Of a DNA stretch of 64,000 bases, positions 1-64,000 are shown piece after piece (the first letter of the stretch is position 1; each line of letters begins with the position of its first letter). The stretch is from a virus (lineage: Duplodnaviria; Caudoviricetes), in the IMG/VR virus record IMGVR_UViG_3300038673_000493, positions 26,580-90,579 of that record. One strand, given 5' to 3'. The position numbers and the translations under genes were made by a program. A model generated the notes under the pieces. That model was not told where the DNA came from. It ran no database searches and worked only from the letters and a program-made list of their open reading frames with translations.

Positions 1-99
1 ATTGATCTTTCCATCGAAGATGATTTATCCGATGAAGAAAAAGCAAATCGCATTCAAGAAATCATCGAAGAAATTGAAGGATATGGAATTGGATTATGA
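1..99 (+). CDS. 3' end of an acidic protein, partial, cut by the window edge
   Basis: Frame 1 reads IDLSIEDDLSDEEKANRIQEIIEEIEGYGIGL*; the stop overlaps the next ATG (ATGA). Confidence 0.6.
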   Translation: MDLSIEDDLSDEEKANRIQEIIEEIEGYGIGL

Positions 100-386
100 A
101 AATTGGAGTGGATATTGACGGAACTCTTACCACAAGTAGTGTAGGATGGGATTACGAAAATCGAATCCCTAATCATGAAATGATTGCTTGGGTAAATAAA
201 CATTTTGAAAAAGGAGATTTCATTGAATTGTTTACTTCACGATTGCCATGTGATCGTGCAGTTACAAAAAAGTGGTTAAAGAAACATGGAATCAAATATA
301 ATAATCTTATTTTAGGGAAACCAAAATATGATCTTTATGTAGGGGATGAAGTAAAAAGACCTGAGGAGGTATTATTATGCAAATAA
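96..386 (+). CDS. HAD-superfamily phosphatase (small, phage type)
   Basis: N-terminal hhhDxDGT motif (IGVDIDGTL), FTSR motif II, KP-x-YDLYVGD motifs III/IV. Confidence 0.8.
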   Translation: MKIGVDIDGTLTTSSVGWDYENRIPNHEMIAWVNKHFEKGDFIELFTSRLPCDRAVTKKWLKKHGIKYNNLILGKPKYDLYVGDEVKRPEEVLLCK

Positions 387-700
387 AAGAATGTAAAACA
401 AATTGTTTATTTTATGAAATGGGTGAATATTGTGCATCTCCTATAGCAGATAGAGATGATGTTATTGGAACAGAAATGTTCTGTAGCCAATACATCCCAA
501 TTAATGAATTTAAAAAAGAAATACCGCATATTAAATATATCATTGCATTGGATGAATCGGACAAAGGACAGTTACTGGAAAAAATTCCTGAATTAAAAGG
601 AAAAGTAATTACCTTAAAAGAAAAAAAGAAATTAAAAATTCGTTTAAAAGATAAGGGAGTTTTCCCTATGTATGAAGGAAATGAATTTTATGGTTTATAA
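377..700 (+). CDS. hypothetical protein, Cys-rich N-terminus
   Basis: 107-aa ORF packed in the operon. Confidence 0.6.
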   Translation: MQIKECKTNCLFYEMGEYCASPIADRDDVIGTEMFCSQYIPINEFKKEIPHIKYIIALDESDKGQLLEKIPELKGKVITLKEKKKLKIRLKDKGVFPMYEGNEFYGL

Positions 701-714
701 AGGAAAAATTTAAA

Positions 715-1572
715 ATGACAACTAAACTTTTTCTTGATTCAGGAGCATATTCCGCATATCAGAATAAAACAATTGTTGATATTTATGAATACATGGATTT
801 TATCAAGAAGCATGAAAAAGAAATAACTACTTATGCAAATCTTGATTCTATAGGTTCCGCAGAAGAAACTTGGAAGAATCAGAGAATAATGGAACAACAC
901 GGATTCAATCCCATTCCTGTTTATCATTTAGATGAGGATAATAAATATCTTGATATGTGTTTGAAATATCCTTATTTTGCTGTCGGAGGATTAGCTTCTG
1001 CAAAGGGCAAATCGTTAAAACCTTTTCTGAAAAAAGTATTTGTAAAAGTATGTCCTGAAAGTAATAATTATTATCCCATCTGTAAAGTTCATGGTTTTGG
1101 AATAGCTACTCCTGAAATCATTACTTTTTTTCCCTGGTACAGTATTGATACTACTTCTTGGGTTCAATACGGACGATACGGAATTATACTTGTTCCCAGA
1201 GTAGAGTTTGGAAATATAACATACAAAAAACCACCTATGTCAGTAGCAATTTCTTCAAAATCAAAAGCTATTGGTGACATAAAACATTTTAGACATTGCC
1301 GTGAAAAAGATGAAGTAATGGAATATTGTAGGATTAAAAATTTTCCTATTGGCAAAACTTTGACAAAGAAAGTTAATCCTGGTTATGAATTAAAAGAAAA
1401 TGAATCTTGGATTGATAGAAAAACAAAAGATAAAGTACAAGTGATTATTGAAAGAGGATTGTGTTGTGATGGGGAAATGCGGGATGCTTTGAATTTACAG
1501 TATTTTTTGGATCTTGAAAAACATATTCCTAAATATCCTTGGCAATATAAACATATTCCTAGAGTTGACTGA
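715..1572 (+). CDS. dpdA: TGT-fold, DpdA-like guanine transglycosylase (candidate 7-deazaguanine DNA modification)
   Basis: LFLDSGAYS, YANLD, VHGFG and SIDTTSW motifs typical of phage TGT/DpdA-like proteins. Confidence 0.7.
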   Translation: MTTKLFLDSGAYSAYQNKTIVDIYEYMDFIKKHEKEITTYANLDSIGSAEETWKNQRIMEQHGFNPIPVYHLDEDNKYLDMCLKYPYFAVGGLASAKGKSLKPFLKKVFVKVCPESNNYYPICKVHGFGIATPEIITFFPWYSIDTTSWVQYGRYGIILVPRVEFGNITYKKPPMSVAISSKSKAIGDIKHFRHCREKDEVMEYCRIKNFPIGKTLTKKVNPGYELKENESWIDRKTKDKVQVIIERGLCCDGEMRDALNLQYFLDLEKHIPKYPWQYKHIPRVD

Positions 1573-1590
1573 AAATTTTCAAAAAAATTC

Positions 1591-1606
1591 TGCTATAATT
1601 AAAATA
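1591..1606 (+). promoter_or_regulatory. extended -10 promoter element TGCTATAAT
   Basis: TG-n-TATAAT; identical 16-mer TGCTATAATTAAAATA at 8091-8106; followed by an AAGGAG RBS. Confidence 0.6.
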
Positions 1607-1633
1607 GAAAATAAAAATAAAGGAGAAACCAAA

Positions 1634-2062
1634 ATGCATAAACAAGAAAAATTGTTAAATGCAATTATAAAATCTATCAAACATTGGGAAAAAGATATTC
1701 TTGAAAAGTTAAAAGATGGAGATCGAGCATTCTTAAATTCTTCAGGAATACTTTTTTGGGAAGTTGATGAAACAGAAATTCCTTGTTATGAAAAAAATTG
1801 TCCTTTATGTTTGCATCGTGATAAATATTCAATTTCAGATACCTGTCATGAATGTCCATTATTTGAATGCACCAAAATAGATTGCAATGAATCAGGAAGT
1901 TCTTGGAGTAATTGGTTAACACATCCAAGTGAAAAAACAGCTAATGCGATGATCAGAGATTTAAAGAAAACTTTATTATGGTATTTGCAAGAATTGAAAA
2001 TAAGTGGTGAAATTTATGAGAAAAGAATTTCAGATATTAGGAGTAAATACGGGAAGGATTAA
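1634..2062 (+). CDS. Cys-rich hypothetical protein
   Basis: AAGGAG RBS before ATG 1634; CPLC and CHECPL motifs. Confidence 0.7.
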   Translation: MHKQEKLLNAIIKSIKHWEKDILEKLKDGDRAFLNSSGILFWEVDETEIPCYEKNCPLCLHRDKYSISDTCHECPLFECTKIDCNESGSSWSNWLTHPSEKTANAMIRDLKKTLLWYLQELKISGEIYEKRISDIRSKYGKD

Positions 2063-2078
2063 TTTAAAGGAAAGTAAT

Positions 2079-2204
2079 ATGAGACATGATGACTCGGATC
2101 AAAATGCAGAATATGCCAGATTGAAAAATCTGGAATCGTATGAAATCGAACGGAAAGAAAAAGAAGCCAAACAAAAAGAAAAAGAATCGGAAGATAACGA
2201 TTGA
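2079..2204 (+). CDS. small charged hypothetical protein (41 aa)
   Basis: ATG after AAGGAAAG; fills the intergenic gap. Confidence 0.45.
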   Translation: MRHDDSDQNAEYARLKNLESYEIERKEKEAKQKEKESEDND

Positions 2205-2246
2205 AAATTTCACGTTGATATGCTAACTATAGTTAGTGAGGTGATT

Positions 2247-3194
2247 ATGCAGCCAGAGATGGAATTTGATAAAAAAAATGGCAGTAAACTAACCATTGAA
2301 AATCAAGATGTATATTTTTACACATCAGAAAATATGCCTTTTATAAAAGATGGTTCTGTTAATTTATTTATAACAAGTCCGCCATATTGGAACTTGAAGA
2401 ATTATGGAGGAACACCTAATCAAATTGGGAGAGAACCTTATGAAACTTATTTAGAACGCTTAAATAAAGTATGGCGTGAATGTTTCAGGGTTGCTAAAGA
2501 TAATAGCGTTCTTATCATAAATATTAATTCAAGAAGAGTAGACAAACGGTTTTATCCTATAGCCCTTGATATATACAAAGAAATGAAATTGTGGAAATTA
2601 TGGGATGTGCTAATTTGGTATATTCCGAATGCATTACCACAATGTAAACACTACATGAATAGATTATTTGATAATAAATTTGAGTATCTTTTAATATTTA
2701 CCAAAGGTGATCCAGAAAAACATACTTTTCATAAGCCACGGGTTCCTCAAAAATATGCCACAGCCGATCCACGGCAACATAAAAAAAACAACGCCGGTCG
2801 ATGCATAGGAAACGTATTTAGGATAGCTGCATATAGACCTCCAAATGTCAAACAATTAAGTTATCATGTGGCTGCGTATCCTGAAGAATTAGTTGCTTTT
2901 ATGCTAGAGACGTATACTAACTCCAATGATATAGTTTTAGATCCCTTCCTTGGGAGCGGTACAACTTTAAAAGTCGCCAAGGCCATGAATCGAAAGGGAA
3001 TTGGCTTTGAGTTAAATGATAATTATAAGGAATTGATTGAGGAAAAAATTAAAGAATATTGGGAACCGCCCGACTGGAAGAAACTGGACATAATTCATTC
3101 ATCGACTATGAATACAGGTCTAAAGACCCCTCGAAAGATTCAATTCAAGAAAAATAATGATCTAGTGATAATAGATAACCAGAGTTTATTTTAG
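2247..3194 (+). CDS. DNA N4-cytosine/N6-adenine methyltransferase, beta class
   Basis: TSPPYW catalytic motif precedes VLDPFLGSGTT SAM motif; GAGGTG RBS before ATG 2247. Confidence 0.92.
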   Translation: MQPEMEFDKKNGSKLTIENQDVYFYTSENMPFIKDGSVNLFITSPPYWNLKNYGGTPNQIGREPYETYLERLNKVWRECFRVAKDNSVLIININSRRVDKRFYPIALDIYKEMKLWKLWDVLIWYIPNALPQCKHYMNRLFDNKFEYLLIFTKGDPEKHTFHKPRVPQKYATADPRQHKKNNAGRCIGNVFRIAAYRPPNVKQLSYHVAAYPEELVAFMLETYTNSNDIVLDPFLGSGTTLKVAKAMNRKGIGFELNDNYKELIEEKIKEYWEPPDWKKLDIIHSSTMNTGLKTPRKIQFKKNNDLVIIDNQSLF

Positions 3195-3297
3195 AAACAC
3201 TAAAACTTTACCAGCTTCAATGCCTGGTTTTAGATTTCTTTTAAAAATTATATTGTTTTTATATCTTGAAAGAAACGGTCAAAATTATTGAAAGTAG

Positions 3298-3513
3298 GTG
3301 ATTACAATCATTCTATACTTATCCGGTAATTTCCCTCAATTATCAAAGATTGAGAAAGAACAAAAGATGGCTGAAAACAATCAAAGAAAAGGAGCAGGAT
3401 ACCATCGTCTTATGACTTTCTATTATAAAAAAGATTGTCATACGATTCTGCAAGTGGCTAAAAATATCAAACCAAAAATAACTTTACATAGGAGAATCAA
3501 AGATGAGGATTGA
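3298..3513 (+). CDS. small protein resembling the N-terminal strands of TGT/DpdA-like proteins
   Basis: LYLSG...HRLMTFYY pattern; stop overlaps the clamp gene start. Confidence 0.5.
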   Translation: MITIILYLSGNFPQLSKIEKEQKMAENNQRKGAGYHRLMTFYYKKDCHTILQVAKNIKPKITLHRRIKDED

Positions 3514-4537
3514 TACCAGAGAATTGAGAAATATTTTGTCATTGTTAAGACCAGCTCTTAACAAAAGAGAGCTTGCCCAACAAACAAGTCATTTTATTTT
3601 CTTCAAGGATAAAATTGCTGTTTTCGATACAAAAATCTGCATAACACATCCGTTTGAAAGTGATTATGTATTTTCAATCAAAGGAGAAGAATTTCATCGT
3701 TTGATAAATGGAATTTCGGAAGATGAATTAACTTTAACTATCGATGATAAAAAAACAAAAGCAGAGATACGAACGGATTCAACTTCCTCAACAATGAAAT
3801 TGCTTGATGAAGATCAGGATAAGTATTCTGAAAAAATAAAAAGTCTTGAAAAGAAAATGGGGAAATGGAAAAAACTTCCCAAAGATTTTATTGAAGCTCT
3901 TTCATTATGCAGTTTCACCACATCAACTGATTTAACAGAAGGAGTAAGGACTTGTATTTGCTTCAAAGATAATTATGCTTATTCTTGTGATGGTCATAGA
4001 GTAAGCAGATATAAATTATCGGAGTCTGCGGAAGATGATATAAATGTACCAATCAGAGCCGCTTTAGAACTTATAAAATTTCCTGTAACTGAATATTGTT
4101 TTAGTGGAGAATGGCTTTGTTTCAGAACGGACGAAGATGTGACTTTTTCTTGTTTAGCAATCAATGGAGATTTTCCTTTTGAGAAGATTTCAAAGCCCTT
4201 CAAAGAATTAGAAGAATTATCCACAATTGAACTGCCTGAAGAATTGAAACAAACAATCGATGAAACATTAATGCTTGCTTCAGAAGATACGGCATTCGCT
4301 GGTAAAATAATCACCCTTCATCTTGAAAACAATGAGATACTAGTGACAGCATCTAATGATCTGGGAAACGTCAGCAAACGAGTTTCTTTTGATTATGAAG
4401 AAACACCAATTGATATTAAAATCAATTCTAGTTTCTTATACCAAATTTTAAACAAATCAACGGAAATGTATATCGGAGAAATGATATTTTTTGTAACTCC
4501 TAATTTTCAACACTTCATGGTTAAACGAATAGGATAA
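3503..4537 (+). CDS. dnaN: DNA polymerase sliding clamp (beta-clamp-like)
   Basis: 344 aa, YAYSCDGHRVS (cf. ATDGHRL) and GDFP motifs; adjacent to polymerase and clamp loader. Confidence 0.8.
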   Translation: MRIDTRELRNILSLLRPALNKRELAQQTSHFIFFKDKIAVFDTKICITHPFESDYVFSIKGEEFHRLINGISEDELTLTIDDKKTKAEIRTDSTSSTMKLLDEDQDKYSEKIKSLEKKMGKWKKLPKDFIEALSLCSFTTSTDLTEGVRTCICFKDNYAYSCDGHRVSRYKLSESAEDDINVPIRAALELIKFPVTEYCFSGEWLCFRTDEDVTFSCLAINGDFPFEKISKPFKELEELSTIELPEELKQTIDETLMLASEDTAFAGKIITLHLENNEILVTASNDLGNVSKRVSFDYEETPIDIKINSSFLYQILNKSTEMYIGEMIFFVTPNFQHFMVKRIG

Positions 4538-4540
4538 ATA

Positions 4541-7132
4541 ATGATTCCATCATTTTTTGATGATGATGATTTTATCACCACATCAACAAGCCATCTTTGT
4601 GCTGAATGCAAAAAAGATGTTCGTAGTCGATATAAAAAATTACCCGCAATAGGGGATGGTAAAGTAAGTACATTAATTGTAACGGATACTTTTTTAGACT
4701 TACCTGAATCGTCTAGTGGTAAACATATCGGAGACGGAGAAAAATGGTTTGAAAAGCAACTGAAGAAACGCAGACTTGATTTGTTTTCTGATTTTTGGAT
4801 TATCGGGACAACTCTTTGCAGATCAATTCATGATTACACCAAGCAAGATATAACATATTGTTTTCCAAACATTCTAAATTTTATCAGAGAGCATAAACCT
4901 AAGTTTGTTGTTCTATTAGGAGAAAAAGCAATCGAATCATGGTTTCAATCTCGCTTTTCAAATCTGTCAAGAGAAAGATGGAATAATGTATGCATACCTG
5001 ATTTTGAAAGAAAAGTATGGGTTATTCCTCTTTATCATCCTTCTTATGTTGTAAAAAACGAAAATAATTCCTTAATATCTTCTCAATATGAAAGAGGATT
5101 GGATTTTTTAAAAGAATGCATTATTTCAAAACATGATCTAAACACATTGAAAAGACCTAATTTCGATGATGTTATCGTAATGAAAGATTATGATCAGGTT
5201 TGTGAGGAACTTTCTTATGTAATTGAAAAACCACCTAAATGTATTTGCTTTGACTATGAAACAACTGGATTGAAACCTTACAGACAAGGACACAGAATTG
5301 CCTCTATTTCATATTGTTCCAGTTACTTTAAAGCATTTTCATTTCCTTATCAATATCCTTATTGGAAACCTTTTCAGCAAAAAAAGATCAAAGAAAAATG
5401 GAATCAAATTCTGCAAAATGATTCTTTGAAAATAGCTCATAACATAAAATTTGAAGATGTTTGGTCAAGAATCATTTTACAGACACAGCCGAATAATTGG
5501 CATTGGTGTACTATGGTCGGTGCCCATTCAATTGATAATCGTGCTAAATATTCAGGATTAAAATTTCAATCATTCTTGCATTGGGGATTGCCTAATTATG
5601 ACAAAGAAATAAAACCGTATTTAGAATCATTCGATGATACTGGATTCAATCGGGTAATGAAAGCTCCTCTAAACAAACTTCTTTTATATGGTGGAATCGA
5701 TTCTCTTATTACATTCTGGCTTTTCTTCCTTCAGAAAAAAGAAATGAATGATCACATCATGCAAGGATTTGATCTTTTTGTTGAGGGGACTTTAGCTCTA
5801 GCAGATGTTCAAATTCATGGTATAAACGCGGATACCGAATATTATCATAGAACACATACAGAATTGACAGAACGAATAAAAAAGACGGAGAAAGAGCTTT
5901 TACACTATGATGAATGTAAACAATTTGAAAAAGTTTATGGAAGATTGCCTAATTTAGGATCATCCAAAGATTTAGAAATGATGTTCTTTAAGGTTCTTAA
6001 ATTAGAACCAATAAAACTGACAAGTAGTGGCAAAACAAATGCTGTTGATGCCGATGTAATGAGTAAATTAAACACTCCTCTTGCAAAAGCTATTACCGAT
6101 CTATCACGAATTAAAAAAGTTGATGGCACTTACGTTGCTCAATTTATCAGAGAGATTGATGATGATAATCGTATTCATCCTTTCTATGATCTAACAACTG
6201 TTAAAACATATCGTGGAAGTTCTAGCGGTCCTAACTTTCAAAATATTCCTGTAAGAAATGAAGAGGCAAAAAAATATTCACGATCAGGCATTATTCCCTC
6301 ACCAGGATTTAAAATTCTTGACTTTGATTATGGAGCCATTGAAGTAAGAATGGGAGCTTGCTATACAAAAGATCCTGTATTGATTTCATATATCATGGAT
6401 CCATCAACCGATATGCATCGTGATACTGCAATTGATATTTTCTCATTGAAAAAAGCTCCCGCATCTTTTTGGAAAGACAAGAAAACAGGAAATAAATTAA
6501 GATTCTTCACAAAGAATGGATTTGTATTTCCCGAATGGTACGGATCATATTATAAAAATTGTGCTAAAAATATTTGGAGAGAATGTTCTGAAATACTGAC
6601 TCATGAAGGAATTACTGTCAGAGAGCATTTTAAACGAATTGGTAAAGCCACAGATAAAACGGTGCTTGATTATTTTATCAATCACGTTAAAAAAGTAGAA
6701 GATGCTTATTGGAAAAAATTCAAAGTATTCAAACAATGGCAAGATGCTCAATATAAATTTTATGAAGAAACTGGTTTAGTAAAACTGCTGTCTGGTTTTG
6801 AATGTAAAGGATATTTAGGCAGAAATGAAATCGTTAATTATGCTTTTCAAGGAACTGCATTTCATTGTCTGCTTTGGAGTTTGATTCAGATAAACGGAGA
6901 ATTTAAAGCAAGAGGGATGTTATCAAAAATTATCGGACAAATTCATGATTGTTGTGTAATTGATACTCATCCTAAAGAAGAAAAATTAGTTCGACAAATA
7001 GCCTCAGAGATTGCAACAAAACGTATTAAAGAACATTTTAAATGGATTATTGTTCCATTAATTATTGAATGGGAAAATACAGAAATAGATCAATGTTGGT
7101 ATTCTAAAATCGAAACGAGAGAAGAGGAGTAA
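4541..7132 (+). CDS. polA: family A DNA polymerase with N-terminal family-4 UDG-like domain and 3'-5' exonuclease
   Basis: UDG-like CxxC...CR...C and YHPSY; exo DYETTG, HNIKFE, YGGID; pol SSSGPNFQNIP, DYGAIEVR, K..F....YG, QIHD. Confidence 0.93.
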   Translation: MIPSFFDDDDFITTSTSHLCAECKKDVRSRYKKLPAIGDGKVSTLIVTDTFLDLPESSSGKHIGDGEKWFEKQLKKRRLDLFSDFWIIGTTLCRSIHDYTKQDITYCFPNILNFIREHKPKFVVLLGEKAIESWFQSRFSNLSRERWNNVCIPDFERKVWVIPLYHPSYVVKNENNSLISSQYERGLDFLKECIISKHDLNTLKRPNFDDVIVMKDYDQVCEELSYVIEKPPKCICFDYETTGLKPYRQGHRIASISYCSSYFKAFSFPYQYPYWKPFQQKKIKEKWNQILQNDSLKIAHNIKFEDVWSRIILQTQPNNWHWCTMVGAHSIDNRAKYSGLKFQSFLHWGLPNYDKEIKPYLESFDDTGFNRVMKAPLNKLLLYGGIDSLITFWLFFLQKKEMNDHIMQGFDLFVEGTLALADVQIHGINADTEYYHRTHTELTERIKKTEKELLHYDECKQFEKVYGRLPNLGSSKDLEMMFFKVLKLEPIKLTSSGKTNAVDADVMSKLNTPLAKAITDLSRIKKVDGTYVAQFIREIDDDNRIHPFYDLTTVKTYRGSSSGPNFQNIPVRNEEAKKYSRSGIIPSPGFKILDFDYGAIEVRMGACYTKDPVLISYIMDPSTDMHRDTAIDIFSLKKAPASFWKDKKTGNKLRFFTKNGFVFPEWYGSYYKNCAKNIWRECSEILTHEGITVREHFKRIGKATDKTVLDYFINHVKKVEDAYWKKFKVFKQWQDAQYKFYEETGLVKLLSGFECKGYLGRNEIVNYAFQGTAFHCLLWSLIQINGEFKARGMLSKIIGQIHDCCVIDTHPKEEKLVRQIASEIATKRIKEHFKWIIVPLIIEWENTEIDQCWYSKIETREEE

Positions 7133-7135
7133 ATC

Positions 7136-8068
7136 ATGGAATTGAATTTGAAACACCGTCCTAAAAAGATTAAAGACATTTTCGGAAATGAATCTGTAAA
7201 AGAAAGTATCACCAGTATTTTAAACAGAGATCAAGAAAACATTCCTCATGCTTTCTTATTTCACGGTCCTACTGGTACAGGGAAAACAACAATGGCAAGA
7301 ATACTTGCTAATGAGCTAGGATGCCCTGCTGATGAAATTATAGAATATAATACGGCTTCTATGAGAGGAATTGATACCATAAGAAACATTATAGAAGATT
7401 GTGTTTATGCACCTCTTGAGGGCTATTCAAAAGTATATATTCTTGATGAAGTTCACCGACAAACCAAAGATGCTCAAAATGCTTTATTGAAATTAGCAGA
7501 AGAACCACCTAAACAAGTTTACATTATCTTATGCACCACGGATCCTGAAAAATTAATACCTGCTCTTTTAGGAAGATGCACCACATATCAAATGAAACCT
7601 TTAAGACCCACAGAAATGACAAAATTGATTGATCATATTTTAGATGTAGAAGGTTTTGCTCCTACTGAATATCCATCAAGAATAAAAAAAGAAATTATCA
7701 GATTATCAGAATGCTTACCACGAAATGCATTAAAGCTTTTAGATGCTATTATTGATATGCAAGACGAGGATGCCATCATAGATGCTCTTTCTGCCGTATC
7801 TTTAGATACTGTAGAAGCAAAAGAACTATTCAATGCTCTTTTAAAAGGAGAATCATGGGATAATGTTCGTAAGATGGTGAAAACATTACTAGAAGCAAAC
7901 GAACCTGAACAAATAAGGTTAGGTCTTTTAGGGTATATGAGAAATGTTTTGCTTAACTCAAAATCAAATGACAGAGCTTCCTATATCATTGATACTTTTA
8001 GCGAAAATACTTATAACGCAGGAGCATCTTTATTGGTAAACATGTTTTATTCGGTTTGTAAAAAATAA
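7136..8068 (+). CDS. dnaX: clamp-loader AAA+ ATPase (DnaX gamma/tau-like)
   Basis: GPTGTGKTT Walker A, ILDEVH Walker B, AQNALLK, GRC arginine finger. Confidence 0.9.
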   Translation: MELNLKHRPKKIKDIFGNESVKESITSILNRDQENIPHAFLFHGPTGTGKTTMARILANELGCPADEIIEYNTASMRGIDTIRNIIEDCVYAPLEGYSKVYILDEVHRQTKDAQNALLKLAEEPPKQVYIILCTTDPEKLIPALLGRCTTYQMKPLRPTEMTKLIDHILDVEGFAPTEYPSRIKKEIIRLSECLPRNALKLLDAIIDMQDEDAIIDALSAVSLDTVEAKELFNALLKGESWDNVRKMVKTLLEANEPEQIRLGLLGYMRNVLLNSKSNDRASYIIDTFSENTYNAGASLLVNMFYSVCKK

Positions 8069-8090
8069 CCGTAAAAAATGAAGAAAGAAT

Positions 8091-8106
8091 TGCTATAATT
8101 AAAATA
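8091..8106 (+). promoter_or_regulatory. extended -10 promoter element TGCTATAAT
   Basis: Second copy of the 16-mer at 1591; followed by an AAAGGAG RBS. Confidence 0.6.
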
Positions 8107-8121
8107 AGAAAGGAGCTTGCT

Positions 8122-8628
8122 ATGTCATTAAAAGAGGATATGAAATTAGATGTGCAAAATCTTGACAGAGCCGCTTTAGATCAGCCTACCATTTATGCAG
8201 AATGGGGAGAAGCGTGGGCTAAAGCTGTTTTAGAACGAGATAAAATGATTGAAAAAATCACGGCAACAAAAGCAGAATTATTGAAATCTGTAAGAGAGGA
8301 TCCTGGAAAATACGGATGGAAAGAAGATAAAAAACCAGGAGAGAATTGGTTTGCTTCCATTGTTGAATTTCATCCAAGCATCATGAAACTGAAGGAAAAA
8401 CTTCCTGATTTGGAATACGAAGTAAATATGATGAGAGTGGCTAAAGATGATTGTGAACATCGATTGAAGGCATTGGGCATTCTCACCGAATTGTATAAAG
8501 GAAATTACTTTGCGGCTTCTTCAAAAGGAACTCCTTCTTATAGAAAAGCAGAAGATAATTTACAAGACAAGCAACGAGAAAAATTAAATAATAATCCAAG
8601 ACTTAAAAAATTAACAAAAAAGGAATAA
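8122..8628 (+). CDS. recombination mediator (UvsY-like), coiled coil
   Basis: Helical protein between clamp loader and SSB/RecA; size and position as in other phage recombination modules. Confidence 0.55.
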   Translation: MSLKEDMKLDVQNLDRAALDQPTIYAEWGEAWAKAVLERDKMIEKITATKAELLKSVREDPGKYGWKEDKKPGENWFASIVEFHPSIMKLKEKLPDLEYEVNMMRVAKDDCEHRLKALGILTELYKGNYFAASSKGTPSYRKAEDNLQDKQREKLNNNPRLKKLTKKE

Positions 8629-8632
8629 TACA

Positions 8633-8797
8633 ATGGATGTAGAAATACTAAATACTTTAACCAAAGCATTAATAGTTTTGGTTATTATTTTTGTGATAAC
8701 CCCATTGTATTTATATACTTTAGCAAGATTGATTGCCTTGGCTATTATGAGATCAATTGACCAAATAAAAAAAGAATGGAGGAAAGAAAGTTTATGA
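8633..8797 (+). CDS. small membrane protein (54 aa)
   Basis: MDVEILNTLTKALIVLVIIFVITPLYLYTLARLIALAIMRSIDQIKKEWRKESL*; AAGGA RBS; stop overlaps the SSB ATG. Confidence 0.65.
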   Translation: MDVEILNTLTKALIVLVIIFVITPLYLYTLARLIALAIMRSIDQIKKEWRKESL

Positions 8798-9849
8798 AAG
8801 CTAAAGATCGTAGAGAATTGTACAAAAAGGAAATGGGGCAACGGCATAAAGAAAATTATGCTAATGTGGATGACAGTGGACGATTTCGTGATTTTTTTGA
8901 GCCTACTAAAAAGTCAAGTGTTTCTTTTTGGAAATGCAAAGAAGATGATCATGAAATTTACATTGTTCCTTACATTGTCGGGGAACAGCATCCTAAACTG
9001 AAAGAAGGCAAAGTTGATTTTCTTTTAGATGTATTTGTTCACACAAAAGTCGGAATCAATGAGGATAGCTTTGTATGTCTTAACAGAACGTATCGGGAAA
9101 AATGTCCTATTTGTGAACATCAAGCCGCTTTGAAAGAAAGTGGAGAAGCTGATGATGATGAAATCAAAGCATTGAATCCTACACGCCGAAACATCTTTAA
9201 TATTGTTTGTCTTGATTCTTCAAAAGATCAGGAGAAAGGTGTTCAAGTTTGGAATGTTTCTCAATGGCTGTTCACAAAACCTCTTGAAGAACTCGCACAT
9301 AAGAAAAGAGGTGGTGGGGAAATTGCTTATGCTGATATTGACGAAGGAAAAGTCATTTCTTTCAGAAAGAAAGGTTCAGGAATGACAAACACAGAATATA
9401 CGGCATTTGAATTTAAAGATCGTGATGAAATTCCTGATGAAATTTTGGATGCTGCTGTATGTCTTGATGAACTGATTCATAAACCAACTTACGAAGAAGT
9501 TTCTGAAGCCTTCTTTCAGTTGAAAAAAGAATCAGCACCTGATGAGCCTGATGAGCCTGATGAGCCAGAAGAACCAGAAGAAAAACCTAAACCCAAAGCA
9601 GTACCAAAACCTCTTGCAAAGAAAGCTCTTGTGAAAAAAGCACCAGAGCCCGAAGAGCCTGAAGAATCAGATGTTCCCGATTCTTCTGATTTAGAATGTC
9701 CTGGTGGAGCTGATTTCGGCAAAGATTATAACGAGTATGAAGAATGCCGTACTTGTGAAGTCCGAGAAGAATGTGCCGAAGAAAAAGAAAAACTTCAAAA
9801 ATCTGCTCCTGCTCCTGCTAAAAAACCCTTAACAAGAAGGAGCAGTTAA
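8794..9849 (+). CDS. single-stranded DNA-binding protein (gp32-like) with acidic/Pro-rich linker and C-terminal Cys cluster
   Basis: CPICE zinc site, GVQVW, acidic tail; upstream of RecA; GGAGG RBS before ATG 8794. Confidence 0.75.
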   Translation: MKAKDRRELYKKEMGQRHKENYANVDDSGRFRDFFEPTKKSSVSFWKCKEDDHEIYIVPYIVGEQHPKLKEGKVDFLLDVFVHTKVGINEDSFVCLNRTYREKCPICEHQAALKESGEADDDEIKALNPTRRNIFNIVCLDSSKDQEKGVQVWNVSQWLFTKPLEELAHKKRGGGEIAYADIDEGKVISFRKKGSGMTNTEYTAFEFKDRDEIPDEILDAAVCLDELIHKPTYEEVSEAFFQLKKESAPDEPDEPDEPEEPEEKPKPKAVPKPLAKKALVKKAPEPEEPEESDVPDSSDLECPGGADFGKDYNEYEECRTCEVREECAEEKEKLQKSAPAPAKKPLTRRSS

Positions 9850-9853
9850 TTCA

Positions 9854-10924
9854 ATGCAAAAGATCATTAAGAAAAAATCACAGGAAGTCAAAGAAGCGGT
9901 GGATGCCCCTGTAAATGATGATCTTGCTTTTGTAACAAGGAAAGTTAGTGTGGAGAAAGTGCTGTCAACTGGCTCCACACTACTTGACCTTGCTATATCA
10001 GGAAAGAGAATACGAGGGGGAGGTATTCCAGGAGGTATTGTTGTTGAAATATATGGACCTTCTGGTTCAGGAAAGTCAGCAGTTCTTTCGGAGATTGTTG
10101 CTTCATGTCAGAGTAAAGGTGGGGATGCTGATATTAAAGATCCTGAAGCTCGTTTAGATCGTGAATATGTAAAAATTTATGGAGTGCATATTCAAGATTG
10201 TTCTTATTCTCAACCTGATACTGTAGAAGAAATCTTTTCAGCTATTCCCACTTGGAAACCTAATCCTACTGTAAAAGGGGCAATCAATGTTTTAGCAAAT
10301 GATTCTTTAGCCGCTCTTTCTTCCGAATTAGAAATGGGACCTAAAGGAGATAAAATGGGTCAAAGGAGAGCTAAATTATTTTCTGAAGGATTTAGAAAAA
10401 CTTGCAGGATCATTGCTCAAAACAATTGGTTGATGATTTGTACAAATCAAGTGAGACAAGGAGATTATGGAGAAACAACTCCTGGTGGACTTGCTCTTGC
10501 TTTTTATTCTTCTTTGAGAATACGAATCAAACAGGATGATAACATCATCAAAGAAATAGAATTATCTAAAGAATCTGATGGAAAGAAAGAAAAGAAAACC
10601 AATAAAATGAAAAAGATTATTGGTATTGAAAGCACCTGTTTTGTCAAAAAATCATCTATTGATGATCCGTACAGAGAAGTTCCTATTTACATTATATTCG
10701 GATATGGAATTGATGATATTCGAGGGAACCTTCAGTATATAAAAGACATGACAAACAGTACAGTCTATGAATGTCCTGACGGCAAAACGTATCAGTCCTT
10801 GAATGCCGCCATAGGACATGTTGAAAAAAGTGATTTAGTTGATCAATTAAAAGAACAAACAATTGATCTATGGGAATCCATTGAAGCAAAATTTAATTTA
10901 AATAGACCGATGAAAAGGAGATAA
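9854..10924 (+). CDS. recA: RecA/UvsX-like recombinase
   Basis: LSTGS..LD, VEIYGPSGSGKS, DPEARLD, DSLAAL, TNQVR, TPGG.AL.FYSS. Confidence 0.93.
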   Translation: MQKIIKKKSQEVKEAVDAPVNDDLAFVTRKVSVEKVLSTGSTLLDLAISGKRIRGGGIPGGIVVEIYGPSGSGKSAVLSEIVASCQSKGGDADIKDPEARLDREYVKIYGVHIQDCSYSQPDTVEEIFSAIPTWKPNPTVKGAINVLANDSLAALSSELEMGPKGDKMGQRRAKLFSEGFRKTCRIIAQNNWLMICTNQVRQGDYGETTPGGLALAFYSSLRIRIKQDDNIIKEIELSKESDGKKEKKTNKMKKIIGIESTCFVKKSSIDDPYREVPIYIIFGYGIDDIRGNLQYIKDMTNSTVYECPDGKTYQSLNAAIGHVEKSDLVDQLKEQTIDLWESIEAKFNLNRPMKRR

Positions 10925-10925
10925 T

Positions 10926-11222
10926 ATGAACGAGATTTTGATGGTTTTCGTTGCTAACGTAGGATTGATGATAGGGAAACCCGTATTAGATAATTCTGCA
11001 CTGGTAGTATTGGTAGATCCGAGAATCTTAATAGTAAATCAAAAAGAAAATAAATATAAATTAATTCCCCTTATCGGAAATCCTGAAGAATTTATTATTG
11101 GTAATTCTTCTTATTCTTATTATACGGTAAAAGACCAAAAGATTATCAATAAGTATATTGAAAGTACATCAAATATAACTGTTGCCACAACGGTTCCTTC
11201 AGACCCTGCTTTAGTCAAATAA
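10926..11222 (+). CDS. hypothetical protein
   Basis: 98-aa ORF tightly packed in the operon. Confidence 0.6.
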   Translation: MNEILMVFVANVGLMIGKPVLDNSALVVLVDPRILIVNQKENKYKLIPLIGNPEEFIIGNSSYSYYTVKDQKIINKYIESTSNITVATTVPSDPALVK

Positions 11223-11232
11223 GGAGAATTTA

Positions 11233-12090
11233 ATGATTCTGTTAGTGGATTCTAATTCCATTTGTCATCAAGCAAAACATTCGATGGGGAATCTTACTTG
11301 GGAAGAAAAAGAAGTTGGTATTATTTTCGGATTTCTACGCCAACTTCTTTCTCTTGCTAAAACATTTGAAACAAATAAATTTGTTTTTGTTTGGGATTCC
11401 CGAATATCATTAAGAACAAAAATGTTTCCTGATTATAAGAAATCCAGAAAACGAGAAAAAACACCAGAAGAAAAAAGATTTGATGATGTTTCGTATGCTC
11501 AATTTGACATTATCAGAACAGAAGTTCTTCCTGAAATTGGTTTTATAAATAATTTCATGAAAGACGGTTTTGAAGCCGATGATCTGATTGCTCAAATAAC
11601 AAAGACATATCATGATCAAAAAATAGTCATTATTTCTACGGACGAAGATTTGTACCAGCTTTTATCTGAAAATGTGAGCATGTATTCAATTAAAAAGAAA
11701 CAACTCTACACAGAGCATAATTTGTGGAAAGATCATCGAATTATTCCTAAAGAATGGGGAGAAGTGAAAGCAATTGCCGGATGCACTACAGATTGCATTC
11801 CTGGAATAGAGCATGTTGGAGAAGTAACTGCTTGTAAATATATCACAAAAAAATTACCGGTTTCTCAAAAAACATATAAGGCAATAAAAGATGGCAAATC
11901 AATTATTGAAAGAAACAGAGAATTGGTAATTTTGCCCTTGAAAGGCACCCCTGAAATAACCATTCTTCCTAAAGAAGAATTAAGCTTAAAAGGACTTATT
12001 ACTGTATCACAAAGATATGGTTTCAATTCTTTTATGAGCAAAGAGATTATTGCTAAATGGAAAGAATATGTTTTTAAAGGAAATTCATAA
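11233..12090 (+). CDS. 5'-3' exonuclease / flap endonuclease
   Basis: LLVDSN, FVWDS, GFEADDLI, STDEDLYQL, G..TDCIPG acidic motifs. Confidence 0.9.
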   Translation: MILLVDSNSICHQAKHSMGNLTWEEKEVGIIFGFLRQLLSLAKTFETNKFVFVWDSRISLRTKMFPDYKKSRKREKTPEEKRFDDVSYAQFDIIRTEVLPEIGFINNFMKDGFEADDLIAQITKTYHDQKIVIISTDEDLYQLLSENVSMYSIKKKQLYTEHNLWKDHRIIPKEWGEVKAIAGCTTDCIPGIEHVGEVTACKYITKKLPVSQKTYKAIKDGKSIIERNRELVILPLKGTPEITILPKEELSLKGLITVSQRYGFNSFMSKEIIAKWKEYVFKGNS

Positions 12091-12692
12091 TGGGAGCTAA
12101 ATCTAAAGGTGGAAATTTTGAAAGAGAAGTAGCAGTTGCTTTAAGTCTTTGGTGGTCAAAAAATAGTCGTGATGATATTTTTTGGAGAACTCACGGATCT
12201 GGTGGGCGTTCTACAGTCAGAGGAAAACAAAACAAAAGAACTGAAGGACAATACGGAGATATATCTGCTACAGATGTTTCAGGCAAACCTTTAATTGAAC
12301 ATTGGTGTATTGAATGCAAAACGGGATATTCTTCTTCCAAAAAAAGTGAAGTCTTGACAAAAGATGGGAAAAAGAAATCTGTTAAACAAATCACCAATTG
12401 GTGTGTGTTAGACGCAATTGACAGCAAGCAAAATGTTTCGGTTATCGAAGCATTATGGAAACAAGCTCATGATCAAGCCATTGAAGCAGAAAATCAGCCT
12501 ATTTTAATTTTTAGAAGGCCTCGAATGTCTCCTTGTATTGCTTTTAATTTAAGATACTTTAATCATCTATCTAAAATTTTTGATATACCTAACAAACATT
12601 GGATTGCTTTGCGGGGGAATAGTTCAATTGTCATTATGTCTTTAAATGATTTTTTTGAATGGATTCCTGACATAAGAAAATCATTTAAATAA
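12090..12692 (+). CDS. Holliday junction resolvase (Hjc-type PD-(D/E)xK)
   Basis: KGGNFEREVA, GDI, IECKTGY. Confidence 0.8.
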   Translation: MGAKSKGGNFEREVAVALSLWWSKNSRDDIFWRTHGSGGRSTVRGKQNKRTEGQYGDISATDVSGKPLIEHWCIECKTGYSSSKKSEVLTKDGKKKSVKQITNWCVLDAIDSKQNVSVIEALWKQAHDQAIEAENQPILIFRRPRMSPCIAFNLRYFNHLSKIFDIPNKHWIALRGNSSIVIMSLNDFFEWIPDIRKSFK

Positions 12693-12707
12693 TTTAGGAG
12701 AAAATCT

Positions 12708-12908
12708 ATGACAGAAAAAAAAGCACTTTCAAAAGAGCATGATCGTTTTTTATTTTGGCTTGAAGGATGCAAATCACCATTTGCAATTGATATTCGTCTT
12801 TGTTGGGATAATGGTAATTCTTATACTGGAGAAATGGGCGTCAACCTACGAAATAAAAAACGAGAATTTGAACGATTAAATAATGCTTTTAAAGGAAAAA
12901 AATCATGA
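12708..12908 (+). CDS. hypothetical protein
   Basis: AGGAG RBS, 66 aa. Confidence 0.55.
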   Translation: MTEKKALSKEHDRFLFWLEGCKSPFAIDIRLCWDNGNSYTGEMGVNLRNKKREFERLNNAFKGKKS

Positions 12909-13111
12909 CAGCAATACCTTACGATAAAGCAAAATATTGTCCAGAATGTAATGTTATTTATGATAATGGATACAATTGTCCTATTTGTTGTAATAAAAAT
13001 GGAATATCTTTAAATGCCATTCGTAATATCATTACGAAAAAGTTAGGTGATTTGGAAGAAAGACGTGGAGAAATTCGTTCAAGTAATTATAATCAAGTTC
13101 TTTTATTTTAA
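12905..13111 (+). CDS. small zinc-ribbon protein
   Basis: CPEC...CPIC. Confidence 0.6.
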   Translation: MTAIPYDKAKYCPECNVIYDNGYNCPICCNKNGISLNAIRNIITKKLGDLEERRGEIRSSNYNQVLLF

Positions 13112-13215
13112 AAAATGGAGAAGTATAGGTCGATAGCTGAAGATAGGAAAGTCGTTTCATCATGTAGTATGATTCCCGGTATGTATGATTATACTTCTCT
13201 TTTTAAGGAGCTAAA

Positions 13216-13395
13216 ATGAAATACAGAGTAGAAATATTTCAAGATAATAATTGGGTGAAATGGAGTACCCATAAGAATGAAGAAAATGCTTTATTCAATG
13301 CAGAAGTAATTCATAAAAGTAGGAAATGTGATACAAGGGTTATATTTGATGGAAAAATAATCAAATCATTTTATGCCAGCAAACTTATTATTTAA
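13216..13395 (+). CDS. hypothetical protein (59 aa)
   Basis: AAGGAG RBS; MKYRVEIFQDNNWVKWSTHK...KLII*. Confidence 0.6.
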   Translation: MKYRVEIFQDNNWVKWSTHKNEENALFNAEVIHKSRKCDTRVIFDGKIIKSFYASKLII

Positions 13396-13406
13396 AAGGA
13401 AATAAA

Positions 13407-14501
13407 ATGATCAAATCAATCATACTTGAAAATTTTCAAAGCCATACTTTTTCGGAATTAGAATTTCATGAAGGAGTCAATGTAATCACCGGTCCTTCTG
13501 ATTGTGGAAAATCTGCAATAATCAGAGCATTTTATTGGGTATTCAATAACAGACCTTCTGGGGAAAGTTTCAAAAATTGGAAATCTAAAAAATCAGATCA
13601 AACAGCCGTTGAAATAACAACCGATGAAAACAAAATAACTATTACCAGAAATAATGGTAAAACAGCATATATCATAAATGAAGGAAAACCACTAGAAGCA
13701 ATGAAAATGGATGTTCCTTCTGAAGTGACAAAAGCAATTGATATAGCCGAGTATAATCTTCAAACACAATTTGATACTTACTTCTTGCTTCAATCAACTT
13801 CCGGAGAAATTGCTAGAAAATTAAACGAATATGCAAACATTGAAATTATCGATATCCTTTTCCAAAACATCGATGCTGAAGTAAGAAAAACAAATGAATT
13901 GATTTCCCATTACAAATCAAACAAAAATCAGATTGAAAGTTCTTTGGAAGAATACAAAAATCTTGATGATATTAAAAACATCATCGATAATATATCTAAA
14001 AACTATGAAAAATCTGTGGTAATTGAGTCTTCCCGCAACTTTTTACAAAAAAGCGTAGAATCTCTTGAATCTATTGAATTAGAACGGTCTGAACTAAATT
14101 CCATTATAGAAGTAGAACAAAGGGTGAATCCATTAATTGATTCTATAGAAGAAATGAAAATCATTAATGGTAAAATAAAAACTTTATCTTCAATAATTCA
14201 ATCATTGGAGGACATAGAAACAGAAGTAAATTCCAATCAAGACCTTCTTGATTTAGAAAAACGAGTGGAATCAATTTTTGAAATGATTAAAAATTGTGAT
14301 AATATTTACAATACAATGGATGAATTATCCAAAATGATTTCTTCTTTAAATAATATTGAAACACATTTTGATGTGGAAAAACTGAAAAAAGAAAAAGCAG
14401 TCAATGAATATCTTGACTATTTATCCAAAGAAAAGAAATGCCCAACTTGTTCATCCACATTAAATAAAAACATATTGAACAATATAAAGGAGAATTTATG
14501 A
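13407..14501 (+). CDS. sbcC: SbcC/Rad50-like ATPase, N-terminal half
   Basis: LENFQSH, GPSDCGKS Walker A, Q-loop, coiled coil ending at CPTC zinc hook; no signature or Walker B. Confidence 0.88.
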   Translation: MIKSIILENFQSHTFSELEFHEGVNVITGPSDCGKSAIIRAFYWVFNNRPSGESFKNWKSKKSDQTAVEITTDENKITITRNNGKTAYIINEGKPLEAMKMDVPSEVTKAIDIAEYNLQTQFDTYFLLQSTSGEIARKLNEYANIEIIDILFQNIDAEVRKTNELISHYKSNKNQIESSLEEYKNLDDIKNIIDNISKNYEKSVVIESSRNFLQKSVESLESIELERSELNSIIEVEQRVNPLIDSIEEMKIINGKIKTLSSIIQSLEDIETEVNSNQDLLDLEKRVESIFEMIKNCDNIYNTMDELSKMISSLNNIETHFDVEKLKKEKAVNEYLDYLSKEKKCPTCSSTLNKNILNNIKENL

Positions 14502-14695
14502 CAGACACTGGATATGAAGATATTGAAATTCCTTTTGGAATGCATAAAGGAAAATTGCTTGCGGATATTCCAAATAGCTATCTTGCTTGGCTCCTTGATC
14601 AAGAATTTGTGGAAGTTCGTCATCATAGACTTTACACAATGGCAAAATTAGAACAACAATATCGAATTGCCAATAATATTTACATTGAGGATTAA
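14498..14695 (+). CDS. small IPFGxHKG-motif protein (ExoX C-terminal / DUF3820-like)
   Basis: IPFGMHKGKLLADIPNSYLAWL. Confidence 0.7.
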   Translation: MTDTGYEDIEIPFGMHKGKLLADIPNSYLAWLLDQEFVEVRHHRLYTMAKLEQQYRIANNIYIED

Positions 14696-14697
14696 TC

Positions 14698-15591
14698 ATG
14701 AAATTACTTTTGACTGGAGATTGGCACTATACAAACAAGACACCGGCATCAAGAATTGATGATTACCAACAAGCTCTTGAAGATAAAATAAAATTTATCT
14801 TTAGTGTGGCTTTAAAAGAAAAAGTGGACAGAATCATTCAACCAGGAGATTTCACAGATACTCCTTTTCTTGATTACAACAATTATATCCGTTTGCTCAA
14901 TTTAATATCAGATGGTGATATTCCTATTTATACTATATTTGGTCAGCATGATTTAAAATACAGAAATAAAGGCAATACTCCTCTTGATGCTTTGCATCAT
15001 TCACTTGATGGTTTTTATGTCGATTTTGAATATGCTTCATTTGATGAATTGGATATGTACGGTGTTTCTTATGGAGAAGAAATTCCAAAAATAAAACACC
15101 CAAACAAATTTAACATCCTTGTCATACATAAAATGCTTCTTCATAAAAAAGAAGAAGAATGGCAAGAAGATTATGATCTAGGAATAGATTTTCTGAATAA
15201 ACATAAATTTAATTTGATTGTCAGTGGAGACAATCATCAATCATTTTTTGTGGAAAAGAATAAACGCATTCTGATCAATTGTGGAAGTTTGATGAGATCC
15301 ACAATTGAACAAATTGATCATCATCCTTGTTTTTATATTTTTGATACAGAAACAAGAAAATATTGGCAACACATGATTCCTATTAAATCTTGGAAAAAAT
15401 GTTTTGATTTGGAAAAGAAAGTCAAAGAGGAAGAAGCCGATGAAAAAATGAAAGCATTTGTTTCTGGATTAAAAACACATAAATCATTGGGATTAAACTT
15501 CGTGGACAATTTAATGACATACATGCAAAAAAATAATGTGGATATGGAAATACAATTGATCATAAAAAATAATATGGGAGTAAAAGAATGA
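14698..15591 (+). CDS. sbcD: SbcD/Mre11-like metallophosphoesterase nuclease
   Basis: GDWH, PGDF, FGQHD, SGDNH, NCGS motifs. Confidence 0.9.
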   Translation: MKLLLTGDWHYTNKTPASRIDDYQQALEDKIKFIFSVALKEKVDRIIQPGDFTDTPFLDYNNYIRLLNLISDGDIPIYTIFGQHDLKYRNKGNTPLDALHHSLDGFYVDFEYASFDELDMYGVSYGEEIPKIKHPNKFNILVIHKMLLHKKEEEWQEDYDLGIDFLNKHKFNLIVSGDNHQSFFVEKNKRILINCGSLMRSTIEQIDHHPCFYIFDTETRKYWQHMIPIKSWKKCFDLEKKVKEEEADEKMKAFVSGLKTHKSLGLNFVDNLMTYMQKNNVDMEIQLIIKNNMGVKE

Positions 15592-15827
15592 AAGACATTC
15601 AATCAGAATTATCCAGATTAAAAGAAATAATTGACAATGCTAAAAACAATATGGCAACTCTTTCTGGTCGAAAAATGGAATTACTGAAACAACTGAAAAA
15701 AGATTTTAAAGTTTCTTCTGTAGAAGAAGGCAAAAAAGAAATTCAAAAATTGGATAAACAATTGAATGAAGTAAACCAAGCAATAGAAAAAGAATATCAA
15801 AAATTAAAAGAGGAGTATGATTGGTGA
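15588..15827 (+). CDS. coiled-coil protein, possibly the middle segment of split SbcC
   Basis: 79 aa with continuous heptad pattern, coupled to both neighbours. Confidence 0.6.
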   Translation: MKDIQSELSRLKEIIDNAKNNMATLSGRKMELLKQLKKDFKVSSVEEGKKEIQKLDKQLNEVNQAIEKEYQKLKEEYDW

Positions 15828-16438
15828 TTAATAAAACTGATATTCAAAATCTTAAAAGCAGATTGGAACAATCTCTCGGCAAAAGAGAAATGTTACAATC
15901 ACAATTAAAAAACGTCAATGATTCATTGGCATCCGCAGAATCCCACAATCAAAACTGTAAGCTTGCTAGAATCATCGTACAAACAGTGGCAGAAGAAACA
16001 CAAAAGAAAATTGAATATCAAATCAGTAATGTGGTATCTCTTGCTCTTGTATCTGTTTTTCCTGATCCTTATGAATGCAAATTGCAATTTGTCAAAAGAC
16101 GGAACAAAATGGAAGCAGATATTTTGTTTCTCAAAAATGGAAATGAAGGAAAACCAATTGAAATAGCAGGTGGTGGAACTTTGGATGTAGCCTCATTTGC
16201 ATTAAAGACAGCTATATGGGCAATCAAGCCGACAAACAATGTCATGATTCTTGATGAACCTTTTCATTTTCTATCCAGAGATTTGCAAAGCAAATGTTCT
16301 CAAATGATCAAAATGATACAAAAAGAAACCAATATTCAATTCATCATTGTCAGTCATATTCCTGAAATAACGGAATCTGCCGATAGAATTTTTAATGTAG
16401 AAAATATAAATGGAATTTCCAAAGTAAAACAAATTTAG
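15821..16438 (+). CDS. sbcC: SbcC/Rad50-like ATPase, C-terminal half
   Basis: AGGG signature-like, ILDEPF Walker B, VSH H-loop. Confidence 0.88.
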   Translation: MVINKTDIQNLKSRLEQSLGKREMLQSQLKNVNDSLASAESHNQNCKLARIIVQTVAEETQKKIEYQISNVVSLALVSVFPDPYECKLQFVKRRNKMEADILFLKNGNEGKPIEIAGGGTLDVASFALKTAIWAIKPTNNVMILDEPFHFLSRDLQSKCSQMIKMIQKETNIQFIIVSHIPEITESADRIFNVENINGISKVKQI

Positions 16439-16456
16439 AGAAAGGAGGAAATCAAG

Positions 16457-16624
16457 ATGGCCAATAACACAAAGATTGACATTAACAAATTCAAGGATGT
16501 TACATTCGGAGAAGTATTCAAAAAGAAGTACCCGAAATTGATCGTGCCTATGATGGGATTAACTGGTCCTATTTGGGATTTGATCAAAGAAAAAGATGCT
16601 AAAATTTCAGGAACCAAAAAGTAA
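16457..16624 (+). CDS. small basic protein (55 aa), possibly SWIB-like
   Basis: Strong AAGGAGG RBS; MANNTKIDINKFKDVTFGEVFKKKYPKLIVPMMGLTGPIWDLIKEKDAKISGTKK*. Confidence 0.7.
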   Translation: MANNTKIDINKFKDVTFGEVFKKKYPKLIVPMMGLTGPIWDLIKEKDAKISGTKK

Positions 16625-16648
16625 GTATCGTGATGTATCATAATAAAC

Positions 16649-16682
16649 AAAGACGGATCATTTCAACGATCCGTCTTTTTTA
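16649..16682. terminator. bidirectional intrinsic terminator between convergent replication and late operons
   Basis: 11-bp stem AAAGACGGATC/GATCCGTCTTT, 8-nt loop, T-run on the right. Confidence 0.85.
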
Positions 16683-16919
16683 TTTAGCTTCCCAACATTT
16701 AATCGTTTCTTCTAACTTCAACGAATAATCAATGATGGTCAAATTCATCTGAAGCAGTTCTTGAATGGTCCAAATATCTTTTTGCTCAATTACAGGACGA
16801 ACTGGAGCAGTGCAATATTTTTCCATTGGTGGAACAATTACTGCCGGTTTAGTTGTCCCGCAACCTGCCACCAGTATTAAAATACTCAACAATATTATTG
16901 ACAGTTTTGGCATCTCCAT
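16680..16919 (-). CDS. o-spanin (Rz1-like lipoprotein)
   Basis: Signal peptide with LVAG-C lipobox, Pro-rich; overlaps the 3' end of the i-spanin. Confidence 0.85.
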   Translation of the reverse strand: MEMPKLSIILLSILILVAGCGTTKPAVIVPPMEKYCTAPVRPVIEQKDIWTIQELLQMNLTIIDYSLKLEETIKCWEAK

Positions 16920-17241
16920 TCTCCAATTTGCAAGTTGATTTTATATATTTTATTTTCACACTTTCTTTAGCCGTTTGATTGGTAATAGCTTGATGACTTT
17001 CTGCTAATTTTTGCCATTTCACAACTTGATTGGCATATTGATCAATCAAATCAGCGTAAGCTTTTTGACTTACTTTGTATCTTTCGATTTCTGCGGTTTG
17101 CTCGGCGAGCTTTCCTGTTTTGATGGCTAAAGAACCTCGTTGATACAAGACGATTGTTCCAAAAGTCAGTACAATCAAAACTAGTGCTACAATTAACAGA
17201 TTTTTTGGATTCTTCAAAAACGTAAGGATTACAGTCATCAT
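16849..17241 (-). CDS. i-spanin (Rz-like)
   Basis: N-terminal TM followed by coiled coil. Confidence 0.8.
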   Translation of the reverse strand: MMTVILTFLKNPKNLLIVALVLIVLTFGTIVLYQRGSLAIKTGKLAEQTAEIERYKVSQKAYADLIDQYANQVVKWQKLAESHQAITNQTAKESVKIKYIKSTCKLENGDAKTVNNIVEYFNTGGRLRDN

Positions 17242-17465
17242 ACATTCTTTACCCTCGCAAGTTGATCACGTTTACCTTTAAATTTCAATACAACGAACTT
17301 TTGACCACATCCCCGACATTCATAGCATTCATTCGATAACAATTTTTCAGGCAACAGATATATCAGATCATTCCCACATTTATCACAGATATAATGCGGA
17401 CTTCTCCGATCGCCTACTCTACGATCTTTTTGCCTGCGTTCAATTTGTTCTCGTTCTTCACTCAT
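17238..17465 (-). CDS. small zinc-ribbon protein with Arg-rich ERR/DRR N-terminus
   Basis: ERRQKDRRVGDRR; CDKC...CRGC. Confidence 0.65.
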   Translation of the reverse strand: MSEEREQIERRQKDRRVGDRRSPHYICDKCGNDLIYLLPEKLLSNECYECRGCGQKFVVLKFKGKRDQLARVKNV

Positions 17466-17677
17466 TGTTTGCCTTCTTGAACTTTTTTATAACTCCAAAT
17501 GCCCATGCTCATTGTGAAGAACCCTGTTATCAGAAGGGCCAATTTTTCCAGATTTGCCGCCACTGATGGTACGAATGCTCCTACGATGATTAGCCCTAAA
17601 ATAGCTATGGTAATCATCAGGTTTACAAAACTTCCCCGAACCGATTTTTCCTCGGCGTTCCATAATAAGTTTTTCAT
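17462..17677 (-). CDS. holin candidate (2 TM)
   Basis: Two hydrophobic helices and basic C-terminus, within the lysis cassette. Confidence 0.65.
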   Translation of the reverse strand: MKNLLWNAEEKSVRGSFVNLMITIAILGLIIVGAFVPSVAANLEKLALLITGFFTMSMGIWSYKKVQEGKQ

Positions 17678-17783
17678 TTTTTTTATCCCCCTGTGCTATC
17701 ATTTGTAAAAAACCTAAAGCAAACATTCCAAAAAATGTTCCGATGATAAATCCTATAAGTAATCCGTAATACTTGTCCATCAC
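17487..17783 (-). CDS. small membrane protein; 3' part overlaps the holin, true end uncertain
   Basis: GAGG RBS; N-terminal TM YGLLIGFIIGTFFGMFALGFL. Confidence 0.45.
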   Translation of the reverse strand: MMDKYYGLLIGFIIGTFFGMFALGFLQMIAQGDKKNEKLIMERRGKIGSGKFCKPDDYHSYFRANHRRSIRTISGGKSGKIGPSDNRVLHNEHGHLEL

Positions 17784-17817
17784 TTCCTCTTTTAAAATCG
17801 GGCAGGGGCTCCTATCT

Positions 17818-18009
17818 TCAGATCCGTCCAGCAGTCTGCCAACATTTGTACGAGCCCTCCAATTCTTCCCCCTGCCCTTTTAACCGAATTGTATCTCTTT
17901 TAACTTTTCTTCTCTTTTTCGCTTTTGCAGAATGGAAACCACACGCACAGGTCTTCCATTTATTTCTGTTTTCAGGATCTTTACAGTCTGACATGCAAAT
18001 TCTTTTCAT
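17818..18009 (-). CDS. small basic Cys-containing protein
   Basis: ATGA-coupled to the endolysin. Confidence 0.5.
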   Translation of the reverse strand: MKRICMSDCKDPENRNKWKTCACGFHSAKAKKRRKVKRDTIRLKGQGEELEGSYKCWQTAGRI

Positions 18010-18476
18010 TTCCCTACCTCGAAATGCATCCAGTCATAGTTTTTCAGCCGACCAAGACTTAACCATCCATGATCTTCAAAGATGTCGATCATATCTTTGT
18101 ATTCTTTCCTCGCAAACCTTGCGGTCTTTTTCGTTTCGTTCATCTGGTTACGTTGCGGATCAAGGTCAATAGCCGTCCCCCAAGCATGGCGTGACCATGA
18201 ACTGCCTCCACGAATAGCTCGATAGTTGAAGCACCCGCCGAACAGGTCAATGCCCAATGCCTTAATTTTATCCAGTCCGTAGGCATCAAGGATGCTGAAG
18301 AAAATATCTTCCACGTTTGCCACTTCCAATTTATGGCATCTAATCCTCTTAACGGTCACGGAAGTGTCCCATGCGATGACCAAGGGAAAGGGTACATTCG
18401 CATAAGCCAGATAAGTCCCTGCTTGGTTTGGCTTGCCATACTTCTCAACCATTTCCTGTATGCTATATTGTTTCAT
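18006..18476 (-). CDS. endolysin, peptidase M15 family
   Basis: FNYR, SRHAWGTAID, DWMHFE zinc-peptidase motifs. Confidence 0.9.
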   Translation of the reverse strand: MKQYSIQEMVEKYGKPNQAGTYLAYANVPFPLVIAWDTSVTVKRIRCHKLEVANVEDIFFSILDAYGLDKIKALGIDLFGGCFNYRAIRGGSSWSRHAWGTAIDLDPQRNQMNETKKTARFARKEYKDMIDIFEDHGWLSLGRLKNYDWMHFEVGK

Positions 18477-18479
18477 CTT

Positions 18480-21203
18480 TCATTTCCTTCTCAAAATAAT
18501 TTGGTAATCTTGATATATGATTTCATAATTACCAGTTTCTAATGCGTAAGGAATAACTTTCTTTGCTTTACCTTCATAATTCGGACCAACAATATCGTCA
18601 AACATTATAACCGAATTTGCAATTAAATTCTTCTCGGCTAATTTAAAAGCCTCTAAATGAAAGTTCGCTGAATTGTCCTTGCCATGTCCTTCTTTATCAT
18701 CATAGTCAAGAGCATCAATGTAAATTCCATGAATAGTCTTATCATAATCTTTTAAAAATTGCAACCCGTCTTGACAAAGCAATTCAATATTTGAAGTCAG
18801 CAGATTTTGGGAAGCTAAATTTTCTTTACAGTTTTTAATGCTTTCTTCGGAAATATCAACTGCGGTCAATTGTCCTGCATAATTTTTAACATACCACGCA
18901 AAAACAGAAGTTGAATTACCATCACCAGGTAAATCTGGATCTCCGGGTAATCTTCTCACAGTTCCTATTTCTATAAGATTCGGAATTATATCACCATTAA
19001 AATTATCATAAATACTTTGCAGATACTTTTTAAAAGTCGTTTGCCGTCGTGAATTTCGTAAAATCGGGGCAGTTGTGAAGTCGAGTATGTTTTTCTCTTT
19101 TACAAGCGGTAGCCGCTGATATACCATGTCTGCCGTGATGTTTTTAGTACAAGCAAAGTCTTTATTGTGAAAACAGCCCTCATCCCATGATCTATTCGGA
19201 ATAAAAATGTCATTCAAACATCCGGTGCAATCACCCTCTCCTTCTATTCTAACATTGTCAGATTGAAATTCAACGAACGGTTCAGAGAATCCTGAAATCA
19301 TAACAACTTGTTTTCCTAATGCCCAAGCAAGCCAAGCTAAACCAGAAGCAAGACCGATAAAGAACTCACATCCTAAAAGATTCCCCATCGTAATATCAAT
19401 ATGATTGTTTGTGGCATCAATCACATTTTTCAATTGTGTTTTCTCTTTGCTGATTGCCACTACATTATAACCGTCAGCATTAAGCCTATCAACAAGTTCT
19501 TGCCAAGCTCCAGGGTTATTCCAAAATTTACATTTTGCTGTAGAAAATTCTGAAATGCAAACGTATCGTTTTGGACGTTTGATCTTTGCAATATAGACAT
19601 TGCTGGTATCCACTTTTGGTTTAATCTCTTTGTATTCAAGTCCCAAAATATCACTTGCTATCCGTTGCAAAGGAACAGTTCTCCAATCTCTTGGGTGTCT
19701 GTATTGACGATCTGCATGGTAAACACCAATGCTGTAATGAGCATAAAGTCCTTTTATTACTGAACCAGGTTTCACAAATTCAATTTCAGGATATGCTTTC
19801 TTCAGCAAATAATTATGGTAAGTACACACAATCATCTTGCAATCATGCTTTTTCCTAAATTCTTCACAATAAGGAATCCAACAAATAGTGTCTCCTAATG
19901 ATTTAGAATCAAACGATATGAACACTCGTTTTCCTTTAGCATCATATTTATGTTGGAAAATAATTTCATTTCCTTTTCTGACTGTAATTTCCCAATTCGC
20001 AAAATACTTTGCATTAGCTCTTGCCCATCCGTCTTTCTTTATGAAGATGAAAAAATCTTCTTTAGCTTCATCCAGATTAACAAAAGAGATTTTATATTCT
20101 CCTTCTTTAATGCCGTGAGTTTCTAAAAAAGGACCTTGAATAAAATTACAATCAAATGTTACTGGATATTTTTCTTTCTTTTTAGGAGCTAATTCTTCAA
20201 GCACTTTGAGGGCAATTTTAGCGGCATTCCCCCAAGACCACTTTTCAGCAAATCCTTTTGCCTCATTTCTGAATCTAATACGAAGATCCTCACAAGCATA
20301 ATAAGAATGTTTTAATGCCCGTTCTAAATCATCAAAATCAGGTTCTGCCCAAGTACCAGGACAATCAGGCATATTATAAACATTAACTGGTTTCTTATGC
20401 TCTTTGATTCTGACTTGCAAATCTTCATGAGTATGAAAATCAAGTTGGGCTCCATACTGAGAACAAATTGAAGGAATACCACAAGCTATTGCTTCCATCA
20501 AAGGAAGATTCCAACCTTCTGCCCTTGCACAAGATACAAAAGTATGTACTTTATTTCGGAGAAATTCAACTTGATCTTCTCTGGATAAAAAAGGCATCGG
20601 CAATAAACGAGGATCAATAAATCCATAACGGGTAAATCGTTCTTGTGTGCTGGTCATTTCATCAACAGGAAAAGGATTATCAACTGATAAGTAAAGACGA
20701 ACATTTGGAAATGTTTCTCTGGGGAAAGTTTTCAACCATGTTTCAATAACTTCTTTTGTTGCTTTGCGATCTTCCCATCTTCCAACATAATAAAAATTAC
20801 AATTGCCTTTTTTAGTATATTCAGTTGATGGATAAAAGATGCTTGAATCAACTCCTTCAGGAATTACTTTAACTCTATCAGCAGGGAAACCTTGAACAAT
20901 GGCACAACCTGCTTGCCACTTAGAAGGAACCCATAATTGATCGAATGTTAAAAGCTGTTTGAAGAAATCATCGGGGTATCTTGTTGATTCCCACACATTG
21001 AAGGCTATTTTTGTACCAGAATAATTTTGATAAAAAACAGAATCTCCTACTGTACCTAAAACAATCGTGCATTTATTGGCACTTTCGTTTTCTGTTGGAA
21101 CTAGCTTTTTTAATTCATTCCAAAAGAATTTGGCATGTTGTCCATACCCTGTAATTTCCGATCCTCTAAAAACAAAATTTACTTTTCCAAACATGGATTG
21201 CAC
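18480..21203 (-). CDS. three-domain fusion: GT4 glycosyltransferase + AAH/TibC-like O-heptosyltransferase + class I SAM methyltransferase
   Basis: WES..P and EGWNLPLMEA (GT4); SKSLGDTICWIPY, EFFIGLASGLAWLAWA, CxxC..C..C (heptosyltransferase); IEIGT, IYIDA (MTase). Confidence 0.85.
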   Translation of the reverse strand: MQSMFGKVNFVFRGSEITGYGQHAKFFWNELKKLVPTENESANKCTIVLGTVGDSVFYQNYSGTKIAFNVWESTRYPDDFFKQLLTFDQLWVPSKWQAGCAIVQGFPADRVKVIPEGVDSSIFYPSTEYTKKGNCNFYYVGRWEDRKATKEVIETWLKTFPRETFPNVRLYLSVDNPFPVDEMTSTQERFTRYGFIDPRLLPMPFLSREDQVEFLRNKVHTFVSCARAEGWNLPLMEAIACGIPSICSQYGAQLDFHTHEDLQVRIKEHKKPVNVYNMPDCPGTWAEPDFDDLERALKHSYYACEDLRIRFRNEAKGFAEKWSWGNAAKIALKVLEELAPKKKEKYPVTFDCNFIQGPFLETHGIKEGEYKISFVNLDEAKEDFFIFIKKDGWARANAKYFANWEITVRKGNEIIFQHKYDAKGKRVFISFDSKSLGDTICWIPYCEEFRKKHDCKMIVCTYHNYLLKKAYPEIEFVKPGSVIKGLYAHYSIGVYHADRQYRHPRDWRTVPLQRIASDILGLEYKEIKPKVDTSNVYIAKIKRPKRYVCISEFSTAKCKFWNNPGAWQELVDRLNADGYNVVAISKEKTQLKNVIDATNNHIDITMGNLLGCEFFIGLASGLAWLAWALGKQVVMISGFSEPFVEFQSDNVRIEGEGDCTGCLNDIFIPNRSWDEGCFHNKDFACTKNITADMVYQRLPLVKEKNILDFTTAPILRNSRRQTTFKKYLQSIYDNFNGDIIPNLIEIGTVRRLPGDPDLPGDGNSTSVFAWYVKNYAGQLTAVDISEESIKNCKENLASQNLLTSNIELLCQDGLQFLKDYDKTIHGIYIDALDYDDKEGHGKDNSANFHLEAFKLAEKNLIANSVIMFDDIVGPNYEGKAKKVIPYALETGNYEIIYQDYQIILRRK

Positions 21204-21218
21204 CTCTCTTGTTTATTT

Positions 21219-21227
21219 ATGATAGCA
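21219..21227 (-). promoter_or_regulatory. possible extended -10 element TGCTATCAT upstream of the GT fusion and lysis genes
   Basis: One mismatch to the TGCTATAAT element at 1591/8091; GAGAGG RBS downstream. Confidence 0.35.
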
Positions 21228-21268
21228 TACACTTTTTTATAAAATCTGCAATATTTTATTTAATTCAT

Positions 21269-21862
21269 TTATCCTTTTGTCAAACTAATAATTGCAATCA
21301 CAATTCCTGATACACCGAAAATAATTCCTATTGCCGCGGTCACATAAGACCACATAGCTGTTTTTCCTTCTTGCTGTCCAGTATCGGTATCCCTTGAACG
21401 CCTCAACCTTCGTACTTCTGCAAGCAATTCAACCATCATAGGATCGGCTACAGCTTGTTTCCCTGATCCAACATAAGAAGATTTTTCTAAAGCGGCTACT
21501 CTTTCAATCAACTGTTCTGTGGATTGTGATATTTGAGTGGCAAGAACGTCAGCCTGCCTAGAAGCTCTTTCAGAAGCAATAGCAACAGCTCCTACATCCA
21601 CTGCACGAATCGCATCAATCCTTTTACTTTCTGCAACAGCAAGTTTTTCTTGATATTCAGCCCGCAATTTCATAATCTCAGAAATATGACGAAGCTCGGA
21701 AACTTGCAAGTCCTCAAGACGTTTTGTATCACTTTTTCGGAGATCATCCAACCGATTAACAGCATTAATGACAAGTTGAATTACATTTGCCGTTGGATCA
21801 ATAACTGGACCACCACTTGAATCAACTCCAAGTCCTGTAGGTCTTTTATCTATATCGTCCAT
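21269..21862 (-). CDS. coiled-coil protein with C-terminal TM
   Basis: AAGGAG RBS before ATG 21862; hydrophobic C-terminus. Confidence 0.7.
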   Translation of the reverse strand: MDDIDKRPTGLGVDSSGGPVIDPTANVIQLVINAVNRLDDLRKSDTKRLEDLQVSELRHISEIMKLRAEYQEKLAVAESKRIDAIRAVDVGAVAIASERASRQADVLATQISQSTEQLIERVAALEKSSYVGSGKQAVADPMMVELLAEVRRLRRSRDTDTGQQEGKTAMWSYVTAAIGIIFGVSGIVIAIISLTKG

Positions 21863-21872
21863 GTTATCTCCT

Positions 21873-22397
21873 TTATTTGTCAGGATCATCACAATGATCA
21901 GATGATCTTCTACCAGAATTTCGTTGCTTACAAATTTCTTTTTGAGTTTTAAGACACCCCTCAAGTTTAACAATCATCAATTCGTTTTTTGCTGTTCTTC
22001 CGTTAGCTATTTCCATATGAGTATTTACAGCATCTAATCGCTTAATAATCTCCATACTACTTTCTTTGTATTCTAAACGATTTTTATGGATAGCATCCTG
22101 CAATTCTTTTGTCATTCTCATATTAAGCTTTTCAAGAGTGCTGGCTGTCTGCTTAGTAATTTCTGCAAGGTCACGGGCAGTTTCTTTCCTCAAACTTTCA
22201 ACCTCTTCAGCGGCTTCTTTTCTTGTCTTTTCTATACCCTCAGCGGCTTTATTTTTTGCTTCCTCAACTCCCTCAGCATTAAGGCGTCCTCTAGTTTCAA
22301 GACGATCAAAATATTTCTTAGCAAAGAAACCGGTTATAACAACTAAACCCCCATTCAATCCGAAACTTATTAAAATTGCAGGCACATTAAATTCCAT
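21873..22397 (-). CDS. N-terminal TM + coiled-coil protein
   Basis: Hydrophobic N-terminus, long charged helix. Confidence 0.7.
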   Translation of the reverse strand: MEFNVPAILISFGLNGGLVVITGFFAKKYFDRLETRGRLNAEGVEEAKNKAAEGIEKTRKEAAEEVESLRKETARDLAEITKQTASTLEKLNMRMTKELQDAIHKNRLEYKESSMEIIKRLDAVNTHMEIANGRTAKNELMIVKLEGCLKTQKEICKQRNSGRRSSDHCDDPDK

Positions 22398-22584
22398 TTG
22401 CTTTCATTGCTCCTTCTCCAAGAGAATGAACAACACTAAACCTGTCAGGAAAATATGTCCCATTTCCAGGATTAACAAGAGATGTTGTTCCTCTTTGCCA
22501 TATATCCATTCCCCCATTGATAATAATATTACGATTCATTGAAGGAGTAATACTAACTGGTGATTCTAATTTTCCTGTTTTCAT
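22387..22584 (-). pseudogene. truncated tail-fibre carbohydrate-binding domain fragment
   Basis: NRNIIINGGMDIWQRG...YFPDRF motif, ending after 65 aa. Confidence 0.55.
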
Positions 22585-22596
22585 AATTTAATCCTT

Positions 22597-23247
22597 TTAT
22601 TTCCACGAACCGCCTACTTTAATTTTATTTGCTGATACGCTTTTCCAAACACCACCAACTTTAATTTGTGTGCTTGATATTGCTCTCCAAACACCGTTTA
22701 CTTTTATCATCTTTGCATTGCCGCCACCTTCTCCATGCTCTACCTCAATCCACATTTGATAATATGTCGGACTAGCATAATTATTTTTATCTGTACGGTC
22801 ACCAGTTATGTGTATTCTTGCGACTAAAGCATCAATATCTGACCATGTCCACGCACTAGAATTTGAAGGATTTAATGCAAAGGTTCTACTATATATTGCT
22901 GTGGTTGTAGTTAATTGTTCTGAATTGACTCCACCGTAATATTGAGTTGACCCAATTTTAAGGGAAAGTTCTATTGTGGCATTTTGTGTGCCGGACATAA
23001 CTTTTTTCGCATATACTTTTAAAACAACACTACTAATATCATCATCTTCGGTAGTATGATTTGCAAATCCATACTCCTCAAAAGCATCTCCTCCAGACAT
23101 GGAACAATTAATTTCAAGATAATCACTTTCATTTAAAGTTGCTTCATCAATATTTGTATATTTGTTGCCAGCGGAAACAGAAGGAGTACCTGTAATTGCT
23201 GCATTATTTGTAACGTCAGAGGTTGGTCTTGTGGTAAAAGTTGACAT
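22597..23247 (-). CDS. virion/fibre-associated protein with C-terminal KVxGVW repeats
   Basis: Beta-rich body; KVNGVW / KVGGVW / KVGGSW. Confidence 0.65.
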   Translation of the reverse strand: MSTFTTRPTSDVTNNAAITGTPSVSAGNKYTNIDEATLNESDYLEINCSMSGGDAFEEYGFANHTTEDDDISSVVLKVYAKKVMSGTQNATIELSLKIGSTQYYGGVNSEQLTTTTAIYSRTFALNPSNSSAWTWSDIDALVARIHITGDRTDKNNYASPTYYQMWIEVEHGEGGGNAKMIKVNGVWRAISSTQIKVGGVWKSVSANKIKVGGSWK

Positions 23248-23859
23248 TTACATTCCCCAAAAAACATCGAATGGAGGTGTTTTAAAATTCTTTACGTCAT
23301 TATAAAACCCACGACCTTTAGGACAATAGGACAAAGATAAAAGGATACCGTCAACAATTTCAGTTTCTCCTTTGAGATATCTATCATAGGATGCTAAATA
23401 AATTATATCTGTTGGTTTTTGAGGTCGATCATCTATCCAACAATTAAAGCCAAGTGTTTTCATGCACTCTCGTTCTTCCATTTTTAAATCCCCACACCAA
23501 TCACAACTGCCAGCAATGGGATAATATTCTTTAAAAGCAGCAAAATTTAATAAGGCATTAAAATCAACGAAAGCCTGATACGTTTCAAATCCTTGTTGTC
23601 TTAAAATTTCGTACATTTCCAAAGTGTATTTAGTTCTTTCTTCTTCCAAAACAGTTTTAATATCTACCGTGGACTTAACTGCACTATCAGCAGAAATAGT
23701 GGTAGCAACTCCAATCTTTGTTTCAATAATAGCTTTTGCTTCAGTAACAGATTTGGCAGTTGCTAAAGACTCTATTCGTGCTTTATTAAAAGCACGATGC
23801 TTGTCTATTACCGCCCGACAAAGTAAAAGCCGATCAATGTCTTTTTGCTCGATTGCCAT
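23248..23859 (-). CDS. hypothetical protein
   Basis: 203 aa; GAGG RBS. Confidence 0.65.
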   Translation of the reverse strand: MAIEQKDIDRLLLCRAVIDKHRAFNKARIESLATAKSVTEAKAIIETKIGVATTISADSAVKSTVDIKTVLEEERTKYTLEMYEILRQQGFETYQAFVDFNALLNFAAFKEYYPIAGSCDWCGDLKMEERECMKTLGFNCWIDDRPQKPTDIIYLASYDRYLKGETEIVDGILLSLSYCPKGRGFYNDVKNFKTPPFDVFWGM

Positions 23860-23869
23860 GATGTACCTC

Positions 23870-25213
23870 TTATGTATATTGGAAATACAATGATCCGTCA
23901 GGAATGCCGCTTGTTCCTATAGTACCAGCAGTTCCATAGTACACATTGACAGCACGACCTGATGTTCCATCTGAATAAGCTCCTGTTATCTGTACTGATT
24001 CAAATACACCACTTGTACTCATAGTGCCTGATGTTCCAGATGTTCCAGAAGTGCCTTCACCTGATGTTCCAGATGTTCCATTTCCTGAAGTACCACTTGT
24101 GCCTGATGTTCCACTTGTGCCATCAGCACCATCTTCTCCTGAAGTACCGCTTGTGCCATCATCACCACTTGTTCCTGATGTTCCGTTTACTCCTGATGTT
24201 CCACTTGTACCATCAGCACCATCTTCTCCTGATGTGCCACTTGTTCCAGATGTTCCATTTCCAGAAGTACCTGATGTGCCGCTTGTACCGTCAGCTCCAT
24301 CTATTCCAGATGTGCCACTTGTGCCATCAGCACCATCTTCTCCTGACGTACCTGATGTTCCATTTACTCCTGATGTTCCTGAAGAACCATCAACTCCTGA
24401 AGTACCGCTTGTGCCGCCTGTCCCGGATGTACCACTTGTTCCGTCGGCACCATCTTCTCCAGAAGTGCCTGAAGTGCCATCAGCCCCATCTTCTCCTGAA
24501 GTACCGGAAGTGCCATTTTCTCCTGATGTACCACTCGTACCATCGGTTCCATCAACACCGCTTGTTCCTGATGTTCCTTCTCCTGATGTACCAGAAGTGC
24601 CTGATGTTCCATTTCCAGAAGTACCTGATGTGCCGCTTGTACCGTCAGCTCCATCTATTCCAGATGTGCCACTTGTGCCTTCACCAGATGTTCCTGATGT
24701 GCCACTTGTGCCACCAGTTCCGGATGCCCCACTTGTTCCAGAAGTGCCTGCAACTCCTGAAGTTCCACTTGTGCCTGCAACTCCTGAAGTTCCAGAAGTC
24801 CCATCTTCTCCGGAAGTGCCGCTTGTACCTGATGTTCCTTCTCCTGATGTACCAGAAGTGCCTGATGTTCCATCTCCAGAAGTACCACTTGTGCCATCAG
24901 CACCATCTACTCCAGAAGTACCTGATGTTCCATCTACTCCAGATGTTCCTGATGTACCAGATGTTCCTTCACCAGATGTTCCTGATGTACCTGATGTTCC
25001 AGAAGTTCCATCTCCAGATGTTCCACTTGTACCATCTTCTCCAGAAGTACCTGATGTTCCATCTACTCCAGAAGTACCTGATGTGCCACTTGTGCCATCA
25101 TCTCCAGGTATTCCTTGAGGACCTTCTTCCATTTGAACAATAATGATAGGATCAGGCTCACTCTCAATAATAATTATGTTATCTTCACCCTCAATAAATA
25201 TTTCATCACTCAT
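23870..25213 (-). CDS. Gly-Thr-Ser repeat, collagen-like fibre protein
   Basis: GPQGIPG then about 365 aa of Gly-X-Y (mostly GTS); C-terminal PDGSLYFQY motif. Confidence 0.85.
   Translation of the reverse strand: MSDEIFIEGEDNIIIIESEPDPIIIVQMEEGPQGIPGDDGTSGTSGTSGVDGTSGTSGEDGTSGTSGDGTSGTSGTSGTSGEGTSGTSGTSGVDGTSGTSGVDGADGTSGTSGDGTSGTSGTSGEGTSGTSGTSGEDGTSGTSGVAGTSGTSGVAGTSGTSGASGTGGTSGTSGTSGEGTSGTSGIDGADGTSGTSGTSGNGTSGTSGTSGEGTSGTSGVDGTDGTSGTSGENGTSGTSGEDGADGTSGTSGEDGADGTSGTSGTGGTSGTSGVDGSSGTSGVNGTSGTSGEDGADGTSGTSGIDGADGTSGTSGTSGNGTSGTSGTSGEDGADGTSGTSGVNGTSGTSGDDGTSGTSGEDGADGTSGTSGTSGTSGNGTSGTSGEGTSGTSGTSGTMSTSGVFESVQITGAYSDGTSGRAVNVYYGTAGTIGTSGIPDGSLYFQYT
24031..25100 (-). repeat. degenerate 9-bp (GGN ACN TCN/AGT) tandem coding repeat
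   Basis: Visible periodicity with synonymous variation. Confidence 0.9.
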
Positions 25214-25637
25214 TTCTGGTCACCGCCGGAGTTATTGTAGCAACACCATATTGTTTCAGAACGGCTTCTCCTGAGGGATTGTACAAGAATAAATCGTAAG
25301 CTCCTACGATTTCCTTGTGAGCATTACACAAACCTGCTGTATCGTTATCTCGTAAATAAATACGCCATTTTCCAATATCATCAACATCATATTCATCATC
25401 GTATTCATCATTATAAAAATAAATACCCGTATCACCGTCAGGTGTCCACGCTTCTCTCTTATGAGGAACTTCTAACAATACTGTATCATTTTTTATTTTG
25501 GATCTGATTTGCATGTTTGCGGTATATCCTGTAAGATTAACAGGAATGGCAGGATCTCCAGTTTTCCATTGAAAACTTTTATCAAATGTACCGCCTTCAA
25601 TAATTGTAATATCCACGTTAGCCGCAATACATTTCAT
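25206..25637 (-). CDS. fibre anchor / baseplate-upper-like virion protein
   Basis: ITIIEGGTF...W...VNLTGYTANMQIR motif, common upstream of collagen-like fibres. Confidence 0.6.
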   Translation of the reverse strand: MKCIAANVDITIIEGGTFDKSFQWKTGDPAIPVNLTGYTANMQIRSKIKNDTVLLEVPHKREAWTPDGDTGIYFYNDEYDDEYDVDDIGKWRIYLRDNDTAGLCNAHKEIVGAYDLFLYNPSGEAVLKQYGVATITPAVTRNE

Positions 25638-25712
25638 TGTAATTCTCCTTACTTATTTATTTCATTCTAATAAAAAAAGTTCCAAAAAGCAAGTTCTAAT
25701 TATATTTATCTT

Positions 25713-25770
25713 ATGGATAATGCCACTCTCCCTGTGTTTCCATCTTTGCTTGACTTAATGCTTTTTTCAT
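25713..25770 (-). pseudogene. decayed fourth copy of the RBP N-terminal segment
   Basis: Near-identical to 26548-26618 apart from an internal deletion of about 13 nt. Confidence 0.8.
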
Positions 25771-25778
25771 AAAATATT

Positions 25779-26672
25779 TTACCAAGTATAATCTTTATCT
25801 GTGGTTGTTATAAGAACTTTATCTAACCAAATAAAATTATTAGATCGACAGACCCATTCTATGCCATTTAATCCTTCAAAAGCATTATCTGATAAAGCTA
25901 TTCCAGAACCCACTACATCATCATCTATTGTTATTAAAATTTCTCTTCCAGAACCAAAAACTGTTATTTTAAATTCATGCCAAACATCATAAGATATGGT
26001 GGTGACAGTATCAGAATTAACTAAAATACTTTCATTACCATTTACATACAAAACTAATTTTAAAACACCTAAAGAATAATAATAATAACAATTAATACGC
26101 GGGTAAAAACCATTAGTGTACAAAGGCTCAAAATACCAAAGAGCAGATCCACTAGGAATTAAAAATCTAATGGAATAAATAAAATTATTAGGAAATAAAA
26201 AATCCCAATAATTTACATAACTATTATCAGAAAATCGGAGACTTGCAGAACCGCTATAATATTGTGCTGTATCAATTTCAACATTTTCTAGATTATCTGG
26301 AATAAGCCCTTGTGCTTCTTCAATCCAAGTAGTTGCCCCATCCATACCATCAAAATTACATTTAAATATTTCTCTTACCACAGGTGCAGGTTTAACCGAA
26401 CTCATTCCACTACTATTTTTAGGATTAGCTTCCACTTTATTCATAATAACATAAGTTCCAGATACTTTTCCAATTAAAACAATCATTCCTACTCGCAAAT
26501 CATTCAGATCATATAGATAGGTGCCTGTCGAAATTAGGCCATTTTTCATGGCTAATGTCACTCTCCCTTTATTTCTGTCTATAGCTAGTATCTTCGCTTG
26601 ACTTAATGCTTTTTTCACGGCATTCTCTTTAAAAATTCTATTTACCATATATGTTTTAAAACCAATATTCAT
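25779..26672 (-). CDS. receptor-binding protein paralog 3 (conserved N-domain + ConA-like beta-sandwich); likely start GTG 26618
   Basis: KGRVTL..KNGLIS.GTYL.D.NDLRVGM N-domain shared with paralogs 1 and 2. Confidence 0.65.
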   Translation of the reverse strand: MNIGFKTYMVNRIFKENAVKKALSQAKILAIDRNKGRVTLAMKNGLISTGTYLYDLNDLRVGMIVLIGKVSGTYVIMNKVEANPKNSSGMSSVKPAPVVREIFKCNFDGMDGATTWIEEAQGLIPDNLENVEIDTAQYYSGSASLRFSDNSYVNYWDFLFPNNFIYSIRFLIPSGSALWYFEPLYTNGFYPRINCYYYYSLGVLKLVLYVNGNESILVNSDTVTTISYDVWHEFKITVFGSGREILITIDDDVVGSGIALSDNAFEGLNGIEWVCRSNNFIWLDKVLITTTDKDYTW

Positions 26673-27624
26673 CAGTTTGAGAATTTAATCCAAAAATTTC
26701 AAAATTACTTCTGCCCCCACCACCTAAAAAATCTTTATATACATTTGATAAACATACGGATATTCCATTACCGACAACTTTATTTAAAACTTTTCTATAT
26801 CCTAAATACACAATTAAATGAAATCCATATCCCACACTAGGAAATATCTTAGTATAACCAGGAATTCCATAATCAGGAATTTCCCAAGAATCTATAAGAT
26901 TGTTTTTATATTTCCAATTCCATTCATTATTTGTTATATTTAATTGTATAATTTTTGTAAGAAAATTTTCAAATGAATAAATATCTGAATTATAATATTC
27001 ATCATTAGTAACATCCGATCGTAACACGGTTAATGCATTATATAGAGATAAAATCTCATTATATCTAAAAGATATTTCAAATGTTATTTCAGAATCTATG
27101 GAGTAGGAAGGAAAAACAGAACTAAACATATAGAAAAAACCATCCCCCCAATTATAACAAATCGGAGAAGAAGCCCCTACCAAACAACTATCTGCAATGA
27201 GAAGGGAAGAATAACCATCTAATTCTGGATATATTCTACTTCTTTCTTCCCAAACACCTCCAACTTTTTCTCGATAATGATATGTATTTGTCCAAATACT
27301 AGTATTAATAATAGATTGATCAAAATGATCATTTATCACAACCACATCATCAATGATTAATTTGATATAATCAATACCGCTATTTGAAATTAATGGAAGA
27401 ATTGAACTTAACCCCGATCCATTTTTAGGACTAGCGGCAACTTTATCTAAAATAACTTTAGTACCATCTAAATCTCCAATAAGAACTGTCATTCCTTCTC
27501 TCAAATCATTTATGTCATGCAGATATGTACCAACAGAAACTAACCCGTTTTTGGTAAACAAAGTTACTCTGCCTTTGTTTTTGTCTATTGATACCACTCT
27601 TGCTTGATCAAAGCTTTTTATCAT
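26656..27624 (-). CDS. receptor-binding protein paralog 2
   Basis: Same N-domain; divergent aromatic, beta-rich C-terminus. Confidence 0.65.
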   Translation of the reverse strand: MIKSFDQARVVSIDKNKGRVTLFTKNGLVSVGTYLHDINDLREGMTVLIGDLDGTKVILDKVAASPKNGSGLSSILPLISNSGIDYIKLIIDDVVVINDHFDQSIINTSIWTNTYHYREKVGGVWEERSRIYPELDGYSSLLIADSCLVGASSPICYNWGDGFFYMFSSVFPSYSIDSEITFEISFRYNEILSLYNALTVLRSDVTNDEYYNSDIYSFENFLTKIIQLNITNNEWNWKYKNNLIDSWEIPDYGIPGYTKIFPSVGYGFHLIVYLGYRKVLNKVVGNGISVCLSNVYKDFLGGGGRSNFEIFGLNSQTDEYWF

Positions 27625-28556
27625 ATAGGATACCAACTTTCTACATTACAAAGAGCCGTTCCAAAAATAATGGTACCTAAAGAAGGATCCTTTTGATAAG
27701 AGAGTAAAAGCTCCATAAGATAAAGAGGAGTACCATCTTCAAAAAAACCATCAACCTTAATAAATACTAATACTATAAAAAATTTATAACCGGGGGGGAT
27801 TAAAGATAATAAAAAAGATTGCTTGAATTGCCATTCGGTCATATTACCATATTTATAATATAAAGAAAAAAGAGAAGATTCTTTAATTAATTTAAAATCT
27901 ACTTTTCCAGTAAATACTCCATTATGAATAATTATATTTGCACCTGATGGAGGTAGGGCTGCTACTATTACGCTAGTAGGAATAGAAGAAAAAAGCATTT
28001 CTGTTTGCATGGATATTTCAAAAACAAATTGTTCCAAATCATTAGATAAAGGAAACCCAATTGAATAATTGGCAAAAATGCCATTAATATTTGGACCAAA
28101 TCCTAAATAACTATTATTGACAACAGGCAATCTTTGCCATACCATATAGGAGTCCTCAGAAGGGTATTTAGAAAACCAATCTTTCCAAATATCTGCATTT
28201 AATACAGAACCTTCAAAATGTTCATTTAAAACATCCACTCCATTTAAAGTTAATTTTACATAATCAAATCCATATATATTGTCACCAACAAATTTAGCCA
28301 AACTCATGCCAACACTATTTTTAGGATTAGCTGAAACTTTCTCCAAAATAAAATAAGAATCATTCACCATACCAACAAGAACTGTCATACCAACCCTAAG
28401 ATCATTAATATCGTGCAGATATGTTGCCGTAGAAATCAAACCGTTTTTCATTGCCAAAGATACTCTGCCTTTAACTTTATCTATGGCAGTAATCCTTGCT
28501 TGATTTAAATCATCTATTTCTTTTTCCTTACCAAAAACAAAAGATACATTTTTCAT
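27621..28556 (-). CDS. receptor-binding protein paralog 1
   Basis: Same N-domain; divergent C-terminus. Confidence 0.65.
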   Translation of the reverse strand: MKNVSFVFGKEKEIDDLNQARITAIDKVKGRVSLAMKNGLISTATYLHDINDLRVGMTVLVGMVNDSYFILEKVSANPKNSVGMSLAKFVGDNIYGFDYVKLTLNGVDVLNEHFEGSVLNADIWKDWFSKYPSEDSYMVWQRLPVVNNSYLGFGPNINGIFANYSIGFPLSNDLEQFVFEISMQTEMLFSSIPTSVIVAALPPSGANIIIHNGVFTGKVDFKLIKESSLFSLYYKYGNMTEWQFKQSFLLSLIPPGYKFFIVLVFIKVDGFFEDGTPLYLMELLLSYQKDPSLGTIIFGTALCNVESWYPI

Positions 28557-29446
28557 CTAAAAAGCTCCACATAATTGGCAACATTTATTGTGGTCACTAA
28601 AGAAGTTTCCCCACCATCACTAACTTCTCCAGCAATTGTTTGAGATAATACTTGACTTTTCTCTGCCGTTTTATTTCTTCTGGTGCTTGTCAGATCAACA
28701 TTATCCCCACATTCTAATGTAGGTAAATGTGTGCCAAGAACAATTTCTCTGCCTTTGATGGCATAAGTATGCAGATTTAATTCGGCTTGCCCTCTTGATA
28801 TAGTAATGTTTGAATTATTATAAATGGCATGTCTAATTTCTGACAAGTCAGTTAATGGTTTTACTTTGAATTTTCTGGTTCCGGTTGGTAATGCCGAAAG
28901 AGACAAATGATAAACAAGATCGGTATAATAATAATCCATAACTGTTTCTGGAGAAACATAAGTCAAAATCACCAATAAATCGGCATCTGCTATTCCAGTA
29001 GCTACAGGATTAGTTCCATTAGTAACATCTGCAAGAGTATCATATAAAGTCACTACACCAGCTGAAGTAACAGAAACATACCATATTTGATTGGGTTTAA
29101 CATTCCAATTTTGTAAAGCAATGTCATCATAAACCGGAGATAATTCCGAACATACACAATACAATTTTTGAAAAATATAAGATACAAAATTTTGAGGTTG
29201 TTTAATGACACTAAAAATAAAAGGAACATCCGAATAATCTGCCCCTATGCTCGCTTCAAACAACAAACCAAAATTTTGATAATTATAATAACCTGCTTTG
29301 AAAAATTCAAATTCTACGGCAATATTTTCATATTGCAATCCTTGATATTCAAATGAAATTCCCAAATCATCAAAAGTCCATTTGGAAAAAGCAAATAGAA
29401 CACCTATGCCATCATACTCATCGTACTCATCGTATTCATCAGGCAT
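28553..29446 (-). CDS. tail tip protein
   Basis: Position in the tail operon; beta-rich. Confidence 0.55.
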   Translation of the reverse strand: MPDEYDEYDEYDGIGVLFAFSKWTFDDLGISFEYQGLQYENIAVEFEFFKAGYYNYQNFGLLFEASIGADYSDVPFIFSVIKQPQNFVSYIFQKLYCVCSELSPVYDDIALQNWNVKPNQIWYVSVTSAGVVTLYDTLADVTNGTNPVATGIADADLLVILTYVSPETVMDYYYTDLVYHLSLSALPTGTRKFKVKPLTDLSEIRHAIYNNSNITISRGQAELNLHTYAIKGREIVLGTHLPTLECGDNVDLTSTRRNKTAEKSQVLSQTIAGEVSDGGETSLVTTINVANYVELFR

Positions 29447-29461
29447 TTATATTCTCCTTTA

Positions 29462-29884
29462 TTATCTTCTGATAATATCTATAAAAGGATTGCCATCAAG
29501 AATGCCTGGTTTCCAACCTACTGTGGCTGTTCCATTATATTCTTGACCATCAATGGCATTTATTCTGGCAATGCTGTCTTTCAAAACATATCCAACAATT
29601 TGATTTGTAACGGGAAGTTTCCCGAGAAACCAAAGACCTTGAATCTTTGTTTTACCACCTAGAATATTTCTGCTGGCTTCAACAAAAAAATTATATTCTT
29701 TCATACCAGCAAGGACTAATTCATAATTATCTTCTCTGCCTGTTTTCGGATCTGTTCCTTTGAAAGAAAAATTCAATCTTTCAATTGCTGTAGGCTGACA
29801 ACTTCCCCAACCCGGATTTCCTGATCTTACATCATTCAATTCATGAGTAAGACCACCGATTAATGTTAATTTGATTTTCCACAC
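29462..29884 (-). CDS. hypothetical tail-region protein
   Basis: AAGGAAGG RBS, GTG start. Confidence 0.6.
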   Translation of the reverse strand: MWKIKLTLIGGLTHELNDVRSGNPGWGSCQPTAIERLNFSFKGTDPKTGREDNYELVLAGMKEYNFFVEASRNILGGKTKIQGLWFLGKLPVTNQIVGYVLKDSIARINAIDGQEYNGTATVGWKPGILDGNPFIDIIRR

Positions 29885-29898
29885 TTTGCACCTTCCTT

Positions 29899-30546
29899 TT
29901 AATTGTAAGTAAAATGGATTGAAAAAACTAAATCATTGTTGTACCATTCTGCCGCTGCCCAAGCAGCCATCGCACTTGTTAATATATGTTTCATGTTCCA
30001 ATATAAATATTTAGCTCCGGTCAATACACCAGTATCTAAAGCTATTCTTGAATCTGTTCCTGCTAAAGGAGTCCCGCTCCAAGTAGCACTACCAGGAGTG
30101 GCATTTGTAGTGGCAATTGCTCTGAAAAGACTATTTGCAGGAGTACCATCACCTAACGGCAAACTTTCCCAAGTTGCATGAGAATCATCATCATACATTT
30201 CAAGATAAGGAATTGAAGCAGTAGCTCCGCTAAACCAAGCACAGCAAACATATCGTTTATCCCCACCATATACAGCTAGACTGGTTCCTGCCATAACTAC
30301 TTGTCGATATGTTCCTGCACTATTATCAGCTAAAAATAATGCAGGTGCTTCTGAAGTGCCTGCTTCCGGAATAATAACAGGATAACCTACTCCAGAAAGA
30401 AGATCACCATCTTGTTGTTGCAAATCTCTCCATACTAAATAATCTCCTGCTCCTAACAGAAGAAAATTAGAATCTCCTGCAGGATTTGAACACTCCACAT
30501 CATTCGGTGAAATGTTCACTAAAATATTTACTGATGGTCTTGACAT
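29899..30546 (-). CDS. virion structural protein
   Basis: AAGGAG RBS; Ala/Gly/Thr-rich, beta-type. Confidence 0.6.
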   Translation of the reverse strand: MSRPSVNILVNISPNDVECSNPAGDSNFLLLGAGDYLVWRDLQQQDGDLLSGVGYPVIIPEAGTSEAPALFLADNSAGTYRQVVMAGTSLAVYGGDKRYVCCAWFSGATASIPYLEMYDDDSHATWESLPLGDGTPANSLFRAIATTNATPGSATWSGTPLAGTDSRIALDTGVLTGAKYLYWNMKHILTSAMAAWAAAEWYNNDLVFSIHFTYN

Positions 30547-30560
30547 AATTTACTCCTTTC

Positions 30561-33326
30561 CTAAATACCGTCTGTGCGGGTTAAAGATACTTGTTTAGTA
30601 GCCGTTACTCCTTTAGGACCTGTGAGAGTTACCGTAAAATTTTGACCTTTAATTTGCCATATAGTAACTTCTATATTATTTCCTTTTACAACAATATTAG
30701 TTCCATCTGTGGACATATCAGAAGCAACATAAGAATCATCGGAAGTTTTATGTAAAGTCCAAGAACCAAATTTTTGAGTACACAAAGGCAACCCTGCACC
30801 ACCACTACCACCACCAATTGTAGTTTGAGATGCTGTTGTTCTACAACCGTAAGAACTTGCTTGCACAATAATAGAAGAAGGTCCTTTCACATAATAAGTT
30901 TCTGAAGTTTCTCCTGTTACCGTTGTTGGTTCATCCACTGTTTCTTCTTTGGCTTCATTAATTGTGGCAGAAAGAACTTGAGACAATCCTTCTTCTGTAT
31001 TAACCGGAGAAGAAACAGTTATTCGCACATCTCCTGCTGTAACTGCCGTAAAGTAATTTACAACAGAACCTGCTCTTTGATAGGTAATTACTAAAGGAGT
31101 TCCTGTAGCAATTATTGTATTTAAATTAATGGTTTTGTTTAAAAAAGAAGAATATAAATTTCCAGATACATGAGTAATTACACCATCAGAATCTTCCGTA
31201 TAAGTATAAACACCTGTTACACTAGAAATAGCCGAATTAGTAATGCATTGAGTAACTCCTGCTATTACATTGACAGCTTCAGCTTTTTCATCGGTAACTG
31301 TAACCGATCCGGTATTCAAAACATTTGAAGCTAAAGTTCCTAATCCGGTATATTCATACATATAAATTTTACCAGATACAGCCTCATCCCCATTTTCTAA
31401 ATAAGCTGTTATTTTTGCTATCTCTCCTATTTCTAAAGTTGAAGGATCTATTTCAGCCGACAATGTGCTTGGACATTTGCAATAATTATTTACATAAATT
31501 TGTTTGGAATCTTCTTTACCTGACAAAGATGCTATGATACTGACTTCTCCTGCATACTCTAAAGTTCCTGGAGTATATTTTACTACATTATGAACCATTC
31601 CAGAAACTACATAAGAAACAACCACCATTTGATCACAATAATTAAAATTACTTTCTGTCAAATAAACTTTTTTTCCATCTAAAATATAAGCACCATTAGC
31701 CACAAAATTATTTGCTCTGCTTGTATCTGCATAAGCCCAGATACCAATAATAGTAGCGGCTTCAAATTTAGTGGAAAGAGCTACAAGACTATCGGCTCTA
31801 ACAATTTCTTTAGAAATGGTAATTTCTGAACTGTTTTGAATAAGAGAATATACATAGGACAAAGTTGTTGGGCTGGCAGGGTCAAAAGACCATTCGACAA
31901 CTTGATCATTTAAAGGAACTCCTTCTCCATTTTTAACTTGTGCCCACACATCCACATAACCCACTTGCAAAGTGCTTATGCCAATACATTCAGATCCCAA
32001 TTCAACGGAGATAGAATTTTGAGAAACAGATTCAACTGGAATAATTTTTATTCTATTTCCAAATTCAGGCCATTCTGGTTCTTCATTGATTTCTTGAATA
32101 ATCAAATCAGTCAGATCATAGTCCGACGTTGTTGGCGCTCTTACTAATCGTTTAATACAGATATTTCCTGCTCTATCTGTGGTAACAAATCCCTCTTCCC
32201 CAACAATCAATTCAACTAATTCTTGCAATACTTCAATTGGATATTGATCATCTGCCTCAAAATTATCTGCATAAATGGTAAAGTCAGCTATATCACATTT
32301 AGTTGAATCCCAAACCAAACCAACTGATTCAATAATCTCCTTACAAATCGCATAAAATGTGGTATCTTCATCCCACAACTTTGTAACCTTTTGAGCAAAA
32401 GGTTCTGCTAGTATAGCCGTCGATTGTCTGCCCCAAACTCCTGTCATTGTTTCATGAATGCCTACTTTAAAAGTAGGACGTTCAATAAAGTAAAGTCCTT
32501 GACTTATCCAAACAGTTGTTCCTTCAATTATATCTGTCGTGGACATATACACTTTATCTATCCAAGAATCAGCTCCAACATTTCCTTCGGAACCCCAATA
32601 TATACCTTCAAGATCATTAAAAGGATAATCTATGGAAGCAGTAGCAGAACCGACTTCAATGTCATTTATTTCTATTGAAATATCTCTACCAGAAACAGTG
32701 ATTTTAAGTTCATGCCAAACATCAGGAGCTGGCGGACTTAATTCTTCATCAATTAAGGTATTTCCTAATCTATCTTGTGCATACACATACAAAATATTAT
32801 TCGATATATAAATATCTATACTTGAAGCGGCTCCCCCGATATACACTTCAAAATATGTTACTCCTGTTGTATATCTAAATCCTTGAGAAAAAACAAAATT
32901 AACAGGGGAAGTGCCCAACTCATAATCTAATTCAGCCCACTCATCTGCGGTTCCTACTAATTTTAAACTAGATGTTCCATCATCATATTCATCCGTATCA
33001 AGTTCTACATGTTCCACATAAGTAGGCTGAAGATCAAAAATTTCTTCCTCCCATCCCGACGTTGCTCCATCAACACCCTCAAAATTAAGAACAAACAAAT
33101 TACCTGTAAGAACAGGAGTTTCTATGGAAGTAAATACTTCAATTCTTGCTGTTTCAGGAATTATAGAAAAATCCAAAGTATCATAAAAATCTTCATCTAA
33201 AAGATCAAAAGACAATTCCCGACAAAAAGCATCTAAAGAAGATTCAATGGAGAAAGACTTTATTTTGTTTGTAATATCGGTTATACCATCTAATATAAAC
33301 TTAAAAGCATATTTAGACATTTTCAT
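30561..33326 (-). CDS. tail hub/Tal-like protein with inserted lectin-like domain and C-terminal Ig-like repeats
   Basis: Follows TMP and Dit-like gene; FVTTDRAGNICI...NRIKI hub pattern. Confidence 0.7.
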   Translation of the reverse strand: MKMSKYAFKFILDGITDITNKIKSFSIESSLDAFCRELSFDLLDEDFYDTLDFSIIPETARIEVFTSIETPVLTGNLFVLNFEGVDGATSGWEEEIFDLQPTYVEHVELDTDEYDDGTSSLKLVGTADEWAELDYELGTSPVNFVFSQGFRYTTGVTYFEVYIGGAASSIDIYISNNILYVYAQDRLGNTLIDEELSPPAPDVWHELKITVSGRDISIEINDIEVGSATASIDYPFNDLEGIYWGSEGNVGADSWIDKVYMSTTDIIEGTTVWISQGLYFIERPTFKVGIHETMTGVWGRQSTAILAEPFAQKVTKLWDEDTTFYAICKEIIESVGLVWDSTKCDIADFTIYADNFEADDQYPIEVLQELVELIVGEEGFVTTDRAGNICIKRLVRAPTTSDYDLTDLIIQEINEEPEWPEFGNRIKIIPVESVSQNSISVELGSECIGISTLQVGYVDVWAQVKNGEGVPLNDQVVEWSFDPASPTTLSYVYSLIQNSSEITISKEIVRADSLVALSTKFEAATIIGIWAYADTSRANNFVANGAYILDGKKVYLTESNFNYCDQMVVVSYVVSGMVHNVVKYTPGTLEYAGEVSIIASLSGKEDSKQIYVNNYCKCPSTLSAEIDPSTLEIGEIAKITAYLENGDEAVSGKIYMYEYTGLGTLASNVLNTGSVTVTDEKAEAVNVIAGVTQCITNSAISSVTGVYTYTEDSDGVITHVSGNLYSSFLNKTINLNTIIATGTPLVITYQRAGSVVNYFTAVTAGDVRITVSSPVNTEEGLSQVLSATINEAKEETVDEPTTVTGETSETYYVKGPSSIIVQASSYGCRTTASQTTIGGGSGGAGLPLCTQKFGSWTLHKTSDDSYVASDMSTDGTNIVVKGNNIEVTIWQIKGQNFTVTLTGPKGVTATKQVSLTRTDGI

Positions 33327-33765
33327 GATCCTTTACAACAAGACTTATTTCATAATCATATCTTGCTACATTGAAAAACGAGGAAACAAGATTTCTCTTG
33401 TAAACGAACCCTAAAGGTCTTGCGAACTGCACTTTCCAACAGTCATATCCATCGGTAAAATAGTATTCCCCGCTAGATATTGCTTCAAGTGCTACGATTG
33501 CATCAACTGTAGCTTTTGAAATGGCAGCCTCATCTGAAAACGTTATTCGTTGATCCATAATTTGAGAACCAAAATCTTGAATAACAACTCCTCCCAAAGT
33601 AGGAATAACAGAACCTCTCATTACAGATCCTGCAAAATGATCATAATCTCCAGTCACCACTGGATCTTTATCAAAGACAACCAAAGAAGCAAGAGGAGTT
33701 ACACCAGTTACCGGATCTAACATCGGGCCTAATTCTGTGGAAAAAATAGCAAATTTGCCAGCCAT
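33313..33765 (-). CDS. distal tail (Dit-like) protein
   Basis: Directly after the TMP; 150 aa. Confidence 0.5.
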   Translation of the reverse strand: MAGKFAIFSTELGPMLDPVTGVTPLASLVVFDKDPVVTGDYDHFAGSVMRGSVIPTLGGVVIQDFGSQIMDQRITFSDEAAISKATVDAIVALEAISSGEYYFTDGYDCWKVQFARPLGFVYKRNLVSSFFNVARYDYEISLVVKDHENV

Positions 33766-33774
33766 AACATTTCC

Positions 33775-36700
33775 TTATTTTTTACTTAATCTCATTTTAG
33801 ATAATTCTTTTTCAAGTCTCTTTATCTGGGTTCTCATGGTATTAGGATTACCAACTACTTTCAAAGGTATTGAAGAATTTCCCACTGCTAAATTCAAAGT
33901 GAATGTTCCTTGATCAACTGATCTTACTAAACCACCTGAAGCAAAAGCAGGAACTGCGGCAAGATTAAATTTAGGTGCCGTAAAACTTTTCAAACTATTT
34001 ACTGCTCTGAAAAAACCTTCTCCTAATGTTTGTACAACACCTTTTCTAATTACAAATTCTCCTGGAGTCAATAAAGCAGGAACAGTATCTCCGTCACCAG
34101 TACCAGGTATAAGTCCACCTTCTGCTTCTTGAACAGGAGCCGCTCCTCCTCCACTATCACTTCCCCCACTACTGCCACTTCCCCCACTACTTTCACTACT
34201 ACCAACTTTTACAGTTTTAATGGTAATTGTATAAGTAGCCCCTTTACTTAATTCAGAAGTAAGAGCGGCAAATTTACTTTGCACATTAGCAATTATTGTA
34301 TTGATAAATGCTTGCCCACTTCCATCATTACCAAGTATCTGAATCAAGAAATTTGATACGGAAGCTGTAAGACTCAAACTCCAATTATGAAGATTGTTTT
34401 TAAGAGAATTAATTACTGTCAACAATGGAGAAAAAGTAACACCATCTTCTGTGCCTATAAATTTAACAACAAATTGACCAAAATTCTCTGTAGTTAGAGA
34501 AGATTTTAATTCGGCAATCTTTGCCTTAACTTTAGTAATTGTATTATCTAATGTATCTTTAGGGGAAGCTTCTGCCATAAATTTAAGAACAAGTTCAGCT
34601 CCTTCTTTTGCCGAGTTTTTAACTTCAGTTATTTTATCCAAAGCGGCAACTGTATCAATATTCATTTTAATTTCTTTTGTCAATGCCGTTTGGAGTTTAT
34701 CAATTTCTGCTTTATAATTCGCCAAATTATTTTTAGCTTTTTCTAAATCTTCTTGTTGTTTGGATGCTGTGGTTGCAGACAAATCAATTTGTTTTTTAGC
34801 CGCTGCTTCCATAGCACCTTCATACTCATCAATTAATCCTAATCTCAATTTTTGAGTATCTTTAGCACTTTCACTTTCTACACCAAAAACATCTGTAGTT
34901 TTTACGGTCAATGAATCAATCATGTCACCGGCTTTTGAAAAATAATCTTTAGCCGCATCAATATTTCCTGCATATAACTGTTTATAACCAGCAGCCATTA
35001 ATTCTTGCTGATATTTTGTATCAGCCGCCATTTGTTCATCACTGGTCATTGTCAATTTATTGGCAGCCAATTTTTTATTGGCCGTATCAAGATAAACTTT
35101 TTCTAATTCTTTTTGTGTGGACTTTATCTTTTCTTTATGAGATTTAATGGAAGATTCTAATTTAGACATGGCGGCTATTTCTTTTGAAGCCATGCTTTCA
35201 TAAGCCTTTAATTGATCCTCATAAAGAGAAATTATTTCTTCGGATCTCATTTTTTCATTTTCTAAATATTCGGCTTTTCTTCCATCAGATTCTTCCAAAT
35301 ACAAAGATTCTTTATCAATTAAATCCTTTCGTTTCTGGAAACCTTTATCAATGATAGACATTTCTGTATCAAAATTTTCATTAATCAAGTCTATCTTTTT
35401 CTTTGCATATTCTTCCTTAATATTATATTCCGCTTGCTCTGCATTTTCTGTGGTTTCTTCTCGTTCTCTGGCATTGGCTATTGCTTCCGCTTCTTCCAAT
35501 TCCAAATAAGAAAGCCTCATATCCAATGCTTTTTTCTGAATCTTTAATTGATTTTCAGTTTCTTTCTTTAATGCGGCTGTTTCTTTTTCATATATTTTTT
35601 CTCTCTTGCCTATCAATTCTGCTATTTTTGCATTTTGAGCGGCAAGCCCAACTCGTTCTTTTTCTTCAAAAGTTTGCTTACTTGCTTCAGTGGCTTTTTC
35701 ATAATTCTTTTCGGCTTCTAATCTGGCCCGCAAACCAGCTTGAAAAATTTTCAATAAAGCCGCTTGTTTTTCCGGAGAAGATTGAGCATCATAATATTTT
35801 TCCCAATTTTCCCCCATAGTATCCAATAAAGTTGCTTCTTGTTTAACTAAATCTTTATCATTAGCCACCAAAGCTTCTTTTCGATAATTAGCCATGGTCA
35901 CTTCTGCTTGTATTATTTTCTTAAATTTTTCGGATGCCGTCAATCCAGCTATAACTCGCTGCTGTTCCGATTTTTCCAAAGTTGCTATGGAAGAAGCCAC
36001 TTCTTTGGCCGATTCCCATAATTCTCTATTTGATTCAGATATTTTTTTATTCAATCCCAACATTTCTCTGGCTGGAGTCATCCTTGCTTCAAGAGCCGCT
36101 TTTTCATTAAATAAAGCCACAACTTCTTCGGCTTTGGCGGCAGCCGTTTCTCTGCTTTTTTGAGCCTGCTCATCCAATAATTGAGCTTGTTTTTCATATT
36201 GATTGCTATTTTCTATCATAGCATCAGTAAGTTCAGGAAACTGTTCTCCTATTTTATCCATTATGGCAAGATAACTTTGAGTAACATCTTTTCCTTCAGC
36301 CTGTTGTTTTGCTAAATCTCTCAATTTTTCAGCAAGACTTGTGGCAGAAGTTGCTGCATTAGAATTTGTAATAACTTGTTTTTGAAGGGCTCCGCTGGCA
36401 CCGTCCATACTTTGTTTCCAATTAACAAGTCCTACTATCAATGCACCAACAGCCGTAGCAAAAAGTCCAATCGGATGGGCTCGCACAAGAGTGAATAAAC
36501 CCATCAAACCCCCTCTTAATGCAGTCATCGCCGTAGTAGCAGCCCCTGTTGCCGCAGAATAAGCTATTATAGCCGCTTTTCCTAATTGAATGGCTTTTGT
36601 AAAAGTGCTCCACAAAGCAACTAATTTTAAATAATTGGCAATTTTACCCAAAACAACTGCTAAAAGACCAAGAGCCGCAACTGTGGCAGTTACAGTCACG

Positions 36701-38919
36701 GTTGTTTTTATCAAAGCATTATTTAATCCAGCATCTATAAGATCAATCACTTTTGTTAATACGGTAATAAGACCTTTAAAAACTTCGGTTAAACCTCCTT
36801 CTGAAAAAGAAATAATCATAGCTTTAAATCTATTGGACAATATGGACATTTTACCGCTAATTGTATCCAATTGAGTTGCCGCCATTGCTTGAGCTACGCC
36901 ATATTTTTTAGTATCTTCGGTCAATATCGCAACGTATTCATGCATTGTGGATAATACCAATGCAGTATTGTTGGCACGAACATTAAAAAATTGAGTAGCT
37001 TTTGTAAGGTCTCCTCCAATAACAGTATTTAAATTTTTAAGAACAACGGCTAATCCATTACCATTAGTAGCTAGATTTTGAAATTTAACATTAAAATCAT
37101 TGGCGGATAAACCAGCTTGATTAATAGCCGCTCTCAATTTTGCATTTTGATTTTCTAATCCAATAAATACTTGTCTTAAACTAGTACCTATTGTTGACAT
37201 TTTAATACCAGCATTTGACAAAGCCATTACCGCTCCTAATGCTTGATTCAAACTAACACCAGCAGCTTCAGCAGAAGGACCAATATAGTTAAAAACTGTT
37301 CTCATGCCTTCCAAATTGGTTTTAGATCCATTTGCTGCTACTGCTAATGAATCCATAATATAAGATGCTTCGGAAGCATCCAATCGAAAAGCACGAATAA
37401 CAGTGGTCAACAAATCTGCGGCAGTAGTTAATGGTTCTAATGTACCTTGAGCACCAAGAGCCGCTGCCTTAATTACATCTAAAGATTCTGCGGCAGAAAA
37501 ACCTGCCTGAGCAATATAAACGGCACCTTTCGATATTTCACTTGCTGAATATTTAGTGGTTTTAGATATATTTAAAATTTCTTCTCCTAACAACGCTATT
37601 TCTGCTTCAGTACCTCCTGAAATAGCTTGTAAGTTTTTCAATGCTTGATTAAAATCAGATATAGAAGCAATGGCTTCTGTAATAGCCGTTGTTATGCTAC
37701 TAATTATAATGGCTGCTGGAATCCATGTTGCCATACTAACAAGAGCCCTACCTAAATCAAAAAAGTATCCTGTAGTATTTTTAATGGTAGCCGCCATTCC
37801 TGTAAATCTGCTATGCAAACCTGCAAGGAACTGTCCAAATTTTCCTACTTCAGGACCAGTTGCCTTTACTGTTTTTAAATATTCGGCTAATTGAGTATTA
37901 GCTTCTTTGTGGGTAATTAATCCTTGAGAAAGATATCCATTTAATTTAGAAACTTGAGTGGCCGCCGCTTTAGAACTTTCTGCCGCTTTTGTGGATGCAC
38001 TTGTCCATTTATCCAATTGTTTAGTATATTCTGCAAAATCTTTATTTATTTGAGACAATTGGGCATCGTACAACCTAAAACCACCTGTGGCAGTTTTCGT
38101 TTTTTCAATGACTTCGGAAGCTTTTTGAGCATACGTTGTATTTGAATTAAGCAGTTTTTGATATTTTGTGGCAAGTATTTCTGTTTCTTTATTCAATCCT
38201 TCATAAGATTTAGTAGCACTTAATAAAACAGTATTTGTTTTATAAAATTCTCCTTTCATAAAAGCAGTGGATGCGGCAATTCTGTCCACTCCTTTTGAAA
38301 ATGCATTTATTTCTTTAGTAGAAGCCCCCATTGACTTCATACTATCCGCTGTTTTCAAAATGCTTTTTTCCACATCATATAAATTTTTTGTCATTTGTTT
38401 AAAGCTGACCACATTATTATCAGAAGATTTTGTCATACTGACAATGGCGGCTTTTGCTTCAGAAGAAGCTCCACTAAATTTCTTTAATGTGCTTACTACA
38501 GCTTTAAACATTTCTTGGGATTGTAAAGTACGATAAATGGTTGATCTTTGAGAAGCTCCTAAACCCTCCATTTGTTTAGTAGCTTCTTTATAAGATATTC
38601 CTAAAGCTTCATTAGCAATTTTTACTTTTTTAGAAGCCCCAGCTAAAGCTTCAGTTGATTTTGTTGCGGCTGCCGATGATTTAGCAACACTTGCCGCATT
38701 AGCATCCATTGCTTTTGCTGATTGATTTATTGATTCAGCAATTTTTTGTTGGGATTTGATTTGTTCATTAGCCGCTTTAGTAAAAGAAGAAGTTACTTTA
38801 TCCATACCAGTGACAAGAGACTGCAATTTTGTTTCCAACTGATTCAATGCAGCCAAAGCACTTTCCACAGCGGCGGTTACAACAACTCCTAACCCTAAAC
38901 TACTGGTATCATCTGCCAT
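33775..38919 (-). CDS. tape measure protein (TP901-like core)
   Basis: 1714 aa, helical Ala/Lys-rich; TKYSASEISKG...AGFSA core; C-terminal AEGGLIPG.GDGDTVPALLTPGEFV. Confidence 0.93.
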   Translation of the reverse strand: MADDTSSLGLGVVVTAAVESALAALNQLETKLQSLVTGMDKVTSSFTKAANEQIKSQQKIAESINQSAKAMDANAASVAKSSAAATKSTEALAGASKKVKIANEALGISYKEATKQMEGLGASQRSTIYRTLQSQEMFKAVVSTLKKFSGASSEAKAAIVSMTKSSDNNVVSFKQMTKNLYDVEKSILKTADSMKSMGASTKEINAFSKGVDRIAASTAFMKGEFYKTNTVLLSATKSYEGLNKETEILATKYQKLLNSNTTYAQKASEVIEKTKTATGGFRLYDAQLSQINKDFAEYTKQLDKWTSASTKAAESSKAAATQVSKLNGYLSQGLITHKEANTQLAEYLKTVKATGPEVGKFGQFLAGLHSRFTGMAATIKNTTGYFFDLGRALVSMATWIPAAIIISSITTAITEAIASISDFNQALKNLQAISGGTEAEIALLGEEILNISKTTKYSASEISKGAVYIAQAGFSAAESLDVIKAAALGAQGTLEPLTTAADLLTTVIRAFRLDASEASYIMDSLAVAANGSKTNLEGMRTVFNYIGPSAEAAGVSLNQALGAVMALSNAGIKMSTIGTSLRQVFIGLENQNAKLRAAINQAGLSANDFNVKFQNLATNGNGLAVVLKNLNTVIGGDLTKATQFFNVRANNTALVLSTMHEYVAILTEDTKKYGVAQAMAATQLDTISGKMSILSNRFKAMIISFSEGGLTEVFKGLITVLTKVIDLIDAGLNNALIKTTVTVTATVAALGLLAVVLGKIANYLKLVALWSTFTKAIQLGKAAIIAYSAATGAATTAMTALRGGLMGLFTLVRAHPIGLFATAVGALIVGLVNWKQSMDGASGALQKQVITNSNAATSATSLAEKLRDLAKQQAEGKDVTQSYLAIMDKIGEQFPELTDAMIENSNQYEKQAQLLDEQAQKSRETAAAKAEEVVALFNEKAALEARMTPAREMLGLNKKISESNRELWESAKEVASSIATLEKSEQQRVIAGLTASEKFKKIIQAEVTMANYRKEALVANDKDLVKQEATLLDTMGENWEKYYDAQSSPEKQAALLKIFQAGLRARLEAEKNYEKATEASKQTFEEKERVGLAAQNAKIAELIGKREKIYEKETAALKKETENQLKIQKKALDMRLSYLELEEAEAIANAREREETTENAEQAEYNIKEEYAKKKIDLINENFDTEMSIIDKGFQKRKDLIDKESLYLEESDGRKAEYLENEKMRSEEIISLYEDQLKAYESMASKEIAAMSKLESSIKSHKEKIKSTQKELEKVYLDTANKKLAANKLTMTSDEQMAADTKYQQELMAAGYKQLYAGNIDAAKDYFSKAGDMIDSLTVKTTDVFGVESESAKDTQKLRLGLIDEYEGAMEAAAKKQIDLSATTASKQQEDLEKAKNNLANYKAEIDKLQTALTKEIKMNIDTVAALDKITEVKNSAKEGAELVLKFMAEASPKDTLDNTITKVKAKIAELKSSLTTENFGQFVVKFIGTEDGVTFSPLLTVINSLKNNLHNWSLSLTASVSNFLIQILGNDGSGQAFINTIIANVQSKFAALTSELSKGATYTITIKTVKVGSSESSGGSGSSGGSDSGGGAAPVQEAEGGLIPGTGDGDTVPALLTPGEFVIRKGVVQTLGEGFFRAVNSLKSFTAPKFNLAAVPAFASGGLVRSVDQGTFTLNLAVGNSSIPLKVVGNPNTMRTQIKRLEKELSKMRLSKK

Positions 38920-38920
38920 T

Positions 38921-39298
38921 TTATTTCACCTGTGCCCACTTCATAAATTTAGCTTTCATTTTATCTGAAAGCTCTTTTTTGGATTTCTCATCCATTTTAG
39001 CATAATCTTGAGGATCACCAAATAATAAATTATCCTTTCTTTTCACATCCGTGATTTTTTTATCTTCTAAATCTTTTGGGTCTGCTCCATGCAATATTGC
39101 TGAAAACTTCATTTCTCGGATCTTTTCATCCATAGCATATTGATGAAGCACCATCAATTGAGAAAGAGTTATTCCTCCGCTTTTATAACTCCTTCGGTAG
39201 ATATCCTCGAGCCTGTACTGAGGGTAGAATCGGAGGAATCCGGAGACAAGTTCGGGGAATTGAATATACTCTTGCCCTTCTCGAACAGGCTCTTGCCT
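38921..39298 (-). CDS. tail assembly chaperone T segment, reached by -1 frameshift
   Basis: -1 frame open from the A7 run: ...FLRFYPQYRLEDIYRRSYKSGGITLSQLMVLHQY... Confidence 0.75.
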   Translation of the reverse strand, partial: RQEPVREGQEYIQFPELVSGFLRFYPQYRLEDIYRRSYKSGGITLSQLMVLHQYAMDEKIREMKFSAILHGADPKDLEDKKITDVKRKDNLLFGDPQDYAKMDEKSKKELSDKMKAKFMKWAQVK

Positions 39299-39648
39299 TT
39301 TTTTATGGCAGGCTCAAAGTTGACTGACCAAACAACTTCAATTACATCCATCAATTGAGTATTGGTCATATTGTTGACAATATCCTCACATTCTTCATCA
39401 GAAGCATCCGCAACTAAGGATAAAATTTTAGTAATGTTATCTTCTAAAATTTTAACAGCCGCAGTAACAAGAGCAAAATCATTATTTGCTCCTTTTGCTT
39501 GAGCTTCTCCGAGTTTTTTAATTAATTCGGTAATAAGATCGGTTACCTTAAACTGATCACCGATAGAAAGAGGATAAATAGTGATGGTTTTAAGATTGCG
39601 TTTTCCGTAAGTGATTTCCTTAATATCAGGATTCAGATCGTCCGTCAT
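39169..39648 (-). CDS. tail assembly chaperone G
   Basis: Between tail tube and TMP; AGGAG RBS. Confidence 0.8.
   Translation of the reverse strand: MTDDLNPDIKEITYGKRNLKTITIYPLSIGDQFKVTDLITELIKKLGEAQAKGANNDFALVTAAVKILEDNITKILSLVADASDEECEDIVNNMTNTQLMDVIEVVWSVNFEPAIKKGKSLFEKGKSIFNSPNLSPDSSDSTLSTGSRISTEGVIKAEE
39298..39304 (-). promoter_or_regulatory. -1 frameshift slippery site A AAA AAA
   Basis: ATA AAA AAA GGC in the G frame; the -1 frame has TGA three codons upstream. Confidence 0.65.
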
Positions 39649-39671
39649 AATAATTCTCCTTTAAAGAAGAT

Positions 39672-39699
39672 TCTCCCCGTGAAATGAATCACGGGGAGA
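39672..39699 (-). terminator. intrinsic terminator after the tail tube gene
   Basis: 11-bp stem TCTCCCCGTGA/TCACGGGGAGA, 6-nt loop. Confidence 0.75.
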
Positions 39700-39728
39700 G
39701 TGAATAAATTTTAAACTACTTTTGGATA

Positions 39729-40331
39729 TTATACCATGTCATCCCCTGTTAAAAACACAATGGTTCCTAACGGCATATTATCCCATGCTGCATTACCGCC
39801 GGATACTCCTGAATCACCACGTTTTGCCTCAAACGTAATAGGAATAACGGCTGCATCTTCTGCCTTCAAATCAATTTCCATTGAACTTACAACATTTGCT
39901 CTGGGGAAAATGATTACCATCTGGGACTGATTGTCGGGGAATGTATAAACAGCTTCCATTCTCACATAATCAGGAGCAACCAAACCACCAAGAGCAATAC
40001 TTACATCGTATTCATCCAAATCAGCAGGATCAATACCACGTGCTAATGACAGATTGGCTACAGAAATTTCCTTAAACCCGCATTCAAGAGAACATGCTTC
40101 ACGAATCGGCAATGTATAATCTTCAAGAAGCGGGAATCCTGATTCAAGTTTCCAATAATCAGTCTTTCCTGTAAATTTGGTATTGGCTAAAGCACCGATA
40201 GAAGCGGCGGCCAGTAGTTTCGGAGTAGCAAATGAAATATTTGCTGCTGCCGCACCTACTCTGATCTGGGCCAGCCCAAGAGCAACCGCTTGCGGATTTT
40301 TAGTCAAGGGACCTGTTCTTGTTAATGCCAT
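39729..40331 (-). CDS. major tail (tube) protein
   Basis: 200 aa, strong AGGAGG RBS, tube-like beta pattern, followed by a terminator; no sheath gene. Confidence 0.8.
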   Translation of the reverse strand: MALTRTGPLTKNPQAVALGLAQIRVGAAAANISFATPKLLAAASIGALANTKFTGKTDYWKLESGFPLLEDYTLPIREACSLECGFKEISVANLSLARGIDPADLDEYDVSIALGGLVAPDYVRMEAVYTFPDNQSQMVIIFPRANVVSSMEIDLKAEDAAVIPITFEAKRGDSGVSGGNAAWDNMPLGTIVFLTGDDMV

Positions 40332-40349
40332 AAAAATAACCTCCTTAAT

Positions 40350-40631
40350 TTAATTTTTCTTTTTTTCACAGTCTGAAGCTTCAAGATTTTCACTTGATTG
40401 AAATACATTTGGTAAATATGTTAATACCTGCCAATGACCACAAGACCTCCTGAGACACTTAATTTTCAAATTGCCTTGTATATATAAATCAACTGGGGCA
40501 GTTGAATTATTTTCTCCTGATTTTCCAAACACAAAATGAAAAATCCCATTTGCTTTTCTTTCGATGAGTTTTTTACCGCACTTTTCACATACCACAAATG
40601 ATGTTTGTTTCTTTACAATGCTAATCCCCAT
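40350..40631 (-). CDS. zinc-ribbon protein (Com-like)
   Basis: CEKCGKKL...CLRRSCGH. Confidence 0.65.
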   Translation of the reverse strand: MGISIVKKQTSFVVCEKCGKKLIERKANGIFHFVFGKSGENNSTAPVDLYIQGNLKIKCLRRSCGHWQVLTYLPNVFQSSENLEASDCEKKKN

Positions 40632-41080
40632 CTCAACCTCACCGAATATATTTTCACCTTTATTTCATCTCTTGGTAATTGAAAAGGCACATTATCTCCA
40701 ATTTCTTGAACAACCATTGCCCCTAATAACTCCCAAGGGGTTTCTTCTGTATTGTAAAGAGGGATTCTTCTCATCCCATCTGTTTTTGATGAATCAACAA
40801 GCAAATTGAACAATACATCTGTCATCAAAGATAGCTGGATTCCTTCGGAATCCTGTCGTGACAAGCAAAATATTTCAAAAGTATAGTCAGCTAAAGCATT
40901 TCTCCCAAATTGGCCAAAAGAAATGTTATACCATTGTTTAACCACATTCGATCCTACTTTCCGAATATTAGGTTCTTTCAATGATATATCGAAAGTAATA
41001 TTTTCTCCTAAAGCATCAATAAAATACTTTTTTAAAGAAGATTTTACATTTTTCTCTTTGGCTAAAATATTCATTTCCAA
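40613..41080 (-). CDS. tail terminator/completion protein
   Basis: Synteny just before the tube gene. Confidence 0.55.
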   Translation of the reverse strand: MEMNILAKEKNVKSSLKKYFIDALGENITFDISLKEPNIRKVGSNVVKQWYNISFGQFGRNALADYTFEIFCLSRQDSEGIQLSLMTDVLFNLLVDSSKTDGMRRIPLYNTEETPWELLGAMVVQEIGDNVPFQLPRDEIKVKIYSVRLRWGLAL

Positions 41081-41532
41081 TCCTGTTTCATTTTTTTGAA
41101 TCTGCTAACTACATAAGCATTCCATGTAGGCATATAATCTTCTACCGTATTATGAAACAATGGTCTCTTTTCTTCAAGAATAGGACCATATTCAGCGGGA
41201 TTGTCATCTCCAGGAACTCTGTCAATGCCTACCCAATATTTTCCTTTACCGATTTGTCTAAAATTAATCTGCTTCATTAACAAACCGGTATATATCCAGT
41301 ATTCTCCAGGATGTTTATTCACAACTGCTTTATGAGCGGCCCATTTTTTATTATGTTCTTCTCCAAAATCACCAAATACTTGGGTGACAATATTTTCTCT
41401 TAATTTATTAACCAGTTCTTCTGCCGCTTCCCTTGTCAATAAAGGAAAATTAGCATTCAGTTCCGTTTTAAGTTTACCGATAGCTGTTAAAATAATGCCC
41501 ATATCATTTTTGGCAAAACTAATGCTAATCAT
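41071..41532 (-). CDS. neck/tail completion protein (HK97 gp10-like)
   Basis: YGPILEEKRPLF motif; synteny. Confidence 0.55.
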   Translation of the reverse strand: MISISFAKNDMGIILTAIGKLKTELNANFPLLTREAAEELVNKLRENIVTQVFGDFGEEHNKKWAAHKAVVNKHPGEYWIYTGLLMKQINFRQIGKGKYWVGIDRVPGDDNPAEYGPILEEKRPLFHNTVEDYMPTWNAYVVSRFKKMKQDWK

Positions 41533-42193
41533 CATAAACCTCATCATCAAAAATAACATCATGCATCGGTCTGTTATCTTCAACCAAAGTAGCTACAACT
41601 GCTCCTGGAAAATTATAAGCTTCAATTGCTTCTACTTTATAATATTCAGTATCAGAAATAACCACTCTATCTAATGGTTCCAGATTATATCTTTTTGGAA
41701 GATATAAGTCAATTCTCCAAATTTGAGTTTGTCCAACAATAACTAATTCATCTAATTGAGACCCAAAAATACGATCTGTAATAAGACCATATACGGGAGT
41801 ATCGACAAGAACGCTCCAACCAGAAATCATATCATAAGATTGAACATCCCGAATTTCTGCGGGTCTTAAAATTCTAGCGGTCAATGGAAGATTGCATAGA
41901 TAAATAACACCATTGACTTCTACAGGCTCATCTTCAAATAATTCAGAAGTCAAGTTCATTACCATATGGTAACGACCTGTTTTGGGCATGTAAACAACGT
42001 CACCGACAACTAAAGAAGTATTATAAGGAAAAGTACAATCAAGATGATGCTCACGAATAAATGGTTTTGTACCTTGAGCATTTATTTCATAAAGGATTCT
42101 CTCTGAAACCTGGGGAGTGCGATTAACAATAACAATCTCGGTTCCAAGTTCGGCATAGACCTCTTCAATATCCGGACCAAGACCTGACAACAT
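41525..42193 (-). CDS. head closure (stopper) protein
   Basis: Synteny; C-terminal DRVVI..TEYYKVEAIE. Confidence 0.55.
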   Translation of the reverse strand: MLSGLGPDIEEVYAELGTEIVIVNRTPQVSERILYEINAQGTKPFIREHHLDCTFPYNTSLVVGDVVYMPKTGRYHMVMNLTSELFEDEPVEVNGVIYLCNLPLTARILRPAEIRDVQSYDMISGWSVLVDTPVYGLITDRIFGSQLDELVIVGQTQIWRIDLYLPKRYNLEPLDRVVISDTEYYKVEAIEAYNFPGAVVATLVEDNRPMHDVIFDDEVYDD

Positions 42194-42196
42194 TTT

Positions 42197-42661
42197 TTAT
42201 TCCTCAAGTGGTGCAAAATTAACCAATCTATCCACATTGTAAGTAACATCATTTCCTATGGAATCATAAGCAAATCCCGCATCAATTTTTGTTCCAAACA
42301 TTTTATAAGAGTCAACTCCAGCAAACAAAGCGGTATCAGTAGTCAACGCTTCTGTAAACTCTTTATCCATTTCATCAATGAGACTTTTAAAATGATCAAA
42401 ACGATGCTGAAGATTAATTTGCTTATATTTGAATTTATAGGCTGAAGCTAAAAGCAATAAATAAATTGCATGTCTTGTGGCTCGTTTAATGGCCCAAGAG
42501 ACTTTAGTTGGGATGGTCAAAGGATATGACCACCCCAACTCTGAAATAGCCTGATCACAAACAAGTTCATAACCATCAGCAGTAATCAAACTGGACAATG
42601 AACTTAATTGAATTTTCAAATAATCTGTTAAATCATCTGCATCATTTAAATCCATGTCCAT
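42197..42661 (-). CDS. head-tail adaptor
   Basis: Helical, 154 aa; synteny. Confidence 0.55.
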   Translation of the reverse strand: MDMDLNDADDLTDYLKIQLSSLSSLITADGYELVCDQAISELGWSYPLTIPTKVSWAIKRATRHAIYLLLLASAYKFKYKQINLQHRFDHFKSLIDEMDKEFTEALTTDTALFAGVDSYKMFGTKIDAGFAYDSIGNDVTYNVDRLVNFAPLEE

Positions 42662-42669
42662 TTACCTCT

Positions 42670-43008
42670 TTAACGAACTTTTTTCTTCATTTTGATCTTC
42701 GATGGTTTACGAACTGCCTTTGGTTCCGCTGGTTCTGCTACTGACGGTTCCGCTGGTTTTTCTGAAGATTCTTCTTTTACCTCTTCAGGGGCTTTTTCTT
42801 TAGGTTCCTCAACTACAGGAGTTTCAATTACCGGAGTTTCAATTACTGGTTCAGCCCTTTCGGGGGCTGGCCGTTGATCAATGATCTTGGCCATTCCCCG
42901 ACGGACTCTTTTCATGATAAATTCCGGAATAGGGTCAGTGAAAATTGTACCCGCCGAAATTATCTTACCGCTTGCTACTTTTAAATTAACAAGTAATTCA
43001 ACTTTCAT
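42670..43008 (-). CDS. small head-associated protein with Pro/Glu/Lys-rich tail
   Basis: Directly after the MCP; globular 43-aa N-domain plus low-complexity tail. Confidence 0.7.
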   Translation of the reverse strand: MKVELLVNLKVASGKIISAGTIFTDPIPEFIMKRVRRGMAKIIDQRPAPERAEPVIETPVIETPVVEEPKEKAPEEVKEESSEKPAEPSVAEPAEPKAVRKPSKIKMKKKVR

Positions 43009-43033
43009 GATTGAACAGCCTCCCGGTTATTGA

Positions 43034-44266
43034 TTAATACTCATCAAGATCAAAAGCAGTAATCTTGTAAGTGGTGTCCGGATAATAAAGAACCGGCAAA
43101 CCTTTATCCTGAACACGCAACCAAATTCCTTCAGGATCCCATTCATCTTTGGTATCTGCATAGAATCCCCAACGACGGCTATTGCCATAAGGAGCTTCCA
43201 TAAACTCGGCAATCTTTGTCCCATTCTGGGTATCTGCAAACATCAAGAACTCGTTATCCTGGATGAACTTTTTCCGCATGATGACTTTATCCCTGCCGCC
43301 AACAAAAGTAGCAGTAGGAGCCTGGCCAACTGTGATGGTGCCATTGACTTTATCAACAGCAGTAATCACTTCATCTTCGTAAGTATTGTATTCAACCATA
43401 TTTACGAAACGAGCTTTACCACCAACTTCAAAGTCAGATACATCATCCAGATAAATCGTGGTGCCGGAAGCTGTAGTTGTGGTCAACCATGCCTGAACTT
43501 CGTAAAGTTCATCGTACAGCATGAGAGTACCAACACCCAACAGAGTTCCGATAACCATTGCCGGATTGGTAAACAAATCACCATTACCGAAATCGCTTTT
43601 CTTCAAAAGCGCCTGAATATTCGTATCGAACAGCAGGACTTTCAGCATCTGGGAATTGCAGATAGCGTAATTCGGTTTTACCATCGCATCATCGGCCAAT
43701 GTCTGTTTGGCATCAAAAATGTCTTCCACAGCATTTCGAGAAGCACCATCTTTCCAATTACGAGCATCTTCCAACGTAATCAAATGACTGGTCGGAATGC
43801 CATAACTGACGGAGAATTTAAGACCACCAGCAATCTGATAAGTCAAAGTTCCGTCAATCAACATTTTTGCAGTCATCCACTCACGCCGACGGTCGCAACG
43901 ATACCTGAGTTTCTGGGCACCGCGTGAAAGCTGGCGTTCGGCTTTATTATAAGTAGCCATAGTGCCGGGTTCCCGCAAGTTGTTCAAAAACTCCTCGTCA
44001 AAATACATTTTTTCTTTCCAGAAAGCGGCCTTTGCGGAAGCTCCACCGAGTCCATCAATACCAATTGCAGGAGCAACGGAGCCCGGAGCCACAAACGGTG
44101 TCATGCCTCCCGAACCATATTCAATTTCCCATTCAATCGTATCCGAATCATACTGGGCTGTCGGAAACAGATTTGAGAAGAAATTGCTGGGAGGCCGCAC
44201 AAAAGCAGAGATCAGCTTATTCAATACAATAAGCTGAAGTGCCGGTATTCCTTGAGATCCTTTCAT
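43034..44266 (-). CDS. major capsid protein (lambda gpE-like) with insertion domain
   Basis: GMTPFVAPG, RRREWM.AKML, final LPVLYYPD; strong GGGGAGG RBS. Confidence 0.88.
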   Translation of the reverse strand: MKGSQGIPALQLIVLNKLISAFVRPPSNFFSNLFPTAQYDSDTIEWEIEYGSGGMTPFVAPGSVAPAIGIDGLGGASAKAAFWKEKMYFDEEFLNNLREPGTMATYNKAERQLSRGAQKLRYRCDRRREWMTAKMLIDGTLTYQIAGGLKFSVSYGIPTSHLITLEDARNWKDGASRNAVEDIFDAKQTLADDAMVKPNYAICNSQMLKVLLFDTNIQALLKKSDFGNGDLFTNPAMVIGTLLGVGTLMLYDELYEVQAWLTTTTASGTTIYLDDVSDFEVGGKARFVNMVEYNTYEDEVITAVDKVNGTITVGQAPTATFVGGRDKVIMRKKFIQDNEFLMFADTQNGTKIAEFMEAPYGNSRRWGFYADTKDEWDPEGIWLRVQDKGLPVLYYPDTTYKITAFDLDEY

Positions 44267-44279
44267 AGTTAACCTCCCC

Positions 44280-44987
44280 TTATTTCATAATGAAGAAACG
44301 CCCATCTACAGCTCCCAGTGAAGCAATTGCTTCTGCCGTGAGATTGTACATGGAGTTCTTGTAAAGAACACAGTTTGAGACCACTACCGAAGTAAGGGCT
44401 CCTAACGCTTCTGTTCCAACACCTGTATCCACGTCTTTATCCAAAACGTAAGCGGCAGTGGTGTATTCTCCAGAAGCACCTGCTTTCACATGAACATACG
44501 ATTTTTTAGCAACCGTAAAATTAGTATGTGAAAATGCTGTAGTCGTAATATCGGCATAGATTGTGGAAGTGGTTCGATCAATTGCTGTAATAGCGGCGGC
44601 GGCAACAGGACCTTCATCACTATCATTATCCAAAACAAGATCATCACCAACTTCAAACATGTAAGAATCTTCAATGGACACATAAACATGACCAGAAGCA
44701 CAATCTTTTACGATTGCAGCAACGCCGATTGCCGAAACTTCCCCTAAAACCACTGCGGTGCTAATCGGAACATAAGGAACAAGTTTTCCTTTTCCTCCTG
44801 CATCCGACAAATTAACGGCCATCACAGTTCCTGCTTTCAGATAACCATAACCCGCCTGAACGGTCTTATCAATGATCAAAGCAATGTCTCTTACCGAATG
44901 AAACAATGCTTTGATGCCAGCCCCTTCAGGGTAACGATTCATCTGAGGAACGGAACTACGAATACCTGTCATACTGGGTGTATTCAT
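44280..44987 (-). CDS. head decoration protein (gpD-like) with insertion domain
   Basis: YLKAGTVMA...GKLVPY and YVLDKDVD motifs; between scaffold and MCP. Confidence 0.7.
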   Translation of the reverse strand: MNTPSMTGIRSSVPQMNRYPEGAGIKALFHSVRDIALIIDKTVQAGYGYLKAGTVMAVNLSDAGGKGKLVPYVPISTAVVLGEVSAIGVAAIVKDCASGHVYVSIEDSYMFEVGDDLVLDNDSDEGPVAAAAITAIDRTTSTIYADITTTAFSHTNFTVAKKSYVHVKAGASGEYTTAAYVLDKDVDTGVGTEALGALTSVVVSNCVLYKNSMYNLTAEAIASLGAVDGRFFIMK

Positions 44988-45038
44988 ATTTTCTCCTCCT
45001 TAATTAAATTAATATCTTTCACTTAAAACAATCAAATT

Positions 45039-46337
45039 TTAATGTTTAACTTCCTGTCCCACATGCTTCAGCATACGGGTAACAATCGAATCCGCGTTAT
45101 CCTGCGGGGCAGCCTTTGTGAAAGACATTCCCAGAATGGACGGCTCTGAAGTTCCTTCAGTGGTAATCCAATCTTTCAATTCGGTTTCAACGGCTTCCGA
45201 AAAAGCAACTGCATCCAGTTTCTCATCCTTCACAAAAGATTCATGACTGATCTGTTTGCGAATTTTGGGACGGAGTCGCTCCGGGATTTCATGTTTTACC
45301 ATGATTTCCGCAAAGACGGTTTCCGCAGAGGTTTTGATTCCTTCCTCTTTCTGGATCGCCATGACTTTCTCTACTTTCAGCAAACGAGATTCCGTTTCTG
45401 CATTAAGAGAAGTCAAAGTTTGCTTTTCCGCTGTCAATGCCGTGATTTTACTTTCCAGATCAGTTCTGACGGCGGCAAAAGCTGTTTCAGCTTCCGCTTT
45501 GCCTTCAGCAATAACCTGAGAATACAAATCCGGATGTGCGGCTTTAAATTCATCTAACGTCATACTGTTTTCCTCCTTATTTAATGTAAACGACCCTTGT
45601 ATTTCAACTTCCACTTCTTCATTTTCGGACATTGCTACCGATTTCGTGTTCGAGTCTGCCCCAAATGTCGTGACCGAACACTCCTTTAATACTGACTTTC
45701 GCCAGACTGTGCCAGGACCTGTCATCGTGAAGCCATTTACTTCACAAGTTTCTCCTTCTTCTAATTTTAATATTTGAGTTGGACGTGCTTGAATGGATGC
45801 TTGATAAGGAAAACCTTCTTTTGACAATCTGATAAATTCTCGGGCAATGTCTGTGTCCACAAACGATGAATCAAGTGGAACAACTTCGTGATTATCATTC
45901 ACACCAAATTTTCCAAAACCAATTTTTTCGGAAGTATTATGATCATGCAAGATGGGTATGTTATTTTCTGAAAGAATCATGCCGGCAGTATCGATTGCTA
46001 AATCTCCCCAATACCAATGATCTTTGATAATCTTACCAGAATAAGCAACCATGTTTAATTTGCTTTTTGAACCTTCTCCGGAATCTTCAGCTTTTGCCAA
46101 AGAATTTACTTCACTGAAACATAAAGCGGCTTTACTTATTTTTTTGGTTTCTTTCATGACTGCCTCCGAAAACTTGCTGTTTGCTATTCTTATAGCTTTT
46201 GGGGCACAAGTTTTATCCGTTCCCCCTTTTGCTAAACAAGCTTTATAAGTGCTGTTTGCTACAGATACCCATTTTGCTTTTTGAGCAGGTGTCAAACCCT
46301 TTTTATGACTGTCCACATCCGACACGGTCCACGGCAT
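45039..46337 (-). CDS. prohead protease/scaffold fusion with N-terminal ChaB-like helical domain
   Basis: GGGGAGG RBS before ATG 46337; VAYSG, PILHDHN, PYQASI, LKECSV..FGAD; coiled C-terminus. Confidence 0.82.
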   Translation of the reverse strand: MPWTVSDVDSHKKGLTPAQKAKWVSVANSTYKACLAKGGTDKTCAPKAIRIANSKFSEAVMKETKKISKAALCFSEVNSLAKAEDSGEGSKSKLNMVAYSGKIIKDHWYWGDLAIDTAGMILSENNIPILHDHNTSEKIGFGKFGVNDNHEVVPLDSSFVDTDIAREFIRLSKEGFPYQASIQARPTQILKLEEGETCEVNGFTMTGPGTVWRKSVLKECSVTTFGADSNTKSVAMSENEEVEVEIQGSFTLNKEENSMTLDEFKAAHPDLYSQVIAEGKAEAETAFAAVRTDLESKITALTAEKQTLTSLNAETESRLLKVEKVMAIQKEEGIKTSAETVFAEIMVKHEIPERLRPKIRKQISHESFVKDEKLDAVAFSEAVETELKDWITTEGTSEPSILGMSFTKAAPQDNADSIVTRMLKHVGQEVKH

Positions 46338-46417
46338 TTGACACCTCCCCAAAAAGTAATCACCAACAAACAACAACCAAAGAAGTAACTATCCAATAAC
46401 AAAAAGTGAAAGGATTG

Positions 46418-49400
46418 TCAAGAAAAAAAGTCCAAATAGTATTTTACATCATTTTTCAATATGGATTTTAGTAATTCTGAATTTTCATCTTTTTTATATT
46501 TTTTATTTTCTACATTATGATGCGTTGTCAATCCTTTTCTACCAGAAAGCCCTTTCATACCAACAGTTATGTATTTTTCACAATTAACAACTAAACGACT
46601 TCCTTTTACAGATATATTTCTGTCAATAAATTCTGCTCCTCTTTTCTTCGTTGCTCTTTTTATCAAGCTTTCTGGCGGATTGTCTATAATTGTATTTTTG
46701 GATAAAATTCTTCCACTTGCTGTTTTTAAATCAACCATCAATTTAACAGATTGTTCCTTTCTAACATACTCTAAAGAATCTTTCCAAAGAAAAACATCTA
46801 TCAAACCTTTTCCACATAATTCAAATTCTTTGGGAGCATTTTCACAAATTTTTTTCAAAATAGGAATCATGTTTTTTCTAAAAGCAGTTTGGGCAAACGC
46901 AGGTTGTTTAACTACCTTCTTTTCCATATAAGATTGAATTGCCGGATAATAGAATAAAAGATTTCCTAAACCAACCAAATCAGCTTCATTAAGTAATTTA
47001 TCCATATAATCAATATATGTTGGATGATACCAATCATCATCTTCCATAATAATTATTTTATCATATTTAACTGCATCTAAAGCAAGTGGAAGATTCAAAC
47101 ATAATGTGTGAGTATAATCTTTATCGGTCGGTTCCCTACGAATATAAATAAATTTCCCATTACTGCTGATAGGTACTTTTCCATCATCAACAACAATCCA
47201 TTGTTGAGGTTTGTAAACTTGATTATCCATCCATTTTTGCAATAGAGCAAATGCTTCTGGACGATCTCCTGTACAAGTGATTACTGTAACGCCTTCTTTA
47301 ATTCTGTCATTACTCATGATAAAACCACCACCATGTCGAATATATCCTTCAGTATCATGTATGCAAGTATACTCATTGATATAAAAACTTTTAAGATTAT
47401 TCTTCTGAATATATTCAGCACTTCGTTTCCATAAATCAGCATCAGCAGGAATCGCAATTCCCGTTTCTTCAAAAACATCTCTTGGAAAAATTGGAATAGT
47501 GGACACATTATAACAAACTGAAGATTTGATTACTCCGCATGGTAAAGGCAAAAAATTAACTAATCGATCTCTGCTATTTATATTTTTTGGAAAAAACACA
47601 CCATTGCCCACACTTGTTTTTGTACATATCCAATCAACTTTGTTAGTACGAATAATTCCATTTAAAATAGCCAAATGATTAGGTGCCCAATAATCATCAT
47701 GATCCAATAAACAAACGTATTGCAAATTTTCACTTATAGCTTTTTGTATTCCATAATTTGTAGCATTTACTCCTCCAGAACACCATAAAGCTTCTTTATT
47801 ATTGGCATATTTTTCTCTTTCCACTGCATTAGAAAGATTTTCAAAATACATCAATTCCCCTGGAAAACTTTTTGCAATACTTTCAAATTCCCCATTGTTT
47901 TCATATTTATCTCCAATCAAATATACTTTAAAATCAGTATGCGTTTGATGCAATAAGGAAGTCAAAGCCCTTCTCAAATAAGCAGGGGTTTTTCCATCAC
48001 TTCTTTGAAAAGTAGGAATGATAATTGCAAAAGTGCATTTATAATCCACATATTTTTTTATCAACTTTGCATATTCAATCATATTTCTCTGCAAATAAAG
48101 TTCGTACATTCTTCGATACATTCTTTTAACCACTAACTTCTTTGCAACGACATTCATTCCAGACCACACACCACCACTATGCACTCTGTAAATAGAAGGT
48201 TTTATTCCTTGAATAAAACCACATTTCCCTTTTGTTCCCATATACGAATTAAGCAAAAAATCACCGCTAAAATCAATAAAATCTTGTTTCGTTTTTTCTC
48301 CATAAATATTTCTAAACATTTTTGTTCCTGTAGCTATTCCACCAGGAGCTTTAATCAATGATTTTTGATCAAAATCTTTACTTCCTTCTCCATAACCATA
48401 TGAAGCAAAAACTCCGTTACAAAGTGTTTGGCAATGATGATAACACATAATAAAATCTGGATTCTTTTCTAAAAAATCAACTTGTTTTTGTAATTTATCA
48501 GGATCTGTCCAATAATCATCTCCCTCACACAAAGCAATATATTTACCTTTAGCAATCGGTAAAATACTTCTCGCTAAAGGATCATATCCAAATAAAAATC
48601 CATTTTTCATACCTTGTTCATATTGATTCTTCTCTTGAATGATTAATCTGATTATATCAGGGTATTTTTCTGCATAATTCTTGATAATATCAATTGTGCC
48701 ATCATTTGAAGCATCATCATGAATGATAATCTCAAAAGGAAAATTTGTTTTCTGTATAAGAAAACTTTCAATTGCTTCTGCAATATACTTAACATGATTA
48801 TAAGTAACACAGGCAATGGTTACAATGGGATTTTCTTTTTCCGGAAAAATTACATATTTGCATCGTTCATTTGAAGACCAAGGTTTTACCATTTTAAGTC
48901 TTTCTTTAGTATATGGATGATTCAAATCTTGATAATAATCCCAAGTAAGATGTTTCGCCTTATTTACTTTTGTTCTACCAGATCGTTTTCCAATACTTTT
49001 AGCAAAAAGATGAATATTCCAATCTGTAAAATCAATCCCTTTTATTTTATATGGTTTATCAATCAAAAATTTAATATACTGTTGGTAATCTTGTGAACGA
49101 AAAGTCATTAATTGGCATCCTGTTTGCCCTTCTAAATAAAAACCTCTATCAAATACTCTGTCAGGAATCCAACTAATTGCCTCAGGAAAAGTCTTAATAG
49201 GAAGATTGTCCATGTAAAGACCTGTTCCAATAACAAATAAATTATGATCATGATCAAGAGCATATTTGCATTCTTTTAACCAATCTTTGTCAGGAACAAC
49301 ATCTCCGTCAGTATATACCACATATTTATAATCTTTAAATCTTACATTACCTTCAATTGAAAATATTTTAGGAGCATTATTAGCAATATTTCTTTCAAAT

Positions 49401-49582
49401 AAAGCATATTTCTTGACTTTGCCTTTTATCACATAATCTTTGATTCTATCAGAAACATCCACATCCGATTTATTTTCTACAATATAAAAATCACAATTTG
49501 GAGTATTAATAATCGATTCCAAACATTGAAAAAAATGATCTGTATTTTTATACAATAGAATTATTACAGCCGTGTCATTCAT
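46418..49582 (-). CDS. four-domain GT-A (GT2-like) glycosyltransferase
   Basis: Four modules with YTDGD, HDDAS...EGDDYW, LDHDDYW and VDDG...MEDDDWY motifs. Confidence 0.9.
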   Translation of the reverse strand: MNDTAVIILLYKNTDHFFQCLESIINTPNCDFYIVENKSDVDVSDRIKDYVIKGKVKKYALFERNIANNAPKIFSIEGNVRFKDYKYVVYTDGDVVPDKDWLKECKYALDHDHNLFVIGTGLYMDNLPIKTFPEAISWIPDRVFDRGFYLEGQTGCQLMTFRSQDYQQYIKFLIDKPYKIKGIDFTDWNIHLFAKSIGKRSGRTKVNKAKHLTWDYYQDLNHPYTKERLKMVKPWSSNERCKYVIFPEKENPIVTIACVTYNHVKYIAEAIESFLIQKTNFPFEIIIHDDASNDGTIDIIKNYAEKYPDIIRLIIQEKNQYEQGMKNGFLFGYDPLARSILPIAKGKYIALCEGDDYWTDPDKLQKQVDFLEKNPDFIMCYHHCQTLCNGVFASYGYGEGSKDFDQKSLIKAPGGIATGTKMFRNIYGEKTKQDFIDFSGDFLLNSYMGTKGKCGFIQGIKPSIYRVHSGGVWSGMNVVAKKLVVKRMYRRMYELYLQRNMIEYAKLIKKYVDYKCTFAIIIPTFQRSDGKTPAYLRRALTSLLHQTHTDFKVYLIGDKYENNGEFESIAKSFPGELMYFENLSNAVEREKYANNKEALWCSGGVNATNYGIQKAISENLQYVCLLDHDDYWAPNHLAILNGIIRTNKVDWICTKTSVGNGVFFPKNINSRDRLVNFLPLPCGVIKSSVCYNVSTIPIFPRDVFEETGIAIPADADLWKRSAEYIQKNNLKSFYINEYTCIHDTEGYIRHGGGFIMSNDRIKEGVTVITCTGDRPEAFALLQKWMDNQVYKPQQWIVVDDGKVPISSNGKFIYIRREPTDKDYTHTLCLNLPLALDAVKYDKIIIMEDDDWYHPTYIDYMDKLLNEADLVGLGNLLFYYPAIQSYMEKKVVKQPAFAQTAFRKNMIPILKKICENAPKEFELCGKGLIDVFLWKDSLEYVRKEQSVKLMVDLKTASGRILSKNTIIDNPPESLIKRATKKRGAEFIDRNISVKGSRLVVNCEKYITVGMKGLSGRKGLTTHHNVENKKYKKDENSELLKSILKNDVKYYLDFFS

Positions 49583-50040
49583 ATCTGCCCCTCTTTCAAT
49601 ATTCGCTTCATCTCCCAAATTCGATAATTATTGGCAATGCATTTTCTCACAAAAAAATCATGTAAAGGTTGTAAAATAAAAAGGTAACCATCAATCATAA
49701 TATTATAATTAGGATTGTTCTTGACAAAACGATCAAAGAATTTATTCATAAATTCTTCGGGGCAATTATCATTTATGTAATGAGCATAAACACCTGCATC
49801 AAGATATTCTATATTTGTTTGAATATATTTTTCCAAAATATCTATTGTATGCCCGACAGCAAAACTAGCTGTATCTGCACTTAAATAATAAATATTATCG
49901 TTTACCAATAATTGACATAATTGAGATTTACCCACATTAGAAATGCCGGAAACAATGATGATTGTTTTTTGCCAATGCCCTACTAAATGTCTAGGACCTG
50001 GTATATCATTTTTGTATGAGTCTATAGAAGTAACGGGCAT
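49579..50040 (-). CDS. P-loop kinase-like protein
   Basis: IIIVSGISNVGKS Walker A; IMIDG. Confidence 0.65.
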   Translation of the reverse strand: MPVTSIDSYKNDIPGPRHLVGHWQKTIIIVSGISNVGKSQLCQLLVNDNIYYLSADTASFAVGHTIDILEKYIQTNIEYLDAGVYAHYINDNCPEEFMNKFFDRFVKNNPNYNIMIDGYLFILQPLHDFFVRKCIANNYRIWEMKRILKEGQI

Positions 50041-50659
50041 ATACAGAACCTCCTTGAACAGCAGAAGGATACCTTTCTAAAATATCAAATTTACCAGCAA
50101 TATATTCTTTTACTTTCAAATTATTTGGGTAATCAAGTTTCAACTTTGCTGGATCATATGGACGAGGATCATGATTGACTTCAGGAACATCATTCTTTGT
50201 ATATTCTTCCACTTCAAGCAAAAGAATACCACCTTCATTCAACAAAGAATGACATTTATCAATCAATTCTTGTTGTTGATTGACCATATAATGAAATGTC
50301 GAAATACAAAGAATGAGATCAAATTTCTTATCAAAAGAATGGGTAAAAAAATCACCGCAGATAAATTTTACTTTATCCGATTTAAAATGATGCTCATTCA
50401 ATAGATCGGCAATACCAATCCAAACATCTCCTAAATCAATTCCGAGCAAAGAGTTAGGTTTCTTTTCAAGCAGTATTCTGTATAAGAAATATCCAGCATT
50501 GCATCCAACATCTAAAATATCAGTTCCTTCTAACTGCATATCTCCTATTTTTGATAACTTATATTTTTCACCACTTCTGCTTCCACTAGGACCGCTTCCT
50601 AAAAAATCAAAAGACTGATAACCCGATTTCTCCAATATTTTACTCACTTCCATAATCAT
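50006..50659 (-). CDS. class I SAM-dependent methyltransferase
   Basis: ILDVGCNAGYF, LGID, FDLILCISTFHY. Confidence 0.88.
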   Translation of the reverse strand: MIMEVSKILEKSGYQSFDFLGSGPSGSRSGEKYKLSKIGDMQLEGTDILDVGCNAGYFLYRILLEKKPNSLLGIDLGDVWIGIADLLNEHHFKSDKVKFICGDFFTHSFDKKFDLILCISTFHYMVNQQQELIDKCHSLLNEGGILLLEVEEYTKNDVPEVNHDPRPYDPAKLKLDYPNNLKVKEYIAGKFDILERYPSAVQGGSVYARYFYRLIQK

Positions 50660-51294
50660 GCCCCTTTCGTATATATTTCAAATTTACTCAAATCAGGATA
50701 GGGTAATTCCAAATCCTCATTATGAATAGGTTTTCCTGCAAAATCATAAAACTGATTCATCAAAAGCAATCCTCTTGCCGCAAGTTCTGGCATCATATAA
50801 AAATTCCAACCAAGCATATCTAAATTATCTGTGTGATAAGAACATTCTCTTCGGCCACTAAATCTAGCTCGTTTAAGCCATAAATAAGCTTGGTAATCGT
50901 CGGTTAAGATAGCTCCTCCTTTAGATAATTTAAAATGCTTGTAAGGCCCTGTAAATGAAATACACATAAGGGAGCCGTCAATATACATGTCATAAGTAAA
51001 TCTCAAAGCAGAATCAATGGTTTTTGTGCCTTCTAATAAATAAGCTCCTTTTAAAGTAGTCCCTTCTACTGATTTGAATTTTACTTTGCCACCAGCATGA
51101 ATAATAGCACAAGGAACAGAAGGATACGTTCTGCAAGGAATTGTCACTTCTTTGCCTTTGATGTTTTCATACATCAAACAAAGAAATAAGGCATTGCTTT
51201 GATTGTCCACAGTAATCACATAAGGAGCCCTTGTGTAATCAGCAAGGGCTTTCTCAAATTCTTCGGTAACTCTATACACCGATTCAGCACACAT
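50656..51294 (-). CDS. short DegT/DnrJ/EryC1/StrS-family PLP aminotransferase
   Basis: SVPCAIIHAG, IDSA, SFTGPYKHF..GGAILTDD, LGWNFYM. Confidence 0.82.
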   Translation of the reverse strand: MCAESVYRVTEEFEKALADYTRAPYVITVDNQSNALFLCLMYENIKGKEVTIPCRTYPSVPCAIIHAGGKVKFKSVEGTTLKGAYLLEGTKTIDSALRFTYDMYIDGSLMCISFTGPYKHFKLSKGGAILTDDYQAYLWLKRARFSGRRECSYHTDNLDMLGWNFYMMPELAARGLLLMNQFYDFAGKPIHNEDLELPYPDLSKFEIYTKGA

Positions 51295-51372
51295 GATAAA
51301 AACCCTCCCTTCTACGATTCGCTATTTGGCCACATCCACACTCACAATGTTTAATGAGTTTTATTCCTTCAC

Positions 51373-51969
51373 TCATTTTATCCTCCTTGCCGGTGTGCCT
51401 ACATAAGTACCGGCTTCTGTTAGATTGCTAACCACTCCTGCATTAAGCCCAACAATGACACCATCTGCAACTGTTATCTTTTCTTTTGTGCTGGCATTTG
51501 TTCCAAAATAAACATAATCACCGATAGTATTATTGCCCATTATCTTCACATCCGGAGCAGATGTAAAATAATCACCAATAACAACATCATGACCAATAAG
51601 TGTAGCCAAATTAAAATGACAATGTTTTCCAATCTTGATATTACAAGTGAACAGACAATTAGCACAAACAATACTGCCTTCACCAATTTCAATACTCCCT
51701 TTATTTAGAAGTAATGCAAACGGATCAATGATGCTAAAATATTTGGTTTCTTTAGGCAATCGGGAAACCATACTTGCTCTTGCAAGAGGGTTCCCGATAG
51801 TGATGAACAATTCATATTCTTCAGGATCAAACTTGGATAATGGTAATGTATTTTCTTCTTCTATATAATAAGCATCATCCACAAAACAAAGCATTGCATT
51901 TCTTCGCAACGATGCTTTTACTTCACTGGCAAACCCACCATTTCCTACCAACGCTTTTTTCATTTTCAT
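51373..51969 (-). CDS. PglD/NeuD-like sugar acetyltransferase
   Basis: LVGNGGFA Rossmann start, hexapeptide repeats, IGHD, YVGTPAR. Confidence 0.88.
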   Translation of the reverse strand: MKMKKALVGNGGFASEVKASLRRNAMLCFVDDAYYIEEENTLPLSKFDPEEYELFITIGNPLARASMVSRLPKETKYFSIIDPFALLLNKGSIEIGEGSIVCANCLFTCNIKIGKHCHFNLATLIGHDVVIGDYFTSAPDVKIMGNNTIGDYVYFGTNASTKEKITVADGVIVGLNAGVVSNLTEAGTYVGTPARRIK

Positions 51970-51990
51970 GATTGCACTCCTTTTATTTTT

Positions 51991-53709
51991 TTATTTTTTG
52001 ACAATGGGTTTAGCAACTACTTTCTCCTTTACGGGCGTTTGTTCTTTCTCTGATTTACCATCTTTTACCGGTACTTCTTCTTTTATAGGTTTTCCATTCT
52101 TATCGACTTTTCCTTTTTTAGCTAATCTTTTATTTCCTGGTTCCAACTGCTCAAGACCTGAATCAACAGGGGGAGCTAATTCTGGATATTTCTTTACTTC
52201 TGTTTCTCTCAATAATCGCAATCTTCGATAATTGCCAAATCCAAGTTTCTTTGCAATTTCAATATTTGGAATACCAAGAGTATCATAAACAGAACCGTGT
52301 TTAACACCCAAGAATGCTCTTGCTCTTGCTTCAGCATCAATAACTTCAGAAACAGGAAATGATATATCAATAAGTTCTTCTGGTTTCTTTTTGACTTTCT
52401 TGAAAATAGGTTCTTGATCATCATTGTAATCAACGGCTTCTTTTACTGAAAATTCCTCAGGAAATTTTCCCATCTTCGACTTCAAAAAGAATACCGCTCT
52501 ATAGAAATCATATCTTAAAAAACGTTCAAAATAAGCAATTTCATCGGATGTTCTATCTGACATTGGACCACGAGATGCTTTAACAGAAGCAAATGTGCCT
52601 TTAGATTGCCCCGTTGCTACATCTTCTGGTTCATTCAAACCACTAGTGACCATATGTAAAATATCAGTATCACCTTCACTTATAGCAGGGAGTTTCGGAT
52701 TGTGTGCTGTCAATGTCATACCAGGGGGAAGAATCAATGTGGAACCAGGAGTTTTCTTTGCCATAATTCCTGTTTTTCTTCGTTCTTCATCTGTCAAAGA
52801 CAACCAAGTTCTGAATGCTTTAGGATCTTCCATCGTGACTACCCACAAATAAGCACCAGCTGATTTCTTATGATCGATTTCATATTTTTTCAATGTCTCA
52901 TAATGATTTAACCATTCTAAAATCGTTCTTAAATAAGAAATGTTTCTCCGAGTAATAAATGATCTGTCCCAAGCAACAATAAATCGTTTATATTTTCCTA
53001 ATCTATTGTATTTAGAACCACCTTCAGAATCTTTCAAAAGAGCTTTGTTAAAACCAGATACTTTTTCAGCTTCTTTAATCAAATCAGGATAATATGCTAT
53101 GTAAATGGAAGGCACTAACATAGCTCCTCTTTGATTTGCATTATTCTGGGAATCTGGGGGAGTTACATAATAAAACAAAGGCAAAGTTGCTTTAAAAGGA
53201 TGATAGAGAATACCATCTTCACCACCACCTGCAATATTTGAAGGGTCAATAAAATCAACTTCCACAAAAGAATCTGGGTGAACTGTCAAACAAAGAAATA
53301 ATTCTCCTTCAATGATTGCTCTACCTACATATTTTGACCAAAAAGAGTATAAACGATTTCTTGGATCTAATTCAGTCTCTTTTACCGCATCTTGAATTTC
53401 TTGATTCTCTGAAGTGACTTCAAAACCGAGTCCTGTCAATCGACCCACTTGCCCTCTAACAGCAGTTCCTACATGAGGATTTGTATTAAATTTATTCCAA
53501 CAAGTCTGCTGTAATGTCTCTCTATCTCCCAAATTTTGAATAACATTGGTCACCGGAAACCCATCTGCATCTTTCGTAATATTGTCAGCATCTGGAGTTA
53601 CTTGTCCTTCTTGCCATGGCATACTCATTTGCAAGTGCATAAGATCATCATCCGTTAATTTTGATAATGCTAAAGCGGCCCCGCTAAGATCATCTTTTTG
53701 TTTTTTCAT
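51991..53709 (-). CDS. portal protein
   Basis: About 570 aa after the terminase; GRAIIEGELF, GTFASVKASRGP; AGGAGG RBS. Confidence 0.82.
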   Translation of the reverse strand: MKKQKDDLSGAALALSKLTDDDLMHLQMSMPWQEGQVTPDADNITKDADGFPVTNVIQNLGDRETLQQTCWNKFNTNPHVGTAVRGQVGRLTGLGFEVTSENQEIQDAVKETELDPRNRLYSFWSKYVGRAIIEGELFLCLTVHPDSFVEVDFIDPSNIAGGGEDGILYHPFKATLPLFYYVTPPDSQNNANQRGAMLVPSIYIAYYPDLIKEAEKVSGFNKALLKDSEGGSKYNRLGKYKRFIVAWDRSFITRRNISYLRTILEWLNHYETLKKYEIDHKKSAGAYLWVVTMEDPKAFRTWLSLTDEERRKTGIMAKKTPGSTLILPPGMTLTAHNPKLPAISEGDTDILHMVTSGLNEPEDVATGQSKGTFASVKASRGPMSDRTSDEIAYFERFLRYDFYRAVFFLKSKMGKFPEEFSVKEAVDYNDDQEPIFKKVKKKPEELIDISFPVSEVIDAEARARAFLGVKHGSVYDTLGIPNIEIAKKLGFGNYRRLRLLRETEVKKYPELAPPVDSGLEQLEPGNKRLAKKGKVDKNGKPIKEEVPVKDGKSEKEQTPVKEKVVAKPIVKK

Positions 53710-54206
53710 AAACACATCCTCCTACTTTTCTTAGGAAAATTCAATCTAGCAAATTCTCCAAATAATTCTTCAGCTTTTTTATCCCAACATCTTGCCGCTT
53801 CCTCTTCACAAACAAAATAACCTAAATAATAAACCTTACTTTTGTATTGAATTTGAACTCTCCAATTTCTTTTACCATTCCATAATACTCCTCTATATTT
53901 AGAAGTTTTTTTATTTGTTTGTTGGATTTTTTGATTTAATACATTTTGCAATCTGGTACAATTTCTTAGATTGTGTTTTTGATTATTAAGACCATCTCCA
54001 TCTATATGATCTACTTCTAATTCTTTTGGAGCATTCATAATTAAACGGTGCATACGAATACCAGGATGTGTAATAGCATAAAAAGTACCTTCATTACCAT
54101 CTTTTCTTTTTTTCGTTACTGCACACCACTTATATTGATTAAGATATTCAAAATCTTCATCATCAACTAAAGCAAATTTACCTTGAGTTAAAGGAATTTG
54201 TTTCAT
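53706..54206 (-). mobile_element. free-standing HNH-AP2 homing endonuclease
   Basis: MHRLIM, VDHIDGDGLNNQKHNLR, C-terminal AP2 (SKYRGV...YLGYF...AA..WD). Confidence 0.9.
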
Positions 54207-54259
54207 GTAATAAGCCCTTTTAATGCAGAAACAGCATCTTTCATGGTATTTTTGCTCAT
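54203..54259 (-). CDS. 18-aa mini-ORF coupled to the HNH gene
   Basis: AAGGAG RBS; MSKNTMKDAVSALKGLIT*; stop overlaps the HNH ATG. Confidence 0.5.
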   Translation of the reverse strand: MSKNTMKDAVSALKGLIT

Positions 54260-54334
54260 ATTTACTCCTTTTTTGAACAAAATTTACTAATTTTAGGGAG
54301 ATATTACAGGAAAAATGGGCAAAAGTAAAGAAAA

Positions 54335-56320
54335 TTATGTGTAACTGGCTAGATTTTTCTCTAAAATCATGGTTCCAAAGTAAGATTTCTTATGTCTTTC
54401 TTTAAAATCCGTAACATTTAGCTCTCTTCCACCATAAATACACCATGCAACCGCAAACATACTATCATCTTGAATACCATGTTTTTCAGTTTTTTCAGGA
54501 GAACCAAACCATCTTTTATCAGAATCATGGAAAAAGACACTAGCCTCTTCTCTAAACAAATCAAGTTCTTTAGTTCCAGCAACTCCTAAAGGGGGACACT
54601 TGAAACGACCATCAGAAGCTAAAATATACAATTCGCTGAATGCTCCACGTTGTTTTTCATACACAGGAAAAACTGTTTCAAAGGGAATATCATTTTCTTC
54701 ACACCAAGGAACTAAATCCCAGATACCCCACCGCTCTCCACATAGCTTATCAATGCCACCAAACTCTCTATGACATTCAAGAATGATTTCTTTTAATGTT
54801 TCCAAACTATGATCTTCCACATTAACAAAATCTAACATGAAATAAATATAGTTCGGAACAGTATTCCCTTCAGAAAGCATAAATGGACGAGAAGCACTTC
54901 CAGGCAATCCTTTTGCAATGCAGGTGAAGATTGTTCTGGCACCACGATTTGTTGCTTTTAAAGGATCTGCTCTATCGATGGCTCCTAGAACAGCCCAATT
55001 TGTATCAAACAGTTTCCCGAGCTTTTCAAGAGTCTCTAAATTAGTTCTTTTAGGTAATCCATTAGAATCTCGCAAAGAATAATAATTTTCCAAAGGCATT
55101 AATCTATCATTAATATCCCTAATTGTTGCTCTGTCTTTCTCAAGCAACGAATCCATGACACCAAATTTTACAAAGGATTTTATTCCTTCTTCAGCTTTCA
55201 TCTTGATTTCCAAAGCATCCATCAACACACTATTATTTCCTAAAGCTCTGTCAATTCCGATATAACTCATTGCTTCGAGCATTTCTGAAGTAAAAATCCT
55301 TTGAGATGAAGAACTCCACACATTCAAGAAGTATCGTTCAAAATCACCTAATGGAAATTTAGCACGATAATCATTTAATTGTGCTTGAGACATGTTGGGA
55401 TTCCAATAATCTTCGGCATTCCCTTCTTTGCTGAATCGATAATCAAAATAAATCGTTTTGCTTGTTCTGTCCATATAACTTTCAAACAGCTTATAAAGAA
55501 TATGAGACTTTGCAGAAACGGTGGAGTCAATAACGCCTATAGCATTCGGAATATTACGAATAGAACCATCAAGCTGAACAAAGAATTTCGGATTCTTCAT
55601 GTCAAAGATTTCTGAAAACGTATATCCGGTAATATTTGAAACAATACCACTAAATGATGAAATTGCACGAATGACAGAAACATCGTTTCCTCTGTCATCG
55701 GTGATTCTGATCTTCTTTTCCAATATATTTTTCTTGCCAACAGATGCTAAAAGATTCGGGCTGTTCAGAATAATATCCCGCATAATATCAAAATGAACAA
55801 AAGTTACTTGGTCTTTAGAATTAGCGCCAAGAACGATTTGCTGGCGAGACCAGTTAAAGAATTTCCACAATTGAATCAAGCAGACAAACAAAGACTTGCC
55901 TTCACCACGCGGCCAACACAAAACAACCAACCGATAAAGAAATTTGCCATCAACCATTCTTAATCCGTTTCTAGCAACTTCTTTTTGTTGTTCCCACAGA
56001 TATTTATAAGATCGTCCTGTTTCTGGATTAATTGTGTCAGGCAATTCTCCGATAGAACACCAAACAGCCATCGTAGAACCGAAAGGATAAATCGGAATAA
56101 AGACATTATCCTCGCACCATTTGATAAATCCCTCAGGTCCATCTGTATAAGATTCAGGTTCATAGATTTGATAAGGCGGCAATGAATCAGGATCCACTGC
56201 TTGAACAAGATTTTCTTTGAATAAGTCTTGGATTGTTTTCTTTTCTTCGGCTTTCTGTTTCGCTTTCAACTTTCGTTTCAGGATTTGCTTGGCTTTCTTG
56301 ATGATCGGTTTCGGTTTCAT
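54335..56320 (-). CDS. terL: terminase large subunit
   Basis: WPRGEGKS Walker A, FSEIFD Walker B, AIDRAD and QDDSMFA nuclease acids. Confidence 0.88.
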   Translation of the reverse strand: MKPKPIIKKAKQILKRKLKAKQKAEEKKTIQDLFKENLVQAVDPDSLPPYQIYEPESYTDGPEGFIKWCEDNVFIPIYPFGSTMAVWCSIGELPDTINPETGRSYKYLWEQQKEVARNGLRMVDGKFLYRLVVLCWPRGEGKSLFVCLIQLWKFFNWSRQQIVLGANSKDQVTFVHFDIMRDIILNSPNLLASVGKKNILEKKIRITDDRGNDVSVIRAISSFSGIVSNITGYTFSEIFDMKNPKFFVQLDGSIRNIPNAIGVIDSTVSAKSHILYKLFESYMDRTSKTIYFDYRFSKEGNAEDYWNPNMSQAQLNDYRAKFPLGDFERYFLNVWSSSSQRIFTSEMLEAMSYIGIDRALGNNSVLMDALEIKMKAEEGIKSFVKFGVMDSLLEKDRATIRDINDRLMPLENYYSLRDSNGLPKRTNLETLEKLGKLFDTNWAVLGAIDRADPLKATNRGARTIFTCIAKGLPGSASRPFMLSEGNTVPNYIYFMLDFVNVEDHSLETLKEIILECHREFGGIDKLCGERWGIWDLVPWCEENDIPFETVFPVYEKQRGAFSELYILASDGRFKCPPLGVAGTKELDLFREEASVFFHDSDKRWFGSPEKTEKHGIQDDSMFAVAWCIYGGRELNVTDFKERHKKSYFGTMILEKNLASYT

Positions 56321-56877
56321 CGAATCACTCCTTTACGGGATGTTCCCTCGGAACTAATCCGTTTGTAAAATTCAGGATCTCCTTTCTCAAAATCAGGAGC
56401 ATTTCCATTACCACTTTTCTTTTTTCCAGATAATTTCAGTTTTTCCCCAAATTCAAAGGATATTTCCAAGTTCTTCCACATCGAACCAATGGCTTTCATC
56501 GTTTCCCGTATCTCCCGATAAACAGGATGAATCCCAATATTCCCTTTTTCTGAAAAAACAATCGGAGTCCCCAAAGACAATTCTATGATCTGCAATCGAA
56601 TCAGATGAACATACAAAGGAACGATTTCCATTCCAATCTTAAAAAGCATCGTTTCATCTAAATAAGAATAAGTGTTCAAAATGGTATTGTACAATGTCTG
56701 GATATATTCCACTTGAACAGAACATTTTCCGTGGTGAACATACTTGCATTGATCAACAACAGGACATTCAAGATTCGTACATTCGCGGATTCCATCCCAA
56801 GCATACAAAGAAACTCCTTTTCGGACAATTCCCTTGTCTAATTCTAAATTCCCTATTTTTGTCTCGTCCAAGTTCAT
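56317..56877 (-). CDS. terminase small subunit candidate
   Basis: Immediately upstream of and coupled to terL; helical. Confidence 0.6.
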   Translation of the reverse strand: MNLDETKIGNLELDKGIVRKGVSLYAWDGIRECTNLECPVVDQCKYVHHGKCSVQVEYIQTLYNTILNTYSYLDETMLFKIGMEIVPLYVHLIRLQIIELSLGTPIVFSEKGNIGIHPVYREIRETMKAIGSMWKNLEISFEFGEKLKLSGKKKSGNGNAPDFEKGDPEFYKRISSEGTSRKGVIR

Positions 56878-57126
56878 AAAAGCTCCTTATCAACAAATTG
56901 AATTTCCCGTATTATATAACAGAAGCACTAGAAAGAGTCAAGTAACACAAAGAAAAAGCGGAGTCCAGCAAATGCCAGAGAAAAACGATATGTCTAAACG
57001 ATCAAACAAAGCTTGTTAATAATAATGTATCATTCTTTTAACAGAATTCAGCAAATGAACATTGTTTAAAATATCGATAACAAGTCAATTCTGACGGTTT
57101 GTCTAAACAGTAAGGGTAAACGAATA

Positions 57127-57225
57127 AGTAGAATTGGTTCTTCAGGTTTTCAAAAAATTGGGAAAAAATTTATGGGAGTAGAATAGGTTCTGTAGGTTTT
57201 CAAAAATTGGGAAAAAATTTATGGT
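57127..57225. repeat. two tandem ~50-bp direct repeats
   Basis: AGTAGAAT.GGTTCT..AGGTTTTCAAAAA(A)TTGGGAAAAAATTTATGG at 57127 and 57177. Confidence 0.9.
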
Positions 57226-57247
57226 GAGGACCCTGCCGACTGCATAT

Positions 57248-57283
57248 AAAAAATACGTCAAGATAGAACTTGACGTACTTTTT
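57248..57283. terminator. intrinsic terminator of the GG/CC-free gene
   Basis: TACGTCAAG/CTTGACGTA stem, 6-nt loop, A6 on the left and T-run on the right. Confidence 0.8.
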
Positions 57284-57291
57284 ATTTGTGT

Positions 57292-57621
57292 TTACTGATT
57301 CAAGAGCATATTGCGTGATATAACTCTTGATTTCTCGTCATGATTAATATGACGTTTAATTCGCTTGTATGCACTAGTTACATCATTGCATAGCTTCATT
57401 GCAACAAGCTTATCAGCTATATCATTGACTTTGTACTTTAAGCGTATACATGCATCGATGCAGCTTGCTTGTGTATGTACATTGTTGAATACTGATTCAT
57501 TGAGCTTTGTCAATTTTACATTGTCTTTACAGTCTGTAATGATGCGTTTACGAATTACGTTTACATTGATGCGTTTCACTTCAATCTTCGCTTCTTTTTT
57601 GTTTTCGTTGTTAGTAGTCAT
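57292..57621 (-). CDS. basic helical (HTH-like) early protein lacking Gly, Pro and Trp
   Basis: 109 aa with its own promoter and terminator; similar to the C-terminal domain of 61258..61890. Confidence 0.75.
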   Translation of the reverse strand: MTTNNENKKEAKIEVKRINVNVIRKRIITDCKDNVKLTKLNESVFNNVHTQASCIDACIRLKYKVNDIADKLVAMKLCNDVTSAYKRIKRHINHDEKSRVISRNMLLNQ

Positions 57622-57696
57622 TGTTTTTCTCTTTTCTCTTTTTATAGTCTTTAGTGACTTGCTTAATTGTTAGTTAGTTAGTTTACTTAATTAACG

Positions 57697-57732
57697 ATGC
57701 AAGCTTAACTAAAAGAACAAAGAAGCTTGCAT
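57697..57732 (-). other. inverted repeat in the 5' UTR
   Basis: ATGCAAGCTT - 16 nt - AAGCTTGCAT. Confidence 0.6.
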
Positions 57733-57804
57733 ATACGCTTAACAGAATCATTGTTTTTGTCATTATCTTTGTTTCACTTTCATTTTTATTTTAACTTCGA
57801 TTAA

Positions 57805-57833
57805 AATCTAGCAAATCTTTTATACTTTGTCAA
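57805..57833 (-). promoter_or_regulatory. strong sigma70 promoter (leftward)
   Basis: TTGACA-17 nt-TAGATT with TGn extension and an upstream A-tract UP-like element. Confidence 0.85.
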
Positions 57834-58426
57834 GTGTTTTTTTATATTTTTTTTATATTTTTTATCACTTTTAATTATTTAATATTATTAATGTTTTTAC
57901 CTAACTATTGATTATTACTGTCTTTTTGTCTTTTAAGCAAGAGACAGCGCCGACGGCTGGATTGTTATCGCCATTACCTGGTAATGGTTCCATTCCGCCT
58001 ACCTAATATTTTCCGAAGGCACCTTCGACAATTCCGCTGACTTCTATACATCACTACTGTATATGATGCTTTATTTCGCGGTAGAATGTGGTATCCCATA
58101 ATCTTTGTTCATAAACAATAAATCATATTAATTGATCTTAAATAATGGCAAACGGCGTTTAAACAAGAAATCCTGGTTTTAAAAATAAAATAGGAAAATT
58201 GAATCGGAAAAGGGTTTCCTTCGGAAGGAAAGTTTTATTTAGAAAAAAGTTTCCTTTTCCAGGAACTTTATTGCCAGGAAAGAAAGTAATTTGAGTCCGT
58301 CCCGAGGATCGGAAATAAAGCCGAACCCAAAGCGGATAGAAAAGCCGGTCCAACGGATGGATTCAATATAGATAGAACCGCGGATTGGTTATTCGGAAAG
58401 GGCGGATCCGGGTGGAGAGGCGGTAC

Positions 58427-58484
58427 CTTTTCCCTTTCTTTCCTCTCCTATTTTCCTTTTCCCTTTCTTTCCTCTCCTATTTTC
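58427..58484. repeat. 29-bp pyrimidine-rich tandem duplication
   Basis: CTTTTCCCTTTCTTTCCTCTCCTATTTTC x2. Confidence 0.85.
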
Positions 58485-59026
58485 CTTTCCCGTTTCCTTT
58501 TAAATCACCATTTCCGCTTATACAAGAATTTCCTTTTTATAAACCCAACCAACCTACCATTCCTACCTACCTACCTTCCTTTTAAAAACATTTAAACAAT
58601 CAATTCCTTTTTAACAAGACTTTTATCTTTGATTCCTTTTTAAACAAAACTTCTTTTTTCTTTTGAAACCGATTCCTTTTATTAACTCCTTTTTATACAA
58701 TCATTCTTACATTGTTTATAGTTTTTACTTCCTTCCTTTTTCTTCTTTTATTATTGGTTTTATTATTGTTTTTGTTTCCTTTAATGGTTTTAATTTGTTT
58801 TCCTTTTATCTTCGATTTTTTGTTTCCATTGTCGATTGATTTATCCTTGGATATTATTTACCTTTGTCTTTAATTATTTGGATATTATTTATTTTCTTTT
58901 TGGATTATTTTTCGTCAGAAATTTGTGAGAAATCCTTGTGGGAAATTCTTATTTTCGGAAATTCTTTTCCTCGAACCGTTGTGGAACTGTTTATTTTGCT
59001 TCAAAAACATTTTTTTGTCTTTTTTC

Positions 59027-59055
59027 TTGACAAAACTATATGGTTTCTTTATACT
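59027..59055 (+). promoter_or_regulatory. strong sigma70 promoter (rightward, early operon)
   Basis: TTGACA-17 nt-TATACT with T-tract upstream. Confidence 0.88.
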
Positions 59056-59061
59056 TTGCTT

Positions 59062-59623
59062 GACAATTGAATAGTAGTTGATAGCTGACGAGATTACAAC
59101 ATAGTCAGAGAGATTGAACCAGAAAGCATTGCTTTCGCATCGAAGTATGATGTTAACCGCACTTTCACATAACGATTCTTTAATGATGCGAATCATGATC
59201 GAATCCGCTAGAAAAAAATGCTGTTGACCACAAGACTACAGAGCGTGGTTTAAAAACGATTAGATCAGCGAACAGTTATTTTTGACGAAAAAAGCGAAAG
59301 TCCTAGTGAACTTCTCTTGAGCTGACTGGTTAGACAATATGCTATCTGGGAACAATCACTTTGCAGACATGATGAAAAGACTCGTTTCGGGTATAGTCAG
59401 AAAATATTTGATTATTATGTCATGAGCAAACATATTTGGGTAAGAACGTCACGAAAATCTGTTCGGCAAAATCAGTAGACGGATCGCACTAGGCACTCTC
59501 TTTCTTTTCTCCTTCAGATCGTTGTCCGTGCATTATTGACAATGATCTGTTTGACGGGCAAGAAGAAATTCTTGCCCGTCTTGTTTGAATGCTCAAACAG
59601 AAATGGTTGAGCATTGAAACAAG
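59062..59623 (+). ncRNA. candidate large structured RNA / long leader
   Basis: No + strand ORF of 60 aa or more for about 590 nt after the promoter; strong hairpins at 59515-59549, 59553-59580 (GAAA loop) and 59580-59623. Confidence 0.5.
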
Positions 59624-59649
59624 TCTAACTTGAAAGGAGAAAGAAAGAT

Positions 59650-60147
59650 ATGGAGCAAGCTAAAGACAAAAAAGCTTATTACGGTTACATCTTGATGGAG
59701 CGATTTGGCAGTCAACGAGTACGTCATTTCCGAAAATCAACTGCACGTCGGTTAAGCGTAGCTGAAGCTCGAATCCACGATTTGATAAGAAATGGTCGTT
59801 GGACAAACGAAAGAATCTTTGAAATCTGGGATGGAATCAATCCAAAATTGATTATCACATGCAGAAAAAACGAAAATGGAAATATCGTGATTACCAAAAA
59901 AGACTACTTTAAAGAGTATGTTGGTTTCATTGAGACACGAAAAGGAAAAATTTTCGTGAATGATGTAGTTGGTCGTGACAGAGACTATTTTTTGGCAACA
60001 AAGAATAGACGAAATATCACGATCGGAGCAAGAGCGGGTGATTTGACTTCTTTTGTCAAAAAAGAAGCAATGGACAAAGTTCTTTGTCAAAAAGTATCTG
60101 CTCGGGGTTACAAAGTATCAGAAAAAGTCACAAAACGGGAGTTCTGA
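59650..60147 (+). CDS. early hypothetical protein
   Basis: AAAGGAGAAAG RBS. Confidence 0.75.
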   Translation: MEQAKDKKAYYGYILMERFGSQRVRHFRKSTARRLSVAEARIHDLIRNGRWTNERIFEIWDGINPKLIITCRKNENGNIVITKKDYFKEYVGFIETRKGKIFVNDVVGRDRDYFLATKNRRNITIGARAGDLTSFVKKEAMDKVLCQKVSARGYKVSEKVTKREF

Positions 60148-60153
60148 AAAGAA

Positions 60154-60221
60154 TGCAGAGAGACAACGATGGTCAAAGATCATCGTTGGTAATGCACAGT
60201 TTCGGTCTCAAGTCCGAAATA
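60154..60221 (+). ncRNA. twister ribozyme 1 (permuted, P5-type); predicted cut 60190/60191
   Basis: GCA-GA-GAG, P1 hairpin, U|AA-UGC-AC, P4 UUUCGG/CCGAAA with loop UCUCAAGU. Confidence 0.85.
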
Positions 60222-60243
60222 CTAACTTAAAAGGAGAAAGAAA

Positions 60244-60615
60244 ATGAAAGAGAAAAAGAATCCTCGGGAAGAAATCGTTGTGGTCTTTTCTGATGAAATG
60301 CCGGATGAGGACATTCAATTATTGGCAGAAGATGTTGAAGAAACGAGCTTCATGATTTTGGAAGTTTTCGACAACGGAAACAAAGTGATTGCTGATATTC
60401 CTTCAGAAATCCCCGATCCAGACTTCAAAGGAACTCTTGAAGAATATTGGATGGATGTTCTGAATGAAACAAAATGTCCATGCTGTCATCCGATTGAAGA
60501 ATCACAAATTGCTGTTTGGGCAGTTTATCGTTTGAAAGATTTCATCAAAAAGGATAAGAAATTGAATCCCAAGATAGGCGGAGCTTACAGAGACATTTGG
60601 GAAAAGTATCTGTAG
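60244..60615 (+). CDS. early acidic hypothetical protein
   Basis: Conserved RBS; CPCCH. Confidence 0.75.
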   Translation: MKEKKNPREEIVVVFSDEMPDEDIQLLAEDVEETSFMILEVFDNGNKVIADIPSEIPDPDFKGTLEEYWMDVLNETKCPCCHPIEESQIAVWAVYRLKDFIKKDKKLNPKIGGAYRDIWEKYL

Positions 60616-60618
60616 CAT

Positions 60619-60684
60619 TGCAGAGAGGACGGAGTCAGAAATGACTTCGTTTAATGCACACTTCTGGTCTCAAGTCCAGAAAAT
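60619..60684 (+). ncRNA. twister ribozyme 2; predicted cut 60652/60653
   Basis: T2 GAG/CUC; P4 UUCUGG/CCAGAA. Confidence 0.85.
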
Positions 60685-60710
60685 AGAGAGAGAAAGAAAG
60701 GAGTAGGAAA

Positions 60711-60884
60711 ATGATTTCGGAAAAGTTTTTGCTGAAATGCTATGCGGAAACGGGGAATCGTAAATTCTTGCAGAGAGCCAAAGCAATTGCAAAATCAGAA
60801 AGGTATGCAAAAGACAAACGATTCCGAGAAATTGAAACAACAAATCGTGATGTATTCCCTTCCCTAGCTGAATGTCAAAGATAG
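60711..60884 (+). CDS. early small protein (57 aa)
   Basis: AAGGAG RBS; fills the space between ribozymes 2 and 3. Confidence 0.65.
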   Translation: MISEKFLLKCYAETGNRKFLQRAKAIAKSERYAKDKRFREIETTNRDVFPSLAECQR

Positions 60885-60886
60885 CT

Positions 60887-60953
60887 TGCAGAGGGCATGA
60901 AGTCATAAATGGCTTCATGTAATGCACAATCTCCGTCCCAAGTCGGAGAAATA
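60887..60953 (+). ncRNA. twister ribozyme 3; predicted cut 60920/60921
   Basis: T2 GGG/CCC; P4 UCUCCG/CGGAGA. Confidence 0.85.
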
Positions 60954-60978
60954 AAAATTGAAAAGGAGAAAAAAAGAA

Positions 60979-61161
60979 ATGGGAGAAAACAATTACAGCG
61001 TGGAAGTAAAAGGTAAGGAAATGATCATTCGGATAGACCTGTCACAAAATTTGGGCAGAAGTCAGTCAGGAAAAAACATTCTTGTTGCTTCTTCCAAGGG
61101 CAATCAGTTCATTGAAAAAGCCGGAGTAACACTCGGTCTCAATGTTTACAAGAAAGCCTAA
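60979..61161 (+). CDS. early small beta-rich protein (60 aa)
   Basis: IDLSQNLGRSQSGKNILVASSKGN...LGLNVY. Confidence 0.75.
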   Translation: MGENNYSVEVKGKEMIIRIDLSQNLGRSQSGKNILVASSKGNQFIEKAGVTLGLNVYKKA

Positions 61162-61163
61162 AT

Positions 61164-61230
61164 TGCAGAAGGGTCGGAGTCAGAAATGGCTCCGATTAAT
61201 GCGCCTATCAGGTCCTAAGCCCTGATAAAA
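61164..61230 (+). ncRNA. twister ribozyme 4; predicted cut 61197/61198
   Basis: Both pseudoknots covary: T2 AGG/CCU, T1 GC/GC; loop UCCUAAGC. Confidence 0.88.
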
Positions 61231-61257
61231 TCAAACGCATTAAAAGGAGAAAGAAAG

Positions 61258-61890
61258 ATGAAAAAGAATGAGAAAAACCTGGCAAAGACGACAAAGAAGG
61301 CTGATGCAAAAGCGGATGCAAAAGCGAAAATCACCTTGACGCCGAAAGCAAATGTGGCACCGGTAGCAGAGTCAAAAGGACCAGACCGTCCTGAAATGCC
61401 TGCTAATTTCTGTCTCACGAAAAAAGAGTGGGATTCGGATGCTACAGGTTTCGATGCCACAAGCAATCAGTGCAAAGCTTGCGGGAAAGATTTTCCTGAT
61501 ACTTGCAAAGTTTGCAAAACCCGTGCAGAGTTTCTGGCTTCTAAAGCGAAGGAAGCAAAAGTCAGAAAAGCTGGTGGTCTCCGCAAGACAAGTTCTACTT
61601 CCGGTATTCCCCCGCAGACAAAGATCATTGATGACGGTCTGCTGGCAAAACTGCCGAAGTCAGAAATTGTCACGAATCTAGCAATGGCTCACTATGGTGG
61701 CAATGGAGAAGCAAATATTGCTCTTGCAACAAAACGGTTTGATCGGCATCTGAAGTCGATCAAAGACGGTTCTTATGTCAGAGCGGCAACGGTCGTCAAT
61801 TGCATTGCTTATCTGTCGGCAAAAGCTGTTAAAGCAGAGCAGGCACCGGCAAAAGCATCGGCAAAGGTTACTTCTTCTAAAAAGAAGTAG
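61258..61890 (+). CDS. early basic protein: Cys cluster + HTH-like domain, Lys/Ala-rich ends
   Basis: C..CKAC..CKVC; QTKIID...EI...L...ATKRFDRHL. Confidence 0.8.
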   Translation: MKKNEKNLAKTTKKADAKADAKAKITLTPKANVAPVAESKGPDRPEMPANFCLTKKEWDSDATGFDATSNQCKACGKDFPDTCKVCKTRAEFLASKAKEAKVRKAGGLRKTSSTSGIPPQTKIIDDGLLAKLPKSEIVTNLAMAHYGGNGEANIALATKRFDRHLKSIKDGSYVRAATVVNCIAYLSAKAVKAEQAPAKASAKVTSSKKK

Positions 61891-61902
61891 CGAATGATTC
61901 AT

Positions 61903-61976
61903 TGCAGAGGGACAAGGGGTCAGAAATTCTTCTGGCTCCTTGGTAATGCACAATTTCAGTCCCAAGTCTGAAAATA
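61903..61976 (+). ncRNA. twister ribozyme 5; predicted cut 61944/61945
   Basis: 12-bp P1 with wobbles; P4 UUUCAG/CUGAAA. Confidence 0.85.
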
Positions 61977-61999
61977 AACGAGAAAAGGAGAAGGGAGTT

Positions 62000-62110
62000 A
62001 TGAAAAGGAAAGACATAAGAATCATAAGAAAAGCAATTGAATGGGCTTTGAGAGCATTAGTTATTGGCATTCTTGTGGGAATCGTTTATATGATTGTAAC
62101 AATCCCGTAA
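62000..62110 (+). CDS. early small membrane protein (36 aa)
   Basis: MKRKDIRIIRKAIEWALRALVIGILVGIVYMIVTIP*. Confidence 0.65.
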   Translation: MKRKDIRIIRKAIEWALRALVIGILVGIVYMIVTIP

Positions 62111-62111
62111 T

Positions 62112-62173
62112 TGCAGAGGGAGCGGAGTCAAAAACTCCGCTTAATGCACAATCACCGTCCCAAGTCGGTGAAG
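62112..62173 (+). ncRNA. twister ribozyme 6; predicted cut 62142/62143
   Basis: P1 GCGGAGU/ACUCCGC; P4 UCACCG/CGGUGA. Confidence 0.85.
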
Positions 62174-62190
62174 AAAGGAGAAAGAAAGAA

Positions 62191-62496
62191 ATGAACTACC
62201 AAGAAGTGAGGAAAAAAGCGAAAGAGTTCAAAGAAGTATCCAAAGAATTGGATGATCGTTTAATAAAAATTGCCAATATGACATGGCAAACAATTGCTGG
62301 AGATGTTTTTGATTGTATCGGCAAAGATACAATGAAAAGATCCGAAGTTATTGAATGCGTAGGGGATGCGGACTACATGTTCACACATGGAAACGATCCT
62401 GAAGCTTATGCTTATTTTCTTTACCTGTTCCATAACAATGAAAAACATCTTCAGAAAGTTATGAAACAGGCTTTTCCGTATGCAAAATATTGTTAG
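62191..62496 (+). CDS. early hypothetical protein (101 aa)
   Basis: Conserved RBS before ATG 62191. Confidence 0.75.
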   Translation: MNYQEVRKKAKEFKEVSKELDDRLIKIANMTWQTIAGDVFDCIGKDTMKRSEVIECVGDADYMFTHGNDPEAYAYFLYLFHNNEKHLQKVMKQAFPYAKYC

Positions 62497-62557
62497 CAGA
62501 GGGGGCGGAGCTTCTGCTCCGTCTAATGCACACTTGCCGTCCCAAGTCGGCAAAATA
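62496..62557 (+). ncRNA. twister ribozyme 7; predicted cut 62524/62525
   Basis: P1 GGCGGAGC/GCUCCGUC; P4 UUGCCG/CGGCAA; starts at the G of the UAG stop. Confidence 0.85.
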
Positions 62558-62582
62558 GAGAGAGAAAGAAAGGAGAAAGAAA

Positions 62583-62759
62583 ATGCCAACAGAACAATTA
62601 TTGCTGCCGAAAGAAGATCCTAAAGAAGTCTTTTTTTACAAACATGGAGATATTGCTGTTATGAATCCAGCAACTCCGGGAGTTCCTGTTCGAGCTTTCT
62701 TCATTACAAGAAATGATCTAAATGGGTTATGGGGCATATTTATTGGACAAACAAGATAG
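62583..62759 (+). CDS. early small protein (58 aa)
   Basis: Conserved RBS; MPTEQLLLPKEDPKEVFFYKHG...GQTR*. Confidence 0.65.
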   Translation: MPTEQLLLPKEDPKEVFFYKHGDIAVMNPATPGVPVRAFFITRNDLNGLWGIFIGQTR

Positions 62760-62821
62760 CAGAGGGGACGGAGCTAAAAACTCCGTCTAATGCACAATCA
62801 CCGTCCCAAGTCGGTGAAATA
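62759..62821 (+). ncRNA. twister ribozyme 8; predicted cut 62788/62789
   Basis: P1 GACGGAG/CUCCGUC; P4 UCACCG/CGGUGA. Confidence 0.85.
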
Positions 62822-62844
62822 AAAGAGAAAAGGAGAAAAAGAAA

Positions 62845-63159
62845 ATGAGCAAGCGACAGGAAGAAATTCAGGAAGCCCTTCGGTTAGAGGCAGAAAAAAA
62901 ATTGGCGATAGAGCTGGTTGAAAAACTGGCTAATTATGTGAACATAATGGGCAGAGATTATGCTCCATTTATCGAAAGACTTATTTACGGAACCCATCGA
63001 ACATTGCAACAATCTGTTTTTGGACTGTTTTTACAATGCATTAAAGGTTTTGCTGAATTACCAGAAAGATATACTGATCCTCGTAATGAAGCAACCGTTG
63101 AAGTTTGTAAGAAAATCATGGAAGCAGTGGAAGGCAGAACGAGACTTCCTTTGATTTAG
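62845..63159 (+). CDS. early hypothetical protein
   Basis: HRTLQQ...RNEA motifs; conserved RBS. Confidence 0.75.
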   Translation: MSKRQEEIQEALRLEAEKKLAIELVEKLANYVNIMGRDYAPFIERLIYGTHRTLQQSVFGLFLQCIKGFAELPERYTDPRNEATVEVCKKIMEAVEGRTRLPLI

Positions 63160-63174
63160 CGTTCAGAAAAATTT

Positions 63175-63236
63175 TGCAGAGAGGTCGGAGCAATAGCTCC
63201 GATTAATGCACAATCCCAGTCTCAAGTCTGGGAAAT
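63175..63236 (+). ncRNA. twister ribozyme 9; predicted cut 63204/63205
   Basis: T2 GAG/CUC; P1 UCGGAGC/GCUCCGA; P4 UCCCAG/CUGGGA. Confidence 0.85.
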
Positions 63237-63260
63237 AAAAAGAAAAGGAGAAAGAAAGAA

Positions 63261-63281
63261 ATGGAAGAGAAAATCATTTGA
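63261..63281 (+). pseudogene. interrupted early gene start (MEEKII*)
   Basis: Full conserved RBS, then a stop after 6 codons at the edge of the endonuclease cassette. Confidence 0.55.
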
Positions 63282-63306
63282 CAATTTATCCTAAATAAAA
63301 TATACT
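63278..63306 (+). promoter_or_regulatory. sigma70 promoter of the GIY-YIG cassette
   Basis: TTGACA-17 nt-TATACT, then AAGGAG RBS. Confidence 0.85.
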
Positions 63307-63326
63307 CCAAATAAAAAGGAGTATTT

Positions 63327-64000
63327 ATGAAAAAAGAATATTATGTTTACATTTACTTGGATACAAGTAAACCAGGTAAATATGTTTATGGAGAATACAA
63401 ATTTTTACATGAGCCTATTTATGTGGGAAAAGGTAAACGCAAAAGAGCCTATTATTATGAAAAAAGAAACAAATACCTTAAAAATAAAATAAAAAAAATA
63501 GGAAAACCCATTATTTTAATAATAACAAAGGATTTGGAAGAATCAAAAGCATTTGAATTAGAAAAATTTTTAATTGCTTTAATAGGTAGAAAAGATTTAG
63601 GAAAAGGACCATTATGTAATTTTACGGATGGTGGAGAAGGACCGAGTGGAAACATTCGATCCAAAGAAACAAGAAAGAAAATGTCCATTGCTAAAAAAGG
63701 AAGAATTGTTTCCGAAGAAACAAGAAAAAAATTATCCGATATTAATAAAGGCAAAGTAATGCCTGAATCGGTTAAAGAAAAAATAAAAAATACTTTAATG
63801 GGAACACACAGATCGGAAAAAACAAAATTGAAAATTTCTTTAGGTCATAGAACTTCAATGCTTGATAAATCTAAATCACAAACAACCCGAGATAAAATGA
63901 GAAAAGCAAATTTAGGTAAAACATTATCACAAACAACCCGAGATAAAATGAGAAAAGCAAATTTAGGTAAAACATTATCACAAACAACCCGAGATAAAAT
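63327..64000 (+). mobile_element. GIY-YIG homing endonuclease with NUMOD3 repeats (partial, runs off the window)
   Basis: YVYIYLD...PIYVGKG...E...NFTDGGEG, then (R/V)SxETRKK(M/L)S repeats. Confidence 0.88.
63876..64000 (+). repeat. exact 51-bp tandem repeat (17-aa NUMOD3 unit), about 2.5 copies
   Basis: Units start at 63876, 63927 and 63978. Confidence 0.9.

Follow-up and report, generated by a model that had tools for sequence, protein, structure and literature searches.

The 64,000-nt stretch analysed here (the window) probably contains an early-type operon, punctuated by ribozymes, of a tailed dsDNA phage found in anaerobic digesters; type-P5 twister ribozymes would divide the operon transcript into linear single-gene mRNAs. 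The arrangement itself is already known, with a hammerhead precedent since 2011, and the array is a clean, large new example of it.

An Rfam cmscan of the window returned nine Twister-P5 (RF02684) matches, all on the + strand, with scores of 44.5–54 bits. Class membership was defined as a covariance-model score at or above the RF02684 gathering score of 37.6 bits; all nine window copies and 20/20 copies in the 90,579-bp virus record lie above it, bearing out the nine-ribozyme array described in the initial annotation. All 20 genome copies are on the + strand and fill almost all gene spacers of the array, which runs on across the record junction with 11 further copies at genome positions 916–6579.

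Ribozyme copies and unit architecture

The elements follow one another in the order 5' strand of P2, GAGGG, P1 hairpin, U^AA, 3' strand of P2 and P4. The conserved core UAAUGC and the loop UCYYAAGY were found in 20/20 copies, including the U-A cleavage dinucleotide of twister (PMC5408937), and P2 (GCA/UGC) is invariant among all copies. The first pseudoknot, T2 (3 bp), joins GRRGG with CYY of the P4 loop. With RF02684 the array shares its element order, the loop UCCCAAGY on P4, the conserved core and both pseudoknots. The array differs from that family in that its copies have no evident P5 stem, its second pseudoknot is mostly AC:GU where the consensus has GC:GC (to which copy 4 of the window switches), and the consensus GGG:CCC pseudoknot occurs within one array in three covarying versions, GAGAG/CUC, GAGGG/CCC and GAAGG/CCU. 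Judged by sequence, the nine window motifs are real type-P5 ribozymes of the twister class of Roth et al. 2014 (reviewed in PMC5408937). Self-cleavage, leaving 5'-OH and 2',3'-cyclic phosphate ends, is expected here as a property of that class.

The polycistron likely starts at a sigma-70-like promoter, TTGACA-17-TATACT (59027..59055; 11/12 consensus match), on the + strand, as are all features described here in window positions. Only two such sites occur on the + strand in 57000–64000, the second being identical and located at 63278; no comparable strong promoter and no strong terminator was found inside 59650–63260. The promoter is followed by a leader of ~590 nt without an ORF (59062..59649), which matched no Rfam family and ends in a terminator-like hairpin (59553–59580) plus a T-tract. 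The first ORF (59650..60147; 165 aa, no Pfam or PHROG match) lies upstream of ribozyme 1, and on its mRNA the primary 5' end would be retained.

Cuts were placed at U^A, the dinucleotide where the 3' strand of P1 gives way to that of P2. Ribozyme 1 (60154..60217; 49.9 bits, predicted cut 60190/60191, GAGAG/CUC) opens unit 1 (60191..60652; 462 nt), whose ORF at 60244–60615 encodes 123 aa. Ribozyme 2 (60619..60679; 44.5 bits, cut 60652/60653, GAGAG/CUC) separates it from the 268-nt unit 2 (60653..60920; ORF 60711–60884, 57 aa), and ribozyme 3 (60887..60947; 49.2 bits, cut 60920/60921, GAGGG/CCC) from the 277-nt unit 3 (60921..61197), with an ORF at 60979–61161 of 60 aa counted from ATG. Ribozyme 4 (61164..61224; 45.8 bits, cut 61197/61198, GAAGG/CCU), the copy with the GC:GC second pseudoknot, precedes unit 4 (61198..61944; 747 nt, ORF 61258–61890, 210 aa). 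The long P1 of ribozyme 5 (61903..61971; 51.2 bits, cut 61944/61945) has 13 bp and a predicted stability of -20 kcal/mol; unit 5 (61945..62142; 198 nt) encodes a hydrophobic peptide of 36 aa (ORF 62000–62110). Ribozyme 6 (62112..62169; 50.6 bits, cut 62142/62143) leads into unit 6 (62143..62524; 382 nt, ORF 62191–62496, 101 aa), ribozyme 7 (62495..62551; 50.8 bits, cut 62524/62525) into unit 7 (62525..62788; 264 nt, ORF 62583–62759, 58 aa) and ribozyme 8 (62758..62815; 48.9 bits, cut 62788/62789) into unit 8 (62789..63204; 416 nt, ORF 62845–63159, 104 aa), which is closed by ribozyme 9 (63175..63231; 54 bits, cut 63204/63205, GAGAG/CUC).

The predicted cuts thus delimit eight units within 60191–63204, exactly the limits annotated initially, each with one ORF preceded by GGAG and with one ribozyme per spacer of the window. 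Start codons lie 49–61 nt 3' of the cut (the start codon was re-chosen in two units), and stop codons fall between 15 nt before and 2 nt inside the next ribozyme. ORF coordinates confirm that the P1 hairpin comes just past the stop codon and that ribozymes 7 and 8 share their first two bases with the UAG codons that close the ORFs at 62496 and 62759. The 5' end of a unit consists of AAUGC(A/G)C, the P4 hairpin, a pyrimidine-poor spacer and GGAG, and its 3' end is the P1 hairpin; 8–9 unpaired nt precede P4, the P4 hairpin has 6–7 bp and the P1 hairpin 7–13 bp. P4, spacer and Shine–Dalgarno sequence (SD) are uniform among units. The layout proposed earlier, AAUGCAC and P4 ahead of the ribosome-binding site (RBS), therefore holds, except that unit 4 starts with AAUGCGC. 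Exceptions to one gene per unit exist: some units of the genome array carry a homing endonuclease or a second ORF.

Covariation and cassette exchange

Five other viral records of 46–92 kb hold arrays, with 7–15 Twister-P5 matches each (7–14 over the gathering score), and the subtype is present in 56 viral stretches. Covariation was evaluated in six phage arrays, which together gave 68 distinct copies. Pairing in P1 and P4 is kept across 3–6 pair types per position: P1 positions are paired in 58–68 of the 68 copies, with many pair types, and the innermost P4 pairs in 67–68, with up to five. The first pseudoknot, GRRGG:CYY, is likewise paired in 67–68/68 copies, with G-C to A-U covariation at two of its positions, and every catalytic-core base is kept in all 68. 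The comparison indicates that pairing in P1, P4 and both pseudoknots is maintained through compensatory changes far beyond chance. As pairing and catalytic core alike are kept in 68 copies, selection clearly acts on the folded, active RNA.

This conservation bears on the possibility that the repeats are mainly recombination modules, with a ribozyme-plus-RBS repeat of ~100 bp serving cassette swapping and RNA cleavage being secondary. Small genes are swapped in T4-type phages by means of promoter/stem-loop cassettes. A relative, G004, is 92–99% identical to G000, and the two differ by three indels (four cassettes in all), each bounded by duplicated ribozymes, with all three breaking inside them. 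Some G004 ribozymes combine P1 from one G000 copy with P4 from another, and in what is probably a DNA contig 60219 is joined to 62172, just 3' of ribozymes 1 and 6, a weak joint with only 22 nt on one side. The genes flanked by hammerheads are not constant either, according to Perreault et al. (PMC3088659). Plain repeats, however, would need neither compensatory pairing in P1, P4 and two pseudoknots nor an invariant core over 68 copies. Two compensatory P4 pair changes are seen in the orthologous ribozyme 1 of G004. We consider it unlikely that recombination is the main role, and a recombination role and selection on active RNA can coexist.

Fate of the excised units

In the linear monocistron model, which we favour, one long transcript would start at the promoter at 59027, with the second, identical promoter at 63278, and each type-P5 twister would fold and cut itself at U^AAUGC during transcription. 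The products would be linear mRNAs of standard build and one gene each, starting with a 5'-OH, 8–9 unpaired nt and the P4 hairpin, continuing with the pyrimidine-poor spacer with GGAG, the ORF and a stop codon at most 15 nt before the next ribozyme, and ending in the P1 hairpin of 7–13 bp with a final U carrying the 2',3'-cyclic phosphate. Each small gene would in this way be uncoupled from its neighbours and given a uniform, unstructured ribosome-binding region; the 3' P1 hairpin would guard against 3' exonucleases, and the ribozyme-plus-RBS module may double as a site of recombination for the gain and loss of gene cassettes. Work on glmS in Bacillus reportedly indicates, however, that a 5'-OH end with 8–9 unpaired nt may invite RNase J-type decay rather than protection. 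Single-gene mRNAs from ribozyme arrays have been suggested for hammerheads (PMC3088659) and for twisters (PMC6765202). The initial annotation had envisaged protected, individually tuned mRNAs: single-gene RNAs that carry a hairpin close to each end after excision agree with this, whereas the strikingly uniform 5' leaders give no evidence of individual tuning.

Cleavage could instead act as a decay timer, exposing a 5'-OH that speeds degradation and keeps early messages short-lived and early expression self-limiting. The 8–9 unpaired nt before P4 could load a 5' exonuclease. RNA contigs from two metatranscriptome runs cover the leader at 59089–59494, and contigs from two runs of one study cover the unit 4 region at 61347–61898; considering only true metatranscriptomes, the uncut leader exceeds the one unit seen in abundance, a weak indication as contig depths cannot rank genes. 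The conserved 3' P1 and 5' P4 hairpins, by contrast, look protective, and we regard the timer as improbable.

The initial annotation also proposed precursors of circular mRNAs, in which host RtcB or a reversal of the twister reaction would join the unit ends into exonuclease-resistant phage circles translated from the internal SD. The end chemistry is what RtcB uses, as exploited by Tornado (PMC12118343), and as P2 is the same in all copies, any two ribozyme halves would be able to form it. A Caldisericales MAG contains contigs 85–95% identical to the array and an intact RtcB gene, which hints weakly at a possible host with the enzyme, but RtcB is common (10/14 control genomes). Native ribozymes have their pseudoknot matched within the copy in 20/20 cases. 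Across the two ends of a unit, T2 is Watson–Crick between copies 1-2, 5-6, 6-7 and 7-8 and has a C-A mismatch in 3-4 and 8-9, as initially tabulated, and pairs via G-U in 2-3 and 4-5; over the genome, eight of 19 unit-end pseudoknots are Watson–Crick, six G-U and five mismatched (permutation mean 8.2, P=0.65). Chance-level matching was likewise found in two other arrays, and cofolding showed cognate ends to be no better than non-cognate ones, with no dedicated closing stem. Moreover, each cut splits a twister, so that a unit begins with its 3' half and ends with the 5' half of the following copy. Joining the two restores the full motif, and a ligated matching unit, being a complete twister, should cut again; for circles that retain an active ribozyme, instability has been reported (PMC12118343). 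With end matching at chance, no extra complementarity and a junction that would rebuild a self-cleaving twister, circle formation is very unlikely.

The searches that the annotation had called for gave no sign of circles. No phage RNA ligase was detected: RtcB and Rnl2-type RNA_ligase were not found in the phage or in the five other array-bearing records, and Rnl1 and 2'-5' ligase families were absent from the phage genome. Back-spliced junctions were not seen in four contig-level RNA runs, in which RNA ends are not visible, or in two junction-pattern scans, and array RNA coverage, almost nil, is too thin to exclude them. For hammerhead arrays, Perreault et al. 2011 sought circular or spliced products and detected none (data not shown; PMC3088659).

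A narrower version, in which host RtcB closes some units into circular, translatable phage mRNAs, is also very unlikely. The likeliest circles would be 3-4 and 8-9, because their mismatched pseudoknot would cripple the rebuilt twister and prevent re-cutting. If true, the three pseudoknot versions would be a code setting which messages stay circular and long-lived, and a natural circular mRNA system would be on record for a bacteriophage for the first time.

Comparison with known systems

Units between two ribozymes of the same class, with ligatable ends, are also a feature of retrozymes and viroid-like hammerhead circular RNAs, which are non-coding and are copied via circles by reverse transcriptase or RNA polymerase (PMC4918200, PMC7761336); the phage units are protein-coding cassettes in a DNA genome with no RVT_1 match, and a retrozyme or viroid-like element was rejected. 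In Tornado, flanking twisters likewise give the excised RNA 5'-OH and 2',3'-cyclic phosphate ends, but a designed stem holds these ends together and the ribozymes cut at their edges, so that almost no ribozyme is left in the product (PMC12118343). The phage units, in contrast, lack a dedicated closing stem and keep half a ribozyme at each end, which would rebuild the twister on ligation.

A published precedent is given by the hammerhead arrays that flank single genes in prophages, described by Perreault et al. 2011, who proposed both single-gene mRNAs and circles, cut polycistronic constructs of ~2 kb in vitro and also demonstrated cleavage in E. coli (PMC3088659). Both systems place several self-cleaving ribozymes around individual, variable and mostly unknown small phage genes, and here too ribozymes flank single genes or short blocks of variable gene content. 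The class here is twister, with 20 copies in ~10 kb as opposed to two to a few, and hammerhead cleavage has been shown experimentally, whereas twister cleavage here is predicted.

The advance is incremental: such arrays, and either of the outcomes proposed for them, have been described since 2011. As a test case for what the thousands of bacterial and phage twisters and hammerheads are for (PMC6765202, PMC5408937), the phage array is compact, complete and very regular. It has 20 intact twisters and three natural pseudoknot versions, eight single-gene units lie close to the promoter in a block of less than 3 kb or so, and near relatives differ in cassette content. It is relevant to phage early-gene biology and to the design of multi-gene synthetic operons.

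Under the linear monocistron model, the array would be a natural counterpart of synthetic ribozyme insulators. Insulators of the RiboJ type place a self-cleaving ribozyme and a hairpin just upstream of the RBS and strip away upstream context, giving uniform translation initiation. RiboJ is engineered, whereas the phage would use the same design naturally, repeated 20 times.

Twister copies and the units between them

Using Rfam covariance models, we identified nine type-P5 twisters between window positions 60154 and 63231, each on the + strand and each scoring above the gathering score. The whole genome holds 20, because the array crosses the record junction and extends to genome position 6579. 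In every copy the elements follow one another in a fixed order: (U/A)GCA, GARRG, the P1 hairpin, U^AA, UGC, AC, 1-2 nt and P4 with the loop UCYYAAGY. Twister-P5 arrays were also found in five further viral records of 46-92 kb (7-15 matches each, 7-14 over the Rfam gathering score), and the subtype is present in 56 viral stretches. Across 68 distinct copies from six arrays, each P1 and P4 position remains paired through 3-6 pair types, and the two pseudoknots show covariation; in G004, a relative record 92-99% identical to the phage under study, the copy orthologous to ribozyme 1 differs by two compensatory P4 pair changes. Judged by this covariation, the twisters are real and under selection, and we infer cleavage itself from the class, in which cutting takes place at the U-A dinucleotide that separates P1 from the P2 3' strand (PMC5408937). 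The 3-bp pseudoknot occurs in three versions (GAGGG:CCC, GAGAG:CUC and GAAGG:CCU), and adjacent ribozymes do not avoid sharing a version, as might prevent misfolding, the observed count being equal to the expected one.

Cuts at the U-A position are predicted at 60190/1, 60652/3, 60920/1, 61197/8, 61944/5, 62142/3, 62524/5, 62788/9 and 63204/5, and thus delimit eight units of 198-747 nt that coincide exactly with those of the initial annotation (60191-63204). Each contains one ORF with a GGAG leader, a start codon 49-61 nt 3' of the cut (the start was re-chosen in two units) and a stop codon between 2 nt inside the next ribozyme and 15 nt ahead of it; the UAG codons described earlier as overlapping ribozymes 7 and 8 do so, at 62494-62496 and 62757-62759. 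The predicted 5' end comprises 8-9 unpaired nt, a 6-7-bp P4 hairpin and a nearly pyrimidine-free spacer with GGAG. The opening AAUGCAC previously ascribed to every unit holds for all except unit 4, which begins AAUGCGC. At the predicted 3' end stands a P1 hairpin of 7-13 bp (-10 to -20 kcal/mol) followed by U. The unit proteins had no informative match in Pfam or PHROGs, which leaves gene function uninformative about the reason for separating the genes. A lack of informative domain matches is typical for early, host-directed small genes.

The only twister-free spacer of the array (genome ~6096-6155) was considered as a hammerhead. It had no Rfam match at E up to 1 for all families or up to 10 for Hammerhead_II alone, and was kept as a candidate type II only. 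Its MFE fold (z-score -3.15) forms a three-way junction whose core letters agree with those of a hammerhead (AUC-GAAA-stem III-GUC, stem I, CUGAAGA-U-GAU).

Transcription and proposed processing

Only two strong sigma-70-like promoters were found on the + strand of 57000-64000, both TTGACA-17-TATACT. The first starts at 59027 and precedes a 590-nt ORF-free leader; the second, an exact copy, lies shortly 3' of ribozyme 9 (63278-63306). No comparable promoter or terminator was found within 59650-63260, so the eight units would most simply be parts of one polycistronic transcript. The region 63262-64000 resembles a mobile insertion within the array: a 6-codon mini-ORF directly follows ribozyme 9, a GIY-YIG/NUMOD3 homing endonuclease gene runs from 63327 onward, and the 3' part of the homing endonuclease region holds a tandem repeat of ~51 bp (63870-64000).

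We propose that an early polycistron would be cut by the twisters during transcription, through co-transcriptional self-cleavage, into linear single-gene mRNAs, each with a standard 5' leader and 3' hairpin. The purpose would be insulation from adjacent sequence and from translational coupling. P4, spacer and SD are uniform among units, which favours standardisation over the ‘individually tuned’ mRNAs suggested by the initial annotation; P1 stability is the sole variable.

This kind of arrangement is already known, and the array studied here is large and very regular. In prophages, several hammerheads flank single, variable genes, and ~2-kb polycistronic constructs were cut at every ribozyme; Perreault et al. 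2011 proposed that such processing yields operon-length or single-gene mRNAs (PMC3088659). They also considered that cleavage and ligation might yield spliced or circular RNAs, neither of which was detected (PMC3088659). Polycistron processing was suggested again for twisters in a 2019 review, which called the function open (PMC6765202). Our literature search yielded no publication describing circular mRNAs that arise from twister arrays in phages.

Circular mRNAs as a possible alternative outcome

The units had also been read as possible precursors of circular mRNAs, with the two ends of each, as ribozyme halves, able to re-pair. Selection for re-pairing halves predicts that adjacent ribozymes carry matching pseudoknot versions above chance. 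Inside native ribozymes the pseudoknot is Watson-Crick in 20/20. Comparing unit ends, we reproduced the earlier pairing table (Watson-Crick for 1-2, 5-6, 6-7 and 7-8; a C-A mismatch for 3-4 and 8-9), and found G-U for 2-3 and 4-5. Matching at unit ends was no commoner than chance, with Watson-Crick pairing in 8/19 (permutation mean 8.2, P=0.65), G-U in 6/19 and mismatches in 5/19, and two further arrays with mixed pseudoknot versions gave the same picture. Cofolding the last 60 with the first 60 nt of each unit revealed no extra complementarity (cognate ends ~-3.3 kcal/mol versus -3.1 for non-cognate, P=0.19), and thus no closing stem like that of Tornado, the engineered circular-RNA system that combines twister ribozymes with RtcB.

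Ligated unit ends would rebuild a complete twister (P2, and the pseudoknot where versions match), so self-cutting would be expected again. Tornado discards its ribozymes and so avoids re-cutting, and instability is reported for engineered circles in which the ribozyme stays active (PMC12118343). We infer that stable circles would be expected more readily from mismatched units than from matched ones.

A phage RNA ligase elsewhere in the genome, which the initial annotation proposed to look for, did not emerge from searches for four families (RtcB, Rnl2-like RNA_ligase, RNA_lig_T4_1 and 2'-5' RNA ligase). Likewise, neither RtcB nor RNA_ligase was matched in the five further records with arrays, of which three are complete. 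Ligation, if it takes place, would have to rely on a host enzyme. No reverse transcriptase was found in the phage, which makes a retrozyme-like cycle unlikely.

True metatranscriptomes made up 2 of the 24 matching runs listed (X19 and X20, from one anaerobic-digester study and stored as contigs). Their contigs reach only 59089-59494, in the leader, and 61347-61898, in part of unit 4, and within this scope, which crosses no cut site, they contain no joint. Two further runs, X15 and X16, are labelled RNA-Seq and are probably DNA. We rejected the X15 joints 60642->60190 (13 extra letters) and 60683->59630 (5 extra) as back-splices, since they fit other twister copies, or those of relatives, aligned piecewise to the repeats. 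A unit-4 junction 24-mer and a pattern leading from the end of the unit-8 ORF to its own start had 0 matches in metagenome contigs, which are mostly DNA; such short junction patterns are confounded because relatives' P1/P4 combinations mimic junctions. All contigs found to encode the 210-aa protein of unit 4 were in linear order, and their ends near ribozymes are to be expected where assembly breaks at repeats.

Circular mRNAs from the array are unsupported, with chance-level matching of the ends, no closing stem and no phage match to the ligase families searched; the reading as excised monocistrons is supported. The original observation is confirmed and its interpretation partly supported.

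Cassette variation, phage source and leader

Relative to window positions 60463-63239, G004 shows three indels that together add four gene cassettes, and each indel is bounded by duplicated ribozymes. Its homology blocks stop and resume inside these duplicates (60683/60619, 62191/62113 and 62852/62752), and in some G004 ribozymes P1 and P4 correspond to different copies. On this comparison of two genomes, the ribozyme repeats also act as recombination sites.

One 104-nt X15 contig, probably DNA, joins the base after ribozyme 1 (60219) to the base after ribozyme 6 (62172), skipping 1952 bp. With 22 nt on one side only and a resemblance to a relative with fewer cassettes, it was rejected as a back-splice and may represent a variant without five cassettes.

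The virus record is complete (90,579 bp), with ends that share a 55-bp overlap, and the window takes up its bases 26580-90579. The phage is a tailed dsDNA virus encoding a family-A DNA polymerase, gp32-like and RecA-like proteins, an E-type major capsid protein and a tape-measure-type minor tail protein, together with a lambda-type portal candidate (a weak match below the cut-off). DNA nearly identical to that of the phage is present in metagenomes from 12 studies, covering anaerobic digesters, bioreactors, sludge and wastewater. A pattern scan of genome contigs for a host returned scattered MAG matches across many phyla, among which only contigs of an uncultured Caldisericales MAG were truly related (L066 and L069, with 85-95% identity to stretches of the array). 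A close relative of the phage was thus binned with a Caldisericales genome, a weak host hint given that binning is poor host evidence. This MAG encodes an intact RtcB, a protein common in general.

The leader (59062-59649) was the best-covered part in the two true metatranscriptome runs. Its contigs (59089-59489 and 59097-59494) had word depths of 8 and 32, with 2.5-5 for unit 4, and end 5' of a terminator-like hairpin (59553-59580) followed by TTGTTTG. No Rfam family matched the leader, which may correspond to a stable leader RNA or to an attenuator.
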